The translations under genes were made by a program, and so were the position numbers. Shown here piece by piece: positions 1-64,000 of a stretch of DNA of 64,000 bases (its first letter is position 1; the number at the start of each line of letters is the position of its first letter). The DNA is from Candidatus Latescibacterota bacterium (lineage in GTDB: Bacteria; Latescibacterota; UBA2968; GCA-2709665): contig OZ242180.1 in the NCBI GenBank assembly GCA_965205485.1, positions 2,112,001 to 2,176,000 of the forward strand, in the 5' to 3' direction. The notes under the pieces were generated by a model. That model did not search any database and was not told where the DNA came from. It worked only from the letters and a program-made list of their open reading frames with translations.

Positions 1-1
1 T

Positions 2-349
2 GCGCCGAACGGCCCCGCGGCGAATAGCGGAATCGTGCGGGGGGATCTGATCATCTCGTTCCAGGAGCAACAGATTCAAAGCGCCGAGCATCTACAGAGC
101 CTGGTCCTTTCCACAACTCCCGGAACCGAGGTCCGGATGAAGGTCAAACGTGGTGAACAACCGGACACTCCGCGTGTCGAGGTGGGCAAACTCTCTGTTG
201 AACCCGGTCAATTTCCAGCGGCCGGTTATGACGCGTTTTCAGTCCCGTCACAGCTTTCCATGCAGGATGGCAACCAGGTTCTGTATCGGGAGTTCCTTCG
301 TCTCCAGCGGGAGATTCAGTTGTTGAAGCAGCAATCGGCAAAGAAATGA
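2..349 (+). CDS. PDZ-domain protein, C-terminal part (5' truncated by window edge)
   Basis: Frame is open from base 2: APNGPAANSGIVRGDLIISFQEQQIQSAEHLQSLV..GTEVRMKVKRG, a typical PDZ carboxy half as in HtrA-like proteins; short coiled-coil tail. Confidence 0.7.
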   Translation, partial: APNGPAANSGIVRGDLIISFQEQQIQSAEHLQSLVLSTTPGTEVRMKVKRGEQPDTPRVEVGKLSVEPGQFPAAGYDAFSVPSQLSMQDGNQVLYREFLRLQREIQLLKQQSAKK

Positions 350-389
350 GCCGGATTCAGGGAGAGTAAGCGGTTAGATTCCGTACAAA

Positions 390-422
390 TAAAGCGGGCG
401 GCCATGCAGGCCGCCCGCTTTA
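390..422. terminator. Bidirectional intrinsic-terminator-like hairpin
   Basis: TAAAGCGGGCGGCC-atgca-GGCCGCCCGCTTTA, a perfect 14-bp stem between convergent genes. Confidence 0.75.
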
Positions 423-445
423 CTTGTTGGTGCCGCTTTTTCTGT

Positions 446-1273
446 CTACGAAATCACGTTTTCCTGTACAAAATTGAGCCGGAGTCTGCCAAGCGCCCTG
501 TCTTTGAGTTGCCGGACCCGCTCCCTGCTGATCTGCAGGCGCTTCCCGATACGTTCGAGTGGCTCCGGCTTATCCGAGTCAAGACCGAAATACAGACTCA
601 ATATCCTTGCTTCGCGCTGGGGCAATCGGTTCAGGCATTCCTTGAGCAGCTTCTTGATGCGGGCATCCTCAAACTGCTCGTCCGGGCGGGAATCCTGTGC
701 CGGAAGCGTATCGGCGTATACTCCCGAGGAACCGTCGTGCGTGGGACTGTCGAGAGAGACGGTGGTTCGGTTGGCCTCGAGGGCGCGTCGCAGCCTTCTT
801 AGAGGCATGCCGGTTTTCTCAACCAGTTCGCCCAGATCGGGAATCCGGCCCAGCGACTGCGAAAGGGCGTTCTTGGCCCTGTTGATTACGTCGAGATCGT
901 CGATTTGATTTACAGGGAACACAACCGGATGTACACACCGATTGAGCGCCGACAGAATGGCCTGCCGAATCCACCAGACCGCGTAGGTGATAAATTTGTG
1001 CCCACGCGCAAGATCGAATGTCCGTGTGGCTCGGATCAGGCCCAGATTGCCCTCTGCAATCAGGTCGGACAGTGGCAGCCCCCGTCCGCTGTATTCGCGG
1101 GCGATTCGGACAACGAATCGCAGGTTGGCGGTGATGAGACGATCGAGGGCTCTGCGGTTACCTCTCTGAGCGTCCGCGATCACGTCCGCTTCGTCTTCTT
1201 TGCTCAGCGGCGCGAATTTTCGGATGTCGCGCAGATAGATGTCCGCGTCGCCGTCCGAAATCCTGGCTTTCAT
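446..1273 (-). CDS. RNA polymerase sigma-70 factor, RpoD/SigA-like, lacking region 1.1
   Basis: Region 1.2 [16 protein letters not shown]; region 2 [34 protein letters not shown]; region 4 [21 protein letters not shown]. Confidence 0.93.
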
Positions 1274-1566
1274 GTCCCCAGTTCTCCATATGCGATGGTG
1301 TGTGCCTCAGGTACACCCGTTCTCTCAACAGGAAGCCTGTCGATGGTATTCGACGCCGGGAGTCCGCAAATGGGTCGCCCTATACTGCAAAAAAAACAAC
1401 CGCGTCGAGCGGTTAATATAATGCCCATTCGCGCGGCGGTCAATGGAAAACCGTCGCATTTTGCGACAATTCGTCGTGATACGATGAAGTTCCCTTCGGA
1501 TTGCCCGTTTCCTTTCCGGCACCAGGAAATAGATTCAGTTTTCCGCGAACAACAGCCCCATCCTCA

Positions 1567-1776
1567 GAAGCCGTCTTTAAATTCCCAGCGGTCTTCGCGC
1601 GGCTGCAAAGGCGACGGTCAGCGTTGGTCAAACCCACCCATATCGAGAGGTCGAGGCTGCGCTCGCTCGCCTCTCTTGGGCGGGTTTTCCCGTCGGCGCT
1701 GCGCGCCCCTCGCGCCTCATAACCGCCACTTTTTCGCTCCCGCTCGGGAACTCACCGGTAATTTTAAAACGGCTTC
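1567..1776. mobile_element. MITE family A, long variant (210 bp)
   Basis: TIRs GAAGCCGTCTTTAAATT / AATTTTAAAACGGCTTC; 3-bp TSD TCA on both sides; homologous to copies at 3096, 6417 and 39398. Confidence 0.85.
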
Positions 1777-1911
1777 TCACAACCGAACGGGTGAAAGGAA
1801 CTTCCGGTTGATCAATTCGATGGATTCGCGGTAGTTCCGTCTGCTGCTCTTTGCTGTCTGTCTTTCGTCTTTGATTCAAGCTGATAGCTGTTTTTGCTGC
1901 TTTTCACCAAC

Positions 1912-3081
1912 CTAATGATGGAAGAGCCTGATCCCGGTATTTACCATGACCATGCCGTATTCATCCGCGGCCGCGGTCACGACGTCGTCCTGTACGGAAC
2001 CGCCGGTCTGGATGACGTATTCCACGCCGGTACGGGCGGCGCGGTCGATGTTGTCACGGAAGGGGATATACGCGTCGGAGCCCAGTGTTACACCCCCGAG
2101 ACGCTGCAGCCACTCCCTTCTGGGCGCATCGCCGAAGGGCGGCGGCGCCTTGCGGAACGAAACGCGCCATGCACGTTGTTCTTCGGGAGTCATGTCTCCT
2201 TTGAGATACAGTTCGATGGCGTTTATCTTTTCCGGCCGCCGCGCGCCTTTTCTGAAATCCAGATTCAGCACGGCAGGGTGCTGGCGCAGAAACCAGGCTT
2301 CGGCTTTGCCGGCGGCAATATCCGTACACGCAAGCCGATTCTGCTGCCCGGCCCCCACGCCGATGGCCTGGCCCTGCAATGCGAAACAGATGGAATTCGA
2401 CTGGGTGAACTTGAGCGTTATGGTGGCCACCAGCATATCCCGGGCTTTGTCCGGGGGGATTTCCTTTCGTCGGGTAACGACGTTCCCAAGCATCTCCGGG
2501 CTGGCATCCAGGTCATTGCATTGCTGTTCAAAGGTGAGTCCGAATACCTCACGAGATTCTGTTTCCATGGGCTTGTAATCGGGATCGACTTCAAGGACCG
2601 GGTAGGCGCCTCCTTTTTTCTTTCTCAGTATATCCAGCGCTTCCGGATGATAGCCCGGCGCAATGACCCCGTCGGATACTTCGCGGCGAAGGAGTCTGGC
2701 GGTGGCCACGTCAACCGGGTCGCTCAGGGCCGCCCAATCCCCGTACGAAGAAAGCCGGTCGGCGCCCCTGGCGCGGGCGTACGCGACGGCCAGGGGCGAA
2801 AGGTCCATGCCCTCGACGAAATATGCCATTTTCAGATCGTCGTTCAGAGGCACACCAACCGCGGCGCCTGCGGGACTGACGTGTTTGAACGAAGCCGCGG
2901 CGGGCGTGTCGAGCGTCTCCCTCAGTTCCTTCACAAGCTGCCAGGAATTGAACGCATCCAGCAGATTGATATACCCGGGCGCACCGTTGAGGACGCTGAA
3001 GGGAAGCGGACCGTGCCGGTTGAATATCCTTGCGGGTTTCTGGTGCGGGTTACATCCGTATTTCAGAGCGAGTTCAACCAT
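1912..3081 (-). CDS. purH: AICAR transformylase (short PurH, no N-terminal IMP cyclohydrolase domain)
   Basis: LKYGCNPHQ, NGAPGYINLLDA, ASFKHVSPAG, TQSNSI, SDAYIPFRDN, GIRLFHH. ATG 3081 has a GAGGA SD; the ORF-track extension to 3279 runs through a MITE. Confidence 0.9.
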   Translation of the reverse strand: MVELALKYGCNPHQKPARIFNRHGPLPFSVLNGAPGYINLLDAFNSWQLVKELRETLDTPAAASFKHVSPAGAAVGVPLNDDLKMAYFVEGMDLSPLAVAYARARGADRLSSYGDWAALSDPVDVATARLLRREVSDGVIAPGYHPEALDILRKKKGGAYPVLEVDPDYKPMETESREVFGLTFEQQCNDLDASPEMLGNVVTRRKEIPPDKARDMLVATITLKFTQSNSICFALQGQAIGVGAGQQNRLACTDIAAGKAEAWFLRQHPAVLNLDFRKGARRPEKINAIELYLKGDMTPEEQRAWRVSFRKAPPPFGDAPRREWLQRLGGVTLGSDAYIPFRDNIDRAARTGVEYVIQTGGSVQDDVVTAAADEYGMVMVNTGIRLFHH

Positions 3082-3095
3082 GATGAACGTCCTCG

Positions 3096-3257
3096 GAAGC
3101 TGTCTTAAAATTACCGGTGAGTTCCCGAGCGCGAGCGAAAAAGTGGCGGTCAAGGCGGGAAAATCCGCCCATATTTGTCTATACGGGTGGGTTTGACCAA
3201 CGCCGACCGCCGCTTTTGCAGCCGTGCGAAGACCGCTGGGAATTTTGAGACAGCTTC
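3096..3257. mobile_element. MITE family A (162 bp)
   Basis: TIRs GAAGCTGTCTTAAAATT / AATTTTGAGACAGCTTC; TSD TCG. Confidence 0.88.
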
Positions 3258-3320
3258 TCGAATGTCTCCTGAATTCCACGACACTTCGAGTCGGGGAACC
3301 TTAGAGCGTCGAGCCCGGTT

Positions 3321-4574
3321 CTAACCCAATACCCCGTCGGCAAACAGTGAACCCAGATCGGTTTCACCCTGCCATTCGCGCAGCGCGGGATTTTCGGTGC
3401 TTAGGACCATGTCGGTGGCGCCGGTTTCGGTCCTGGAGAAGCAGATGACCTGACTGCCCTCCGCCAGACTCACAATGACGGGCGAGTGCGTGGTCAAGAG
3501 GATCTGGACGTCTTCAACGGACGAGAGCGCCCTGAAAACCGCTTCGAGGGCCCGGGGATGGATTCCGTTTTCAGGCTCTTCAACGAGAAAGGCGCCTCCA
3601 GAGTCAGGCAGGTACGCAGGGAGAGTAAGCGCCATAAGGCGGAGGGTACCGTCTGAAATCTTCCATGAGGGCGCTTCCAGTCCGTTTCGATCCTGGAAAA
3701 CCAGATAACAGTGACGATCTTCAGGTCGTTCCACTGTGCGGATGGATTTCAGGTCGGGTAGAACAGATTGCATGGCTGTGACCCAGGCCGCGAATCGGTC
3801 GGGCGCGCCGGACTGCAGTGAGGAGAGGACCCAGGGCAGATTGGAGCCGTCGGGCTGAAACGCCGCGGGACGACCGGGCGGGCTGGGACGGCGCATGTGG
3901 GCGCTGTTCAGTACCAGGCGCTGGATTCCCTTGTTGAGTACGCCTTTCAGCCAGGTCGCTACCGGATATCGGGTTTCGTCTTCGGGCAGATTGGCCAGAG
4001 CGGACCGCCTGGGACCCAGCATGAACGAGTGGTCCCATCCGGTGCCGGTTTCGTAGTAGAAGTTGTCATTGCTCCCGTGAACCTTGTGTACGATGGTCCT
4101 TGCGCCCCTGAGGCGGGGCAAGGCGAGCGTGTCCGGCATCGGGCGGTCCATGGGGAAGAGCGTCTGCTGTTCGGACTCGGGGTCTCTCCGGGAATCGTCC
4201 GGAAGAAGCAGAACACGTTCGGCGAGAATGGCGGTCTCACCGGTATCGGATGTCGTCCCGATGGTGACTTCGTACCGGCATCGAACGTATTGCCGGTTTT
4301 CGAAAAGGTCTGCCTTCTGCGACGGTATGCTCAGTTCGATGGCGACTTCGAAAGGATCGAACGTACGACGCCAGACCAGATCGCGCAGATCCGCAGCCCG
4401 TTTTCCGACGGCCTCCTCCAGACCGTCGGAAACGAGGTCGCCTAGAAAGGCGATGGCGTCCAGAAAGGTCGTTTTTCCGCTCGCATTGGGTCCAACCAGT
4501 ATGTGGAACGCATCCAGCGGTCGGCTGATGAAGCGCAGGCAGCCGTAGCGGAGGGCTTCGACTTTACGAATCAT
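3321..4574 (-). CDS. ABC-type AAA ATPase (AAA_21/OLD-like, defence-associated type)
   Basis: Walker A GPNASGKT, signature-like ISDGTLR, Walker B LVEEPENGIHP, H-loop TTHSP; no TM segments. Confidence 0.85.
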   Translation of the reverse strand: MIRKVEALRYGCLRFISRPLDAFHILVGPNASGKTTFLDAIAFLGDLVSDGLEEAVGKRAADLRDLVWRRTFDPFEVAIELSIPSQKADLFENRQYVRCRYEVTIGTTSDTGETAILAERVLLLPDDSRRDPESEQQTLFPMDRPMPDTLALPRLRGARTIVHKVHGSNDNFYYETGTGWDHSFMLGPRRSALANLPEDETRYPVATWLKGVLNKGIQRLVLNSAHMRRPSPPGRPAAFQPDGSNLPWVLSSLQSGAPDRFAAWVTAMQSVLPDLKSIRTVERPEDRHCYLVFQDRNGLEAPSWKISDGTLRLMALTLPAYLPDSGGAFLVEEPENGIHPRALEAVFRALSSVEDVQILLTTHSPVIVSLAEGSQVICFSRTETGATDMVLSTENPALREWQGETDLGSLFADGVLG

Positions 4575-4617
4575 GGCAATGTCGGGTAACCTTGTTGTCC
4601 TTCTTCCCAGGCGTTAG

Positions 4618-4763
4618 CAGTCCGTTGATAAAGTCGCTCTGCAGGCGAGGTCGAAGACAAGGCGCGCGACCGAGTCCCATCCTGCGATTCGGCGAGGGCG
4701 CGCAACGCAGTATATCGACCGCAATGGCCGGCCGTAGCCAGGATGGACTTTTTCAACGGGCTG
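4618..4763. mobile_element. MITE family B (146 bp)
   Basis: TIRs CAGTCCGTTGATAAAGTC / GACTTTTTCAACGGGCTG; TSD TTAG; homologous to copies at 23359, 38790 and 53562. Confidence 0.88.
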
Positions 4764-5486
4764 TTAGAGAGGCGTCTGCCAGACAGCTTTACCAACGAAG
4801 AACGGTCCGAGAGATTGCACGTATTGCGCGGTCTGCCGGGTCTTTCGCATTTCCTGCACGACGTGCGAGAGCGGGTGCAACTCGGGCCCCAGCAGTCCGA
4901 TGACGAAGTCGTTGTCGTTGCGGTCCAGGCCATAGCAGGCCAGGCGGATGTCCTGGGCAAAACCTGCCTCGGCGTAGGCCCGCCCGATTCTGGCATGTTC
5001 ACCCAGAATCCCGCGCAGATCCTCACCAGACAGCAGTCCGAACTCGGGCTTGCGGCGCAGCGGATACCATACGGCCCAGGGCCAGTCCGCGTTAAGGACC
5101 TTACTGCGTGGCTTTCGCAACAACGCTTCCAAGAGATCGGGTTCGTAACCGTGGGCGTAGGTTCTCCCGAACATGGTGAGGTGGGGATTGCGTTGAAGTT
5201 CAGCGAACGGACCGCCGTTCAGCAATGTGCGGATTTGCCCCGCGAACGCATCCGGAGATTCGGATAGCGTAAGAATGCCAACGCCGGATGGATTGTTCAG
5301 GTCCGCGTACAGGACGGCGTCGACCCCGGATTCGCGGAGTGCGTCCGCAAGCGTGTCCGTGCGCGGGCAGTTTTCATAGACGTGCAACTGCATGAAGAGC
5401 CGCCGGTTGCTGGCCTGTATCTGACCCCTAATGGGTTTGCCTCTTTCACGCAGGTCCAGCGTCTGTTCTTTTGAAGCGGGACGCAT
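4764..5486 (-). CDS. Chlorite dismutase / coproheme decarboxylase family heme protein
   Basis: WYPLRRKPEF, proximal His in EHARIG, GLDRNDNDFVI, VQEMRKT, GPFFVG. Confidence 0.8.
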   Translation of the reverse strand: MRPASKEQTLDLRERGKPIRGQIQASNRRLFMQLHVYENCPRTDTLADALRESGVDAVLYADLNNPSGVGILTLSESPDAFAGQIRTLLNGGPFAELQRNPHLTMFGRTYAHGYEPDLLEALLRKPRSKVLNADWPWAVWYPLRRKPEFGLLSGEDLRGILGEHARIGRAYAEAGFAQDIRLACYGLDRNDNDFVIGLLGPELHPLSHVVQEMRKTRQTAQYVQSLGPFFVGKAVWQTPL

Positions 5487-5603
5487 CGATGAATCCGTGT
5501 GATGTGAAGATGAGTCTGAGCACGGCGCATTTTCTTCAATATACCACGCACCGGTGCTGTTTCAAGCGAAAGATGTGAACGCATCGAAATTGACGGTACG
5601 GTT

Positions 5604-6383
5604 TCAGTTTTCCAGCCTTGCAAGAGACTCTGCAACCGTGGGTTCAAGACCGGCTTCGACGTCTCTTCGACGCAGGGAATGGAATTCTCCCAGGACGGCG
5701 TTGGCTCTGGCAAGTATGTCGATGCGTGCTGCGTACTGGTTCACCTTGTTGCCGGGCAGTGCCCATATCGCGACGTCGTCCGTGAGGGCATCCAGGTATG
5801 CCCGTGCGCCGCAGCAGCCCAGGCTGAGCGCGGCCCCACCTGTTCTGACGGCATGGGGAACCACTGCGCACGCCGGCCTGCCCATTGCGGGCGGAACGGC
5901 GGGTTCTACCTGCTGGACGGCTTCGGTTATGATCAGGCTCTGCGTGGAATGCGCGAAGAGCAGAACCACGGTCGGTTCGAGTGGCGTTTTACCCAGCGGG
6001 GCGTAAATTACATATCTGGTTTCGTTCTCCAGCACCGGGATCTCCATGACGTCCTGTTCACGAACGTACTCCATGCCGGCCATTGTCTTCAGGACGTCGC
6101 CCAGTTCGACCTGGTACGAAGCAGGAGGGTTGGCCATATGGTGTGTATGTACGCCGATGGCGCACAGTTCGTGGTGCATGGTCCGGGTGGTAAAGGGACC
6201 CTTCGCCGCTTCCTGCCAGAACAGGCAGCCGGCGGGCGCCCGGCCGTCGTATTCGGGCACACCCTCGGGAACCTCGTCCGATATGCAGACGGCAATGGGA
6301 GGCAGGGCAAGGTTGAGTGATTCCTGCAACGCGCCGGCAACGGCCGCATACGATTTCATGGGATCCCGCCTTTCTGTGTACAT
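5604..6383 (-). CDS. DUF169-like protein (start may be ATG 6359)
   Basis: LNLALPPIAV, GCLFWQEAAKG, HELCAIG, YAPLGKTPLEPTVVLL, PACAVVP, SLGCCGAR pattern. Confidence 0.65.
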   Translation of the reverse strand: MYTERRDPMKSYAAVAGALQESLNLALPPIAVCISDEVPEGVPEYDGRAPAGCLFWQEAAKGPFTTRTMHHELCAIGVHTHHMANPPASYQVELGDVLKTMAGMEYVREQDVMEIPVLENETRYVIYAPLGKTPLEPTVVLLFAHSTQSLIITEAVQQVEPAVPPAMGRPACAVVPHAVRTGGAALSLGCCGARAYLDALTDDVAIWALPGNKVNQYAARIDILARANAVLGEFHSLRRRDVEAGLEPTVAESLARLEN

Positions 6384-6416
6384 ATGGGAACAGCCGTGTC
6401 TGCTTCTTCGTGCTTA

Positions 6417-6578
6417 GAAGCTGTTTTAAAATTACCGGTGAGTTCCCGAGCGCGAGCGAAGAAGTGGCGGTCAAGGCGGGAAAATCCGCCCCTATTTGTC
6501 TATACGGGTGGATTTGACCAACGCCGACCGGCGCTTTTGCAGCCGCGCGAAGACCGCTGGGAATTTTAAGACAGCTTC
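6417..6578. mobile_element. MITE family A (162 bp)
   Basis: TIRs GAAGCTGTTTTAAAATT / AATTTTAAGACAGCTTC; TSD TTA, which is the lgt stop codon. Confidence 0.88.
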
Positions 6579-7397
6579 TTACGTCGAGGCTGTCGAGCGA
6601 TTTTTTCGTGAAGCGTTTACGAGCAGGGCGATGCCCAGGATGACAAGGGGGACGCTGAGCCATTGTCCCACGCTGAGCGGGAAGCCGTGGCCGTAAGCGG
6701 CCTGACGGACTTTGACGAATTCGACGGCCACCCGGAACGAGAAGACGGAAACGAGGAACATGCCGAGAAGCAATCCCGATGGCGTCCGGTTGCGCCTTAT
6801 TGACCAGACCGTAAAGAGGAGAAGGAAGATCAGTCCGTAGGCGATGGATTCATAGAGTTGCGCCGGATGCCTGGGGACGGCATCCACGTGTGAAAAGACG
6901 ATTGCCCAGGGCAGGTCGGTCGGGGTGCCGTAAATCTCGGAATTGAAGAAGTTTCCAATTCGGATGAAGAAACCGCCAAGAGCAACCGTAACGACGATGC
7001 GATCGAGGATCCAGAGGTAGGACTGATCCGTCCTGTTTCGGGCGTACAGATAGAGCGCGCCAAAAATGCCGATGGCTGCGCCGTGGCTCGCAAGGCCGCC
7101 TCGCCAGATCTTGAAGATCTCAATCGGGTTTGTCAGGTAGAATTCGGGATCGTAGAACAGACAATGCCCCAGGCGCGCGCCGATGAGGGTGCCGAGAACC
7201 ATATAATTCACCAGGCTGTCGAGGTCCTTCGCGGATTTTCCCTCGAACCGGAACATCCGGCGCATAATGAAGTAGCCGAGGACGAAGGTAACCAGAAAGC
7301 ACAGGCTGTACCAGCGCAGGACGACCGGACCGATACGGAAGATCTCGGGGTCGGCGCTCCAATGGATCTGAGCGATTCCGAACATGGAGGTTTGCAC
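6579..7397 (-). CDS. lgt: Prolipoprotein diacylglyceryl transferase
   Basis: LRWYSL, GARLGHCLFY, IWRGGLASHG, RIGNFFNSEIYG, RHPAQLYES. Confidence 0.95.
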   Translation of the reverse strand: MQTSMFGIAQIHWSADPEIFRIGPVVLRWYSLCFLVTFVLGYFIMRRMFRFEGKSAKDLDSLVNYMVLGTLIGARLGHCLFYDPEFYLTNPIEIFKIWRGGLASHGAAIGIFGALYLYARNRTDQSYLWILDRIVVTVALGGFFIRIGNFFNSEIYGTPTDLPWAIVFSHVDAVPRHPAQLYESIAYGLIFLLLFTVWSIRRNRTPSGLLLGMFLVSVFSFRVAVEFVKVRQAAYGHGFPLSVGQWLSVPLVILGIALLVNASRKNRSTAST

Positions 7398-7660
7398 TAA
7401 CGACTTTGCGGCGGGACGGGATCAATCCCGCCGGGATGGTAGGGATGGCACTTGAGAATTCGCGAGACCGACAGGTAAAGTGCGACCGGAAAGCGATGTT
7501 GTCGAAAGCAATCGCGGGCGTACCTGGCGCAGGTGGGATGAAACCGGCACCCGCTGCCGGGGCCGAATACGACCTGGAGAAACGGAGAGACAAGCACACG
7601 GTATATCCGCAGCAGGACTATTGCTGAACCGGCCAGAGTGCGGTCGATGAAAGAAAGCAT
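7397..7660 (-). CDS. yidD: Membrane protein insertion efficiency factor YidD
   Basis: YRVLVSP..CRFHPTCARYA..RILKCHPYHPGGIDPVP; ATG at 7660. Confidence 0.9.
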   Translation of the reverse strand: MLSFIDRTLAGSAIVLLRIYRVLVSPFLQVVFGPGSGCRFHPTCARYARDCFRQHRFPVALYLSVSRILKCHPYHPGGIDPVPPQSR

Positions 7661-7792
7661 GTTCCGCCGAACTTTCGAACGGGAGTCGGGATTCGCTCCA
7701 TTTGCAGATGAGAGAATTTCTTTTAGACAGCTTCCTAGTCCACAACGGCAGGAAAAGATAGCAAAATGAAGCAATCACCGAAAGGAGAATTC

Positions 7793-8149
7793 ATGGCGGA
7801 AGAGACAATCTTCAGCAAGATAATCCGGAAGGAGATCCCTTCGGAAATGACCTACCAGGACGAACTGGTCACAGCGTTTCGAGATATCAACCCTCAGGCG
7901 CCGACTCACATTCTGATCGTGCCCAACAGGGTGATTCCCACCGTCAGCGATGTAACGTGCGAGGACGAGGCCGCGCTCGGCCGGCTGTTTACCGTGGCGG
8001 CCCGGCTCGCGGAAGCCGAAGGGCTTTCCGAGGACGGGTACCGGTTGATCGTGAACTGCCGGGAACACGGCGGTCAGGAGGTCTACCACCTGCATATGCA
8101 TCTGCTCGGCGGACGGCCGCTTGGCCCCATGCTCGCCCGGCGGCGATAA
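7793..8149 (+). CDS. hinT: HIT-family purine nucleoside phosphoramidase
   Basis: [47 protein letters not shown]. Confidence 0.92.
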
Positions 8150-8252
8150 GCGCCGACCGCGGCCCGGCGAGGGCGGGATCGCTGCGCGGCAAGGGTCTCG
8201 CATCCAGTAGGACAGTCCCCGCGGCGCGCTCCCGTTGCCCACCGGATCGCCA

Positions 8253-9092
8253 TTAATTCTGGTCGGGCCACTTGTAGGCCGCCTTCGCGTTCCTCCAGAA
8301 GACTTTCTCGACCGCTTCCTTTCCAATGGCGCCGAAGTACTCCCTGGGGATGCGTTGTACAGTCGCGTAGTCCGCGCCGTGTTCGCATACGGGCCAGTTG
8401 CTGGCATAGATGAGCCGATCCACGCCGAGTATTTCCCAGAGGTGGTCCAGGGTCGGGGCATAGTAGATCAATTCGGGAGGCGCGGGTTCCTGCACGGCGG
8501 TTTCAACCAGGCCGGAGACCTTGCAGTAGATGTTCGGATACCGCGAGACATTGTGCAGGCCGTCGATCCAATCGGGGTCCGGCGTCTTGCCGTCAACGGG
8601 TACATGGATGACATGGTTGAGCACGATGCGCAAGTCCGGCAGCCGGTCGGCAATGCGGACGGCGGAGTGAAGCTGCGCGACGTCGATCAGAAGGTCCAGC
8701 GACAGGTCGGCCTGAGCAAGCAACTCGAGCCTGGAAAACAGCGCGTCGCTGACGTTTTGAACTTCGTTCCTGTGGAGGCGGATGCCGCGGAAGAGGGGAT
8801 TTCCCGCCAGATCCATGAGGTGTTTCTCAAAGTCGTCCGATTCCGGGTCGAGATTACCAACGAAGCCGACGATGAAGGGTTCCGTTTCAGCCAGATCGAG
8901 GATCCAGCGGTTGTCTTCAACCCATTCACTGGCTTCCACGACCACGGTGCCGGTGACGCCCTCGGGAACGGCGACGGCCTTATAATCTTCAGGTAGCACA
9001 CGCCGGTACAGCAGGTTGTCGTCGTGCGGCGGCCAGGGTACCCCTTCGGGGCGGTATGGATCGTAGAAATGGGTATGGGTGTCGATGATCAT
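8253..9092 (-). CDS. Amidohydrolase_2 family (sugar lactonase-like)
   Basis: IIDTHTHFYD, FRGIR, IVLNH, YCKVSG, RLIYASNWP. Confidence 0.85.
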   Translation of the reverse strand: MIIDTHTHFYDPYRPEGVPWPPHDDNLLYRRVLPEDYKAVAVPEGVTGTVVVEASEWVEDNRWILDLAETEPFIVGFVGNLDPESDDFEKHLMDLAGNPLFRGIRLHRNEVQNVSDALFSRLELLAQADLSLDLLIDVAQLHSAVRIADRLPDLRIVLNHVIHVPVDGKTPDPDWIDGLHNVSRYPNIYCKVSGLVETAVQEPAPPELIYYAPTLDHLWEILGVDRLIYASNWPVCEHGADYATVQRIPREYFGAIGKEAVEKVFWRNAKAAYKWPDQN

Positions 9093-9127
9093 CGTCGCAC
9101 TCCTTGTGTTTTTCCAATGCTGAATCC

Positions 9128-9155
9128 TTGACAGAGAAGGTGGATTGCGTATTTT
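9128..9155 (+). promoter_or_regulatory. Putative sigma-70 promoter of the PTPS-family gene
   Basis: TTGACA, 16-nt spacer, TATTTT. Confidence 0.35.
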
Positions 9156-9199
9156 CTATGGCATTTGTCAGCGATGAGCCGAAAAGAGAGACGAGCATC

Positions 9200-9655
9200 A
9201 TGGCCAGGGGAAAAGGACGGTTTTCGTCCACCAAGACGTTTCACAACCTGCCGTGTTCGCACCGACAGGCGCATCACGACGGGCACTGTCAGTTTATTCA
9301 CGGTTACAACCGGGACATTACGTTCCATTTTACGTGCGACGAGCTGGATGAGAATCACTTTGTGGTGGATTTCGGCAAGCTCAAGGAACTGAAGGCGTGG
9401 CTGGAACACATGTTCGACCACACGATGCTGATCAACGAAAACGACCCCGAGCGAGAGCTGTTCGAGGAGATGCACCGCAGGGGGATCGTAGACTTGCGCG
9501 TGATACCCAACGTCGGGATGGAGGCATCCTCCAAATTCGCGTTCGACTATGCCGATCGGATGATACGCGAGAAGACGGACGGGCGTTGCTGGGTCTACCG
9601 GGTGGAGACGCGGGAGAATATGAACAACTCAGGGGTTTACGAGATTGTGCAATAG
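9200..9655 (+). CDS. 6-pyruvoyl/6-carboxy-tetrahydropterin synthase (QueD/PTPS family)
   Basis: CSHRQ..HCQFIHGY, VVDFGKLK, FDHTMLIN, C-terminal E..NNS. Confidence 0.85.
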   Translation: MARGKGRFSSTKTFHNLPCSHRQAHHDGHCQFIHGYNRDITFHFTCDELDENHFVVDFGKLKELKAWLEHMFDHTMLINENDPERELFEEMHRRGIVDLRVIPNVGMEASSKFAFDYADRMIREKTDGRCWVYRVETRENMNNSGVYEIVQ

Positions 9656-9711
9656 CCAGAGCCGTGAATACGCTGTAGACTCGCGCGACCGTCTTATGTG
9701 AGCTCGATCCG

Positions 9712-10737
9712 TCAGCCCCGGAACCGCAACCAGAGTCGCACATAGTGCCGCCGCCGCGCAGGGTCGGCATCGTCCTCGAATGCGGTGCGATTGTGAAGTA
9801 TCCAGCGGTTGTTCGTAAAAAGCATCTGTCCGGGTTGCAGACTGAACTCCACCCTGAATTCCGCGCGGCGAAGCAACGCTTCAACAACTTCCAGTGCGCC
9901 TCTCTGTTCGACCGTCAGCGATTTGCCGGCGCGCTCGTGACCCACCTGGATGTAATAGTACAGGTACCGGAGCGTCAATTCACCCCGGCTCCATCGAAAA
10001 ACCGGGAAATAAGACGTGGGTGAGTCCCCGGACCTGAACTGTCCCCGGCGATCGAAATAGAATCGCTGATAGAGGGTTTCGAGGACATCCGGGTGATTTT
10101 CCAGGAGTTCATTGTGGAGGGCGTAACCGCTGATCAGCTGACTCTGTCCACCGGATTTCGCCGTACGCAGGCAGAGCAGTCCCACGATGTCGGGCAGCCG
10201 TGAACCGAAGGCATTGTCATTGTGAAACGTACTCTCCGCATTGGTCACAGAAAACCTGGCTCCCTGTGTCACATTCTTCCCCGTATCACGGACGTCGTAC
10301 AATAGCGTACCCTCTATATTCTGCTCCATAGGGGCGCCAAGGCATTCGCCGGTCATCCAGTACATCGACTGCGCTTCTTCAGGTGCATATCCGTTGACCG
10401 GCACGCGATTGACGATGGCAAATCCACGCCCTGATCTGAGAGCGTCGAGTACCGGTTGAAGGCATTCTCTGCCGTCAGCCAATGACATGCCCTGGCGGGA
10501 AATCTCCGCAATGGGCAGGTCACGACCCCGTACTTCGCGTACGATGCGTTCACAGCCGGAGAGATAATCCCCCGACAGCGGGTAGTTCCAGGCTGCGGAA
10601 TCATCGATACTACCCGCCCGCCAGGCCCGCTCGTCGTTCACTTCCTCGGTCAACATCTGCGGATTGTTCATTGTCTGGTCTTCTTGCTCCAGGTCGACCA
10701 TGACGCATAAGCCGCCCGGACGCCTCCTTTCTGTCAT
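9712..10737 (-). CDS. TauD/TfdA Fe(II)/2-oxoglutarate dioxygenase (start uncertain)
   Basis: HxD in FHNDN, GLLCLRTAKSGG, NNRWILHNRTAF, RHYVRLW. Confidence 0.88.
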   Translation of the reverse strand: MTERRRPGGLCVMVDLEQEDQTMNNPQMLTEEVNDERAWRAGSIDDSAAWNYPLSGDYLSGCERIVREVRGRDLPIAEISRQGMSLADGRECLQPVLDALRSGRGFAIVNRVPVNGYAPEEAQSMYWMTGECLGAPMEQNIEGTLLYDVRDTGKNVTQGARFSVTNAESTFHNDNAFGSRLPDIVGLLCLRTAKSGGQSQLISGYALHNELLENHPDVLETLYQRFYFDRRGQFRSGDSPTSYFPVFRWSRGELTLRYLYYYIQVGHERAGKSLTVEQRGALEVVEALLRRAEFRVEFSLQPGQMLFTNNRWILHNRTAFEDDADPARRRHYVRLWLRFRG

Positions 10738-10910
10738 TTCTCGATCGAAACAAAAACATTAACTGCGGGATCCGGAACACAAGGTAAAGATAGGATTTCG
10801 ACGGTCGCGGGGCAAGCCCTGGAAACGACGGTCGATAATGTACAGGTCCGAGCCGGAGGTGTTCGCGGAACTCCGGCTCGTTTGCAGACGCGACGAAGGA
10901 TGTATATGTC

Positions 10911-11654
10911 ATGACGGGGGATAGGAAAACCGTGCTGATTACCGGCGCCACGGACGGCATCGGCCGCGCGCTTGCGGAAATCTACCACGCGCGCGACGTC
11001 AGGCTGGTACTGGTGGGCAGGCGACCGCTGGATTCGCTCAAAGAAGGACTCTACAGCGAAGAGACGTATTGCGAGGCGGACCTGTCCGGGGAGGATTGCG
11101 CGGATCAGGTGCGATCGTTTTTCAGTTCGCGGGAGATCGTTTCGCTGGACCTCGCGATTCAGAACGCGGCAGTGGGATACTACGGTACCGTGGCCGACCA
11201 GCCCGTCTCCAGCATTCGTGAGATCGTAGCCGTCAATCTTCTGGCGCCGTTGCGACTGACCCATGCGCTGGTACCATATGTGGACAATGCACGAGGCAAA
11301 CACGTACTCATCGGGTCCATCGCCCATGCGTTCCCATGTCCGGAATTCGCCGTATATGCGGCAGCCAAAGATGCGATCGACGTCTTCGGGCGCAATCTGC
11401 GCGTCGAAGGCGACGTGAACGTCCAGGTCATACACCCGGGGGCAACGCAAACGGGCATTCATCGTAAGTCCGGATGGCAGGACGATCGTTCCAGAGCCTT
11501 CCCGCCGGCGGAACGCGTCGCCCGGCGGATTGCGCGGGCGATCGACGGACGTCGACCCGTGGTGACAATCGGCATGAGAAACAGATGGCTGCGGCTCTGC
11601 GGGCGCTATTGCGACGGCGCGATCGAAGCCCTGATGCGATGGCGGGCGAAATGA
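10911..11654 (+). CDS. Short-chain dehydrogenase/reductase
   Basis: TGATDGIG, QNAAVG, YAAAK. Confidence 0.9.
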   Translation: MTGDRKTVLITGATDGIGRALAEIYHARDVRLVLVGRRPLDSLKEGLYSEETYCEADLSGEDCADQVRSFFSSREIVSLDLAIQNAAVGYYGTVADQPVSSIREIVAVNLLAPLRLTHALVPYVDNARGKHVLIGSIAHAFPCPEFAVYAAAKDAIDVFGRNLRVEGDVNVQVIHPGATQTGIHRKSGWQDDRSRAFPPAERVARRIARAIDGRRPVVTIGMRNRWLRLCGRYCDGAIEALMRWRAK

Positions 11655-12397
11655 AACACGCGGTAATAACGGGCGCGGCCAATGGAATCGGCGAGGCGCT
11701 CGCGCGCAGGCTTGTTCGCGCCGGATATTCCGTAACCGGCGTTGACGTGGATGCAAACCGGGCCGCGGTTCTCGAGCCGGAACTGGGCGCGCGGTTTGTC
11801 ATTGCCGATCTGAGTACCGATTCGGGCGTCGTACGCGTTCACGATCGACTGGCCTCGATGGATACGATCGACGTACTCATTCACAATGCGGGGATCAACG
11901 CCGTGGGACGGTTTCCCCACGTGGGTATGACGGATCAGGAGAAGGTGGTTGCGATAAACTTCCTGGCGCCCATGGTGTTGACGGCGGGGCTGCTGGGGGC
12001 CAACCGCATTGCGCCCGGCGGATCCCTGGTCTTCGTCTCCTCACTCTCGCATTACGTGAGCTATCCAGGGGCAGCGGCGTACGCGGCAACCAAGAGCGGG
12101 CTGGCGTCCTACGCGCGAAGTCTCTCCGTCGCGCTCGCCCCGCGCGAGATTCACGTTATGACGGTCTTTCCGGGTCCCACTCGCACGGCTCATGCCCACC
12201 GGTACAGCCCGGACAACTCGCGAGAGGAAAAACGCATGCCGCCGGAAGACCTGGCCGAGGCCATCTTTCGTGGAATTGGTGAGCGAAAACGTCTGCTCGT
12301 TCCAGGTTTCGGAAACCGAACGGCGGCCTTCCTTGGCGCCTGGTGTCCACGCGTTGTGGAACGGGTGATGCGGCGGGCGATGCTCGGAAGAAACTGA
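11651..12397 (+). CDS. Short-chain dehydrogenase/reductase (ATGA overlap with upstream SDR)
   Basis: TGAANGIG, HNAG, YAATK; start ATG 11651. Confidence 0.9.
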   Translation: MKHAVITGAANGIGEALARRLVRAGYSVTGVDVDANRAAVLEPELGARFVIADLSTDSGVVRVHDRLASMDTIDVLIHNAGINAVGRFPHVGMTDQEKVVAINFLAPMVLTAGLLGANRIAPGGSLVFVSSLSHYVSYPGAAAYAATKSGLASYARSLSVALAPREIHVMTVFPGPTRTAHAHRYSPDNSREEKRMPPEDLAEAIFRGIGERKRLLVPGFGNRTAAFLGAWCPRVVERVMRRAMLGRN

Positions 12398-12421
12398 GGA
12401 TGGGATTGAAGCAGGCAAAGT

Positions 12422-12459
12422 TGCAAGCCCCGGATCGAATTCTGGATCCGGGGCTTGCA
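12422..12459. terminator. Hairpin between convergent SDR and TonB-receptor genes
   Basis: TGCAAGCCCCGGATC-gaattctg-GATCCGGGGCTTGCA, 15-bp perfect stem. Confidence 0.6.
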
Positions 12460-12535
12460 GTTGTGCGCAATGAACCATCCCTGGGGAAGACCGCAGGCTA
12501 TCCGCTGGCGCATCGCCGTCGACTCGGGGGGGAAA

Positions 12536-14857
12536 CTAGAAGAAATACATCTTGTAGTTCAGTTTAAGGCTGCGTCCGGTTTCGGGCATTACGGACCGGA
12601 TGCGCGACAGGTGGTTTCGGTATTCCGTGTCGAAGAGATTCTCAAGGGAAAGGATAAAGCTGTGGCGGGCCTGATTTGTGAGGAAATCCCGCTGTAAGTA
12701 AACGCCGAAGACGGAATAACCTGCGGTGGGGTCCTCGTAGGTATCCACGCGTTCCTGACCCGCGGCCCACTCCATGGTCCCTCCCCCGGTAAGCCAGTGG
12801 TGCCTGTAGGTTGCGCTGCCCACAAACTTAAGCGGCGGCATTTCGGGCAGGGGCATGCGGTCGTTCCGGTTTTCGCCGCGCACGTGGCTCAGGTTTATCT
12901 CCAGTTCCAGGCGCGCGTTCGGACGCCATTTCAGGTGGGTCTCCACGCCCGTCATTCTCGCGTCTATACCTTCCGCGGCGTAGATGGGAAGTAGCTGGGC
13001 AAAGTTGATTTCTCCCGTATTTCGCGGCGCGATGTAATTGTCGAATTCGTTCCAGAATCCCGTGAAGACCAGGTCGAATCCCGGCTGCAGATAGTGGAAG
13101 AATGCCTCCGCGCCGAAACTGCGTTCGGCATTGAGTTCCACATTGCCCTTCTCAAAGGTGTAAGCGGCCAGGTGCGGTCCCTCGTTGTAGAGTTCCTCGA
13201 TGGTGGGCGCGCGCTGGGAGCGGCTGAGGTTGAATCCAGCGGTCAACTGGTCGGTAATCGGCACGAGCGGGCTGAATGCCGCGGACCATGTATGGAAGAC
13301 GCGGTCTACGTCCAGGCTCTTGTTGGTGATTGTCTGGAGGCGCGGGTCGAAGGTGGCATAGGCGTACCGGGCCGCGGCCTGTAATTCGATATTGCGCCAG
13401 GTAGTTTCGTGATACAGCCCGAAGTTGACGTCCTGCTTTCGTGTGGGCGGGGTGAAGACAAACGCGCCCAGCTTGAGATTGCGATGGTCGAAGCCGGCGG
13501 TGAGAACAATGTTTTGTTCCTGGTTTCCCGTGTTCAGGTAGAGCTTGAGATCGCCGCTGTAGTCGTGAAAGAGGAATTCGGAACCGATGCTGCCGCTTGA
13601 TTCGTACTCGACGTGGTAGTAATAGGCCTTCGTAAAGCCCGCCTCGATTCGGTCGGCCGTTCCGCCGTCAAACCGATGGACAGCCTTCCCGTCGAAGACC
13701 CGGCGCATGATATCGAGGTCCGCGCCATTGGGATGCGCGCCGATGAAGCCGCCCGGAATGCCGTACTGAGTCTCGAACTGATCGAATGAAGCGCCGACGT
13801 ACCCCCGGTCGCCCGCGTAAGACAGGCCGAGGGCATATGTGCGGGTGTTGATGGGCGTGTTGGCAAGCCGGCCGACCGGGGTCTGGATGTCCCTGGTATC
13901 CCGGTAGGTGGACTCGGCATGCATCGCGAGCGGCCCCAGGGGCGCCGTGAGGGCGGCGGACGAGAAGTAACCCCGGTTCGCAGTCTCTCCGTAGGCGCCC
14001 ACGCTCCCGAAGAAGCGCTCCGGTCGGGTTTCGGGGATCCTGTGCTTGACGATGTTGATTACCCCGCCGCCGGCCGTGGACGTGTGCAGCAACGTGCGGG
14101 GCCCGCGGATGATTTCCAGGCGTTCCGCGTTGAAAGTCTCGACAGTTACCGCATGATCGGCCGAAGTTGCGGAAAGGTCCTGAGACTGAATGCCGTCGAC
14201 GTTGATCTGTACGCGGTCGCCGCTGAGCCCGCGGATGACGGGGCGGGCCGGCGCCGGACCCATGCTCTGGATGGCAACGCCGAGTTCATTCTTCATGGTC
14301 TCGGCCAACGTGATGCTGTATTTCTTCCTGAGTTCGTCGCCCGAAAGCACCCGGGTGGCCTCATGCAGTTCCTCAAATCGGGTTTCAGCGCGTTCGGCCA
14401 CAACGTCAATGGGGTCCAGCAGGTGATCCAGCCGCGTCAGTTCCAGATAAACAACAGGATGCTTGGCACCCGAGATGTTCAGTTGGTGGTTCGTTTCCTG
14501 ATAGCCGACGTGCGTAAGCGAAAGCCGATAGTCACCCGGTGACAGATGGAGTACGAACCGGCCTTTTTCGTCGGTAGACGCGCCCGGGGAGTGATCTGCG
14601 GATTGGACGTTCACGTTCCAGATGGGCAACCCTGTCTCGCTGTCGAAGACGTACCCTTCGATCAACACGGCCTGCGTTGCCGAGCTGATACCCGCCGGAA
14701 AGCCCAGAAACAGCAACGTGAGCGCCGACAGGATGAAGGATATCCGGATGGCGAAACGGTGGCTGGAGCCGTCACCGGGGTGCAGATACGTTAACCTGAA
14801 CAAGTGAGCCATCTGGAATGTGCTCCGACGTTGCAGATGGCGGGAGGGCGAGAACAA
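12536..14857 (-). CDS. TonB-dependent outer-membrane receptor (metal-uptake type, ZnuD-like by inference)
   Basis: N-terminal CarboxypepD-like domain, plug RPVIRGL..RLEIIRGP, barrel with ELYNEGPHLAA, C-terminal NLFDTEYRNHLS and terminal F; TTG start with GGGAGG SD (alternative ATG 14812). Confidence 0.92.
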   Translation of the reverse strand: MFSPSRHLQRRSTFQMAHLFRLTYLHPGDGSSHRFAIRISFILSALTLLFLGFPAGISSATQAVLIEGYVFDSETGLPIWNVNVQSADHSPGASTDEKGRFVLHLSPGDYRLSLTHVGYQETNHQLNISGAKHPVVYLELTRLDHLLDPIDVVAERAETRFEELHEATRVLSGDELRKKYSITLAETMKNELGVAIQSMGPAPARPVIRGLSGDRVQINVDGIQSQDLSATSADHAVTVETFNAERLEIIRGPRTLLHTSTAGGGVINIVKHRIPETRPERFFGSVGAYGETANRGYFSSAALTAPLGPLAMHAESTYRDTRDIQTPVGRLANTPINTRTYALGLSYAGDRGYVGASFDQFETQYGIPGGFIGAHPNGADLDIMRRVFDGKAVHRFDGGTADRIEAGFTKAYYYHVEYESSGSIGSEFLFHDYSGDLKLYLNTGNQEQNIVLTAGFDHRNLKLGAFVFTPPTRKQDVNFGLYHETTWRNIELQAAARYAYATFDPRLQTITNKSLDVDRVFHTWSAAFSPLVPITDQLTAGFNLSRSQRAPTIEELYNEGPHLAAYTFEKGNVELNAERSFGAEAFFHYLQPGFDLVFTGFWNEFDNYIAPRNTGEINFAQLLPIYAAEGIDARMTGVETHLKWRPNARLELEINLSHVRGENRNDRMPLPEMPPLKFVGSATYRHHWLTGGGTMEWAAGQERVDTYEDPTAGYSVFGVYLQRDFLTNQARHSFILSLENLFDTEYRNHLSRIRSVMPETGRSLKLNYKMYFF

Positions 14858-14877
14858 CCCTCCCGCCGCGTTTCCTG

Positions 14878-16131
14878 CTACGGTGCGGTGATTGCCACCG
14901 AAATGGGCGCGAATTCGTCTTCCGCCTCGCCGTCGTGGAGAATGGAAAGCGTTATGGTGGTGGTGCCGGCCTTCTTGCCGATGAGTCTGAAGGCCCAGTA
15001 TTCGGGCGCTACCGGCGGATCGATGGCGAGCAACGAGGTGTCGGCCACCGCAATCCCAAGCGTCTCGTCGGGCGCTTCCGGCTGGAATTCCACATCGTGT
15101 TCGTCAAAGAAGAACGCCGCGATGTGGTCGGTTGTATCACCGACGGCGACAGTCAGGGCCTCGGTGGCTTCACCTTCTCCCTTCAGGGGCGCCTGCGTGA
15201 GCAGCTCACCGCTATCTTCCTCTTTGAGCCGAACGCCCACGGGTTCCTCGTGCTGGCCCTCCTGTGACTCCACGTGTACGGGAATAGGCTGTGTGCGGTA
15301 GTCAACGTGCCCTTCGTGTTTGACTTCGAATACAATGGTGGTTTCGCCCTCCTGCAAACCGCGCAGGTGGAAGTCGAAAGAACCCTCGTCTCCCTCGTCC
15401 TGGTGGACTTCGAGTATGTCGGGATCGGCAATGGTCCAGCCGAACGTGAATTCGGGATCGTCCGGCGGGTCTAATTCCTCTCCGTGTTCGTCCAGAAACA
15501 TGATGCGCCAGTGAGGCGTCAGGCCGATCGGGGCCGAGAGTTCCGATACCCGACCTTCGCCGGAGTCGATCTCGCCCTGGAAATACCGGAAGAATCGAAC
15601 GCCGGATTCGATGATGACCAGCCCTTCCGCCTCGAACTCTCCGACCACATGCACCGGGAGCGGCAGCGTGGTGAAGTCCACGTGCCCTTCGTGCGAAATC
15701 TGAAGCCTGATGGTGGTTTCACCATCTTCGAGGCCGCGCAGGGCGAAGACGAATTTACCCGCTTCCCCCGCGTCCTGGACGACTTCCACAATATCTTTAT
15801 CCGCGATTTCCCAAGTGAAACTGAAGCCCTCGCCGGTGGGGGGCGCCATTTCGTTTCCGTCTTTGTCCAGGAAGCGGATGCTCCACTTGCTGGTGACTTC
15901 GCCGTGATGGACTTCCAGGGCTTCCGCCCGGCCGTCGCCCGAGTCGATCCTGCCCTGGAAATAGCGGAAGAACCGCTGGCCTCCGTCGAGGAGGACGAGG
16001 CCTTCGGCTTCGTAATGCTCTTCCTGTGGCGTAACGGGGTCATCTTTTCCACAACCGGACAGGAATACGGCGACAACCGCCGCCGATGCAATCCAGTGAA
16101 GGGATGTTTTCATCTTCAGCATGCTGAACAT
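14878..16131 (-). CDS. Lipoprotein with three tandem ~125-aa beta-rich repeats carrying HEGHVD motifs; putative metal-binding
   Basis: Lipobox FLSG/C; repeats begin EAEGLV..FFRYFQG twice, third copy degenerate; acidic and His-rich; AGGAG SD before ATG 16131. Confidence 0.8.
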   Translation of the reverse strand: MFSMLKMKTSLHWIASAAVVAVFLSGCGKDDPVTPQEEHYEAEGLVLLDGGQRFFRYFQGRIDSGDGRAEALEVHHGEVTSKWSIRFLDKDGNEMAPPTGEGFSFTWEIADKDIVEVVQDAGEAGKFVFALRGLEDGETTIRLQISHEGHVDFTTLPLPVHVVGEFEAEGLVIIESGVRFFRYFQGEIDSGEGRVSELSAPIGLTPHWRIMFLDEHGEELDPPDDPEFTFGWTIADPDILEVHQDEGDEGSFDFHLRGLQEGETTIVFEVKHEGHVDYRTQPIPVHVESQEGQHEEPVGVRLKEEDSGELLTQAPLKGEGEATEALTVAVGDTTDHIAAFFFDEHDVEFQPEAPDETLGIAVADTSLLAIDPPVAPEYWAFRLIGKKAGTTTITLSILHDGEAEDEFAPISVAITAP

Positions 16132-16445
16132 TAATGTTCTCCTGTGTACCAGAATGTAACTTCGCCCGATAATCGCATGAACATCCGCCTGTGTGGCGGA
16201 CGAACTGCAGTTGTGCCGGCAAGTTACCGACACGCAAATTCACCGGGCCGGTTATCCGCCTTTGCGGATGCAGCCTGACCCGGAGAGGGGCGGGAATGCG
16301 CGATACGCAGTTCCAAGAGCCTACCCGCATACAGGACCGAGCCACATTTATGCAAGCGCGGATTCTAGCCGGGGCGGACCTGGAACGATCTAGTTGAAAA
16401 ATCCGGAAGTACTGAGGATGTGTCATGAAGACACGTGAGGATGGA

Positions 16446-16721
16446 TCAGAACACAGGAGGGGCGCGTCTTTCAGGCAGAAGGAGGGAAGAGCGCGGGGAA
16501 CGGAACGAGGAGAAACCCCGCCTGAAATGCAGAAAACAAAGTTGCAACACCAGCACTGCCGGCAGACCGATGCTCAGGTTGTTGAACCAGGCGCAGACAG
16601 TACATTGTTGATCGTGATCGTGTCCGGGGAATGCGGCAAGCAGGAAAACCGCGAGGTAGGCCGTGAATATTGCCAGAGCGAAAGTGGCAAAAGGATGAAT
16701 CCGTCTGCAGGAAAAAAACAT
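16446..16721 (-). CDS. DUF2946/CruR-like leader peptide (TM helix, HDHD, CxxC, C-terminal RAPP)
   Basis: 91 aa: FATFALAIFTAYLAVFLLAAF-PGHDHDQQCTVC...ERRAPPVF*; lies upstream of, and co-oriented with, the lipoprotein and TBDR. Confidence 0.75.
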   Translation of the reverse strand: MFFSCRRIHPFATFALAIFTAYLAVFLLAAFPGHDHDQQCTVCAWFNNLSIGLPAVLVLQLCFLHFRRGFSSFRSPRSSLLLPERRAPPVF

Positions 16722-16847
16722 CCCTACCGTCTCCGGAAGAGTACAGAACTTACCGGGATCCGTACGGAAATATACCGGAAACCATCGGTTTCGTCAAGTG
16801 AACGGAAGGCCGGAAGCAGCCGATGCGAGTCAGGTCTGTGCCGATCG

Positions 16848-19253
16848 TTATTTAACCAGGAGCATGCGATTGGTGAGCGCGCTGCCCGGATGCGCCAGCC
16901 GATAGAAATAAACACCGCTTGAAACGGTACGCCCGAACCCGTCCCGTCCGTCCCACATGACCTCGTACCGGCCCGGACCCTGGTGATCCCGTACCAGAAC
17001 CCGTACCTGTTGACCCAGCACATTGTAGATCGTGAGGTCGACCTGCCCCGGTTCAGGGATCCGGTAAACGATCCGGGTTGAGGGGTTGAACGGGTTGGGT
17101 GTATTCGGATAAAGCGCCAGCGTCTCCGGAGCCAGCGAACTTTCGTCCTCCACGCGGGCGACGCCGCCTACGGGCAGGAGAAGTGTGATTTCCCGCCCGC
17201 CGTTGATCGGCACACTCTCCCATTTGGAAGTCGTATTGCCCGCGATATCCACGGCGCGAACCGCGTAGTAGCCCGAAACGCTTCCGGGGCTGTCAGGTCG
17301 GATTTCTATCGTGGCGCGGCCTTCGGCGTCGGTTGTGCCCCTCCACCTGTACTTCCTCTCCCGGCCGGAAACGGAACGTGAGAATTCGACCCTTGCGTGC
17401 GGTATCGGCCCGCCGTCCCGCGTCAGGAACACGTGTACGACAGAGCGATTCGCGAGGTTCGATTCGTCCGCATGTATCGGTTGCCCGGTGGTTATCCGGC
17501 CCTGTCCACCTACCGGATAGGCCGCCGCCGTGATGCGGCCGTCGAGGCCTTCCCTGATGAAGTTGACAAGCGCCTGCTGGTAGGTTACACCCAGACGTGT
17601 AAAGCGGGCGCCCCGATAGGGGTACTGGTCACCGCCCCTGGCGAGGAAGTCAACTGTTGCCACGTGAATGTCCGGCGCCCCGGATATGACGTTTCCGTTT
17701 CTGACGATACCGGCGCCGGTGTCGAGGGTTATTTCCACAATGCGGCCGCCGCGCCGCGTGACGTTTCCGCGCTCATCCAGTTCCTGAGCGACGCCATCGG
17801 GATTCCAGACCATCGTGAAGCCGGAAATCTGGGCGAACCGGCCCGAGGTGCGTTCTACCTGCGAGACCGCGTTCTCCAAGACTTCCCTGAATTGTGCCGC
17901 AGGAACGGCGGGCACGACGGTTACGAAGTTGGGGAATGGCAGCATATCGAAGGTCGTGAGTTCGGATACCGTGCCCGCGGGAATCTCATTGGCGTTGCGA
18001 ATTCCCCCGCCGTTCGCGATGCCCACGTGTGGAACGGGGACGCCGAACGACGAGGCAAGCTGTGCGCTCTGCCATCGGAGGGCGTCGGCCACCAGGTTGC
18101 CTTCGTTGGTCTCTCCGGTTCGAATTCTGCTTCTCACGCCGTCGAGCACAACTTCCGACGTTCCCACTTGATTTAAAGCCATTGAGGCAAGGGCATCGCT
18201 GACCGGGGCCACGATCCGATTCCGGACCTCTGTGTCGGGAGCCACGGCATCCGGCAGGCCGCCGCCGGCCACCCGCACCGGGCCGCTGGCGTTTCGGTCG
18301 ACTGACGTAATGACGCCGGCAGCGTCGAAGCTCGCAACGAACCGGCCGACGTATCGATAATTCCCTGCGGTGGTGACAACGTGTACGTCGTTTCCGTCAG
18401 CGCCCTGTTCGAGTATGGGGTACGGTCCGGAAATCTCTGCTTCGTCGCCGGGAATCAGGCGCGTGCCGGGATTTGCCAGGAGGTCGTCGCCGCCGCCCGC
18501 AATCACCACGTCCACGCCCCGCAATTCCCGGACGAGCTCCAGGTCGTTGTCAATGGACTGGAGGTGGCTGATCAGGACGATGATTCGCACGCCGCGTAGC
18601 GCCAGCCCGTTCACCTCGGCCTGGATGGCTTCCCGCAGCCGGCGGCCCACTCTCACGTTTCGCGGGCTGGAGATGAACGCCAGGTCCGGTGTGGTCGCGC
18701 CCACAATGCCGATATGTTCGCCGTCGACTCTGACGACCGTGCTCCCGGCAATCCGACCGGAAGTGACGAGAGCTGCCAGTTCCGGTTCGTCCCCGAAGTC
18801 CAGGTTGGCGCTGAGATATGGCGGGCCGGTGAGGCTGTAGCTGGAAATGAACCTGGCCAGGATGTCCGGTCCGAAGTCGAAGTCGTGGTTGCCGATGCAT
18901 ACGGCGTCGTACCCGATCAGGTCCATCGCCAGGGCGTCGTAGAAGGGGGCGGATTCGGGGAGCCCGAGGCTGACGTTGAATTCGGGGCCGGCGAGGAAGT
19001 TGTCGCCCGACGAAACCATGAGTACGCCGCCGTCCATACGCGCTTCCGCTTTGAGCCGATCTGCCAGGGCCTTGAATCGACCCACGCCGCCGAAGTCTTC
19101 CAGGCCCTCTCCGGCATTTATCAGCTGGGACTCGCCGTCGTTATTGTGCAGAATGGTGAGTTTGAACTCGCCGGCGGGCGCGGCGCCGGATACCGTAAAC
19201 AGACAGATCAACAGGAAGACAGTCGGACCCCATAGCTGGATTCGATGAAACAC
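16848..19253 (-). CDS. Secreted 5'-nucleotidase/PhoA-type metallophosphoesterase with C-terminal FlgD-Ig-like domain
   Basis: Signal peptide; LHNNDGES, SSGDNF, GNHDFD; 5'-NT C-domain ETNEGNLVADA, NGGGIR; tail NTPNPFNPST..WDGRD..SGVYFYRL; GTG start with GGAGG SD. Confidence 0.88.
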   Translation of the reverse strand: MFHRIQLWGPTVFLLICLFTVSGAAPAGEFKLTILHNNDGESQLINAGEGLEDFGGVGRFKALADRLKAEARMDGGVLMVSSGDNFLAGPEFNVSLGLPESAPFYDALAMDLIGYDAVCIGNHDFDFGPDILARFISSYSLTGPPYLSANLDFGDEPELAALVTSGRIAGSTVVRVDGEHIGIVGATTPDLAFISSPRNVRVGRRLREAIQAEVNGLALRGVRIIVLISHLQSIDNDLELVRELRGVDVVIAGGGDDLLANPGTRLIPGDEAEISGPYPILEQGADGNDVHVVTTAGNYRYVGRFVASFDAAGVITSVDRNASGPVRVAGGGLPDAVAPDTEVRNRIVAPVSDALASMALNQVGTSEVVLDGVRSRIRTGETNEGNLVADALRWQSAQLASSFGVPVPHVGIANGGGIRNANEIPAGTVSELTTFDMLPFPNFVTVVPAVPAAQFREVLENAVSQVERTSGRFAQISGFTMVWNPDGVAQELDERGNVTRRGGRIVEITLDTGAGIVRNGNVISGAPDIHVATVDFLARGGDQYPYRGARFTRLGVTYQQALVNFIREGLDGRITAAAYPVGGQGRITTGQPIHADESNLANRSVVHVFLTRDGGPIPHARVEFSRSVSGRERKYRWRGTTDAEGRATIEIRPDSPGSVSGYYAVRAVDIAGNTTSKWESVPINGGREITLLLPVGGVARVEDESSLAPETLALYPNTPNPFNPSTRIVYRIPEPGQVDLTIYNVLGQQVRVLVRDHQGPGRYEVMWDGRDGFGRTVSSGVYFYRLAHPGSALTNRMLLVK

Positions 19254-19392
19254 TGGTTCCTCCGTCGGATATCATGGAAAGCGGGCCGCGGGAGTCCGGC
19301 GCTTTCGGGGAATTGACCTTGACACCTGATTTGTACCTGCGTATATCATGTGCTTCCTCGCGTTCATTAATATAGTGACGATGGAGTTGTCG

Positions 19393-20316
19393 ATGTCTCC
19401 TGCCACGCCGGATGAAATCCGGAAACACTACCGGGACGCGCTGTCATCTCTGGTCGGAAAACTCGAAAAGGACCGGACCGTACTCGCTGCGATTCTGTTT
19501 GGCAGTCTGTCCTACGACGAAGTCTGGGTGAACTCGGATATCGATCTGTGGATCATCATGCAGGAGGGGGAGAAAGAAGGACATGTAACGCTCTGTGAAG
19601 ACGATGTCAACATCCAGGCGCAGCGCATTCCCCGCGGCGTCTTCAAGCGCCGGATCGAAGGCGATCTCGGCGGCGGTTGGCTGGACTTTAGTTTTTCGAA
19701 GAGCACCCTTCTTTTCACGAAAGACGATTCCGTGGCGAGATGGTACGACGCCATCGATCACATCGGAGCACGAGACCGGGCATACCAGTTGTTGAGACAC
19801 GCAAGTTTTCTGATACCTTCGCTCAACAAAGCGGAGAAGTACTTCCACCTGAAGGAGGACTTTGAATACAGCTTCTGGTGGCTCATGCAGGTTGTGCGCG
19901 AACTGGCATCGATCCAGGTGATCCTGCACAACGAAGCGCCGGGCCGGGAAGTGGTCCACCAGGCGCTCAACTACAATCCAGCATTGTTCAACGCCATCTA
20001 CACGGACTTTGTTAATCAACCGAAGACTCACGAATCCGTCAAATGCGTACTCGATATGGTCAATCACTTCCTTGAACAGCAGATCCATGTCCTCTTTCGC
20101 CCACTGCTGGACTACCTCGAGGATTCGTCTGAAGTGCGCAAACTCTCGGAAATCAGCGACTATTTCCAGAAAAAGATCCAGGGCGGCGGCCTTGAAGCGG
20201 CCTGTGAATGGCTTGTCCAGCAGGAAGTCGTCCAAAAGCTTTCCAGTCCGATCCACCTGACCGAGAAGAGCCGAATTGAAGTTGAAGAACCCGCGTATTA
20301 TTATGACGGCGAATAG
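19393..20316 (+). CDS. Pol-beta-superfamily nucleotidyltransferase-domain protein (YgxA-like architecture by inference)
   Basis: [18 protein letters not shown] (GS..DxD motif), helical middle, winged-helix-like C-terminus; alternative starts at 19348/19381. Confidence 0.75.
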
Positions 20317-20448
20317 ACGAAAAAACGAATAGACGAGAATACGAGAAAACCAGCAGACGAATGATATATTCCCGCTTTTTCGTAGTTTCGTAAATTCGTA
20401 GTCTCGCAGTTTCGTTCTTTCGTAGTTTCGTTCTCTCGTAGTTTCGCT
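20310..20448 (+). repeat. 8-nt periodic inverted-arm repeat element, copy 1
   Basis: About 7 ACGARAAT-type units, a conserved core, then about 9 TTTCGTAG-type units; followed by a T8 tract. Confidence 0.85.
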
Positions 20449-20471
20449 CGGTTTTTTTTAAAAGGCCATCG

Positions 20472-23345
20472 ATGAGATCGACCATTGAGGTCAAAGGCGC
20501 CCGGGAAAACAACCTGCGGAATATCCATCTGGAAATCCCGCGCGACAAGCTGGTTGTGGTCACCGGCGTGAGCGGTTCCGGGAAATCCTCCCTCGCTTTC
20601 GATACCGTGTACGCCGAAGGACAGCGGCGATTCATGGAGTCGCTTTCCACCTTTGCCCGCCGATTCGTTTCACAACTCAGGAAGCCGGACGTCGACTTCG
20701 TGAATGGTCTCTCTCCGGTCGTCTCGATAGAACAGAAGACCGTGATGAAGAATCCCCGCTCGACCGTGGGGACGATGACGGACCTGTCGGACTATCTGCG
20801 CATGCTTTATGCTAATATCGGGCAGCCTCGTTGCCCGGTCACCGGAGAGAAAGTCAGCGTCTGGACACCGCATCAGATGATGGAACACCTGCTTGCCCTG
20901 CCCGACGGCGCGGAGATCGAAGTTCTGGCGCCGGTACTCAAGATCTACGGCGAAGATTACGCCTACCTCTTCGATGACGTTCGCACCAAGGGATACCGGC
21001 GGGTGCGCATTGACGATACGCCTCACGACCTGGGCGAGGAAATCGAACTCGATGAAGACCAGGACTACCGGATCGAAGTGATCGTGGATCGCTTTGTTGT
21101 CCGCGACGGTCTCGAGAAACAGATCGTGACGTCCCTTACGCACGGCCTCGAGGTCATTGGCGAAGGGTTCCTGAGTTTCCGCATACTCTCCGGTGTCGGC
21201 AAGCCGGGAGTGGATTCTTTCCACCGAAAACTCGGCGCTTCGTCAGCGCGCGTCGTCGCGGGACGTATGCATCACGGGATGTTTACGTTCAATGATCCCG
21301 CCGGGGCCTGCGTGACGTGCTCCGGTCTGGGCACCTATCTGAAAGCGCATCCCGATCTCGTCGCCCCCGACAAGGACCGCAGTCTGCGGGAGGGCGCGTT
21401 CGTGAAGGAAGCGCTGAAATACGATGTCAATACCTGGGGCGGGCGTATCCTCTACAGCCTGTCCAGAAAATACGGTTTTGACCTGGACACCCCCTATAAG
21501 GACCTTTCCGATGGCGTAAGGGACCTCCTTCTGTACGGAACTGGTGGCGAAAAAATCGTCATCGAACAGCCCCCGGACGCCAAGGTCGGCGCAAAATACA
21601 TCGGGCGGGAATTTCGTTACGACGGCGTCATCAATCAGATCGAACGCCAGTACCGACGATACCGACAAAAGGGTGTGGCGCACGGGGGCATGGAAGACTA
21701 TCTGCGCAAGACCATGGTCGAGAACCCCTGTCCGGACTGCGGTGGGGAGCGGTTGAAGAAACAGCGTCTTCTGGTCACGATTGACAGCCACAACATCCAC
21801 AGTCTCGGGGAAATGCATCTCCCTGAGTTGCTCACTTTTCTGAAGGAACTCGCCATCCCTTCGAAACAGAAGGAGGTGGTCTCGCAGATCGTCCACGAGA
21901 TTTCATCCCGCCTCGAACTGTTGATCGGCATCGGCCTCGATTATCTCAACCTCAACCGTCCAACCGGTACGCTCTCCGGCGGCGAGTCCCAGCGCATTCG
22001 CCTTTCCACCCAGATCGGCTCGGGGCTGATGGGCATGCTCTATGTTCTGGATGAACCCAGCATCGGCCTGCACCCCAAAGACAACGTCAAGATGATCGGT
22101 ACCATGAGACGCCTTCGAGACATCGGCAACACGGTCATCGTCGTCGAACACGACGAGGAGACCATCCGCGCTGCGGATCACATCATTGAAATGGGTCCCG
22201 GTCCCGGAGTACACGGGGGCTGCGTTGTCGCGGCAGGTCCTTTCGAGGACGTACTGTCCTGCAGCGAATCGCCGACGGCGCAGTATCTGAGCGGCGCCAG
22301 AACAATCGCCGTTCCCGCTCAACGCCGCGAGAAGAACGCCAGGGCGATTCGCATCACGGGCGCGCGGGCGAACAACCTCAATAACGTCGACGTTGAAATC
22401 CCGCTGGGAATCTTCACATGTATCACCGGCGCGTCCGGTTCGGGCAAAAGCACCCTGATTCACGAAGTACTTTACAAGAAACTATACAATCTGTTTCACG
22501 ACAGCCGGATCTTTTCCGGGGATCATGATGATCTCTCGGGTCACGAACCCGTGGGAGACGTCATCAACATCGACCAGACCGCCATCGGCCGGTCTCCAAG
22601 GTCCAATCCCGCGACGTACATTGGATTCTACGACAATATCCGAAAGTGTTTCGCATCCACCGAAGAAGCCATGGAACGTGGTTATACGGCCTCCCGATTC
22701 AGCTTCAACGTCAAAGGGGGCCGCTGCGAGGAATGCGCCGGCGAAGGCGAGATCAAGACAAGCTTCGCCTTCATGCCCGACGTTTCCATACCTTGTCCCA
22801 CCTGCAAGGGCGCACGCTACAACGACGAGACCTTGGACGTCACCTACCGGGACAAGACCATTGCCGACGTCCTGAACATGTCGATTGAAGAAGGCGTGTT
22901 ATTCTTCAAGGGGAACAACCTGATTGCCCACAAGCTTTCCGTACTCGACAACCTGGGGCTGGGCTACCTGAAAATCGGCCATCCGGCCACCATCCTCTCG
23001 GGCGGAGAGGCGCAGCGCATTAAACTCGCCAATGAACTCGGCAAGATCAAACGCGGCAGGCACAATCTCTACATCCTCGACGAGCCGACCACGGGACTTC
23101 ACCTAGCGGATATCCAGAAACTGCTCGACGCGCTCAACGGCCTCGTCGACGCCGGACACACGGTTGTTGTCATCGAACATCATCTGGATGTGATCAAGAC
23201 CGCCGACTACGTGATCGACCTCGGTCCTGAGGGCGGGCACAACGGGGGAGACGTGATTGCCACGGGTCCGCCCGAGGCGGTGGCCGCTGTCGAGCGGTCG
23301 TATACGGGACAGTTCCTCAAACCGCACCTCGAAGGGAAGTCGTAA
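20472..23345 (+). CDS. uvrA: Excinuclease ABC subunit A-family ATPase (divergent UvrA)
   Basis: [75 protein letters not shown]. Confidence 0.92.
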
Positions 23346-23358
23346 CGCTCGCCTTTAG

Positions 23359-23504
23359 CAGCCCGTTGAAAAAGCCCATCCGGTCTACGGCCGGCCCTTG
23401 CGGTCGAAATACTGCGTTGCGCTCCCTCGCCGAATCGAGGGATGGGACTCGGTCGCGCGCCTTGTCTTCGGCCTCGCCTGCAGAGCGACTTTATCAACGG
23501 ACTG
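23359..23504. mobile_element. MITE family B, reverse orientation
   Basis: CAGCCCGTTGAAAAAG ... CTTTATCAACGGACTG; flanks TTAG/TTAT. Confidence 0.85.
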
Positions 23505-23506
23505 TT

Positions 23507-24295
23507 ATGAGACCCCACGAGATTGCGCGACGATTAATGGCGATCAGGCAGAGGGAACTCGATTGCGTTCCACGCGATTCGAGGATCCAGGTACCCTCTG
23601 ATACCGCCGTCGTCACACTCGATCCTCCTTCCGCCTCATTGCCCTATCCATCGGCAAATCGGAATGGCGTAGCATTCTTCGGATGCGGGAGGCGTGTTTC
23701 CAGGTCCGATTTACTGGAAATCCTGGACGTATTCAGCGAATCGAAGGTCCAACGGTTTTTCTTCTGGATGAGTCCGAACCCGCAGGAAGAGGAAATAACC
23801 GGGTGGTTGGGGGACAACGGTCTCAAACCGTTTAAAGGAACCACGTATCCCACGCTGATTCGTCCCGCTGAAAGCGTGGAACCGTTTCCGACCGGCCTGG
23901 CCGTGCGTCGGGTATCAGGACGCGAGGTCGAAAGGCGGAAAGATGCGATTCTCCGCATATTCGAGCCCTGGCCGTGTTCATTCTTCTTCCAATGTGTCGA
24001 TCGGGGCGGATTCGACCATTTCCTGGCATATGACGGCGATACGCCTGTCAGCGCCGCGATACTGGCCCGCCATGGAGATTTCGCCTATCTGGGATGGGCA
24101 GGGACCGCGGAGGCGCACAGAGGAAAGGGCGGCCAGAATGCGCTGATCCGAGCCCGGCTGAATCGCGCCGCGGAACTGGGATGCCGGGTGGCCTGCAGCG
24201 AGACCCTGACGATGCTGAAGACATCGCTTGGAAATCTCGAACGCAACGGATTTGAGATCGCCTACTACAAGAAAGTCTATGTTTGGGAGGGCTGA
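23507..24295 (+). CDS. GNAT-family N-acetyltransferase
   Basis: AYLGWAGTAEAHRGKGGQNALIRARL (motif A), SLGNLERNGF; the ORF-track extension to 23366 is MITE sequence. Confidence 0.8.
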   Translation: MRPHEIARRLMAIRQRELDCVPRDSRIQVPSDTAVVTLDPPSASLPYPSANRNGVAFFGCGRRVSRSDLLEILDVFSESKVQRFFFWMSPNPQEEEITGWLGDNGLKPFKGTTYPTLIRPAESVEPFPTGLAVRRVSGREVERRKDAILRIFEPWPCSFFFQCVDRGGFDHFLAYDGDTPVSAAILARHGDFAYLGWAGTAEAHRGKGGQNALIRARLNRAAELGCRVACSETLTMLKTSLGNLERNGFEIAYYKKVYVWEG

Positions 24296-24398
24296 AATCC
24301 AGTGTCCCTTCCCGGAAACAGGACACCATTCTTCCAACGATTCATCACGTCACGCTACGTCCAGGTTCGTTCAGCATGTTCTAATTCGCTCCCCGAAA

Positions 24399-24523
24399 CG
24401 TGGTCATTGAGCTTGTCGAAATGCCCGCGTTTCGTTATCCGTCAGGTGCCAATAGACATCCCTTCACCGACCCTTCGACAAGCTCAGGGAGCGGTTCAGG
24501 GCTCAGGCGCAGGTTCCTGAGCC
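24399..24523. repeat. REP-like doublet (family C)
   Basis: CGTGGTCATTGAGCTTGTCGAAATGCCCGC paired with inverted CCCTTCGACAAGCTCAGG; recurs at 32789 and 41902-42040. Confidence 0.75.
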
Positions 24524-24605
24524 TATTAGAGGGATGCCAGCCGGGTACCTCGGCGGCCGAATTCAGGCAATCCATCTGCATAACAGAACGTCCAGGAGGC
24601 CGATT

Positions 24606-25034
24606 ATGTCACAAGCACCCGCGGGTTACCACACAGTTACCCCGTATCTTGTCGTTGACGATATAGAAGCGCTCATTTACTTCCTGAAGGACGCATTCGG
24701 GGCCGAAGAGAGTGAACGCGTTCCCGGTCCGGACGGGGTCACCAGGCATGCCGAGGTCCGAATTGGGGATTCGGTTGTCATGATGGGCGCCGCTCAAGAG
24801 GGGTATCCGGCCATGCCGGCCGCGCTTTATATGTACGTCGAAGATACCGACGCGACCTACGCATCCGCGCTCGGCGCCGGTGCGGAATCAATCATGGAGC
24901 CCGCGGACCAGTTCTACGGGGACCGGAACGCCGGCGTCAGGGACAGCCAGGGCAACACCTGGTGGATCGCCACGCGCGTTGAGGACCTGACCCGCGAGGA
25001 GCTCCGCAAACGGGCGCAGACCGCGCAACACTGA
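24606..25034 (+). CDS. VOC/glyoxalase family protein (PhnB-like)
   Basis: GYHTVTPYL, HAEVRIGDSVVM, DQFYGDRNAGVRDSQGNTWWIAT; AGGAGG SD. Confidence 0.9.
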   Translation: MSQAPAGYHTVTPYLVVDDIEALIYFLKDAFGAEESERVPGPDGVTRHAEVRIGDSVVMMGAAQEGYPAMPAALYMYVEDTDATYASALGAGAESIMEPADQFYGDRNAGVRDSQGNTWWIATRVEDLTREELRKRAQTAQH

Positions 25035-25042
25035 GTTCGAAG

Positions 25043-27418
25043 ATTCTATACAACTTTCTCAAAGTCGCGGTTCGTAACGCGATCCGCAACAGGACCCACA
25101 CCGCGATCAGCGTTGCCAGTCTGGTGATCGGATTGACCTGTGCCGTGCTCATTGTGGTGTATATCCGCTATGAGATGAGCTACGACGCCTATCGTCCTCA
25201 TGCAGACCGGGTTTTCCGCGTCATGCAAAAGGATGTAGACCAGCGTGGCCGTGTTCGATGGCAGAGCGCGCTGCCGGCAAAGATCGCGGTGAGCCTGCGC
25301 AACGACTATCCCCAGGTGGAGGACGTCGTCCAATACCGCCAGATCAGTTCCTGGTTCCGCGCCGAAGGCCGGATATTTCGCCAGCGGCTCTGTCCCGTCG
25401 ACGGCGACGCTCTCGGCTTTTTCGGGCTCGACGTCATACACGGAGACGCCGCCTCGCTTTCCCGCGAGGACGCCTCCGTCGTGCTGACCAGGAACGTCGC
25501 GGAAAAACTCTTTGGGGACGCGGAGCCCGTGGGCAGGACCGTGGAAGTTCAGCGCGAGACCCACTTTCAGTCGTTCACTGTCATCGCAGTAATGGAGGAT
25601 CTTCCCACCAATACGCGCTTCGAGTTCGACAGCGTCACGCGCTTTGCCTCGGACATCTGGGCGATCCGGGCGGCGCCGATCTTTATTCGTCTGCAACCGG
25701 ACGCGGACGTGGCGACGGTGGAGCGGGCGCTTGCCGCTCAGTTTCCCACGGCTTCCGGCCGCGCGACGTACCGGCTCCAGCCCATGCCGCGCATCCACCT
25801 GTATTCCAAAGTCGACCTGGAGGGTTTCAAGGGAGACTCGGGGATGTTGTACGGCGACGTTCGCGATCTCTATCCGCTATCGGCGCTGGGTCTCGGAATC
25901 CTCATCATCGCGTGTATCAACTTCATGAATCTGGCCACCGCGCGCTCGGCCCTGCGCGCCCGCGAGACCGGCCTGCGCAAAGTCGCCGGCGCCCATCGCG
26001 AAGGCCTGATCAGCCAGTTCCTTTGCGAGTCCCTCCTGGTTACCCTTGTCGCGCTGCCGTTGTCCATCGGATTGACGAGGGCGCTTCTGCCCCAGTTCTC
26101 AGCTCTGATGGGCAAACCGCTTGTCTTCGACGTCGTCGAGCAGATTCACTGGATTCTGGGTGTTGCCGCGATCACCGGCCTTGTGTCCGGAATCTATCCG
26201 GGCTTTTATCTGTCGGCCCAGCAACCGGCAGACGCATTCAGAGGCCTGCGCAAGGGGCTGCCCCGGGATCTCTGGGTGCGCCGGACCCTGGTGATTCTGC
26301 AGTTCGGGGCATCCACAGTCCTCATTGCGACCACGCTCGTCGTCTACCTGCAGATGGACCTCGTGCGGAAGCGAGACCTGGGATTCAGCCGGAACGGGAT
26401 CCTGGTCGTCAAGATCTTCGGACCAGACGCCGAACGACTGCCCCTGAACAGCCGCTACAACACGGTCAAACAGCGGTTTCTGTCTCATCCGGACATCATA
26501 TCGGCGGCCGCGAGCCTGGACCTGCCGGGGCACAGCTGGCCCAAACGACGCTTCGTATCCCCCGTCGATTCGCCCGATCGGGAGTTTGAAGCGCGGGTAT
26601 TTCGAGCGAATGAGGACTTCCTCGATTGTTACGGTATTCCGATACTGGAGGGACGGCCTTTCTCGCGGGATTACGCCGAACGGTCAATTGGCGGTGTCGA
26701 AGGGACGGAGGTTCTGATAAACGAGACGGCGGCGGAGAAATTCGGCTGGATCCGGCCCGTCGGGCAGGCGTTCCTGCTGAACAAGCGAGCCGCAAGGGTC
26801 GTGGGGATGGTCCGGGACTTTCACGTGCGGTCTCTGAGAGAACCCATGGTCCCCCTGGTGATATCGGCGGCGGGATCGAATCTGAAATATCTGCATCTGA
26901 AGATCAAGGAGGATCGAGAGCAGGAAGCGCTTTCGGACATAAGGGAGATCTGGTCTAAACTGGTCCCGACGATCCCTTTCGAGAGCTTCTTCATCGACGA
27001 CTACGTGGAATCAAAGTACAGTCATGAATACCGCCAGGGGACGCTGGTCGTCCGTTCTGCAGTAGTCGCCATCCTCCTGGCGTGTCTGGGAGTCGCCGGG
27101 TTGGCCGCATTCGCCGCCGAGCGGCGCACCCGCGAGATCGCGATTCGCAAAGTGCTGGGCGCTTCGGAAGGCCATCTCCTGCTGCGGGTTGCCAGGGAAT
27201 TCCCGATGCTCGCACTCCTGGCGGGGGCGGCCGCGTGTCCGTTTGCCTACCTGTTGGCACGGGACTGGCTGCGGAATTTTGCATACCGGATCGATCTCAC
27301 GGTCTGGCCGTTCCTTCTCAGTGTGAAGGTCACGCTCCTGATCGCCGTCATAACGGTCGTTCGATTCGCCCGACAGGCGGCCCGTACCAACCCCGTCGAT
27401 GTCTTGAGCCAGGAATAA
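25043..27418 (+). CDS. MacB/FtsX-type ABC transporter permease with duplicated periplasmic and FtsX domains (proposed ATT start; first canonical start GTG 25124)
   Basis: ILYNFLKVAVRNAIRNR N-terminus, IACINFMNLATARS..RETGLRKVAGA, ERRTREIAIRKVLGAS, NPVDVL. Confidence 0.88.
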   Translation: MLYNFLKVAVRNAIRNRTHTAISVASLVIGLTCAVLIVVYIRYEMSYDAYRPHADRVFRVMQKDVDQRGRVRWQSALPAKIAVSLRNDYPQVEDVVQYRQISSWFRAEGRIFRQRLCPVDGDALGFFGLDVIHGDAASLSREDASVVLTRNVAEKLFGDAEPVGRTVEVQRETHFQSFTVIAVMEDLPTNTRFEFDSVTRFASDIWAIRAAPIFIRLQPDADVATVERALAAQFPTASGRATYRLQPMPRIHLYSKVDLEGFKGDSGMLYGDVRDLYPLSALGLGILIIACINFMNLATARSALRARETGLRKVAGAHREGLISQFLCESLLVTLVALPLSIGLTRALLPQFSALMGKPLVFDVVEQIHWILGVAAITGLVSGIYPGFYLSAQQPADAFRGLRKGLPRDLWVRRTLVILQFGASTVLIATTLVVYLQMDLVRKRDLGFSRNGILVVKIFGPDAERLPLNSRYNTVKQRFLSHPDIISAAASLDLPGHSWPKRRFVSPVDSPDREFEARVFRANEDFLDCYGIPILEGRPFSRDYAERSIGGVEGTEVLINETAAEKFGWIRPVGQAFLLNKRAARVVGMVRDFHVRSLREPMVPLVISAAGSNLKYLHLKIKEDREQEALSDIREIWSKLVPTIPFESFFIDDYVESKYSHEYRQGTLVVRSAVVAILLACLGVAGLAAFAAERRTREIAIRKVLGASEGHLLLRVAREFPMLALLAGAAACPFAYLLARDWLRNFAYRIDLTVWPFLLSVKVTLLIAVITVVRFARQAARTNPVDVLSQE

Positions 27419-27421
27419 GGC

Positions 27422-29815
27422 ATTCTACGCAACTTTCTCACAGTCGCCATCCGGCACATCATTCGCCAACGTTTATATACGCTTGCCAATCTCCTCGGAT
27501 TGAGCGTTGGTCTGGCGTGCATGCTCCTGACGTGGCTCTACGTCGTCCACGAAACCAGCTTCGACACGTTTCGCCCCGGGGCCGATCGCACCTATCGGGT
27601 ATTGCGGCAACTGACCACGCCCTACAAAATGGATTTCCAGATTGAGGCTCATGCTGCGCTCACACCCGAAATGGTCGAATCCATCGCCGAAATCGAATCT
27701 GCCAACCGCATACGCCCGGGCCATCGGTGGGTGCAATACCGCCAGTTTGCGCAACGCCGCGCGTTCTGGTATACCGATCCCAACTACCTCGTATTCTGGG
27801 GGATCAAGTTAACGCGTGGCGATCTCCACAAGGCTCTCAGGCAACCCGGCGGTGTGGTCCTCTCGAAAGCGGCCGTTGCCGAATTCTTCCCGACCGGCGA
27901 AGACCCGATGGGCAAGGTGCTCAAAGGTCAGTGGGGCGATTACGTTGTCACCGGAATTCTGGAAGAGCAGCCGCGCAACACGCATTTCAATCCCCACTTT
28001 GTAACCGCAACCCTGCCGGCAAGCGTCCGGGATGCCTGGTCCAACTGGGAACTCCGCACCTCATTTCGGTGGGTACAGACCTTTGTCCGTCTGCAAGAGG
28101 ATGCCGACCCGGAGCGAACCGAACAGAAATTGCGTGCGCTTTCCATACCCGAAGAGAACCCGGAAAACACGACCAGCCATCGCCTTCAATCGCTCTTGCG
28201 TACGCGTCTCTATGGACATGAAGATTTCCCGGAAGGCATCAGTGGTCCGGGCACCGGCATTGGCGCCGGCGATCTCAAGGCGGTTCGCTCCGTCGCGTCC
28301 ATTGGCATGCTCGCCTTATTCGTCGCCTGTATCAACTTCGTCAATCTCTCCACCGCGCGCGCGGCCCTTCGGGCCAGGGAAGTGGGTATGCGAAAGGTCG
28401 TTGGCGCAGGTCAGCGGCAGTTGGCATGCCAATTTCTCCTCGAGTCCGTCCTGCTCACCGTTCTCGCACTGCCCCTGTCCCTTGTTCTCACGGGCATGAC
28501 CGGGCCGTACTGGCAACATATCGTGGGACAAACGGATACGCTCTCTGCATTTTTGGAGCCGCAAATGGCGGTTTTACTCGTGGCCGCAACGGTTCTGGTC
28601 GGTCTGTTCTCGGGCGTCTATCCAGCCTTTCTTCTCAGCCGGGTCTCCCCCATTGCCGCACTGCACAGCCAATCCCCCACGGGGTCAGGCGGTTCGTTGC
28701 CGCGCAGGGTTTTCATGATCCTTCAGTTTGCCGTCTCCGTTTTTCTCGTTTACGTCGCGCTTGTCGCCTTTGTCCAGCTCGACCATGTCCTGAAGAAAGA
28801 TCTGGGGTTCAAAAAAGAAAACATCCTGGCGCTCCGCATCTTCGACGTCGACCGATCGCTGAGAAACTCATACAACGAAGTGAAACAGCGCTTTCTCGAA
28901 CATCCCAATGTGCTCGCGGCAACCGCATCCGCCAGCCTTCCAGGCGAGGGCTGGACGAGCAGAAAAGAAATGGCCGTGGATCCATCGGGCGCTGTCTTTG
29001 AGATACGGCAGTACGCCATTGACGAAGATCTATTCCCCATGATCGGCGTCAGCCTCGTTGCGGGGCGCAATTTTTCCGCTGACATCAAGAGTGATTTTGA
29101 GAGCGCAACTATCCTGAACGAGACAGCGGTGGAGAAACTCGGACTTGAAAATCCGGTTGGAAAACCGTTCAAACTGCTCGATAATGAGGGCTGGATCATC
29201 GGCGTCGTAGAGGACTTTCACATGCGCCGGTTGACCGAAAGACTCCACGCCAATGCCTTTGTTCTGCGCCCGCGTTCCTTTCGGGTGGTCAACCTGCGGC
29301 TCGCCGCCGGAAACATCGGCGAAACCATGCGGGGCCTCGAAGAAATCTGGAAGACCTATATTCCGGTTCGTCCATTCATGTATGCGTTTCTCGATGACCG
29401 GCTGGAGATCAACTACGGCAAATACCTGCGATTCCAACGCATTTTTGCCGTTGGATTCGGAGTCTCGTTTCTCATCGCATCCATCGGCCTGCTTGGCCTT
29501 GCAGCCCACACGTGCGAACGCCGCCGAAAAGAGATTGGCATTCGCAAGGTCTTCGGCGCATCCATTGGCAAAATCGCGATCCTGTTGGGCGCCGAATTCA
29601 CAAAGCTGGTGCTTGTCGCCAATCTCATTGCGTGGCCGTTTGCTTATGTCCTCATGCAAGACTGGCTGCAAGATTTCGCTTATCGAGCGAACATGGGCCC
29701 GTTCCCCTTTCTCTTCACGGCATTGGGATCTGTTATCGCCACGTTGCTGGTTGTCGGATTCCAGTGCTTTAGAGCCTCCAATGCCAATCCCATAGAGGCT
29801 CTGCGCCACGAATAA
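27422..29815 (+). CDS. Second MacB/FtsX-type ABC permease (proposed ATT start; first canonical start TTG 27500)
   Basis: ILRNFLTVAIRHIIRQR N-terminus, VACINFVNLSTARA..REVGMRKVVGA, RRKEIGIRKVFGAS, NPIEALRHE. Confidence 0.88.
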   Translation: MLRNFLTVAIRHIIRQRLYTLANLLGLSVGLACMLLTWLYVVHETSFDTFRPGADRTYRVLRQLTTPYKMDFQIEAHAALTPEMVESIAEIESANRIRPGHRWVQYRQFAQRRAFWYTDPNYLVFWGIKLTRGDLHKALRQPGGVVLSKAAVAEFFPTGEDPMGKVLKGQWGDYVVTGILEEQPRNTHFNPHFVTATLPASVRDAWSNWELRTSFRWVQTFVRLQEDADPERTEQKLRALSIPEENPENTTSHRLQSLLRTRLYGHEDFPEGISGPGTGIGAGDLKAVRSVASIGMLALFVACINFVNLSTARAALRAREVGMRKVVGAGQRQLACQFLLESVLLTVLALPLSLVLTGMTGPYWQHIVGQTDTLSAFLEPQMAVLLVAATVLVGLFSGVYPAFLLSRVSPIAALHSQSPTGSGGSLPRRVFMILQFAVSVFLVYVALVAFVQLDHVLKKDLGFKKENILALRIFDVDRSLRNSYNEVKQRFLEHPNVLAATASASLPGEGWTSRKEMAVDPSGAVFEIRQYAIDEDLFPMIGVSLVAGRNFSADIKSDFESATILNETAVEKLGLENPVGKPFKLLDNEGWIIGVVEDFHMRRLTERLHANAFVLRPRSFRVVNLRLAAGNIGETMRGLEEIWKTYIPVRPFMYAFLDDRLEINYGKYLRFQRIFAVGFGVSFLIASIGLLGLAAHTCERRRKEIGIRKVFGASIGKIAILLGAEFTKLVLVANLIAWPFAYVLMQDWLQDFAYRANMGPFPFLFTALGSVIATLLVVGFQCFRASNANPIEALRHE

Positions 29816-29882
29816 CAGTACAGCAGGATTGACCGCAATCCGAAAAAAGACGCCAGTCAAATCGGCCACAAAAGCCTGAATG

Positions 29883-30091
29883 AGGGGAGACGGTAGAGGT
29901 GAGAAAATCGGGTAGAGGGAAGAGGGTAGACGGTAGAAGAAGCCCTTGCCCGCTGTGTTTTTCCTCCTTGCCTTCGGCACGACAAGAAACCTTAATAGGC
30001 AGGTAATCTCTCCCCTCTCCCGTCTTCCCTCTCACCGGGTGGTGGGTCCGGGTGTGGTCCTCTCCCCCTCTCCCGTCTTACGTCTACCCGC
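29883..30091. repeat. 7-nt periodic inverted-arm repeat element
   Basis: Purine arm (GGGAGAC/GGTAGAG/GGGAAGA) and two pyrimidine arms (TCTCCCC/TCTCCCG/TCTTCCC/TCTACCC). Confidence 0.7.
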
Positions 30092-30144
30092 TTCTGAGGG
30101 GCCGGGATGATCACTCACGGACTTGACGTGGAAGGAGCATAGTC

Positions 30145-30702
30145 ATGTGGATACCTGATGCGAACGTCTCGCGACATCACGCCGACATCCTTACCGTGAT
30201 CAATTACTATCGCATGTTCGCCGGTGGGATGGACGTGGTTCTGTACCCGCCGGTGCGCCTCAATTACGGCGGGAAGTCGGACTGTATGGTCTATCCGAAC
30301 GTGGGCGTGATCGTGCGCAGAAACGGCCCCAGGCAGATCTGCAGAAAAAACCACGATCATCAGGTCTATGAAGGCCCGCCGAATTTCGTGCTGGAGATCG
30401 AGTCCAAGCATGGATTCACGGACCTGGGCAAGAAACGTCAGATCTATGAAGCGTCGGGGGTACAGGAGGGATTGTTCCTGGAAAACGGTAAACCGGCCAC
30501 GTGGTACCAGCTTCGAGGGGGGAAGTTCGAGGTACTCGGTCAGGAGCCGGCCGGCATCGTCGAGAGCAGGGCCCTTCCCGGATTCGTCCTTGACTTCGGT
30601 AAATTCAGGGAACACAGGTGGCTGCAGATGATGGAGGACATCAAGGTGAGTGTCGAGACGACGGATGTGCAGAGAGAGCTTGCGCAGGAATACGGAATGT
30701 GA
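30145..30702 (+). CDS. Uma2/DUF820-family endonuclease-like protein, divergent
   Basis: YEGPPNFVLEIES, DLGKKRQIYEASGVQE, ESRALPGF. Confidence 0.7.
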   Translation: MWIPDANVSRHHADILTVINYYRMFAGGMDVVLYPPVRLNYGGKSDCMVYPNVGVIVRRNGPRQICRKNHDHQVYEGPPNFVLEIESKHGFTDLGKKRQIYEASGVQEGLFLENGKPATWYQLRGGKFEVLGQEPAGIVESRALPGFVLDFGKFREHRWLQMMEDIKVSVETTDVQRELAQEYGM

Positions 30703-30704
30703 GG

Positions 30705-30970
30705 ACGAGAATACGAATAGGCGAGAATACGAGAATACGAAAAACCAATACACAAGAATACGAGAATATGAGAGAACCAGAAGACGAATGATATATTCCC
30801 GCTTTTTCGTAGTTTCGCTCCTTCGTAGTTTCGTTCTTTCGTAGTCCCGCTTTTTCGTAGTATCGTTCTCTCGTAGTTTCGCCGTTTCGTTCTTTCGTAG
30901 TCTCGCGCTTTCGCCGTTTCGCTTTTTCGTAGTCTCGTTTTCTCGTAGTTTCGTTCCCTCGTAGTTTCGT
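30705..30970 (+). repeat. 8-nt periodic inverted-arm repeat element, copy 2 (expanded)
   Basis: About 11 ACGAGAAT-type units and about 21 TTTCGTAG-type units around the same core as the copy at 20310. Confidence 0.88.
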
Positions 30971-31015
30971 AAAGCCCCGAAAAGTGACGAATCAAGGATA
31001 AATGGAGGAACAGCA

Positions 31016-32710
31016 ATGGCCAACAACGGATCGTTTAGGGTCGCCGATCTATGCGAGGCGGCAGCCAGCGGCGACGTGTCGAGGATCAAACGGATACTTG
31101 GCGAACAACCCGATCTGGTAAACGTACACATGGCGGAGAACAACGAACACCGCGCGATTCATTACGCGGTGATGAACCGGCACATCGATGCGGTCCGCAT
31201 TCTCATGGAAGCGGGCGCGGACCACAACTCCGGCATCTATCCCCACCGCGATGCCACCGGCGCGTTTACCATGGCCCGGGAACGCGGCCTGGACGACATC
31301 GTCCACGTGATCAGGGAAGAAGACGAAAGGCGCAAGCTGGCTGCCTGCAAGAATATCACCATCACCGACGAGAACGACGCGCTCTTCGAAGCCGTCAGGG
31401 AGGGTCGAGACGAGGCCGCGCTCGACGCTCTGGATCGGCATCCCGAATTGCTGGATGCCTGTCATCGCAACGGCGGGAGCGTCATTCACGCCGCGGCATC
31501 GCACGGTCGTTATCGACTTGTTCGCGAACTGCTCGATCGCGGCGCCGATATCACCCATCTCACGCCCGAGGGCCAATCGCCCCTCGACGGCGCGGTCCTT
31601 AATGTACGCGGGCGAAACAGGCCGCTCAACGAAGGGTGTCTGATCTGCGCGGGCATCCTGCTCCAGGCGGGATGCGAGCATTCCATCGAATCCGCCGTCG
31701 CCCTGGGGGATTTCGAGTTTGTTCGTGCGTTCGCGAAGGCGCATCCCGAACGCTTTCAGTCCGACGACAGTGAGCACAACGGCCTTCTGACGATCGCGGT
31801 CCAGAATGACAATATCGACATGGTGCGTATGCTGCTCGACCTCGGTCTGCACCCGGACGACAGGCATCAGCTGCACCACTACGAAACCAGGCCGTATTCG
31901 TGGGGCGGGCCCCTGTCCGATGCGGCGGGCAATTCCCGCTATGAAATTGCCGAACTCCTGCTGGAGCGGGGCGCCGATCCCAACGCCAGCATCTATGCCA
32001 GCGCCAATCCCGTGGGTGCGGCGTACAACAACCGCGATGATCGGATGAAGGGACTGTTGTTCCGATACGGAGGCGTTCTGGATCACATTACCATTGGACT
32101 CGAGGCTGAAACCGCCGCCGGCGCGGTTGCCCTCCACAACGACCCGTCGATCGCGGAGAAGCTGCTCTGGGCTGCGGGTTGCGGCGGCGACCCCGATATT
32201 GTGGGGATGTGCCTGAGGAAACTCGACTGGGGACCCGACGACGGTCGCTGGTTCGGCCTGCTGGAGCAGCCGCTGCGCCTGTGGCGGACCAACCCTCACC
32301 GCAAGTTCCGCGACTTTGACCGCACGGTCTATCCCGAAATCTTCCGGATGATCCTGGACCACGGCGCGAACCCCAATCTCGTCGGGCGTTTCGGGTACCG
32401 GCTGGCGCACCACCTGGCAGCCTGCGGGATCGTCTGGGGCGAGCCCATAATGACCGAGCGCGAACGGACAGCTTTCGCCACCATCCTTCTCGACCACGGC
32501 GCCGACTTGAACGTCGTCGACGACCTCCTGCAATCCACACCCCTCGGTTGGGCTGTGAGATGGGGCAAGCACGAACTGGCGCGACTGTACCTGGAACGCG
32601 GGGCCGACCCCACGCTGGCCGGCGCCGACTGGGCCACGCCCCTCGCCTGGGCGAACAAAAAAGGAGATGAGGCCGCTGCGGACCTCATCTCCAGATACGC
32701 TGATTCCTGA
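31016..32710 (+). CDS. Ankyrin-repeat protein
   Basis: Multiple ANK repeats: AIHYAV..LMEAGAD, VIHAAA..LLDRGAD, PLSDAA..LLERGADPN, TPLGWAV..LERGADP; GGAGG SD. Confidence 0.92.
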   Translation: MANNGSFRVADLCEAAASGDVSRIKRILGEQPDLVNVHMAENNEHRAIHYAVMNRHIDAVRILMEAGADHNSGIYPHRDATGAFTMARERGLDDIVHVIREEDERRKLAACKNITITDENDALFEAVREGRDEAALDALDRHPELLDACHRNGGSVIHAAASHGRYRLVRELLDRGADITHLTPEGQSPLDGAVLNVRGRNRPLNEGCLICAGILLQAGCEHSIESAVALGDFEFVRAFAKAHPERFQSDDSEHNGLLTIAVQNDNIDMVRMLLDLGLHPDDRHQLHHYETRPYSWGGPLSDAAGNSRYEIAELLLERGADPNASIYASANPVGAAYNNRDDRMKGLLFRYGGVLDHITIGLEAETAAGAVALHNDPSIAEKLLWAAGCGGDPDIVGMCLRKLDWGPDDGRWFGLLEQPLRLWRTNPHRKFRDFDRTVYPEIFRMILDHGANPNLVGRFGYRLAHHLAACGIVWGEPIMTERERTAFATILLDHGADLNVVDDLLQSTPLGWAVRWGKHELARLYLERGADPTLAGADWATPLAWANKKGDEAAADLISRYADS

Positions 32711-32788
32711 TTTCGGATTGCGGTATGGGTACAATGTCAACGATTGTTGTCGTGCCTGCGTTATGGTTGTCGGAACGACCCGTCGATG

Positions 32789-32841
32789 CGTGGTCATTGA
32801 GCATGCCGGCATTGAGCTTGTCGAAATGTCGAAATGCCCGC
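32789..32841. repeat. REP-like family C copy with internal duplications
   Basis: CGTGGTCATTGAGC..ATTGAGCTTGTCGAAATGTCGAAATGCCCGC. Confidence 0.7.
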
Positions 32842-32908
32842 GTCCTGGCCGCCCTCTGGCAGGTTCGTGTTGCATCTCAGCGGTCACGCGCTCCGGGTGA
32901 CAAATCGC

Positions 32909-34177
32909 CTACCCGTCCAAATCCACCGTATACCTGACGCAATCCGCCGCGAAGTCCTCCGGCTTTTCCATGTCGTCCCATCCCATGCGTCGATACTGCT
33001 CCGGAAGCGTAATGATCAGTTGACCGGTCCTTCTGTCTTCGTACCACCCGAAGTTGGTATATCTCACGTTTTCGTGCGCATCGTCGGGCCTGTCCTGAAT
33101 CAGCCTGACCGAGTCCTTCACGATACACGCATTGCCCGTGTCGAATTCGGCGATCTGCAGCGGATATCGAGGGATCTGCCCATAAACCGGGCCATCCAGG
33201 ATATTGGCGATCCAGTAGGTCTTGCCTGTAACGGAGGATTCATAAAAGGCCGTACACGAAGCGGGCGTCCAGACGTTTGATCCGTCGTCGTACAGCAGCG
33301 GCTCCGGCTGCGACCAGTTCATCCCGCCGTCTTCCGAAACGGCGGAGTAGGGGATGGTATAGCTGCCCGTCGCCTCGTTGCCCTGACATCTCATGGTGGC
33401 GAACAGCGCGCCCGATTCCAGCGCCGTGATCGATGGTTCGCAGCATCCAATTCTGGATTTCCCGGGCGGTACTTCGATAAAATCTCCGAATTCCCAGTCA
33501 AATCCGCTCCCGTCTTCTTTCCAGTGTCCCCTCGCGCAGACCACCCTGAAGCACCAGGGTCTGGTACCGTCCAGTCGTTCGTACTCCGTGAAGGGCGCCA
33601 GCACCGACCCGTCCGCCATCCAGATGCAGTGGGTTCCGTTGAGGATTCCGCCGCGAACGCCATACTCGAAGCCCGGGCCCCAGCGGTCCGCGTCGAAACC
33701 GTCCCCCCGGGCGACGATCTGGACGGGATCGCTCCACGTCACGCCCTGATCCGCGGATACGCTGTAAAATGCGCGGTAAGCGCCCTGATTGATGTAACCG
33801 TAGCATCGCTTGTCTGCCTTTTGCCCCCTGTGAAACCGCACCAGCACGTCGTTCTTCGCATCCAGGCTGAATCCCGCCGGCATCAACTGCTCTTCGGCGA
33901 TTCCCACGTCGAAGCGTACCCTCCCTCCCAATTCCGCCCACTGTGATCCGTTGTCGTCCGACACTCTCACCCAGTTGCCGTCGTAGCATGCATCCAGCGT
34001 CGTGCGTCCGTCGTCGTGATTCACCCATTGGAGGAGCTCGGACGTCACCGTTTCGACCATTCTCTCACCGGCCGCGCCCGTGTACGTCTGGCCGCTGGCG
34101 TAGAACGCGTGACGCCCGTCGCTGGGTATATAGGTGTTTTTGTCAACACCGGCGCCGACTCGCTCGTTGTCTTTCAT
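32909..34177 (-). CDS. Sialidase-like BNR/Asp-box beta-propeller protein
   Basis: Asp-boxes SDDNGSQW, SADQGVTW, SEDGGMNW; CEPSI; PRYPL. Confidence 0.78.
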   Translation of the reverse strand: MKDNERVGAGVDKNTYIPSDGRHAFYASGQTYTGAAGERMVETVTSELLQWVNHDDGRTTLDACYDGNWVRVSDDNGSQWAELGGRVRFDVGIAEEQLMPAGFSLDAKNDVLVRFHRGQKADKRCYGYINQGAYRAFYSVSADQGVTWSDPVQIVARGDGFDADRWGPGFEYGVRGGILNGTHCIWMADGSVLAPFTEYERLDGTRPWCFRVVCARGHWKEDGSGFDWEFGDFIEVPPGKSRIGCCEPSITALESGALFATMRCQGNEATGSYTIPYSAVSEDGGMNWSQPEPLLYDDGSNVWTPASCTAFYESSVTGKTYWIANILDGPVYGQIPRYPLQIAEFDTGNACIVKDSVRLIQDRPDDAHENVRYTNFGWYEDRRTGQLIITLPEQYRRMGWDDMEKPEDFAADCVRYTVDLDG

Positions 34178-34231
34178 TTTTGTGGTCTCCTCGATATCCG
34201 GCGTGAACTGTTTTGGCGCGTAAAATCAATT

Positions 34232-34397
34232 GCCACAAAAGGCACAAAAACACAAAAGATCATGTCTTCCCAAATTCAGTTTCAGTTCTGCAGTGCAGCG
34301 ACCCGGTCATTTGTCCGATGGCCGCGAAACTCTTGACGCGATTGCGGACGTTTCCGTACCGCTTTGTACGTTCTGTGCCTTTTGTGTTTTTCGTGGC
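34232..34397. repeat. 9-nt periodic (GCACAAAA) inverted repeat pair
   Basis: GCCACAAAAGGCACAAAAACACAAAA ... TTCTGTGCCTTTTGTGTTTTTCGTGGC. Confidence 0.75.
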
Positions 34398-34417
34398 TGT
34401 TGTACCGCGCGTCCGAA

Positions 34418-35218
34418 TCATTCCTTGACAGCGTCCAGCGGTATATCGCCGACTTTTCTGATCCACGCCTGAGCCCAGGGCGCGGATTCGATCCCGATGT
34501 CGCAGGTGGTATTGGCAAGAAAGACGATGCTTTCAATGCGGCCTTCCCGGAGCCATCGGAGCCCAAGTTCGCACTGGTGTTCCATCTGCGGAATGGAGAC
34601 CGGGCGCCTGTTGTGGAAGTCCCAGAGATAGCACCCCAGGGATACCCGGCCGCCGGGATTGATCGCTTCCAGGCGGTCCAGGTTCCGTTCAAGGTCCTTC
34701 AGATCGTCGGAGTTCCAGGTCCAGAGATTGACCACGTCGCAGTATTCGAGGTAGGGCGCAACGGGAAGGTCGAACTGCTTGATGTAGAGGACGACCCAGA
34801 GATCCAGCTTTCGGCCGGCAACGTTCAGTCGCGGTCGAATGCCGGCGAGGTCATCCACGCTGAGGGCGCCCCGGCCGTTCTTTCGCATGAAGTCGTCCAG
34901 ATAGACGCCGGTGATGTTGGGATGGCTCCCGGCGAGGTCCAGCACGCGTTGCAGTTCGTCCCCTTCCACCTGGCCGCCGCTGCCCACGATGGACCAGGTG
35001 ACCTGTTTGAGCGACGAAAAGGTAACGGCAAACTGATCGTAAGGATACGCGGGCAGGCCCCGCCACCGGATCATATGCAGGTTGGGGACGTCAAGAAATA
35101 ACGCGCCTTCGGCGGGCGTCATCCGCGAGCCCTGCGTGTATCCGGCGGACGTGAGCGAGTCGTTGTCTGATCCGGCCACACAGGTGAAGATCCACAACCG
35201 GTCGCGTACGGCTTCCAT
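34418..35218 (-). CDS. Hypothetical protein, possible glycoside-hydrolase-like TIM barrel
   Basis: Clean 266-aa ORF in an operon-like position; PNITGVYLDDF, LWVVLY, DVVNLWTW, GCYLWDF beta/alpha pattern. Confidence 0.65.
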   Translation of the reverse strand: MEAVRDRLWIFTCVAGSDNDSLTSAGYTQGSRMTPAEGALFLDVPNLHMIRWRGLPAYPYDQFAVTFSSLKQVTWSIVGSGGQVEGDELQRVLDLAGSHPNITGVYLDDFMRKNGRGALSVDDLAGIRPRLNVAGRKLDLWVVLYIKQFDLPVAPYLEYCDVVNLWTWNSDDLKDLERNLDRLEAINPGGRVSLGCYLWDFHNRRPVSIPQMEHQCELGLRWLREGRIESIVFLANTTCDIGIESAPWAQAWIRKVGDIPLDAVKE

Positions 35219-35361
35219 TTAATGGCCTTTCGCCTGAAAATAACGTTTCAAGGGACGGTACACGCGTGAACAGTTATACGCGTGCCGGATTGCGCTTGTT
35301 CGAGGAAGAACCCCATTGTGAGGGAATTCACGATTCTCGACTGAGATCGCCATCGGTTCCG

Positions 35362-35517
35362 TGTCATTGGGAAGCAACGAGACCGCACGTGAGGCTGGAC
35401 GCAGCCACCAATGGCGAAAGTAAGCGGTATTGCGGGAGCGTGTCAACGGAAAACAAGGGCGGAACAGGAGATCCTTCGTCAGCCTGGCCCCCGCATGTCG
35501 GCCCTTTCAGGATGACA
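35362..35517. repeat. Degenerate REP-like pair (family D)
   Basis: TGTCATTGGGAAGCAACGAGA ... GAGATCCTTCG..TCAGGATGACA; related to TGTCATTCAGAAGCGCAGCGAAGAATCTC at 42086. Confidence 0.45.
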
Positions 35518-35683
35518 GTTTGTGCCGACAAGTCACCTATGCGTTTTGCGGATGTTTCGGCGACTTGGCGTACGTTTTGCAGGAAGAAACCCGCCAGGAG
35601 TGAAATGGACAGGTTATCGGGCGAATTCTCGAGCGTGGCCGAAGGCGATATAGAGGGAAGGTCGCCGCGTCAACCGATGTAGT

Positions 35684-38662
35684 TTGCATATGAGGATAAC
35701 AGACATGGTCCGTATGCAGAGTCTTCATTCCGTCCCCGGCGAATCGATGGGCGTTGGACGATCCGGCCTGGGCTCGTACGTGTTCCGGTTCCTTCGCCCG
35801 GGACATGCCGGAGCGGTCAGTTTGAAGGGTGAAACATTGATCCTGGAACGCTCGTCCGGATCGGTGGTTGTCCCCATCCGGGAAATCGAGACTTCGGAGG
35901 TCATACACGGGTGGTTCTGGGGAGGATTGCAAGTACGTTTCGCCACCGGCAATGCAACGGTATCGGGACTCTCGAAGCCGGACGCGCGGTCATTCGGCGA
36001 CTTTCTTATGCGAGCGCGAGTCGATTGGTGGTGTGTCGCCCTGGACACGCACGCCGGAACGATCCAATCCGTTTACGACCGCCTTGCGCAGTTTGCCGAC
36101 CCGCCGAGGTACGTGTCGCATGCGATCTTTTCCCCAATCGAGCGCGATGCGAAAGACGTGGTCGCCCGGTTCCCCGCTCAGTGGCCGGAACAGTTGTCCG
36201 AGGTCGCGGAAATCCGAATGCTGAAAGCGATTCGGGACTTCTCAAATGTATCCGAACGTTGTCGGGCCAGAGCCTGCAACGCCTTCGTGGCCAACGAACT
36301 GGTGCGGTCCCGGGAATTCTTCGACAGGGTCGAGGCGAGACCGCTCACGGACGAGCAGCGGAGAGCAGTTGTCGTTGATGAAGACCGCAACCTGGTCGTC
36401 GCAGCCGCCGGAAGCGGCAAGACGTCTGTCATCGTTGCCAAGGCGGGCTGGCTCATTCGGAAGGGTTACCGGCGCCCATCGGAACTGCTTCTGCTGGCAT
36501 TCGCCAAAGATGCCCAGGAAGAAATGAAAGAAAGAGTCCGAAAACGCCTCGGCGTGGAGTTGGGTGACGAACTCACGGTCCGGACCTTCCACAGCCTGGG
36601 CATGTCGATCATCGGCGAAGCGGAACGCAGACGCCCGGCCGTGGCCAGGGCCGCGGTAGACGATCAGGCCCTGTTCGACCTGCTGAAGGGCATCGTTCGC
36701 GACCTCATCGCCGATTCCGGGTTCTCAGAGGTCTTGCTCAAATGGTTCGCGGGGCATTTTGCTCCGTACCGAAGCGAGTTCGAATTCCGGACTCAGGGAG
36801 AGTATTGGGCGTATCTCCGGGACAATGAAATCCGGTCCCTTCAAGGAGAGAAGGTCAAGAGTTTCGAAGAATGCGAGATTGCCAACTTCCTTTACCTCAA
36901 CGGTGTGCCCTATGAGTACGAACGCGACTACGAACACGAAACCGCCACGCCGGACCAGAGACAGTACCAGCCCGATTTCTACCTTCCGGACGCGGGGATA
37001 TACATTGAACATCTTGCACTCTCGGAATCGAACCAAACCCCTCCCTTTATCGACCGAGGCAAATATCTCAGGTCGCTTGGCTGGAAAAGGCGCCTGCATG
37101 CGAAACACGGCACGGTTCTCGTGGAGACCTATAGTCACGAGAAGGTTGCGGGCCGGCTGACCGAGAACCTGGCGGAAAAACTGGCCGACCATGGGGTAAC
37201 GCTATCTCCGATCCCGTCCGGGGAGACTTTCTCCGTCCTCGAAGAGCAAGGTCGAATCGAACCCTTCACGCGTCTGGTTGCGACGTTCCTCCATCATTAC
37301 AAGGGCGCGCAACTCTCGGCAGACGACGTGGCACGTCGCGCCGCCGGGGCTGAAAACCGTCCCAGGGCCGAGGCCTTCCTGACCGTCTTCATTACTGTAT
37401 ACGAGCGTTACCAGGAATCGCTTGCGCGGCAGCGGCAGATCGATTTCCACGACATGATCACGAACGCGACGGAGCACGTGCGGAGCGGGCGTTACCGCAA
37501 CCGGTTCGGCTACATACTCGTCGATGAGTTTCAGGATATTTCGGCCGGGAGAGCGCGATTGCTGAAGGCATTGCTGGATACGTCGAGTGCCGCGCAGCTG
37601 TTTGCGGTGGGCGACGACTGGCAGGCCATCTTCCGATTTGCCGGTTCGGACATCGCCATCATGAGAGAGTTCAAGGCACGCTTCGGCGAGAGCGAACGCG
37701 TCAACCTGGAAACGACGTTCAGATGCGCGGACCGTATCGCCAATCTCGCAAGTCGATTTGTGCTGAGCAACCCGGCACAGATCCACAAGCGTGTTTCGTC
37801 CGTCTTCAATGCAGAAGGACCATGCGTGTACGTAATGGTCGCCCGGGAAACGAGTCCCGATCCTCTGGCGGAGACACTGAACGCCGTTGCAGCTCATGCA
37901 GCCGGGGACGACGAGCGCGCCACGGTTCTGCTGCTGGGCCGGTACCGGCACAACAGGCCCGGGAATATGGAGACATTGTCACGAGCCCATTCCAGTCTTC
38001 GACTCACTTTCATGACGGTACACGGCTCCAAAGGCCTTGAGGCCGACTATGTGGTGGTGCTCGATCTGTGCGCAGGAAAGTACGGCTTTCCCACCGGGAT
38101 CGTCGACGACCCGCTGCTGGATCTCGTTCTGGCCGCCCCGGAAGCATATCCTAACGCCGAGGAACGCCGCCTGTTCTATGTCGCGGTCACTCGCGCGAGG
38201 CGGGGCGTCTATCTCGTCGCCGATAACCAGACCCCTTCGGCCTTCGTCGAGGAGTTGATGAAGGGCGGCTATGACGTTGTGGTTCATGGCGAACAACCGG
38301 AACGGGATGTACCGTGCCCCAAATGCATCCACGGACGGTTGGAGCAGAGAGGCAGGGCTCCGGACAGGGGGATATTCTACGGTTGCTCGCTCTGGCCGTA
38401 TTGCGAGTATCGACAGCCGGCGTGTCCCCATTGCAGGGCTGGATTACAGGCGAAAGTCGATGGGAACTACCGATGCCGGGATTGCCGGAAGGCCGTTGAG
38501 GGTTGTCCCGAGTGCTTTGGATGGCTGCTGGAGAAGCGTGGAAAATACGGCAGGTTTATCGGTTGCTCGAATTGGCCGGACTGCAGATATACGCGGAATG
38601 ACCTGAAAAAGCGGACAGTACGTTCATCGGTCTTCAAAGGGACCGGACGGAACCTCAAATAG
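35684..38662 (+). CDS. UvrD/helicase IV-like SF1 helicase with inserted PD-(D/E)xK-like domain and C-terminal Topo-I-type Zn ribbons (start uncertain)
   Basis: AAAGSGKT, TFHSLG, VDEFQD, VGDDWQAIFRF, TVHGSKGLEAD, EERRLFYVAVTRAR; insert KSFEECEIANFL..YQPDFYL..IEH; CPKC..GCSLWPYC, CPEC..GCSNWPDC. Confidence 0.9.
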   Translation: MHMRITDMVRMQSLHSVPGESMGVGRSGLGSYVFRFLRPGHAGAVSLKGETLILERSSGSVVVPIREIETSEVIHGWFWGGLQVRFATGNATVSGLSKPDARSFGDFLMRARVDWWCVALDTHAGTIQSVYDRLAQFADPPRYVSHAIFSPIERDAKDVVARFPAQWPEQLSEVAEIRMLKAIRDFSNVSERCRARACNAFVANELVRSREFFDRVEARPLTDEQRRAVVVDEDRNLVVAAAGSGKTSVIVAKAGWLIRKGYRRPSELLLLAFAKDAQEEMKERVRKRLGVELGDELTVRTFHSLGMSIIGEAERRRPAVARAAVDDQALFDLLKGIVRDLIADSGFSEVLLKWFAGHFAPYRSEFEFRTQGEYWAYLRDNEIRSLQGEKVKSFEECEIANFLYLNGVPYEYERDYEHETATPDQRQYQPDFYLPDAGIYIEHLALSESNQTPPFIDRGKYLRSLGWKRRLHAKHGTVLVETYSHEKVAGRLTENLAEKLADHGVTLSPIPSGETFSVLEEQGRIEPFTRLVATFLHHYKGAQLSADDVARRAAGAENRPRAEAFLTVFITVYERYQESLARQRQIDFHDMITNATEHVRSGRYRNRFGYILVDEFQDISAGRARLLKALLDTSSAAQLFAVGDDWQAIFRFAGSDIAIMREFKARFGESERVNLETTFRCADRIANLASRFVLSNPAQIHKRVSSVFNAEGPCVYVMVARETSPDPLAETLNAVAAHAAGDDERATVLLLGRYRHNRPGNMETLSRAHSSLRLTFMTVHGSKGLEADYVVVLDLCAGKYGFPTGIVDDPLLDLVLAAPEAYPNAEERRLFYVAVTRARRGVYLVADNQTPSAFVEELMKGGYDVVVHGEQPERDVPCPKCIHGRLEQRGRAPDRGIFYGCSLWPYCEYRQPACPHCRAGLQAKVDGNYRCRDCRKAVEGCPECFGWLLEKRGKYGRFIGCSNWPDCRYTRNDLKKRTVRSSVFKGTGRNLK

Positions 38663-38728
38663 CCTGCGTCACGCCGATGACATTGTTGACATCAGGCTTG
38701 GATAGCTTTAACTTTGTGGAGGACCGAT

Positions 38729-39261
38729 ATGGACCGGCTTTCGGTATGGAGGGTCACAAATAAAGTAATCTTTGCCGGTCTATCCTTAGCAGCCCGTTGA
38801 AAAAGCCCATCCGGGCTGCGGCCGGCCCTTGCGGTCGAAATACTGCGTTGCGCTCCCTCGCCGAATCGAGGGATGGGACTCGGTCGCGCGCCTTGTCTTC
38901 GACCACAATGGCTCGGCCTCGCCTGCAGAGCGACTTTATCAACGGACTGTTAGCCTTTTGTATCGCGGGACTCGTACTATGGTACTACGACGCGCGAAGA
39001 ATGGAGGGCTTGTTCGATATCGTGACGCGCTCAGGAAATATCGTTCTGTCCTCCGTGTCGGTGTCGTTTATTATCATGGAGATTGTCGATATGGTACTCG
39101 GTATGTATGAGTCTATCAAGAAGAGGAATTACGAACTGGGATATCAGGCAGGAAGGCAAGCCGCATTGAAACAGCAGAACGGAGAAGATCAGGAAGGCGC
39201 TGATTCGAACGCAGCCGAGAGAGCCGAATCATCCACTCCGGGCCCCAATCCGGACGAATGA
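38729..39261 (+). pseudogene. Small two-TM membrane protein gene interrupted by MITE B
   Basis: GGAGG SD and ATG 38729; removing 38790-38949 plus one TTAG restores MDRLSVWRVTNKVIFAGLSL-AFCIAGLVLWYY... in frame to TGA 39261. Confidence 0.75.
38790..38949. mobile_element. MITE family B (160 bp variant)
   Basis: TIRs as in other B copies; perfect TTAG TSD. Confidence 0.9.
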
Positions 39262-39397
39262 GTGAATTTCAGCAACAATCAGACAAGTACCGCTCCAGGT
39301 TATTTTTGGGCGGTATTTTTGTGAATCCGACGCTCACGTTTCGACGACAAACGCGGCCGGGACCACGCCGGAGGGATTGTCCGCCCACGCCCTCTCA

Positions 39398-39522
39398 GAA
39401 GCTGTCTTAAAATTCCCAGCGGTCTTCGCGCGGCTGCAAAAGCGCCGGTCGGCGTCGGTCAAACCCACCCGTATCGAGAGATCGAGGCTGCGCTCGCTCG
39501 CCTCTCTTGGGCGGATTTTCCG
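39398..39522. mobile_element. MITE family A, truncated (one TIR)
   Basis: GAAGCTGTCTTAAAATTCCCAGCGG... matches the first ~125 bp of the 1567 copy; preceded by TCA. Confidence 0.8.
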
Positions 39523-39605
39523 CGCATTTCGCGTTTTTGTCTTTCGCCACACCTGTCCAAATTCGTCTTTTCCAACCACTATCACGACCTGATCCACCTG
39601 CAACC

Positions 39606-39753
39606 GGAGCGAGGGCATCCTGCCCTCGAACTTCGCGTCACTTACCCCTGTTCCCTTCGAGAGACTGACGCGTCCATTCAATCCCACACCGGGTCACTGA
39701 AAACACCGTGTGCGACGAGTTATCCGATGTCGAGGGCAGGATGCCCTCGCTCC
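39606..39753. repeat. REPIN-like inverted pair of palindromic 24-mers (family E)
   Basis: GGAGCGAGGGCATCCTGCCCTCGA (39606-39629) and its exact reverse complement (39730-39753). Confidence 0.8.
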
Positions 39754-39912
39754 CGGGAACGCCAACCGCACCGGACATAAATCGCTTTCTGTCTTGGACA
39801 GCCGTGGCCATAAGACGGAGACCTGCATTGGCACTTCGAAACGACTTTCAAGAATACCAGGTACTTACGTATCCAAAATCATCTTTTTCAAACTATCTTG
39901 GAGAGCGGTGGT

Positions 39913-39941
39913 CTTTCGTAGTTTCGTTCTTTCGTAGTTTC
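39913..39941. repeat. Short remnant of the 8-nt periodic repeat
   Basis: CTTTCGTAGTTTCGTTCTTTCGTAGTTTC. Confidence 0.65.
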
Positions 39942-39952
39942 TAATCGGCTTT

Positions 39953-41689
39953 TCATGCGGTGAAGAAGGCCACGACGGTCCAGCAGATCGCCGCAAGGAA
40001 TGCCGCGATGGACGCCTGGGGTATCTGCGTCTTGACGTGGTCCATCAGGTCGCAGCCGGTACACATGGAGCTGAGTACGGTCGTGTCGGAGATGGGCGAG
40101 CACTGGTCGCCGTACACGCTGCCGTCCATGACCGCGGCGAAACAGAGGGTCATGAACAGCTCGGGATGGGAGAGCCCGTGAGCCCCGGCCACCGCCCAGG
40201 CCAGCGGCATGGCCAGCGGGAAGGCCACCGCGTAGGTGCCCCAGCTCGTCCCCGTGGAGAAGGCGATGACCATGGTCATGACCTGCAACAGCACCGGCAG
40301 CAGGAAGTAGGGAATTGCCTCCCCGAGTTGCTCGACCAGAAAGATGCCGCCCCCCGTCTCCTTGTTTATCCCCCCGATGGTGATGGCGAGCAGGAGAATG
40401 ACGGAGCCGAGCACCACCCCCTTGAGGCCGTCGTGGAATCCCGCCACGAGGTCCTTGAGCGACATCCCTTTTGCCAGGGCCATCCCCGCGGCGAGCACCA
40501 GGGCCGTGCCGAAAGCCCACTGCACGTTGGGGGAGCCGCTGACGATGAAGGTGCCGACGGCGATGCCGATGAGGGAAATCAGGGGCAGGAAGAACTCCAT
40601 CACGTGCGGGGTGTACCCCTCGGGAACGTTGCTTCCCTGCAGTTCCTTTGCGCTCAGGGGGTTCGCGCCATCCGCATCGAGCTGGCCGGTCGCGCGGGAC
40701 CGATCCATCGCCGCCTTGAGCCGCTTGCCGAGAAACAGGGGCCGCTCGATGCTGAGGAGAAAGGTGCCGAGCACGGCGAAGATCGCGTAGAAGCAGAACG
40801 GCACGCTCTGGAAGAAGAAGGCGATGCGGTCCGTCTCGGTGGCGAGGAAGCCCACCCCGGAGACGAAGATGAAGGCCTGGACGTACCCGGGCCAGGCGTT
40901 GAAGGCGAGCTGGGAAGCGATCGGCGAGGCCGTTGAGTCGACGATGTAGGCGAGCTCTTCGTGGCTGACCTTTTCTGTATCGGCGATCGGCTTGACCGTG
41001 GTGCCGACCAGCACCGTGCTGACCGTGCCCCCCTGAAAGAAAATGACGCCGAGCGCCCAGGAAACGAGCTTGGCGCTTCGGGGGCCGCGCACGAAGCGCT
41101 CCGTCATTAGTTCGGCGAACGCCTGCGCGGCGCCCGTCCGCGACCAGATCCCCATCAGGCCGCCCAGCAGCCACAGGTAGAGCAGCAGGACGCCGGCGGA
41201 GCTGGTTGTGGCCAGCGAGGGGATCAGCACGTCGCCGGTGAAGTCGTAGCGGGTAAGCACCAGCGCTCCCGACAGGATGCCGCCAATGAGCGAGGTAACC
41301 GGCTCCCGGGTCAGCCAGCAAAGGAGCACGGCGACCACCGCGGGAAGGAGGGACCAGAAGCCCCAGTGGTGCTTGGCCAGCAGCTGATAATATAAGGTCC
41401 TTGGCTCACCCTCCTCCAGCCTGACGACGGAGACAAACTCCTTCTTCACTTCCGGGGTCTCGCGCGAGCCTTCAATTCGCTCGGGGTTGAGCAGCGCCTC
41501 CTCGATGGGCACGGGGTGGAAATAGGTCGGCTCTCCCCGATATATGTAGTAGAGGTTTCCGTCTCTGTCGACGTGAGCATCGAGGGCGATCTGCTCGACG
41601 GTCCAGGTAGGCGCCACGTTGATGCCGACGATCCAGGATACGACCAGGGCGATAGCGAAGACGACAAACTTGCGGACACCAGGGCTCAT
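39953..41689 (-). CDS. Na+/H+ antiporter NhaC-family transporter
   Basis: Many TM helices; ELAYIVDSTASP, FSTGTSWGT, GDQCSPISDTTVLSS, DHVKTQ. Confidence 0.88.
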   Translation of the reverse strand: MSPGVRKFVVFAIALVVSWIVGINVAPTWTVEQIALDAHVDRDGNLYYIYRGEPTYFHPVPIEEALLNPERIEGSRETPEVKKEFVSVVRLEEGEPRTLYYQLLAKHHWGFWSLLPAVVAVLLCWLTREPVTSLIGGILSGALVLTRYDFTGDVLIPSLATTSSAGVLLLYLWLLGGLMGIWSRTGAAQAFAELMTERFVRGPRSAKLVSWALGVIFFQGGTVSTVLVGTTVKPIADTEKVSHEELAYIVDSTASPIASQLAFNAWPGYVQAFIFVSGVGFLATETDRIAFFFQSVPFCFYAIFAVLGTFLLSIERPLFLGKRLKAAMDRSRATGQLDADGANPLSAKELQGSNVPEGYTPHVMEFFLPLISLIGIAVGTFIVSGSPNVQWAFGTALVLAAGMALAKGMSLKDLVAGFHDGLKGVVLGSVILLLAITIGGINKETGGGIFLVEQLGEAIPYFLLPVLLQVMTMVIAFSTGTSWGTYAVAFPLAMPLAWAVAGAHGLSHPELFMTLCFAAVMDGSVYGDQCSPISDTTVLSSMCTGCDLMDHVKTQIPQASIAAFLAAICWTVVAFFTA

Positions 41690-41901
41690 TCCAATCTCCG
41701 GATGAAAGATGTGGGGGGACGATTCGGAGGGATGCCGGAGGGCTTCACCTCTGTTCTATACCCCTATTGTACCCTGATCTGCAAAAAACGCAAGTGGGCA
41801 TTCGGGTATGTTCGGAAAAAGCTCGTTACGAAATTGTCACGTAAAAGCAATGTTCACGTGCCGCGGGTAGACTTCACGGAGGATCGTCGGCCTGAGAGGT
41901 A

Positions 41902-42346
41902 CCCTTCGACATTTCGACACCCTTCGACAAGCTCAGTGCAGGCAGCACAAGCAGGGCAGGTTATGGGCCTCCTGTCAGCGGCCCAATGACATCCGATGAA
42001 CCAAATAACGCGTGGTCATTGAGCTTGTCGAAATGCCCGCCATTCAACAGCCCGTCGACCCCTTGACAATGGTTATCGCGAAGCGTGTCATTCAGAAGCG
42101 CAGCGAAGAATCTCCCGTCTTCGGGGCAGTCCGTGTCGCGCAGTCCTTTGGCAGAGAAATTTACGCGCGGACCCATCGCATGTCTTGCTCCTGCCGATTC
42201 TATCCGCATTCCCACAGTAGAAACATGACGTGGGCAGACAGGAATGTCTGCCCCACCTTCATGCCCGCTTCCTCGGCGTCTGAGCGGTCTATTTTGGTAC
42301 GCGTTTCGCACCGATGCTTTTTGTGTTCTTTTGTGCCTTTTGTGGC
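41902..42346. repeat. Cluster of REP-like repeats (families C and D, a GGGCAGACAGGAATGTCTGCCC palindrome, one 9-mer arm)
   Basis: 41902-41935 and 42011-42040 (C), 42086-42114 (D), 42230-42256 palindrome, 42318-42346 TTTTGTGCC arm. Confidence 0.7.
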
Positions 42347-42459
42347 TGATCTGACTGTTGTTTTTTTCGAATTGAGGTTAAGCGTCGTTAAGTTTGTATT
42401 GCTTTGTGCGTTCACGGCGTCCCGATTATCCTGTCGATCTATGGATCCGGACTTTTCAC

Positions 42460-42489
42460 TTGACGAATATTTCTACAATTGTACAATTG
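42460..42489 (+). promoter_or_regulatory. TA operon promoter with palindromic operator
   Basis: TTGACG-16 nt-TACAAT; perfect palindrome CAATTGTACAATTG (42476-42489) overlaps the -10 box. Confidence 0.65.
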
Positions 42490-42511
42490 AATTGGACATG
42501 AGGAGGATTTC

Positions 42512-42910
42512 GTGAACATTGTCATCGATTCTTCAGCAATTATCGCTGTCATTGTAGACGAACCTGAAAAAGATGCAATCATTGCGGCGACTTCCGGGCA
42601 ATCGCTCATCGGCCCCGGATCCATTCCCTGGGAGATCGGAAATGCCTTCTCCGCGATGATCAGGCAGCGCCGCGTCAGCCTTGCAGATGCACAACGGGGA
42701 ATGGAGATACTGGACGGCATCCCGATACAATTCGTAAACGTCGACATGTCGAACGTGCTGTCCATCGCTGCACAGGTGAACGCATACGCGTACGACGCGT
42801 ACTTTCTCGACTGCGCATTGCGGCATGGCGCGCCGCTGTTGACGTTGGACCGAACCCTCAGCCGGGCAGCAGCCGCACTCGGCGTCAACACCGTTTTTCC
42901 GGAGGTGTAG
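42512..42910 (+). CDS. vapC: PIN-domain toxin (VapC family)
   Basis: IVIDSSAII, WEIGNA, YAYDAYFLDCA, LLTLD; AGGAGG SD. Confidence 0.88.
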   Translation: MNIVIDSSAIIAVIVDEPEKDAIIAATSGQSLIGPGSIPWEIGNAFSAMIRQRRVSLADAQRGMEILDGIPIQFVNVDMSNVLSIAAQVNAYAYDAYFLDCALRHGAPLLTLDRTLSRAAAALGVNTVFPEV

Positions 42911-42911
42911 G

Positions 42912-43157
42912 ATGGACGTATATACCTACTCGGAAGCCAGGCAGAACTTCTCAACCGTGCTCGACAAAGCGGAGGCGACGGGCAAGGTCCTCATTCGCAG
43001 AAAGGATGGCAGGACCTACGCCCTTGTTCCGGAACGCCCCTCGGCGTCGCCGCTGGACGTTCCGTCGATCCAGGCGGACGTTTCCACCCGGGAACTCGTC
43101 ACGCTCATCAGAGACGAGAGACGAATGACAGGAGAGCGGGGACGACGAGGGGAATAA
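42912..43157 (+). CDS. Phd/YefM-family antitoxin
   Basis: YTYSEARQNFSTVLDKA..GKVLIRRKDG. Confidence 0.88.
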   Translation: MDVYTYSEARQNFSTVLDKAEATGKVLIRRKDGRTYALVPERPSASPLDVPSIQADVSTRELVTLIRDERRMTGERGRRGE

Positions 43158-43255
43158 CAACGCTTCAGGCGGGAAATCGCGGTTATGAACGGTGCCGGGA
43201 GGGAGTTGTGGCGTGACAAAGTGTCCAAAGGGTCGTCGACTTCGGCCGGACTCGG

Positions 43256-44218
43256 CTATGCGTCAACGCAATCTCTGATGGCTTCGACGATGTCCCCGGT
43301 CTGGGGCAGGCAGGCGTCTTCCAGCGAGGCGCTATAGGGCATTGGCGTATTCAGGCCGCCCAGAACCCTGGGGGGTTTGCGAAGGTGTTCGAAGCCCCGT
43401 TCGGCGATCTGGCGGACGATTTCGGCGCCGGCGCCTCCGCGCGCCGGGGCTTCGTGTACCACCAGGAGGCGGCCTGTTTTTTTTACCGATCTCAGGATGG
43501 TTTCCACGTCGAGAGGGACGAGGGTACGGGGATCGATCACCTCCACGCCGATTTCCCCGTCCAGGGTTTCAGCCGCCTGGAGGGTCTTCTGCAGGGCGTA
43601 GGAGACGGCGACAACGGTAACGTCGGCGCCTTCACGCTTAACGTCGGCCGTACCCAGAGGAACGACGTGGTCGCCTTCCGGGACGGCCCCCTCGATATCC
43701 CCCAGCAGCCGGTGCTGGATGAAAACGACCGGTCCGTCGTCGCGGATGCTGGACTTCATCAGTCCCTTGGCGTCCGCGGCCGTGGCCGGCATGACCACCT
43801 TGAGACCGGGAGAATGTACGAACCAGCTCTCCAGGCTCTGGCTGTGATGACCGGCCTCCCGCGTGCCGGCGCCGCCGGGAGTGCGGATCACCATCGGGAC
43901 ATTGATGTTGCCCCCCGACATCAGGTGGATCTTGGCGGCCTGGTTGACGATGGGGTCCATGCAGACGGTGACGAAGTCGCAATACATGATGACGGCGACC
44001 GGACGCAGGCCGGTCATGGCGGCGCCAACCGCCAGCCCCACGAAGCCCGATTCGGAAATGGGCGTCTGCCACGTGCGTCGCTCGTGGAACTGGTCCCAAA
44101 GTCTGTCAGGATCGCGGACAGGACCGATATCCTCGCCGATGATAAAGACGCGCTCGTCGCGGGCGGCTTCTTCCCTGATGGCGTCGCTAATGGCCTGGGC
44201 GTACGTAACGCGGGGCAT
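43256..44218 (-). CDS. 2-oxoacid/acetoin dehydrogenase E1 beta subunit
   Basis: IGEDIG, TPISESGFVGLAVGAA, HHSQSLE, PGLKVVMP, EVIDPRTLVPLD. Confidence 0.92.
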   Translation of the reverse strand: MPRVTYAQAISDAIREEAARDERVFIIGEDIGPVRDPDRLWDQFHERRTWQTPISESGFVGLAVGAAMTGLRPVAVIMYCDFVTVCMDPIVNQAAKIHLMSGGNINVPMVIRTPGGAGTREAGHHSQSLESWFVHSPGLKVVMPATAADAKGLMKSSIRDDGPVVFIQHRLLGDIEGAVPEGDHVVPLGTADVKREGADVTVVAVSYALQKTLQAAETLDGEIGVEVIDPRTLVPLDVETILRSVKKTGRLLVVHEAPARGGAGAEIVRQIAERGFEHLRKPPRVLGGLNTPMPYSASLEDACLPQTGDIVEAIRDCVDA

Positions 44219-44321
44219 TGATCGGTCTCCGTATATCTATGGCGAAAACTGGATAACCCATGTTCCAGGGTCACACTTCACGCATCAGCCTCAGTTCGAA
44301 AATGGAAAACTGTAAAATTGG

Positions 44322-44592
44322 CCACAAAAAGCACAAAAGGCACAGAAAGTACAGGTGCGAAATGGCCCGTGCCCCGAAGTGCCCTGGAAATCCGAGGTCA
44401 AATCGCCTCTATTTACCTGCGTATATTCGGTGACCTGAATGTCAATTATATACAGAAGAACAAAGGCGAATTGATGTCAAAGATCCCAGATACTTGAGGT
44501 CACCGGACGTGAACGGAAATTTCATCCATTTGTACGACCTCGATGCCCCGCTCTTACATTGACTCCTTCTGTGCCCTTTGTGCCTTTTGTGG
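44322..44592 (-). repeat. Long imperfect inverted repeat with 9-nt periodic outer arms between E1 alpha and E1 beta
   Basis: 28-bp outer stem (44322-44349 / 44565-44592); inner stems 44393-99 / 44536-42 and 44428-36 / 44497-505. Confidence 0.75.
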
Positions 44593-44625
44593 TGAGTTTT
44601 GCCGTTGCCTTTCTTCGGATCAAGG

Positions 44626-45624
44626 TTAAAGGGCGACTCCCGCGGTAACGGGCATGTCGCCCAAATCAGGATATGGAGATCGTTTGCCGTAGTCCACGGC
44701 TTCGCGCGCCGCCTCTCTGGCATCGGAGATGACGTTCTGTTTTTCTTCCGCCGTGAGGTATCCGGCGTCAATGAGCTTGCGTTCGAAGAGGGCGATCGGG
44801 TCCTTGCTCTTCCACGTCTCGAGTTCTTCCGGATTGTTGTGTTCGCCCTTGCCTCCGCCCGCGTGGCTTACGAAGCGATAGGTCTTGCATTCGATAAGCG
44901 TGGGTCCGTTTCCGGCGCGCGCTCTGGCAACGGCCTCCGATGCGACCCGGTACACCGCGAGGATGTCCTGGCCGTCTACGATGGCGCCCGGAAGGTCGTA
45001 TGCGGCGGCCTTGGCGGCGACGTCCGGCGGCGAGAGCGTTATGGCAGCGGGGGTGGTGGCGGCGTAGAGGTTGTTTTCACAGACGTAGACGGCGGGGAGG
45101 TCCCAGAGCGCGGCAATGTTCAGGGCTTCGTGGAATGCGCCCTGATTGGCGGCCCCCTCGCTGAAAAAGGCGACGGCCACCTGCCGGGTGCCGCGGTATT
45201 TCGCGGAAAATGCGGCGCCGGTGGCGATGGGAACCTGGGCCCCCACGATTCCGTTCCCTCCGATCAGGCCGAGTTCCGAACTGAAGATGTGCATGGAACC
45301 GCCGCATCCGCCGCTGTACCCATGTTTCCGCCCCATCAGCTCGGCCATCATCGGCTTGAGGTCCGCGCCCTTGGCGATGGCGTGGCCGTGACCCCTGTGC
45401 GTGCTGGCCACGAAATCAACCGGCTCGAGCGCGGCGCAGACACCGACTTCCGTGCCTTCCTGGCCGATGGCCAGGTGGGCGGCGCCGGAGATGACCCCTT
45501 CGCTTTCGGGGTTGTCACGAAGATAGCCGGCATAGTCGTAGTGGACCCTTACCTGTTCTTCGAAGGAACGGATGCGGTACATCCGCCGGAGCATTTCGAG
45601 GCATGTTTCTCTGTCGGGCATCAT
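44626..45624 (-). CDS. 2-oxoacid/acetoin dehydrogenase E1 alpha subunit
   Basis: HLAIGQEG, STHRGHGH, GGSMH, ThDP motif SEGAANQG..CENN, TYRFVSH. Confidence 0.92.
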   Translation of the reverse strand: MMPDRETCLEMLRRMYRIRSFEEQVRVHYDYAGYLRDNPESEGVISGAAHLAIGQEGTEVGVCAALEPVDFVASTHRGHGHAIAKGADLKPMMAELMGRKHGYSGGCGGSMHIFSSELGLIGGNGIVGAQVPIATGAAFSAKYRGTRQVAVAFFSEGAANQGAFHEALNIAALWDLPAVYVCENNLYAATTPAAITLSPPDVAAKAAAYDLPGAIVDGQDILAVYRVASEAVARARAGNGPTLIECKTYRFVSHAGGGKGEHNNPEELETWKSKDPIALFERKLIDAGYLTAEEKQNVISDAREAAREAVDYGKRSPYPDLGDMPVTAGVAL

Positions 45625-45660
45625 TTGTCTGTATTCCCCGGTTGCGGAAGGGTCAAAGCG

Positions 45661-47082
45661 TCAAGCGGGTCCCGTTGCAGGACCGGACGGAGCTTCTTCG
45701 GCCCACTCGAGGCGGTCCCCATTTTGTTTACAATGACGCATTGCCGAGTCGATGGCGTCTTGCAGCAGGTTAAGTATCCTTTCTGCCTGTGCAAAGGACA
45801 TAACGAGAGCCGGGGCCAGGACAAGGATGTCGCCGTTGTTGCGCAGGATCATGCCGGCCTTTCCGCAGAAATCGGCGATATATGACCCGGCTCTTCCCGG
45901 TGGATACAACGGCCCCCGTGTCTCGCGGTTGCCCACGAGTTCGACGGCCCAGAGCGTGCCGAGGCCGCGCACGTTTCCCACCAGGGGATATCGGTAGAGT
46001 CCGTTCAGTTTTCTCTTGAACCAGGCACCGAGATCAGCTGCACGCTGCACGAGGTTCTCGTTCTGGATGATTTCGATATGGGCGAGTGCGGCTGCGCAGG
46101 CGGCGGCATGGCCCGAGAAGGTGTGGATATGCCGGAATCCGGTCCCGGCGCTGCGAATGGTCTCGGCAATATCCTCGGTTGCAATCGCGGCGCCGATGGG
46201 CAGATAGCCGCCTGAGAACCCCTTGGCGACGGTCAGAATATCCGGCGTAACATCCCAGTTTTCACAGGCGAACATCTTCCCGGTGCGGCCGAAACCCGTC
46301 TGGATTTCGTCAAAGACGAGCAGGACGCCATGCCGGTCGCAGAGATCGCGCACGCCCTGCAGATATCCGTCCGGGGGAAGGGGAAAGCCCGTGTTGGAGC
46401 CCGGGATGGGGTCCATGATGACGGCCGCGACCGTTTGCGGTCCCTCCCATTCCAGGACGGATGCCAGATTCTTGAGACATGCCAGCGCACAGGTGTCGGG
46501 ATCCAGGTCGAGCTCACAGCGATAACAGTTCGCGGGCATGGCGTGGGTGAATCCGGGCAGCAGGGGTTCATAGGGCTCGCGGCTGCCTGCCAGGCCGGTC
46601 GCGGAGAGTGCGCCGAGCGTGGCGCCGTGATATGAGCCCCTGCGGAATATCACCTTGTAGCGGTTTTTCTGGCCTTTGGCCCAGTAATAGCTGCGCGCAA
46701 GCTTTATGGCGGCCTCATTGGCTTCGGAGCCGTCGTTGACGAGGAAGGAGACGGAGAGGTCTCCGGGGGCGATCTCGGCCAGTTTCGCCGCCAGCCTCGC
46801 GGCAGGTTCGATCAGATAGTCCTGTCCGCCGGGAAAGTAAGCCAGCTTTTCCATCTGTTCGTTCACCGCGTCGATGACTTCGGTGCGGCCGTGCCCGCAC
46901 AGGGTCGTGAGCAGGGAGGCGAAGGTGTCCAGGTATTCGTTGCCCTCGGCGTCGTAAATGTACAGACCGTCGCCATGGGTAATCGTCATCGGGGGCTTAT
47001 CGGGCTGCGCGCCGCGGAAATAGCTCTGCCAGAGGTGACGCGAGGCAGCCACGAGGTCGTCGGTATTCGCTGTTTTTTCCAT
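45661..47082 (-). CDS. Class III PLP aminotransferase (omega-amino acid type)
   Basis: GSEANEAAIK, SYHGAT, FDEIQTGFGRTG, DILTVAKGFSGG, HTFSGH. Confidence 0.92.
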   Translation of the reverse strand: MEKTANTDDLVAASRHLWQSYFRGAQPDKPPMTITHGDGLYIYDAEGNEYLDTFASLLTTLCGHGRTEVIDAVNEQMEKLAYFPGGQDYLIEPAARLAAKLAEIAPGDLSVSFLVNDGSEANEAAIKLARSYYWAKGQKNRYKVIFRRGSYHGATLGALSATGLAGSREPYEPLLPGFTHAMPANCYRCELDLDPDTCALACLKNLASVLEWEGPQTVAAVIMDPIPGSNTGFPLPPDGYLQGVRDLCDRHGVLLVFDEIQTGFGRTGKMFACENWDVTPDILTVAKGFSGGYLPIGAAIATEDIAETIRSAGTGFRHIHTFSGHAAACAAALAHIEIIQNENLVQRAADLGAWFKRKLNGLYRYPLVGNVRGLGTLWAVELVGNRETRGPLYPPGRAGSYIADFCGKAGMILRNNGDILVLAPALVMSFAQAERILNLLQDAIDSAMRHCKQNGDRLEWAEEAPSGPATGPA

Positions 47083-47152
47083 GTTGTTTTGGCAGGGCAA
47101 GAGGATTTTTCCAACCGGGAACCGCGTTCGATACGCACGCCCGTCCGCCTAT

Positions 47153-48220
47153 TCAATCGATGCCGGCTTCACGTCCCCTTCCGGCGGATTCATAAATGGC
47201 GTCCATCATCTGCTGGACCATCAGGCCGTGTTCGGCCGGCGCGAGTGTTGGTTTGTCGTAAAGTACGTGGTCGACGAAATTGCGCAGTTTGGCGTCGAAG
47301 GAGGATTCGAATCCGGATCCGGGCAACCAGCCGGGCTCGGTGTTTACCATGTAACCGTTGTCATCCGTTGCGATCGCGAGCGGATCCCAGGTGGCGCCGC
47401 CTTTTTCGCCCATGAGCTGAAAGTTCCATACGTCGGCCCGGATGTGGGCGGCAAAGCTGGATTCCACGTGAATAACGGCGCCGTCTTCAAAGCGGATCTG
47501 GCCAACCGCCAGGTCTTCGACGGTGTAGGTCTCGTGGTCCCAATCCGGCCACCTGCAGACCGTTTCCGATTTTCTGTTACCCAGATAGGTGAAGACGTTT
47601 CCACTGGCTGCAACGGGTCTGGGCGAGCCCATGATGTAGTGGACGGCTTCCAGCACGTGTACGCCGATGTCCACGAGCGGACCGCCGCCCTGGAGTTCCT
47701 TCCGCCCGAAAACACCCCAGTTGGGAATGCCGCGCCTGCGCAGGGCCTGGACGCGGGCGAACAGGATCCTCCCCATGCGGCCGCCGTCCACCGCGTCCTT
47801 GATGAATCGGGTTTTCGGATCGAAGCGTTGCTGAAATCCGATGACGAGTTTTCGCCGGTGTTTCCTGGCGGCGTCCAGCATGGCCGTTGCTTCCCGCGCG
47901 TTCATGGCCATCGGCTTTTCCACGATGACGTGCGCACCCGAAGAGAGCGATGCAATGGTTGTGGGAGCGTGTAAGCCGTTTGGTGTGCAGACGCTTACGG
48001 CATCGGGTCTGACCTTGCTCAACATGGTCTCGTAGTCTTCAAAACAATTGGCAATGCCGTACTCCTTCGAACGTCTTTCAAGTGCCGCCCTGGAGATGTC
48101 CGCCATGGCGACTATGTCCACGTCTTCCATCTCATTGAAGCAACGCATGTGGGTGCCGGCGATGCCACCAGCGCCGATGAAGGCAAGGCGGAGCTTTTTT
48201 TCCGGAAAACCTGACGCCAT
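47153..48220 (-). CDS. Gfo/Idh/MocA oxidoreductase
   Basis: IGAGGIA, VCTPNGLH, VEKPMA, GGGPLVDIGVH. Confidence 0.9.
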   Translation of the reverse strand: MASGFPEKKLRLAFIGAGGIAGTHMRCFNEMEDVDIVAMADISRAALERRSKEYGIANCFEDYETMLSKVRPDAVSVCTPNGLHAPTTIASLSSGAHVIVEKPMAMNAREATAMLDAARKHRRKLVIGFQQRFDPKTRFIKDAVDGGRMGRILFARVQALRRRGIPNWGVFGRKELQGGGPLVDIGVHVLEAVHYIMGSPRPVAASGNVFTYLGNRKSETVCRWPDWDHETYTVEDLAVGQIRFEDGAVIHVESSFAAHIRADVWNFQLMGEKGGATWDPLAIATDDNGYMVNTEPGWLPGSGFESSFDAKLRNFVDHVLYDKPTLAPAEHGLMVQQMMDAIYESAGRGREAGID

Positions 48221-48263
48221 TCGTGGTACCCTTTTCAGATGCAAATTGCCTGTCCGGAACGGT

Positions 48264-50300
48264 TCAGAATATGGTGGCCGACCGAAGTACCGCGCCGGTC
48301 GCGAAATAAATCTCCCTGCCCAGAATCGGCCCCGCGATACGGATACCGCCTTCCACGCTGAGCACCTCCTCGACCTGACGGGTGGCGGGGTCGAGACTGT
48401 AGATCAGCGTAGAGGTGAAGCCATAGATCTTTCCGCCCGGTCCGTTCTGCAGGCCGAGATCCAACGGCCTGCCGCCAGGCAGGGGAATGCGATGCGTGAA
48501 GGTGCGGGTGCGGGGATCGAACACGAAGAGCTCGTCGAGACCGCGGCCCCGAACCGTCCCGTAGAGCATGCCGTCGTTCCCCGTGAGCAACGCATTGAAG
48601 ACGGATGCGGGCGCGCTTCCACGCTCGATCGTTCCCTCCCAGGCCTTTTCTTCCGCGTGGTAGTCCCAAAGAAAGAGTGTGGCAACGCTGACTTTGGGAT
48701 TCGTCCCGCTGCCGCCGCTGATGGTGGTACCCACGGCGATGAGCTTCTGCGATTCCAAGTGGGCGAGGGTATAGCAGCTTGCATCGCCCACGATGCGTTT
48801 GTAGGACTTCCTTTCACCCGTCGCGGGATCGTAGTAGGCGAGGGGGCCGCCCCACCGGCCGTAGTCCGGTACGGACGCGACCCAGACCCTGCCCATCGGA
48901 CCGGTGAGCGTTGAACGCGGCCTGTAGGAGATGTCGTCCAGCCGGCCCAGGTCGCGGGGGTTGTCGTCCGGGCCCGTGCCATACTGGTAGGGAAGGGCGG
49001 GGTCGTACACCGAAATCCGAGCCGCCGGATAGGAGGAGATGTAAAGCTTCCCATTCAGGTTTGCCATCGAATAGGCTTCGCCGGCGGAACGGGAACACTT
49101 GCCAAGGTCGACCAGTTCAGTGGAACCGGGGTTGTACCTGAAAAGGTGTAGCGGCAGGATGCTCGATCCGTAGATCAAGCCGTCCGGGCCCGTGTGAATG
49201 TAGAAGATGTCAGTGCCACTGGCCTCGTAATCGAGTTCGAACGTGCGGACGCTGCCGAAGGGACGTCGAATGCTGAATGTACGATAGATCTGTTCCGTGC
49301 CGTCGGTAAAAGCGAAGGTGCTGCCGTCGGGAAGCGCCGGAAGCGACATACGGCCCGGCAGCGTCGCAACGGCGATGCCTTCATTCCCGGAAATCAGGAA
49401 ATTGCCGTAGTCCGACGTGATGACGTAGAGGTTGCCGTCCCGCCTTTTCTCCAGATTCAGCGTGCCCTGTCCCTTGAACGTGATGGGCCCGACCAGAAAA
49501 CTCCCCCTCGTGGCGGGATCGAATACGACGACGTGAGGCCGCGTCTGTCTGATGAGGCACGCGATCTTTCCGTCAGGAGCGACCAGAGGATAGTTGTACT
49601 TGTCCACGTTTGACATACGGCCGTAGCGTGTGAACTCGCCGGTTCCGGGGTCGTAGACCGTAAGGTCGGCCCCCGGGTAGCTGCCAATCCAGATGCGGCC
49701 GTTCTCGTCTTCGTCCATTCGGCAAGGGAACGTCGCGGCGCCCGGGTTGATGGCGCCCAGGTCCAGGAGGGCGTTCAGACGGGGATCGAAGGAGAGGAGG
49801 TGGCCGGCGTACGCGGACCCGATGTAGAGGCGGCCGGAGCGGCTCATCAACGTGGCGGTCGGGTAGTTGGACCGCGGTACCGGGGAGACGAACTGTTTGA
49901 ACGCCCCGGTTTCCGGGTCGACCTGCAGGACGAACAGGTTGTCGGCCTGCTGCCCCATGGTGACGTACACGCGCGGGCGGTTCTCATTGTCCAGGCCCGG
50001 ATGAAGGCGGACCCAGTTGACGGATCGTACCGGGATGCCGATGTCGCGGACCTGAGGAATCGGTGCGCCGGTCCGGCCGAACGCCCGAGCGAACAGCAGG
50101 AAGTCGCCAAAGGAGACCATGCCGTCTCTGTCCAGGTCGTAAAGGGCCTGTCCGGTGCCGAAGGCGCTTGCGAGCAGAATGAAATCCCGGAAGTCGACGC
50201 TGCCGTCGCTGTTGAAGTCGGCTTCCGGCGGCGCCTCGCTGCAAAGCGTCGTCGCCGTAGAGAGGAGAACGAATACAATCAGGATGGTTCGAGCGATCAT
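48264..50300 (-). CDS. Secreted beta-propeller protein with N-terminal dockerin-like twin EF-hand
   Basis: Signal peptide; ADFNSDGSVDFRDF..YDLDRDGMVSFGDF; repeated G.(I/L)Y.G...YDP.TG blades. Confidence 0.75.
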   Translation of the reverse strand: MIARTILIVFVLLSTATTLCSEAPPEADFNSDGSVDFRDFILLASAFGTGQALYDLDRDGMVSFGDFLLFARAFGRTGAPIPQVRDIGIPVRSVNWVRLHPGLDNENRPRVYVTMGQQADNLFVLQVDPETGAFKQFVSPVPRSNYPTATLMSRSGRLYIGSAYAGHLLSFDPRLNALLDLGAINPGAATFPCRMDEDENGRIWIGSYPGADLTVYDPGTGEFTRYGRMSNVDKYNYPLVAPDGKIACLIRQTRPHVVVFDPATRGSFLVGPITFKGQGTLNLEKRRDGNLYVITSDYGNFLISGNEGIAVATLPGRMSLPALPDGSTFAFTDGTEQIYRTFSIRRPFGSVRTFELDYEASGTDIFYIHTGPDGLIYGSSILPLHLFRYNPGSTELVDLGKCSRSAGEAYSMANLNGKLYISSYPAARISVYDPALPYQYGTGPDDNPRDLGRLDDISYRPRSTLTGPMGRVWVASVPDYGRWGGPLAYYDPATGERKSYKRIVGDASCYTLAHLESQKLIAVGTTISGGSGTNPKVSVATLFLWDYHAEEKAWEGTIERGSAPASVFNALLTGNDGMLYGTVRGRGLDELFVFDPRTRTFTHRIPLPGGRPLDLGLQNGPGGKIYGFTSTLIYSLDPATRQVEEVLSVEGGIRIAGPILGREIYFATGAVLRSATIF

Positions 50301-51181
50301 TGCTGTACTCTGGAGGGGGACTTCCCCGCTTCAAGCGCGGAGGCATACTCTTCCGCCTTTACCGTATCGGCAAACAGCGGGCTTGCGCTGTGTTCCAGCG
50401 CCCCGACGGCGGAACCGTCTTCACCCAGTCGGAACATGGCGCGCGTCGCCTCCCGCACGTCGATGTCACGTACCAGCAGTTCCTCCTGCCTCAACTCCGT
50501 CTGCCCGAGTATTCGGCCGTCGGGAGCAACAATCAGGCTCCGGCTGTTCTGGTGCGGGAGACAGGCGTTGCATGAACCGAACCAGACGGTGTTCTCGGCG
50601 GCGCGAGTGACGATCATGGCATGGTGGATGGGGATCTTCCAGTCGTTGGGACGGGTCGTGTTGTTCTGCGGATGGAAGACGACCTGTGCGCCGCGGCGCA
50701 CGCATTCGGCGGTCGTTTCAGCAAAGCGCAGCGCCTCGAAGCAGATGACCACGCCAATGCGAACGCCCGATAGTTCAAACGTATGCTGTACGTCTCCCCG
50801 CTCGTAGGCCATTGCGTCCAGCGGCGTCAGCATCGTCTTGTGGTGCATGCCCAGGACGTTTCCATGCTTATCGATCACGAGCGCGGTGTTGTAAGGCTTG
50901 CCGCGCTCCGACGGCGTTTCGGTGCCCAGGATGCAGGCGATGCCGTGTTTCGCGCATCGCGCCGCAACCTCGCCGTGGACTCTATCGAGCCAGCCGACGT
51001 GCACCGGAGCGTCCGCGGAAGCAATGTCTACCCGGTAGCCGACTGTCTGGGTCTCGGGAAAACAAAGGATCTGCACGTTCCGGAAAGCAGCAAGGTCGAT
51101 GGCTTCGAGAATGGCGAGGCGGTTGTCTTCCCGATCCGCGGTCTGCCGCGTCTGCGCAAGGGCGATACGTAACAAGCTCAT
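50297..51181 (-). CDS. Carbon-nitrogen hydrolase (nitrilase superfamily)
   Basis: E-K-C triad: CFPET, HHKTML, VICFE. Confidence 0.9.
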   Translation of the reverse strand: MSLLRIALAQTRQTADREDNRLAILEAIDLAAFRNVQILCFPETQTVGYRVDIASADAPVHVGWLDRVHGEVAARCAKHGIACILGTETPSERGKPYNTALVIDKHGNVLGMHHKTMLTPLDAMAYERGDVQHTFELSGVRIGVVICFEALRFAETTAECVRRGAQVVFHPQNNTTRPNDWKIPIHHAMIVTRAAENTVWFGSCNACLPHQNSRSLIVAPDGRILGQTELRQEELLVRDIDVREATRAMFRLGEDGSAVGALEHSASPLFADTVKAEEYASALEAGKSPSRVQQ

Positions 51182-51272
51182 GTATTTCTTTCGCCGGAGG
51201 GGTTCCTGAAATCAGTTGATTCGCTTGAATTTCACCGGTTTTTTCGAATTCCGCCGGCATTCCCGCAGGACA

Positions 51273-52280
51273 CTACCCGGGCTGATACAGGCCGCCGCCG
51301 CTGAGCGCGAGTTCGGCGATCCGGGTGGCGCACAGGCCGTCTTCACCGGTAACCAGCGGGTCCGATCCACTCTGAACCCAATCGGCGAAATGCAGCATTT
51401 CGTCCCGAAACATGTTTTTCTTTTCGAAGGTGATGACTTCCTCTTCGCCGTCGGCCAGGGAGAGGAGGTAGGCGCCCTGGGTGCCGGGGTCGAATCTGCC
51501 TTCGGCCTTCGCGGGATCGTAGTTCCCGGGAAACGAGAGCGCGCCGTTCGGACCGATGACGTCCGTTCCGCCTCTTGGACGAACACCGGCCGGCAGTCCC
51601 CAGGTCCAGGAACACATGATGGCGTCTCCCCGTTCGAAGCGGACGAGGACGGTGCCTGTATCCCAGGCGGTGGACGTGTGGTGAATCTTGACGGGCATGG
51701 ACTTGACTTCCACGGGTTCGCCGAAACAGTGGACCGCGAAGTCGTAGTTGTGGACCATTCCGTCGATCATGGGTCCGCCGCCCTGAAAGCGGTCCATGAA
51801 GAACGGGCTGCCCGGGGGCGAGCCCCCGGAGATCTGACGCCAGACAACGGGGCTGCCCAGCCGGCCGGACTCGACGACCCCTTTTACCGTACCCCAGTCG
51901 TTGTCGAATCGCCGCACGAAACCGATCTGGAGTCCGACGTCATTCCTGCGGCACGTCTGGATCATGCGATAACAGTCGTAAGAATTCATCGCCATGGGTT
52001 TCTGGCAGAAGATGTGTTTGCCGGCCTCCGCGGCCGCGATCGCCATCTCCGGATGGAGGAAGGTGGGGGTGCAGATCATGACGGCTTCGATATCGGCTTC
52101 GTCAAGCAGTACACGGTAGTCGGCGTACCCATGCTGCATGTCGAATCTTTGCCTGAAATGGTCGAGCTGCGCCGGACGGACATCCGCTCCCGCAACCACC
52201 TGGAAACGATTGTCGTCCCACACGGAATTCAACTGATGGGTTGAAATGCCCGCACAACCGAAAACACCCAGTTTAACCAT
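51273..52280 (-). CDS. Gfo/Idh/MocA oxidoreductase
   Basis: FGCAGIS, ICTPTFLH, FCQKPMA, GGGPMIDGMVH. Confidence 0.88.
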   Translation of the reverse strand: MVKLGVFGCAGISTHQLNSVWDDNRFQVVAGADVRPAQLDHFRQRFDMQHGYADYRVLLDEADIEAVMICTPTFLHPEMAIAAAEAGKHIFCQKPMAMNSYDCYRMIQTCRRNDVGLQIGFVRRFDNDWGTVKGVVESGRLGSPVVWRQISGGSPPGSPFFMDRFQGGGPMIDGMVHNYDFAVHCFGEPVEVKSMPVKIHHTSTAWDTGTVLVRFERGDAIMCSWTWGLPAGVRPRGGTDVIGPNGALSFPGNYDPAKAEGRFDPGTQGAYLLSLADGEEEVITFEKKNMFRDEMLHFADWVQSGSDPLVTGEDGLCATRIAELALSGGGLYQPG

Positions 52281-52359
52281 GTTTTTTCCTTTGCGTGATG
52301 TATCTTGGATTATTCAATTCAGTGTTGGAGCCTCAGGACGAAACTGTGCTGCACGCGGG

Positions 52360-53430
52360 TTAACGATTCAACCACTTACCGAGGAATTGAAGGCTCTTTT
52401 CAAGCCGAATCTCGTGACCGCCTTCGTGAAGGTCGATTTCGATATTCTGGGAAAGTCCCAGTCTGGCGTAGTGTTCGCGGGCCTGTCGATACTCGTCGAG
52501 CATCATCGGCCACCAGGCGATTCCGTCGGCCTTGCCCTGTTCAACGAGGAGGGGCCGGGGGCAGATGAGGGAGACCAGATCGCTGTCGGTGAACGCGCTC
52601 AGCCAGCCGGGAATCCATACGTGCTCCTCGTTGACGGAAAGAAAGCAGCTGTATCGGGGGTCGTCCACGGCCATTTTGTTTCGCCTGTGGTTGAACCAGG
52701 CGCATACCACGGCGGCCCTGATGCGGGGTTCGGCCGGAGTCGTGAACATGGTGTAGGCGCCCCCTAGGCTGATCCCGTACATGGCGGTGCGTTCGATGTC
52801 AATTTCAGGGCGGGTTTCCAGGTAGTCCAGAAGCCGCTGCGTGCGGAAGATCTCAAGGCCCCACAGGGTCTTGCCAAGGAGCTTGCAGAGGCGTTCCTGA
52901 CGCGCCCGTGGAGGGCCGCCCGTGATGTTCATGGGAGCAATCACGGCGAAGCCCTCTTCCGCCAGGCGCCGGGCGTAGGATTTGTAGGTGTCGTTCGGGT
53001 CGTCCAGGCCGAATGCCTTTTCAGGCGACGATCCGATACCGTGCTGTGCGATGACGAGCGGGGCGGGACCGTCCGTGCCTTTGGGCAGGGCGAGTATGCC
53101 GCGCCCTCTCAGATTGCCCAGTAATCCGATGGTAATCCACCAGGCGGTGAACCTGTCGTCTTCGTACCACGGATCCAGCACGGGTTCGAGCGGGGTGTCG
53201 TCGTACTCGAAAATGCCGATTGTTTCCTGCCAGCATCGGCGGTTGGCTTCTACCGAACGTTCGAAGGCTTCAACCGAGCTGTAGTCCCGATTCCAGTGAG
53301 CGGCCTGTCGCGGTCCGTAATTCAGGATTTCGCTTCGGAGAAAGTCTTCCGTCTCGTTTCGAAGCAGGCGCTGGCGGTCGTTGATCCAGCGGTTGATGAC
53401 CTCAGCCGGTTGCGTGTAAGGGTTCGCCAT
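52360..53430 (-). CDS. Alpha/beta hydrolase (dienelactone hydrolase/esterase-like)
   Basis: VIAQHG, nucleophile elbow YGISLGG, ICPRPLLVEQGKAD, EGGHE; AGGAG SD. Confidence 0.82.
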   Translation of the reverse strand: MANPYTQPAEVINRWINDRQRLLRNETEDFLRSEILNYGPRQAAHWNRDYSSVEAFERSVEANRRCWQETIGIFEYDDTPLEPVLDPWYEDDRFTAWWITIGLLGNLRGRGILALPKGTDGPAPLVIAQHGIGSSPEKAFGLDDPNDTYKSYARRLAEEGFAVIAPMNITGGPPRARQERLCKLLGKTLWGLEIFRTQRLLDYLETRPEIDIERTAMYGISLGGAYTMFTTPAEPRIRAAVVCAWFNHRRNKMAVDDPRYSCFLSVNEEHVWIPGWLSAFTDSDLVSLICPRPLLVEQGKADGIAWWPMMLDEYRQAREHYARLGLSQNIEIDLHEGGHEIRLEKSLQFLGKWLNR

Positions 53431-53561
53431 CGGATTCTCCTGGAATTGCGCGGCCGCGTATCGGACCGCTGGAAGGACCGGAGAACTTTTCAACGGATCG
53501 TTCGTATACATGATACCGGGCATTTATTTCATTGTCAAACTGCCATTTGTGGCGATGTTAG

Positions 53562-53721
53562 CAGTCCGTTGATAAAGTCGCTCTGCAGGCGAGGCCGAGC
53601 CATTGTGGCCGAAGACAAGGCGCGCAACCGAGTCCCATCCATCGATTCGGCGAGGGAGCGCAACGCAGTATTTCGACCGCAAGGGCCGGCCGTAGCCCGG
53701 ATGGACTTTTTCAACGGGCTG
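53562..53721. mobile_element. MITE family B (160 bp variant), abutting a family A end remnant (about 53725-53763)
   Basis: TTAG-CAGTCCGTTGATAAAGTC...GACTTTTTCAACGGGCTG, then GGAGCTGTTTTAAAATTCCTGGTGAGTCCCGAGCGCG. Confidence 0.85.
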
Positions 53722-53820
53722 TTTGGAGCTGTTTTAAAATTCCTGGTGAGTCCCGAGCGCGCGTGTAATTGTGTCGGGAACGGCGGACAAATTCGCCCAT
53801 ATCGAATAACAGGAGGGCGT

Positions 53821-55935
53821 ATGCGGGCACTGGTTCTAGCGATTGCAGCATCCATTCCGGTCTTTGCGGCGCACGTCGAAGCCGCCAGGGCGGTTTCGGT
53901 GCGTACGGACTCGCTCCTCGCGGCGGCATCGGATACAACGGTCGAATACCGGAAACGCGAAGGGCTCATCAAGGAGGCGATACGGCTGGACCCATCAGGA
54001 TGGGCCATGTACGAGCTCGCCCGCCTTTACAGCGATGAAACAACGCCGGGTACGCGCAGGCAGGCCGCCACCTGGCTGCAGCGGGCGATGCGAAAAGACA
54101 AAGCGAACGTGGATTTCCGGATTGAATACGCAAGAGTACTCTGGGCCATGGGCAGGCGAGGCCACGCCTACAAGAATGCCAGAAAGGCTATTGACATCAA
54201 TCCGAATCACGTCGGCGCACTGTATCTGGCCGGCCGGTACGCGGCATGGCAAATGTCGCGATACCTCGAAAGCGAGCGCATCGACTATCAGTACGATGAC
54301 CTGGGCAACCGGCGATCGAGGTCGTTCAGTCTGGAAAGATTCGGTGAGAAGGACCGGGATCAGGCGATCGGATATCTGACCAGGGCTTTGAACGTCGATC
54401 CGGAGCACAGACCTTCGCTTCTGCTGCTGGGACTGGTGTTCTACGAAGCCCGGATGCCGGAAAAAATGGGAGCGCTTTTCGAGGACTTCCTGAAACGCCA
54501 GCCGGAAGATCCTGACGTCTATTTCTTCCTGGGACTGGCATACCAGGCGCAAGACGAACTCCAGCGCGCCTATCCGGCCTATGTGAACGGATTGAGCCGG
54601 ATGTCCGCCCGCGAACAGCAATTCATGATGTCGGTATTCATGCTGGTGGGTAAACAGAGCGTGGAGGCGGGGGAAGATCTGCCGGATGACGAAGCGTTGC
54701 GGGCATTCTGGACCGGGCGCGATCCGCTGTTCCTCACGCCGGTTAACGAGCGCCTGATGGAACACTGCGGAAGGGTGGCGTACGTCAACCTTCGTTTCGG
54801 AGATCCGGAACGCGGAATTGCGGGCTGGACGACGGACAAGGGGCAGGCGTACATCCGTTACGGACGTCCGGAGGCGAGAAGTGTCCGCCCGCCCGAGATC
54901 GATACCGGTCTGGATGAGCCGCCGTGGTACCAGGATCATCTATACTGGCTGACTCAGCAGGGGACGACGCCGTTCAAACACCGTCCCCGTCTGGAGATGT
55001 GGGACTACGGCGGGTTTCGGCTGCTGTTTGCGAATACGGATACGCGGGATACCTGGCGCTTTCGGGTGGGCTGGTTGGGGGGGCGCCCGGTGGATTTCGA
55101 GAGGCTGACGGCAAAGGTGCCCGAATACTACAAGGACCCGTACAAATGGGAGCGTTACGATGCCCCGTACCAGATGGCCCGGTTTCGCGGGGAGGGGGAC
55201 ACCTCCAGAGTGGAGGTATATTACGCGCTTCCCGGAGAGGAAGTACAACACAAAGAGGCCCAAACCGGGGCGCAGGCCGTCGAAATACGCCAGGGACTGT
55301 TTCTGTTCGACGCGGAATGGGATACCCTGAGGAAGGATATCGGAAGGGTTGACGTCATGCCGTGGGTACAGTATGAAGCGACCCGGGAAGGGTATCTGTT
55401 TACCGGCGAAAAGCTGATGCTGTCGCCCGGGAAATACTTCATCGCGGCGGAGGCTGAGGATATACAGACAAAGTCGATAGGTACGTTCCGGAGCGTGTTG
55501 CGGGTTGGCGAATTCGGATACGATTCGCTGAGCGTGAGCGATATGCTGCTTGCGCGGCGGATCGTCGAACGGGAGAACGCGCCTTACGGACGGGCGCGGT
55601 ACCTCATTCTGCCCAATCCGCTCAAACAGTATCGGCAGGGCGCGCAGGCGTATTTTTACTATGAAATCTACAATTTGCGGAAAGACCGGTTCGGCGCCAC
55701 CAACTATCAGGTCACCTACCAGATCCGAACCCTGAAGGAAGACGAAGCGGAGGCGGAGCCGGAATGGACCACGGCGGTCTCCTACACCCACAAGGGTTCG
55801 CAGGCGTGGGAGCCCATTTACCAGGTGTTGAACCTGGAGATGTTTCCCGGCCCCCGGGACTTCCGGGTGAAAGTTCTCGACTTGAACAGCCGGCAGGAAG
55901 TGAGCACGGCGACGTCTTTTCGTGTGATGTGGTAG
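53821..55935 (+). CDS. TPR + GWxTD-domain protein, secreted
   Basis: Signal peptide, TPR helices, FWTGRDPLFLTPVNERLMEH..RV..GWTTDKGQAYIRYGRP; AGGAGG SD at ATG 53821. Confidence 0.85.
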   Translation: MRALVLAIAASIPVFAAHVEAARAVSVRTDSLLAAASDTTVEYRKREGLIKEAIRLDPSGWAMYELARLYSDETTPGTRRQAATWLQRAMRKDKANVDFRIEYARVLWAMGRRGHAYKNARKAIDINPNHVGALYLAGRYAAWQMSRYLESERIDYQYDDLGNRRSRSFSLERFGEKDRDQAIGYLTRALNVDPEHRPSLLLLGLVFYEARMPEKMGALFEDFLKRQPEDPDVYFFLGLAYQAQDELQRAYPAYVNGLSRMSAREQQFMMSVFMLVGKQSVEAGEDLPDDEALRAFWTGRDPLFLTPVNERLMEHCGRVAYVNLRFGDPERGIAGWTTDKGQAYIRYGRPEARSVRPPEIDTGLDEPPWYQDHLYWLTQQGTTPFKHRPRLEMWDYGGFRLLFANTDTRDTWRFRVGWLGGRPVDFERLTAKVPEYYKDPYKWERYDAPYQMARFRGEGDTSRVEVYYALPGEEVQHKEAQTGAQAVEIRQGLFLFDAEWDTLRKDIGRVDVMPWVQYEATREGYLFTGEKLMLSPGKYFIAAEAEDIQTKSIGTFRSVLRVGEFGYDSLSVSDMLLARRIVERENAPYGRARYLILPNPLKQYRQGAQAYFYYEIYNLRKDRFGATNYQVTYQIRTLKEDEAEAEPEWTTAVSYTHKGSQAWEPIYQVLNLEMFPGPRDFRVKVLDLNSRQEVSTATSFRVMW

Positions 55936-55938
55936 ACA

Positions 55939-55964
55939 GCCGGGGATTTTTGCAGGTCCCCGGC
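55939..55964. terminator. Hairpin between convergent genes
   Basis: GCCGGGGAT-ttttgcag-GTCCCCGGC. Confidence 0.5.
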
Positions 55965-55974
55965 AAGCCGCGTG

Positions 55975-57144
55975 TCATCCCTGGATCTTTCGCACACAAT
56001 CGGTAATGCGGTCCAATGCTTTCTGAATGTTTTCAATCGAATTGGCAAAGGAAAAGCGGACGTGGCCTTCGCCGGATGCGCCGAAGCCGTGTCCCGACAG
56101 AGCAGCGACGTTTCCTTCGTACAAAAGATAGTCGGCGAGTTCATGGGAGGAGAGCCCCAGGTCCTCGATATTCGGAAAGAGGTAGAACGCGCCGCCCGGG
56201 AGCCGGCAGCGGATGCCCGGGATTTCGCGGAGCCCTGCGACGAAGATGTCCCGGCGGCGTTTGAATTCAGCCACCATAGTGTGGACGTCATCCTGCGGAC
56301 CCTGAAGCGCGGCCAGAGCGGCCCTCTGGGTGAACGTCGCGGTGCAGGAGTTGCTGTTGACCATCAGGAGTCCGAACTGTTCCGCCAGATTCCGCGGCAT
56401 CACTCCGTACCCGATTCGCCATCCCGTCATCGCGTACGTCTTGGAGAAGCCGTCCAGAATGATGGTCAGGTCCTGCATACCCTCGTACACTGAAATACTG
56501 TGGAAGGCGTCGTCGTACCGGATGCGGGAGTAGATCTCGTCGGCAAGTACCGGGATCCCCCTGTCGACGGCAAGTTCCGCGATCGCCTCCAGGTCTGCCG
56601 GAGGGATGATTCCACTCGTGGGGTTATGCGGGGAATTGATGATGAGAAGCCGGGTGCGGTCCGTAATCAGGTCCGCCAGTTCATTCACGTCGAGACTGAA
56701 GTCACGTTCTTCCGTAAGCGAAACGGGCACCGGCCGCGCGCCGGCAAATCTGATTACGGACTCGTAGATTGGAAATCCGGGGTCGGGATAGATGACCTCG
56801 TCTCCCGGCTGTGCAAGAGCCAGAATGGCGTAGAACATGATCGGTTTGGCGCCGGGGGTGACCACAACCTGGTCAGGATTGACCTGGATTCCACGGAATC
56901 CGGAGACGTCCTGTGCGATGGCCTCGCGGAGTTCCGGCAGTCCCACCGGGGGACCGTAGTGCGTATAACCCGAAGAAAGCGCATGCCGGGCGGCATCCAC
57001 GATATGGGCCGGGGTATCGAAATCGGGCTCGCCGATTTCAAGGTGGACCACGTCCCTGCCCTGGGACTCCAGTTCTCGCGCTTTGACGAGCACTTCGAAC
57101 GCGGATTCAGTACCGAGCTGGTCCATGCGGCGCGCCAGGTTCAT
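55975..57144 (-). CDS. Class I/II PLP aminotransferase (aspartate/aromatic)
   Basis: IGEPDFDTP, NSPHNPTS, DEIY, GFSKTYAMTGWRIG. Confidence 0.93.
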   Translation of the reverse strand: MNLARRMDQLGTESAFEVLVKARELESQGRDVVHLEIGEPDFDTPAHIVDAARHALSSGYTHYGPPVGLPELREAIAQDVSGFRGIQVNPDQVVVTPGAKPIMFYAILALAQPGDEVIYPDPGFPIYESVIRFAGARPVPVSLTEERDFSLDVNELADLITDRTRLLIINSPHNPTSGIIPPADLEAIAELAVDRGIPVLADEIYSRIRYDDAFHSISVYEGMQDLTIILDGFSKTYAMTGWRIGYGVMPRNLAEQFGLLMVNSNSCTATFTQRAALAALQGPQDDVHTMVAEFKRRRDIFVAGLREIPGIRCRLPGGAFYLFPNIEDLGLSSHELADYLLYEGNVAALSGHGFGASGEGHVRFSFANSIENIQKALDRITDCVRKIQG

Positions 57145-58010
57145 GGGGTCACCCTTTTTTCCCGCAAACTGCCTTTGACAGTCCTGCCCAGCGTGTAGGA
57201 GCCGAGGATTTTGAGGAAGCTGGCCATTTTTTCAAGGTGATCAACCGCCTGCCGGCACGCTTCGCTGGATAGGCGGCCTTCGAAATCCAGGTAGAAGACG
57301 TATTCCCAGGGTCGACCGCTCAAGGGGCGGGATTCGATCTTCAGGAGATTGATATCCCGCATTGCGAATACGCCCAGGCTCTTGAACAGGGCGCCGGGGA
57401 TGTGATCCAGGGCATAGACGATGGTGGTCTTGGCGGGATCGACGGGTTCAGCCGGCTCGGAGGCCACGACCAGAAACCGGGTGTAGTTCCGGTGGTCGTT
57501 TTCCAGGCCTTCTCGGAGGATTTCCAGATCGTAGTCGATCGCCGCCTGTGCGCTGGCGATGGCGGCGGCATCTTTCGCGTTCTCTTCCTTGATCTGTTTG
57601 ACGGCGCCGGCCGTGTCCTGCGCCACCACGGCTTCGACGCCCGCGTTAGATCGAATGAACTCGGTACATTGCGCCAGGGCAGGCGCCTGCGAGTAGATCT
57701 GCCTGACGTCTTCCATCCGGACGCCGGGATTGACAATGAGGTTGTGTACGATTCGAAGTTTGATTTCGCCCACGATGTAGAGATCCTGCCGAAGGAGCAG
57801 ATCGTAGTTTTCATGAATGCTCCCCATGAGAGAATTCTCAATGGGTACCATGCCGTGCGTGCAGGCGCCGACGGCGACAGCGTTGAAAAGACCTGCGAAG
57901 TCGGACTGCGGGACCACCCGGACATTTTCACAGAAGTAACTGCGGGCGGCCATCTCGCTGAATGCGCCCATTTCGCCCTGGAACGCGACAACGGGATCTC
58001 TAGAACTCAC
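57141..58010 (-). CDS. pheA: Prephenate dehydratase (PDT + ACT, no chorismate mutase domain)
   Basis: VAFQGEMGAFSE, PIENSLMG, NYTRFLV, NLLKIESRP, YVFYLD; GTG 58010 with GGAGG SD. Confidence 0.92.
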   Translation of the reverse strand: MSSRDPVVAFQGEMGAFSEMAARSYFCENVRVVPQSDFAGLFNAVAVGACTHGMVPIENSLMGSIHENYDLLLRQDLYIVGEIKLRIVHNLIVNPGVRMEDVRQIYSQAPALAQCTEFIRSNAGVEAVVAQDTAGAVKQIKEENAKDAAAIASAQAAIDYDLEILREGLENDHRNYTRFLVVASEPAEPVDPAKTTIVYALDHIPGALFKSLGVFAMRDINLLKIESRPLSGRPWEYVFYLDFEGRLSSEACRQAVDHLEKMASFLKILGSYTLGRTVKGSLREKRVTP

Positions 58011-58138
58011 TTTGCCTCCATGAACGGAATCGGCGCACGCGGCCCGCGTGGATTGGAGTGCGGCAGCCGAGGGCGTAGACGACTGTATCGAGTCAAAAGT
58101 TCCGAAAGCCGGCGCCCGGAAAAAACGGACGCAATCGG

Positions 58139-59089
58139 CTAACCGGTTTCCAGCAGGGCGGTCAGATGGTATTCGACGCACAGGGCGAGGCCATTGAGGT
58201 CGTAACCGCCTTCCAGAACCGAGATGAGACGATCGTTGGCGTACATCCTTGCGAGTTGACGGACTCTGCGCGTCATTTCGGCGAATCCGTCCCCCGTGAC
58301 CCGGGTGCCGGAAAGCGGGTCGTCGACGTGCGCGTCGAAACCTGCCGAAACGATGACGAATTCCGGCTGGAAACACTCCATTGCGGGGGCCAGAAGCTCG
58401 TCGAATGCGCGAAGGAATTGTTGGTCCCCCGCGCCGGCGGGCAGGGGGGCGTTCAGGTTCGTTCCCGATCCCGCGCCGATCCCCCTTTCGCCGCTGCCGC
58501 CGCTGAACCACGGATAGTGCGGGTACTGATGGGCGCTGAAATAGAAGACCGTTGGGTCTTCCTCGAAGATGTGCTGCGTACCGTTTCCGTGATGCACGTC
58601 CCAGTCGACGATGAGGATTCGTTCCAGCCGATGGGCTGCCTGGATGTATCGGGCGGCGACGGCCGCGTTGTTGAACAGGCAGAAGCCCATCGCACTGTCC
58701 CGCTCCGCGTGATGGCCCGGCGGACGCGCGGCGCAGAATACCGCGTCTGCGCGGCTATCCATCACTGCCTCGGCCGCCTCACAGGCCGCCCCTGCCGCGA
58801 GGCGGCCGACCTCAAAGGATGCAGGGCATATAAACGTGTCCCCCGCGTCCATGAGGTGTATGTTTCGTTCACATCGGCGTTGTACATCCTTAATGTGCCG
58901 TGCGGTGTGGACCGTCTCCAGCCAGTCGGCTTCCAGTATTCTCGGCGCGATCTCGACCAGCCGGTCGCTGAGTCCGGTCTCGTCCAGCCGGCTCTGGATG
59001 GCGACGAGCCGCTCCGGTCGTTCCGGATGCCCGAAGCCCGTGTCATGCCGGGAAAAATCAGGATGCGCGATCAGCCCCACCCTTGGCAT
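58139..59089 (-). CDS. Histone deacetylase-family (AcuC/HdaH) amidohydrolase
   Basis: HPERPERL, RPPGHHA, GFCLFNN, DWDVHHGNGTQ, SAGFDAH, LEGGY. Confidence 0.93.
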   Translation of the reverse strand: MPRVGLIAHPDFSRHDTGFGHPERPERLVAIQSRLDETGLSDRLVEIAPRILEADWLETVHTARHIKDVQRRCERNIHLMDAGDTFICPASFEVGRLAAGAACEAAEAVMDSRADAVFCAARPPGHHAERDSAMGFCLFNNAAVAARYIQAAHRLERILIVDWDVHHGNGTQHIFEEDPTVFYFSAHQYPHYPWFSGGSGERGIGAGSGTNLNAPLPAGAGDQQFLRAFDELLAPAMECFQPEFVIVSAGFDAHVDDPLSGTRVTGDGFAEMTRRVRQLARMYANDRLISVLEGGYDLNGLALCVEYHLTALLETG

Positions 59090-59108
59090 TGTCCCTCCGG
59101 ATCGATGG

Positions 59109-59618
59109 CTACTTCTGTCGCCAGATTTCCCAGACAAGGTGTGACAGTTCCGGGACGATCAGTTTTTCCATTGCAAGGCGAACGGCGCCGGAAGAGCCGG
59201 GCATGCAGAATATCATCGTGTCGCGGTAGACGCCGGCCACTGCGCGGGAGAGCATGGCGCCGGAGCCAATGTCATCCCAACTCAGGGTGCGGAAGAGTTC
59301 GCCGAAGCCGTCCAATCGCTTTTCAAGCAGTCCCGTCACGGCTTCGTAGGTCGTGTCCCGCGCCGCGATACCCGTGCCGCCGCTTGTCAGAATGGCCTGG
59401 CAATCGCCCGCGTCCGTAATCCGGATGACGAGGTCGCGTATGCGGGCAGGCTCGTCAGGGACGATCTGGTAGAAGCCCGTGGTGTGGCCTCCAGCCTCGA
59501 GAAGATCCCTGATTATCCCGCCGCTTTTGTCGTCGGCTTCCGTACGCGTGTCGCTGATGGTGAGTACGGCGCAGCATACGGCGCCCTGTGCCTGTTTCTT
59601 GTGGTCCTCGTAGGGCAA
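59109..59618 (-). CDS. moaB: Molybdopterin adenylyltransferase MoaB/MogA family
   Basis: VLTISDTRTEADDKSG, TSGGTGIAARDTTYEA, AMLSRAVAG, MPGS; TTG 59618 with AGGAGG SD. Confidence 0.88.
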   Translation of the reverse strand: MPYEDHKKQAQGAVCCAVLTISDTRTEADDKSGGIIRDLLEAGGHTTGFYQIVPDEPARIRDLVIRITDAGDCQAILTSGGTGIAARDTTYEAVTGLLEKRLDGFGELFRTLSWDDIGSGAMLSRAVAGVYRDTMIFCMPGSSGAVRLAMEKLIVPELSHLVWEIWRQK

Positions 59619-59787
59619 TGGGTCCCTCCTCGCGTTGAACCTTCGGTGGATAATCCGCTCTTGTCCCTGTATTGTGGTGGGTTTATATTTGTGGCTGACC
59701 TGAAAAGAAGCCGGTTCGCGAGTCCGAATTCGAAGCAAAGTAAAATCCATTTGCCTGATGCGTTTGTTCACCTGAGAGGCGTACACA

Positions 59788-60885
59788 ATGTCCCTGAAGA
59801 CCGTAACTGTTCTCGGCGGCGGAAACACGGCGTTTGCCGTGGCTGCCAACCTCAGCCTGAAGGGTTTTGAAATCACACTCTATGAGGTTCCCGGTTTCGG
59901 GGAATCTCTGGATCCAGTTGTGGACGACGGCATCATCCATCTACTCGGGGCGGCAGGACAGGGCGCGGCCAGAATCCACTGCGTCACCACCGATATCGAG
60001 GAGGCCCTGGAATCGCCGGATATCATCCTGCTCATCGTGCCGGCATACGCGCACAAACCCTTTGCGAAAGTCTGCGCGCCGCACCTGCGCCCGGGCCAGA
60101 CCGTCGTCATCATGCCAGGTACCCTCGGTACCCTCGAATGGGCGCGGCTCCTCCGGGAAGCCGGCGTCGAAGGCGTCGTCCTCGGCGAAGTGGATACCGC
60201 GCCGTTCGTGTGCCGGAAGACGGCTCCGGACGCCGCAACCATCTGGGGAATCGTCACCGGCCTGGGCCTGGGCGTCTTTCCGGCCGGCGAATTCGATCAC
60301 GTACGCGGACGGTTGGATACCCTTTTTCCGGGCATAGCGGGTTATCCTGACGTGATGGCCTGCGGTCTGGCCGCAATGAACCCGGTGGTCCATCCCGCGG
60401 GTGTCCTCCTTAACGCCGGCCGTGTGGAGTATTCACACGGTGAGTTTTACTTCTACGAAGAGGGCGTCACCCCAACCGTGGCCAGAGTGATCATGCAGGT
60501 TGACTCCGAACGCCGCTCGATAGCCAGCCGGCTGGGTTACAACCTGTGCCCGGCGAATGTCGCCTTTCATCGCGCCGGCTTCGGACCGGAAGGAGATCTG
60601 TGGGCGACCATTAACGGCAGTTACATGCTCACCCGTCTTAAGGCGCCCGGCTCCATGGACAGCCGCTGGCTCACGGAAGACATTCCCTACGGACTGGCGG
60701 CGTGGCACTCAGTGGGCGCACAGTACAATGTGCCTGCGCCCACCATACGCGCGATGGTCGACATCGGATCGATCGTTATCGGAGATGACGGGTGGGCTTC
60801 AGGCAGAGACGTCTCTGATCTGGGCATCGCCGGGATGGACCCGTGCGAGTTGAAGGCATATCTTCAAACGGGGAAGATCCCCTGA
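59788..60885 (+). CDS. NAD/NADP-dependent opine (octopine/nopaline) dehydrogenase family
   Basis: VLGGGNTAFAVAA, NPVVHPAGVLLN, FYFYEEG, RWLTEDIPYGL. Confidence 0.85.
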   Translation: MSLKTVTVLGGGNTAFAVAANLSLKGFEITLYEVPGFGESLDPVVDDGIIHLLGAAGQGAARIHCVTTDIEEALESPDIILLIVPAYAHKPFAKVCAPHLRPGQTVVIMPGTLGTLEWARLLREAGVEGVVLGEVDTAPFVCRKTAPDAATIWGIVTGLGLGVFPAGEFDHVRGRLDTLFPGIAGYPDVMACGLAAMNPVVHPAGVLLNAGRVEYSHGEFYFYEEGVTPTVARVIMQVDSERRSIASRLGYNLCPANVAFHRAGFGPEGDLWATINGSYMLTRLKAPGSMDSRWLTEDIPYGLAAWHSVGAQYNVPAPTIRAMVDIGSIVIGDDGWASGRDVSDLGIAGMDPCELKAYLQTGKIP

Positions 60886-60964
60886 CCTCTCCGCGTGAGA
60901 TCGGTGCATTGTCGCATCGGTATCTATCTCCGACCGGCCCGCGTTATCAAGGGTCAACGGGCTG

Positions 60965-61954
60965 CTAAGACGTCCGGATGCGTTCTTCGTAGTACGATTG
61001 CAGACATCGATCCATCACCCATCCCGTCCGCGCCGCGCTTTCGCCGGTCGACTCGCACGTTCCCCTGCCCAGGATTTCGTCCACGACCGTCTGGATCAGC
61101 GGCTGATGAACGTGCGGCGGATTCCGGAATTCCACGGTGGTTGTCACCGCGCCTTTCTTGACCCGGATGCCGGTATCCGAAAAAACCGGGCATTGCAACT
61201 CGCCGTCGGAGCCGGTAAACGTAATCCGATCGTCGGAAAAACCGGCGTTGAAATTCCAGATGCCTGTTCCCACGATCCCGGATTCAAATTCAAAGCCGGC
61301 CGCGACCGTGTCCTCGGCCTGGTACGTACCCCCCGTATTCGCCGCGCATCCCCAAACCCGTCTGATCGGACTCACGAGGAAATCCAGCAGATCCAGTCCG
61401 TGAGATCCCAGGTCCATGAACAACCCCCCGCCCGACACCTCCGGCCTGAATCGCCAGCCGTCCGCATCCTCGCCGCGGGCCAGCAGTTCGTAGTGCGTAA
61501 TGTGTACCGAACTCAACTCCCCGACCGCTCCTTCCTGAAGCAACTTCCTGACGCGCAGGAATCGAGGAAGGGCCCGCCTGTAGTATGCCACAAAAAGCGG
61601 CCGTCCTCTGTTCCGGAAGGCCGCCACCATTTGCCGGCATTCGCTGTGATCCATCGCCATAGGCTTTTCAACCAGGCATGGTTTTCCCGCCTGCGCCACT
61701 TTCAATGCCAGTTCGAGATGCGAAGACGGCGGGGTGGCCACATACACGGCATCGACACCGTCATCCTCAATCAATGCCTCCGCCTGCCCGTAATGCCGCG
61801 GCACGCCGTGCCGGTTCGCGTAGTCGGCCGCCTTTTGCACGTCCCGCCTCATCACCGCCACCAGCTTCGCCGTGTTGGCATTCTGAAATCCAGGTCCGCT
61901 CTTCACCTCCGTGACGTCGCCACATCCAACGATTCCCCATCGCACGCACTCCAT
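60965..61954 (-). CDS. Gfo/Idh/MocA oxidoreductase
   Basis: WGIVGCGDV, YVATPPSSH, VEKPMA, GGGLFMDLGSH. Confidence 0.9.
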   Translation of the reverse strand: MECVRWGIVGCGDVTEVKSGPGFQNANTAKLVAVMRRDVQKAADYANRHGVPRHYGQAEALIEDDGVDAVYVATPPSSHLELALKVAQAGKPCLVEKPMAMDHSECRQMVAAFRNRGRPLFVAYYRRALPRFLRVRKLLQEGAVGELSSVHITHYELLARGEDADGWRFRPEVSGGGLFMDLGSHGLDLLDFLVSPIRRVWGCAANTGGTYQAEDTVAAGFEFESGIVGTGIWNFNAGFSDDRITFTGSDGELQCPVFSDTGIRVKKGAVTTTVEFRNPPHVHQPLIQTVVDEILGRGTCESTGESAARTGWVMDRCLQSYYEERIRTS

Positions 61955-62012
61955 GTCTTTGTTCCTCAAATAGCCCCTTGAGTCAATCGTCGGGGCGAAG
62001 CAAGACAGCTTC

Positions 62013-63176
62013 TCAGCCGGTATCCTTTAGGCGCCGCCTCAGAAACGAAGGAATCTCCAGGTCGTCGAGTGAGACATCTCCTTCGGCGTTTTTCTCGGGC
62101 GCAGCCTGCAGCTCCGTTACCTCGGCGGCGCCGGCTTTGCGCATGTATGCCGGAACATCCAGACCGAGCGGGTTGTCCATCGGGACTCGCGGCGCTTGCG
62201 TTCCGGCGATATTCTCTTTCTCGGCGAAACCGGTGGCAATCACTGTTACCCGCAGCTCATCGCTGAGTCCATCATCCAGCACCGTGCCCCAGATTATATT
62301 CGCCTCGGATCCGACCGCCTTGGTGACGGTAGACACCGAATCGTCCACTTCAAACAGCTTCAAGTCGCTGCCGGCCGCGATATTCACCAGGACGCACCTC
62401 GCTCCTTCGATGGAAAGATCTTCCAGCAAGGGGCTTCGGATGGCGACCTCGGCCGCCTGGATTGCCCGACCTTCACCCGTGGCCGTGCCGGTTCCCATCA
62501 ACGCGTCACCACCCTGCTGCATTACCGTGCGCACATCGTTGAAATCCAGATTGACTTCACCCGGCATTGCAATCAGGTCCGAGATTCCGCGTGTCGCCTG
62601 CAGCAGAACGTCGTCCGCCAACCTGAAGGCCTCGCGCAGCGTGGTGTCCTCGGTGCAGACATCCAGGAGACGCTGGTTTGGAATGACAATGAGCGTGTCC
62701 ACGGAGTCCTTCAGCTGATCGATCCCCATCTCCGCGTTTCGCAACCGGGGCACCCCCTCCATCTTGAACGGCTTCGTCACGATGCCCACCGTCAATGCGC
62801 CGGCATCTCTTGCGATCTCTGCCACCACGGGCGCGGCGCCGGTGCCGGTACCGCCACCCATGCCTGCGGTCACGAATACCATGTCCGATCCGGCCAGAAG
62901 TTCGGTGACGTGGTCCCGGTCTTCTTCCATGGCCTGACGTCCGATTTCCGGATTGGCGCCGGCCCCCAGCCCTTTTGTAATCGTCTCGCCGATTTGTACC
63001 CGTTTCGACGCTTCGGATTTGTCAAGGTCCTGCAGGTCAGAATTAACCGCGATAAACTCCACGCCCTTGAGGTCTGCGGCGATCATGCGGTTAACCGCGT
63101 TGCCTCCCGCGCCGCCGACACCCACAACCCGCATCTTCGCCTGGTTGTCATTGTCAACTATTGAGAACGTGACCAT
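62013..63176 (-). CDS. ftsZ: Cell division protein FtsZ
   Basis: GVGGAGGNAVNRM, GMGGGTGTG, NLDFNDV, C-terminal LEIPSFLRR. Confidence 0.98.
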   Translation of the reverse strand: MVTFSIVDNDNQAKMRVVGVGGAGGNAVNRMIAADLKGVEFIAVNSDLQDLDKSEASKRVQIGETITKGLGAGANPEIGRQAMEEDRDHVTELLAGSDMVFVTAGMGGGTGTGAAPVVAEIARDAGALTVGIVTKPFKMEGVPRLRNAEMGIDQLKDSVDTLIVIPNQRLLDVCTEDTTLREAFRLADDVLLQATRGISDLIAMPGEVNLDFNDVRTVMQQGGDALMGTGTATGEGRAIQAAEVAIRSPLLEDLSIEGARCVLVNIAAGSDLKLFEVDDSVSTVTKAVGSEANIIWGTVLDDGLSDELRVTVIATGFAEKENIAGTQAPRVPMDNPLGLDVPAYMRKAGAAEVTELQAAPEKNAEGDVSLDDLEIPSFLRRRLKDTG

Positions 63177-63283
63177 TTAGCTTCTCCTATCAACTGCGTG
63201 AAGTGGGCAAATCCCTTCGTTCAGACCCGTTCGTTATCGTTCGTGACTGTTATGCATACGGCAGAACGCGGCCGCCGTTTACA

Positions 63284-64000
63284 CTAGAAAAAGTCCTTCA
63301 CCCACGCCTTCATCCTGCCCAGAACCGAACCAAAGTAACCGTTGCCGCCGTTGCTCAACGCGCCACCGAACTCCTGATGCTGGAGGCCGAATTTCACCAG
63401 GCCGACACCGGTCGCGTAGATGGGCTCCGCGACGTCGTCCGAAAGGCCGGTAAAGCCGTTCGGCATGCCTACGCTCACTGGCATTCCGAACACCGTTTCC
63501 GCCAGCTCAGCCGTCCCCTCGAGCATTGATCCGCCGCCGGTGATGACAACGCCTGCCGCCAGCAGATCGGCATAATCGGTCCTGCGGATCTCCCGATGGA
63601 CCAGGGAGAAGATTTCCTCCATGCGCGCTTCGATAATCGCCGACAATTCCTCTCGCGGCACCTCAAATGAGGGCCGCCCACCGATACCCGGTACGTGTAT
63701 GGTCTCGTCCTTTTCGACGAGTGAACGTGACGAACAGCCGCGAGAACGCTTGATGTTTTCCGCCTGTACCAGCGGGGTCCTCAATCCGATTGAGATATCG
63801 CTGGTTACGTTTTCCCCGCCCAGCCCCACGACGGCCGTATGCCTGATGCTTCCGTCGTAGAATACGGCGACGTCGGTTGTGCCGCCGCCAATGTCGACCA
63901 GCGTAACGCCCATTTCCTCTTCCTCGGGCGACAAAACGGCGTAGCTGGACGCCAACGGCTCCAGCACGAGATCCACAACCTCGACGCCCGCCCTTCGGAT
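63284..64000 (-). CDS. ftsA: Cell division protein FtsA (5' truncated by window edge)
   Basis: LEPLASS, VDIGGGTTD, IIEARMEEIF, VITGGGS, YATGVGL; lies upstream of ftsZ. Confidence 0.95.
   Translation of the reverse strand: MRRAGVEVVDLVLEPLASSYAVLSPEEEEMGVTLVDIGGGTTDVAVFYDGSIRHTAVVGLGGENVTSDISIGLRTPLVQAENIKRSRGCSSRSLVEKDETIHVPGIGGRPSFEVPREELSAIIEARMEEIFSLVHREIRRTDYADLLAAGVVITGGGSMLEGTAELAETVFGMPVSVGMPNGFTGLSDDVAEPIYATGVGLVKFGLQHQEFGGALSNGGNGYFGSVLGRMKAWVKDFF

Follow-up and report, generated by a model that had tools for sequence, protein, structure and literature searches.

The window, the 64,000-nucleotide stretch of DNA analysed here, carries a short gene for which we hold one reading to be moderately probable: its product, with a His/CxxC site 42 residues ahead of an RAPP motif, would stall its own ribosome by default and keep the operon behind it on, and zinc binding would release the stall and turn the operon off. 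Zinc uptake is held to be under DNA-binding repressors. The CruR paper, in the passages used here, knows of no riboswitch for Zn or Cu (PMC9426467); no zinc-sensing arrest peptide was found in the published literature searched, and metal-sensing arrest peptides have so far been demonstrated for copper only. The initial annotation had described the leader as a 91-residue frame with a transmembrane helix, HDHD, CTVC and, 42 residues on, RAPP, all of which is confirmed at 16721..16446 on the minus strand, together with the 314-nt spacer, C-rich and G-poor over its first 60 nt on the mRNA (19 C, 8 G), and the lipoprotein and TonB-dependent receptor genes that follow (Table 1). It had overlooked the second hydrophobic segment, the promoter at 16797..16769 and a 9-bp pairing of the leader's Pro-Pro-Val codons with the lipoprotein ribosome-binding site (RBS).

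Table 1. Features of the leader operon, in window coordinates
Feature	Position	Strand	Detail or basis
Sigma-70-like promoter of leader	16769..16797	-	TTGACG-17-TATATT; consensus match 10/12
Ribosome-binding site of leader	16731..16734	-	GGAG; sequence
Leader gene	16446..16721	-	91 aa; candidate arrest peptide, remote DUF2946 (CruR/CutF-like)
N-terminal hydrophobic helix	16629..16694	-	~residues 10-31, after basic N-terminus; predicted signal anchor; hydropathy
Predicted metal site	16593..16622	-	H34-D-H36-D-Q-Q-C40-T-V-C43
Second hydrophobic segment	16524..16586	-	~residues 46-66, between CxxC and RAPP
Predicted RAPP arrest motif	16455..16466	-	R86APP89, then V-F-stop
Anti-Shine-Dalgarno (anti-SD)	16451..16459	-	Pro-Pro-Val codons, within footprint of RAPP-stalled ribosome
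C-rich, G-poor tract	16386..16540	-	leader end and first 60 nt of spacer; candidate Rho loading site
Spacer	16132..16445	-	314 nt; predicted hairpins closed by anti-SD/SD helix
Lipoprotein ribosome-binding site	16139..16147	-	partner strand of anti-SD
Lipoprotein gene	14878..16131	-	417 aa; lipobox Cys27; start ATG 16131
Intergenic hairpin, lipoprotein/receptor	14839..14867	-	11 bp, G+C-rich, without U-tract
Receptor gene	12536..14812	-	ZnuD-like, TonB-dependent; N-terminal carboxypeptidase-regulatory-like domain

The leader is judged real because it is conserved, not because of the motif pair alone: CxxC with RAPP is found in three of the genome's 106,056 frames against 1.5 expected, which is not beyond chance, and all three frames are leaders of the same family. 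Motifs and synteny, whose lack the initial annotation had named as contrary evidence, prove to be conserved, with profile matches in 57 of 168 Latescibacterota genomes (15 of 49 genera, four families). Over the stretch from CxxC to RxPP, dN/dS is 0.28 in the window's own genus (20 sequences) and 0.46 in genus g6 (26 sequences), Cys, Cys, Trp, Arg, Pro and Pro never varying in these alignments; by these ratios the leader is under purifying selection. The two motifs lie 42-43 residues apart within the phylum and 41-46 in the wider family, CxxC preceding a C-terminal RxPP by 41-46 residues in 146 of the best 150 library matches, and RSPP replaces RAPP in many relatives. All 88 family members have the N-terminal hydrophobic helix by hydropathy, and all 88 have at least two His within 18 residues ahead of CxxC, a residue that the profile itself prefers; the second hydrophobic segment is present in 20 of 21 members by one hydropathy count and in 67 of 88 by another. 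A helix-end His that is near-invariant in the wider family is replaced by Leu28 in the window's leader. Leaders do not always head an operon, since at some relatives' loci they stand in tandem or inside operons, and two close loci carry damaged copies, one with an internal stop (L143) and one whose first leader is without RAPP (L132).

Kinship with DUF2946 (PF11162) is remote: the match covers exactly the CxxC-RAPP stretch, at 12.1 bits against a Pfam cut-off of 23.7. The genome's best leader copy reaches 16.8 bits, 33 of 88 family members match at E<=0.05, and three of 98 wider relatives pass the cut-off. In a comparison of language-model features DUF2607 comes second among the nearest named clusters (0.89), which is no more than a lead; this family (PF10795) gave no match on the genome's leaders and is absent among the 25 most-matched Pfam families listed for the 88 members. 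The broader proposal of a CruR-like CxxC/RAPP leader in a distant lineage is supported by the comparative evidence.

In genera g1 and g2, leaders that head operons have a promoter-like site comparable to the window's in the same place. By consensus scan the 314-nt spacer has no sigma-70-like site, and hence no sign of the separate downstream promoter that the initial annotation had named as contrary evidence. From these sites, a single transcript unit running from the pre-leader promoter through the operon is plausible.

CxxC plus His can bind not just Zn but also Cu, Co and Ni. The case for zinc comes from the cargo and from the receptor's ligands. Among 81 leader hits in 62 regions, the next gene is a lipoprotein of the same kind as the window's in 57, a porin-like gene followed by ZnuA and an ABC-3 permease in 8 (Pfam ZnuA includes Mn and Fe binders too), a receptor in 7, another leader in 4, MerC in 3 (FolE2 following in 2 of these) and a Zrg-type ATPase of an ABC system in 2. 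In genus g6 the leader is embedded in a cluster of Fur-family, COG0523, ABC/FtsX/DUF3299 and MerC genes, with CDF transporter genes further downstream at some loci. A distant metagenome clade (profile-profile probability 98.7%) has the leader before a porin-like gene and ZnuA at 4/4 loci, counting only those long enough to show downstream genes. CbiM and cobalamin genes adjoin some leader clusters. The genome's two ZnuD-like genes each stand downstream of a leader. Zur regulons, as given in passages of PMC6103462 and PMC9817125, include znuABC, tonB receptors, folE2, COG0523 and zrg. Neither leader operon is among the genome's eight matches to a proteobacterial-type Zur box, and its single znuA cluster has one; the pattern fits boxes in print and may differ from the box of the lineage's own Fur-family protein. 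The genome has two Fur-family genes, and of 61 genomes searched just 6 yielded a strong Zur-like gene (>120 bits). Because the leader precedes a zinc-type importer and its kin precede other zinc-starvation genes, it would likely shut these genes off on binding zinc.

The window's receptor points the same way. Its best NCBIfam and PDB match is ZnuD, at 199.5 bits (far under the cut-off of 950 for NF038289), whereas the model of the copper receptor scores 62.1, and profile E values are 3.6e-67 for ZnuD and 3.7e-26 for OprC. All four ZnuD zinc ligands, D99/H100/E340/H499 in the part of PMC6288298 that gives them (numbering offset of 14, deduced from the alignment), are matched by D234/H235/E417/H562, invariant in 11/11 homologues. 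The receptor, which contains no Cys, probably starts at ATG 14812, its frame being open from TTG 14857. The lipoprotein is built from three Ig-like repeats in which an H-x-G/D-H-x-D-F motif is conserved, one repeat being predicted at pLDDT 91; it has no Pfam family above cut-off, and its family is a likely partner in zinc capture. The hairpin between the two genes possibly stabilises the mRNA. Cargo and ligands together make zinc the leader's likely metal: the earlier suggestion of a metal other than copper probably stands, given the ZnuD-type cargo, and its range of Zn, Ni or Co can be narrowed to zinc.

The proposed switch would work as follows. Leader, lipoprotein and receptor would be transcribed together from the promoter ahead of the leader, and, by analogy with CruR, ApdA and ApdP, the ribosome would arrest when the first Pro occupies the P site. 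In our computed model the stalled ribosome would cover both the codons otherwise engaged with the lipoprotein RBS and the start of the C-rich tract. The N-terminal helix would target the nascent chain to the membrane, placing the His/Cys site, which is 45 residues away from the peptidyl-transferase centre, at or past the tunnel exit, where it would sample either cytoplasmic or periplasmic metal. Metal-driven folding may then free the chain by pulling, after which the ribosome would terminate, the anti-SD/SD helix could form, Rho could load, and lipoprotein and receptor would be shut off. The sign, metal to off, is proposed because the cargo consists of uptake and zinc-sparing genes.

The initial annotation had pointed, through CruR, to Rho-dependent termination; the C-rich tract and a rho gene in the genome are consistent with it, and it now appears as one of two candidates, with RBS pairing added. 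Across 23 loci, cognate tail/RBS duplexes are 1.8 kcal/mol lower in energy than non-cognate ones (p=5e-5; the loci share kinship and gene starts were picked by hand), with a median p of 0.002 and a maximum of 0.03 over 30 resamples and p values of 0.39 and 0.18 on two control targets; the window's duplex ranks 1/23. Pairing is strong at 25 of 27 loci of genus g6, and absent at the six family-f3 loci examined and at L154 and L155. Pro-Pro codons complement Shine-Dalgarno sequences in general, whatever the gene. Tested on 300 control RBSs, the duplex in the window does not reach significance (p 0.11), none of 20 loci in its genus is individually significant, and the anti-SD/SD helix dominates the ensemble in just 5 of these 20; within this genus the pairing signal is weak. 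RBS opening becomes easier by at least 2 kcal/mol at 39 of 66 loci when the stall footprint is masked, and at 8 of 66 when the mask is placed 33 nt upstream. In the window, opening goes from 14.1 to 11.4 with the stall mask and to 13.9 with the control mask; a narrower mask leaves the SD mostly still paired (unpaired 0.01 to 0.05), and within the genus the stall mask brings no gain over the control (5 vs 4 of 14 loci). Folding of 16100-16500 gives z -3.3.

The same switch could, in the window's genus, act mainly through CruR-like Rho-dependent termination, the pairing being a by-product of C-rich Pro codons, a reading that we consider somewhat unlikely. Where the leader ends and the spacer begins, C exceeds G (35 C/13 G within 78 nt from 16510); the spacer's C-G excess of +11 is matched by 4.6% of the genome's 3,964 post-stop windows, and the mean for 20 loci of the genus is +10.8 against a background of 0.0 +/- 6.3. 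Across 13 genera the excess increases with spacer length (correlation rho 0.65, p 0.017) and tends toward weaker pairing (correlation rho 0.50, p 0.08), and the weak pairing statistics of the genus fit as well. Complementarity is, however, locus-specific across genera and the distant clade with controls at chance, genus g6 pairs strongly without any post-stop C excess (mean +1.2, 27 loci), and within its row the window's own cognate duplex ranks first. Family-wide, anti-SD pairing appears better supported than Rho-dependent termination; the Rho reading overlaps with the favoured one because both outputs can coexist.

The remaining alternatives concern the metal, or whether there is a switch at all. 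A sensor whose metal is cobalt or nickel, or one promiscuous for divalent ions, would account for the CbiM/CbiQ-type, COG0523/CobW GTPase and cobalamin-salvage genes adjoining clusters L149-L152, L158 and L163, and passages of PMC9973294 link His-rich CutF-like clusters to HupE/UreJ Ni/Co transporters; it is improbable given that the ZnuD ligands are kept 4/4, that FolE2, ZnuA/ABC-3 and DUF3299 cargo are zinc-starvation genes, and that CbiM or HupE is never the next gene (0/81). That the leader is simply a CruR orthologue which senses copper and controls its import is very unlikely. This reading would explain why DUF2946 similarity falls exactly on the CxxC-RAPP stretch and recurs among family members, and CxxC is CruR's Cu sensor, the Zn effect there being just moderate in the excerpts of PMC9426467; yet the receptor resembles ZnuD, not OprC, and no PepSY_TM, PCuAC, Sco or CopC gene directly follows a leader (0/81). 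That the receptor is without Cys cannot alone exclude Cu, because CrtA copper receptors likewise have none in the part of PMC12914433 that describes them.

We also regard as distinctly improbable that no metal switch exists, the leader's product being either a stable peptide of the membrane or an arrest peptide whose sole role is to monitor membrane insertion or boost translation, with a Fur-family repressor controlling the metal response. Most members do have two hydrophobic segments, RAPP peptides are known as Sec/YidC monitors, and Fur-family genes, of which the genome has a pair, head clusters L150, L158 and L175; a repressor with its own box could additionally act on the leader promoter. 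Against this stand the CxxC held at a fixed distance from RxPP in nearly all of the best 150 proteins, reuse of the leader before six cargo kinds with duplication in tandem or within operons, and the scarcity of strong Zur-like genes noted above.

Extending the zinc-sensor reading to the whole family is tentative, and we lean against it in its full form: the unannotated His/CxxC-RxPP family may be a ribosome-built zinc sensor, a portable module before receptor, ABC-importer, FolE2 and Zrg operons that replaces a missing Zur, acting through RBS occlusion with short spacers and Rho termination with long C-rich ones, with tandem or operon-internal copies sharpening or staging the response. If zinc-tuned, the leader would give zinc homeostasis a further, translational layer and account for the control of zinc-starvation genes in bacteria without a recognisable Zur box. 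With 91 residues and fixed geometry, it would be a simple system for testing how a nascent chain that binds metal releases RAPP arrest and how the metal is chosen; it would also serve as an annotation marker for zinc operons of uncultured phyla, and it draws attention to the Ig-repeat His lipoprotein family.

Among the closest known systems is CruR of Bordetella pertussis (BP2923, DUF2946/PF11162), encoded before bfrG/crtA (PMC9426467, PMC12992588, PMC12914433). Both leaders are the first gene of an importer operon, with an export signal (here by hydropathy), a long spacer, a tract richer in C than G, a C-terminal RAPP that CxxC precedes by a fixed distance, and the predicted sign of metal to importer off. 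The window's leader differs in length (91 versus 145 residues), in spacing (42 versus 45, the latter conserved within 1-2 residues according to PMC9426467), in its His cluster before CxxC and second hydrophobic segment, in its score below the Pfam cut-off, in its phylum, in its ZnuD-type, zinc-starvation cargo instead of copper genes, and in the pairing of its own final codons with the RBS that follows. For CruR (PMC12992588) and for ApdA/ApdP (PMC10951233), arrest at RAPP has been shown to occur with Pro in the P and A sites. CutF, before cutO in Rhodobacter capsulatus (PMC9973294; bioRxiv 10.1101/2025.02.05.636593), is likewise an exported DUF2946-type leader whose stalling uncovers the next gene's RBS, as predicted here. 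In the portions of those sources used, however, Cu increases CutF stalling and induces detoxification through a local stem-loop and a short spacer, whereas the window's cargo implies the opposite sign and its helix spans 314 nt, starting inside the arrest codons; the genes next to the leaders here are for uptake and zinc sparing, not for CutF-like detoxification or efflux. SecM, ApdA and ApdP, as partly described in PMC10951233, share RAPP/RAGP arrest, relief by pulling force and SD unmasking (here predicted), but monitor protein export without a His/Cys site. In the passages seen of PMC6103462, PMC4176598 and PMC9817125, Zur regulons share the cargo (znuABC, ZnuD-type receptors, folE2, COG0523, zrg) under transcriptional control, unlike the leader model; ZrgD (DUF2607), likened here via its DUF2607 cluster only and not by its own sequence, heads the Zur-repressed Vibrio zrg operon, CC2720 (DUF2946) heads a Zur-activated Caulobacter efflux operon, and these passages describe neither as a leader. 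ZnuD of Neisseria meningitidis (PDB 4RDR; PMC6288298, in part) is the receptor's best structural relative and aligns at the four zinc ligands, the window's receptor differing in its extra N-terminal domain and in its pairing with a His lipoprotein of Ig repeats that belongs to no known family.

The gene heading the operon agrees with the initial annotation: its 91 codons specify HDHD at residues 34–37, CTVC at 40–43 and RAPP at 86–89, two codons before the stop, and the spacer to the lipoprotein start (ATG 16131) measures 314 nt, with 19 C and 8 G in its first 60 nt. A C-over-G excess of this size after the leader stop is matched or exceeded in 4.6% of 3,964 post-stop windows. The CxxC/RAPP motif pair alone is within chance (3 frames observed versus 1.5 expected), and the case for the leader therefore rests on conservation. 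Besides the leader promoter (see table), the promoter scan of 12300–17000 returned only one further promoter-like match, on the opposite strand within the receptor gene. Classical intrinsic attenuation was rejected, as the one terminator match, at 16534–16516, falls in the leader coding region and the spacer has none; an inverted repeat of 6 bp that separates −35 from −10 was discarded as an operator because, judged by eye, the promoters of relatives do not keep it.

Coordinates of the leader operon and adjoining features in the window
Feature	Positions	Strand	Basis
Leader sigma-70-like promoter	16797..16769	(-)	promoter scan
Leader ribosome-binding site, GGAG		(-)	sequence
Leader gene	16721..16446	(-)	
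Leader Pro-Pro-Val codons	16459..16451	(-)	
Lipoprotein ribosome-binding site	16147..16139	(-)	
Lipoprotein gene	14878..16131	(-)	
Strong G+C hairpin without U-tract	14839-14867	(-)	
ZnuD-like receptor gene	12536..14812	(-)	
Metallophosphoesterase gene, upstream	16848-19253	(-)	
Downstream neighbouring genes	7766-12478		
Inverted repeat downstream of operon	near 12420-12470		

The leader is a real and conserved feature. A profile of 21 leaders from lipoprotein loci of related genomes matches 57 of the 168 genomes of the phylum, in 15 of 49 genera; matches fall in four families (18/21, 27/31, 2/3 and 9/76 genomes), with zero in ten further families, and since the profile was drawn from the first two families it under-detects the remaining ones. 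The lipoprotein itself is present in 47 of 61 related genomes. A broader profile adds two leaders (L154:4522-5055 and L155:6473-6856) with CPVH replacing CxxC; both precede the usual lipoprotein–receptor pair and represent a natural Cys-to-His ligand swap. At L153, which has insertion-sequence-like genes upstream, and at L156, the lipoprotein has no recognizable leader nearby. Across the CxxC..RxPP stretch, dN/dS is 0.28 in the window's genus (20 sequences) and 0.46 in another genus, g6 (26 sequences). The genome has three leader copies: besides that of the window, a paralogous locus carries two, the second of them between lipoprotein and receptor. Damaged copies also occur: the leader of L143 (G009:C1:1508294-1508566) has an internal stop at a conserved Trp codon, and the first leader of L132 has lost its RAPP end.

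A search of 1.84 billion representatives with the leader profile gave 153 matches at E ≤ 0.001; among the best 150 of these 153, CxxC lies 41–46 residues ahead of a C-terminal RxPP in 146, the latter reading RAPP in 84 and RSPP in 57. An N-terminal hydrophobic helix is found in 88/88 aligned members, and a second hydrophobic segment follows CxxC in 67/88. The match of the leader to DUF2946 spans exactly the CxxC–RAPP stretch and scores 12.1 bits (cut-off 23.7); DUF2946 is matched at E ≤ 0.05 by 33/88 members, its cut-off is passed by 3 of the 98 wider relatives scanned (98 of the best 150 matches), and by language-model features the closest named clusters are DUF2946 (0.90) and DUF2607 (0.89). 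Because its match is sub-threshold and few relatives exceed the cut-off, the leader is only remotely related to CruR and CutF and falls outside formal DUF2946 membership. A match to PRK10633 (NCBIfam; 23.5 versus 107 bits) was set aside as a transmembrane artefact. The leader is very probably a regulatory leader of the arrest type.

The cargo genes bear on the choice of metal. The best matches of the receptor are ZnuD, and a profile alignment to 4RDR, with a numbering offset deduced from the alignment itself, places the ZnuD zinc ligands named in the available passages of PMC6288298 at receptor residues D234, H235, E417 and H562, which are invariant in 11/11 homologues. A census of 60 regions around profile matches, all distant genera included, together with the genome's two loci, showed what follows each of 81 leader matches: the lipoprotein in 57; a ~400-aa gene, then ZnuA and an ABC-3 permease, in 8; a receptor in 7, one merely 26% alike; another leader in 4, one case being a single broken leader in two halves; MerC in 3, two with FolE2 next; and a Zrg-type ATPase, then FtsX and DUF3299, in 2. 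In g6, the leader unit forms the end of a cluster of Fur-family, COG0523, ABC/FtsX/DUF3299 and MerC genes. Library matches also yielded a distant clade, with leaders in 11 of its 12 metagenome loci. In four of these a ~440-aa gene and then ZnuA come next; four more are cut off within that first gene, and one where it starts. A TonB receptor with ExbB occurs in one locus, and in another a Fur-family gene lies immediately upstream. In the available passages of PMC6103462 and PMC9817125, Zur regulons repeatedly include ZnuABC, TonB receptors, FolE2, COG0523 and zrg; the literature passages obtained contained no link between MerC and Zur. Counting against zinc are the CbiM and cobalamin genes that adjoin several leader clusters and the breadth of Pfam ZnuA, which also covers Mn/Fe binders. 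His/Cys sites are moreover promiscuous for metals, which likewise counts against zinc.

The ~400-aa gene ahead of ZnuA falls into no family and has a weak BBP2 match; its product may be porin-like. In distant lineages, a ~380–440-aa exported protein lies between leader and ZnuA (L090:1327-2559, L094:4832-5971, L166:4352-5668), and this is probably a zinc-regulated porin. These operons are mostly without an ABC ATPase between ZnuA and permease. A chlorite-dismutase-family gene, at times with a CDF transporter, recurs after leader-controlled genes (L109-L125, L090, L092). Just upstream of the leader–MerC–FolE2 unit in two loci (L091:159-575, L098:193-612) lies a 138-aa gene with no Pfam match, whose ribbon-helix-helix-like start and two CxxC pairs, recognized by eye, possibly mark a metal-responsive regulator of new type.

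A Zur-like gene adjoins the single znuA of the genome, and a Zur-box-like pair lies ~3 kb upstream of znuA at G000:C1 2755044-2755063 (znuA–zur cluster, 2748909-2755060); matches to this proteobacterial-type pattern, which may differ from the box of the lineage's own Fur-family protein, are absent from both leader operons. The genome's only two ZnuD-like genes both sit behind leaders. Of 61 genomes searched, just 6 gave a strong Zur-like gene, and these all belong to the window's genus; the scarcity suggests that the znuA–zur cluster was recently acquired. A second Fur-family protein of the genome resembles, by eye, the one heading the g6 clusters and may add transcriptional control.

The lipoprotein consists of three Ig-like repeats, in which one His is invariant in 26/26 and a second, in His-x-Asp-Phe, is kept in at least 90%. 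A one-repeat model is confident (pLDDT 91) and resembles generic Ig folds only (TM about 0.5); the full-length single-sequence model is poor (pLDDT 58). Searches gave no PDB sequence match, no Pfam family over cut-off and unnamed atlas clusters only. The lipoprotein may capture metal for the receptor; complex prediction of the receptor with one repeat scored 0.16 (mark 0.32). The two genes are separated by a strong hairpin (see table). Receptors directly after a leader (G000:C1:3500850-3506549 (-), L145, L140, L135, L144) open with a decayed duplicate of the ribosome-binding site (RBS) and first ~30 codons of the lipoprotein gene, which suggests that a leader–spacer–start module was duplicated and then fused to the receptor gene. 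Tandem leader pairs head one operon in L090:588-1288, L092 and L135, and other loci have leaders on both sides of the lipoprotein gene. The upstream neighbour encodes a 5'-nucleotidase-like metallophosphoesterase whose T9SS-type sorting domain, at the C-terminus, scores above the TIGR04183 cut-off. Downstream lie genes for a HIT-like protein (by eye), an amidohydrolase, a QueD/PTPS-family protein, a TauD-family dioxygenase and two short-chain dehydrogenases, which do not accompany the operon in distant relatives, and an inverted repeat.

Two candidate outputs of the leader were weighed, occlusion of the lipoprotein RBS by the leader's Pro-Pro-Val codons (anti-SD) and Rho action on the C-rich tract. 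In the fold of 16500..16100 (z −3.3), the anti-SD/RBS pairing appears in minimum-energy and centroid structures alike. Because Pro-Pro codons match any Shine–Dalgarno (SD) sequence, the pairing was tested across loci, using 65 of the 81 leader matches with hand-picked starts (the other 16, in which the next start or the motif was unclear, were excluded). In this test, the helix dominates in 25/27 g6 loci and outdoes synonymous recoding in 22/27; the values for the window's genus are 5/20 and 8/20, with 0/20 exceeding control RBSs, and the six loci of family f3 give no pairing signal. The window's own pairing has p 0.010, and 0.113 versus control RBSs. In a set of 23 loci, made up of one per genus and eight from metagenomes, the pairing of cognate tail and RBS exceeds that of non-cognate partners by 1.8 kcal/mol (p=5e-5); the difference holds when limited to codons after Pro-Pro (p=0.0015) and over 30 resamples (median p 0.002, maximum 0.03), and control targets gave p 0.39 and 0.18. 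Matched changes in tail and RBS are seen in L124, L106, L097 and L170, with L122 as a counter-example. Masking the stall footprint cuts the RBS-opening cost by at least 2 kcal/mol in 39/66 loci versus 8/66 for an upstream mask (6 of 72 loci with spacers >340 nt dropped), and in 5/14 versus 4/14 in the window's genus; a narrow-mask SD-unpaired measure showed little opening of the SD. The cognate-pair and masking results are inflated by relatedness among the loci. A free search for duplexes between the tail and the 420 nt downstream picks out the RBS in g6 and different targets in the window. For the C-rich tract the trend is reversed, mean C−G after the leader stop being +10.8 in the window's genus and +1.2 in g6; over 13 genera, this excess climbs with spacer length (rho 0.65, p 0.017), and pairing is on the whole weaker where it is larger (rho 0.50, p 0.08). 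The genome has a rho gene, and the window combines tract and pairing.

The available passages of PMC12992588, on CruR, and of PMC10951233, on ApdA and ApdP, demonstrate RAPP arrest with Pro occupying both the P and the A site. By analogy, the leader would stall at RAPP by default, and the stalled ribosome would cover the anti-SD together with the beginning of the C-rich tract, leaving the operon expressed; zinc would bind the predicted His/Cys site, which is 45 residues away from the catalytic centre, and release the ribosome, after which RBS occlusion and Rho polarity would turn the operon off. This direction of the switch (metal = off) is inferred from the cargo. We modestly favour this full model of a zinc-relieved arrest. 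No zinc-sensing arrest peptide was found in the literature searched (zinc arrest/leader peptides, DUF2946, DUF2607, CruR/CrtA; few subscription papers covered), and three supplements of PMC9426467 do not mention zinc, ZnuA or Latescibacterota. In Caulobacter, a DUF2946 gene heads a Zur-activated efflux operon, and in Vibrio a DUF2607 gene heads the zrg operon (PMC9817125); the available passages describe neither as a leader. The N-terminal signal is essential in CutF and, according to the available passages of PMC9426467, dispensable in CruR.
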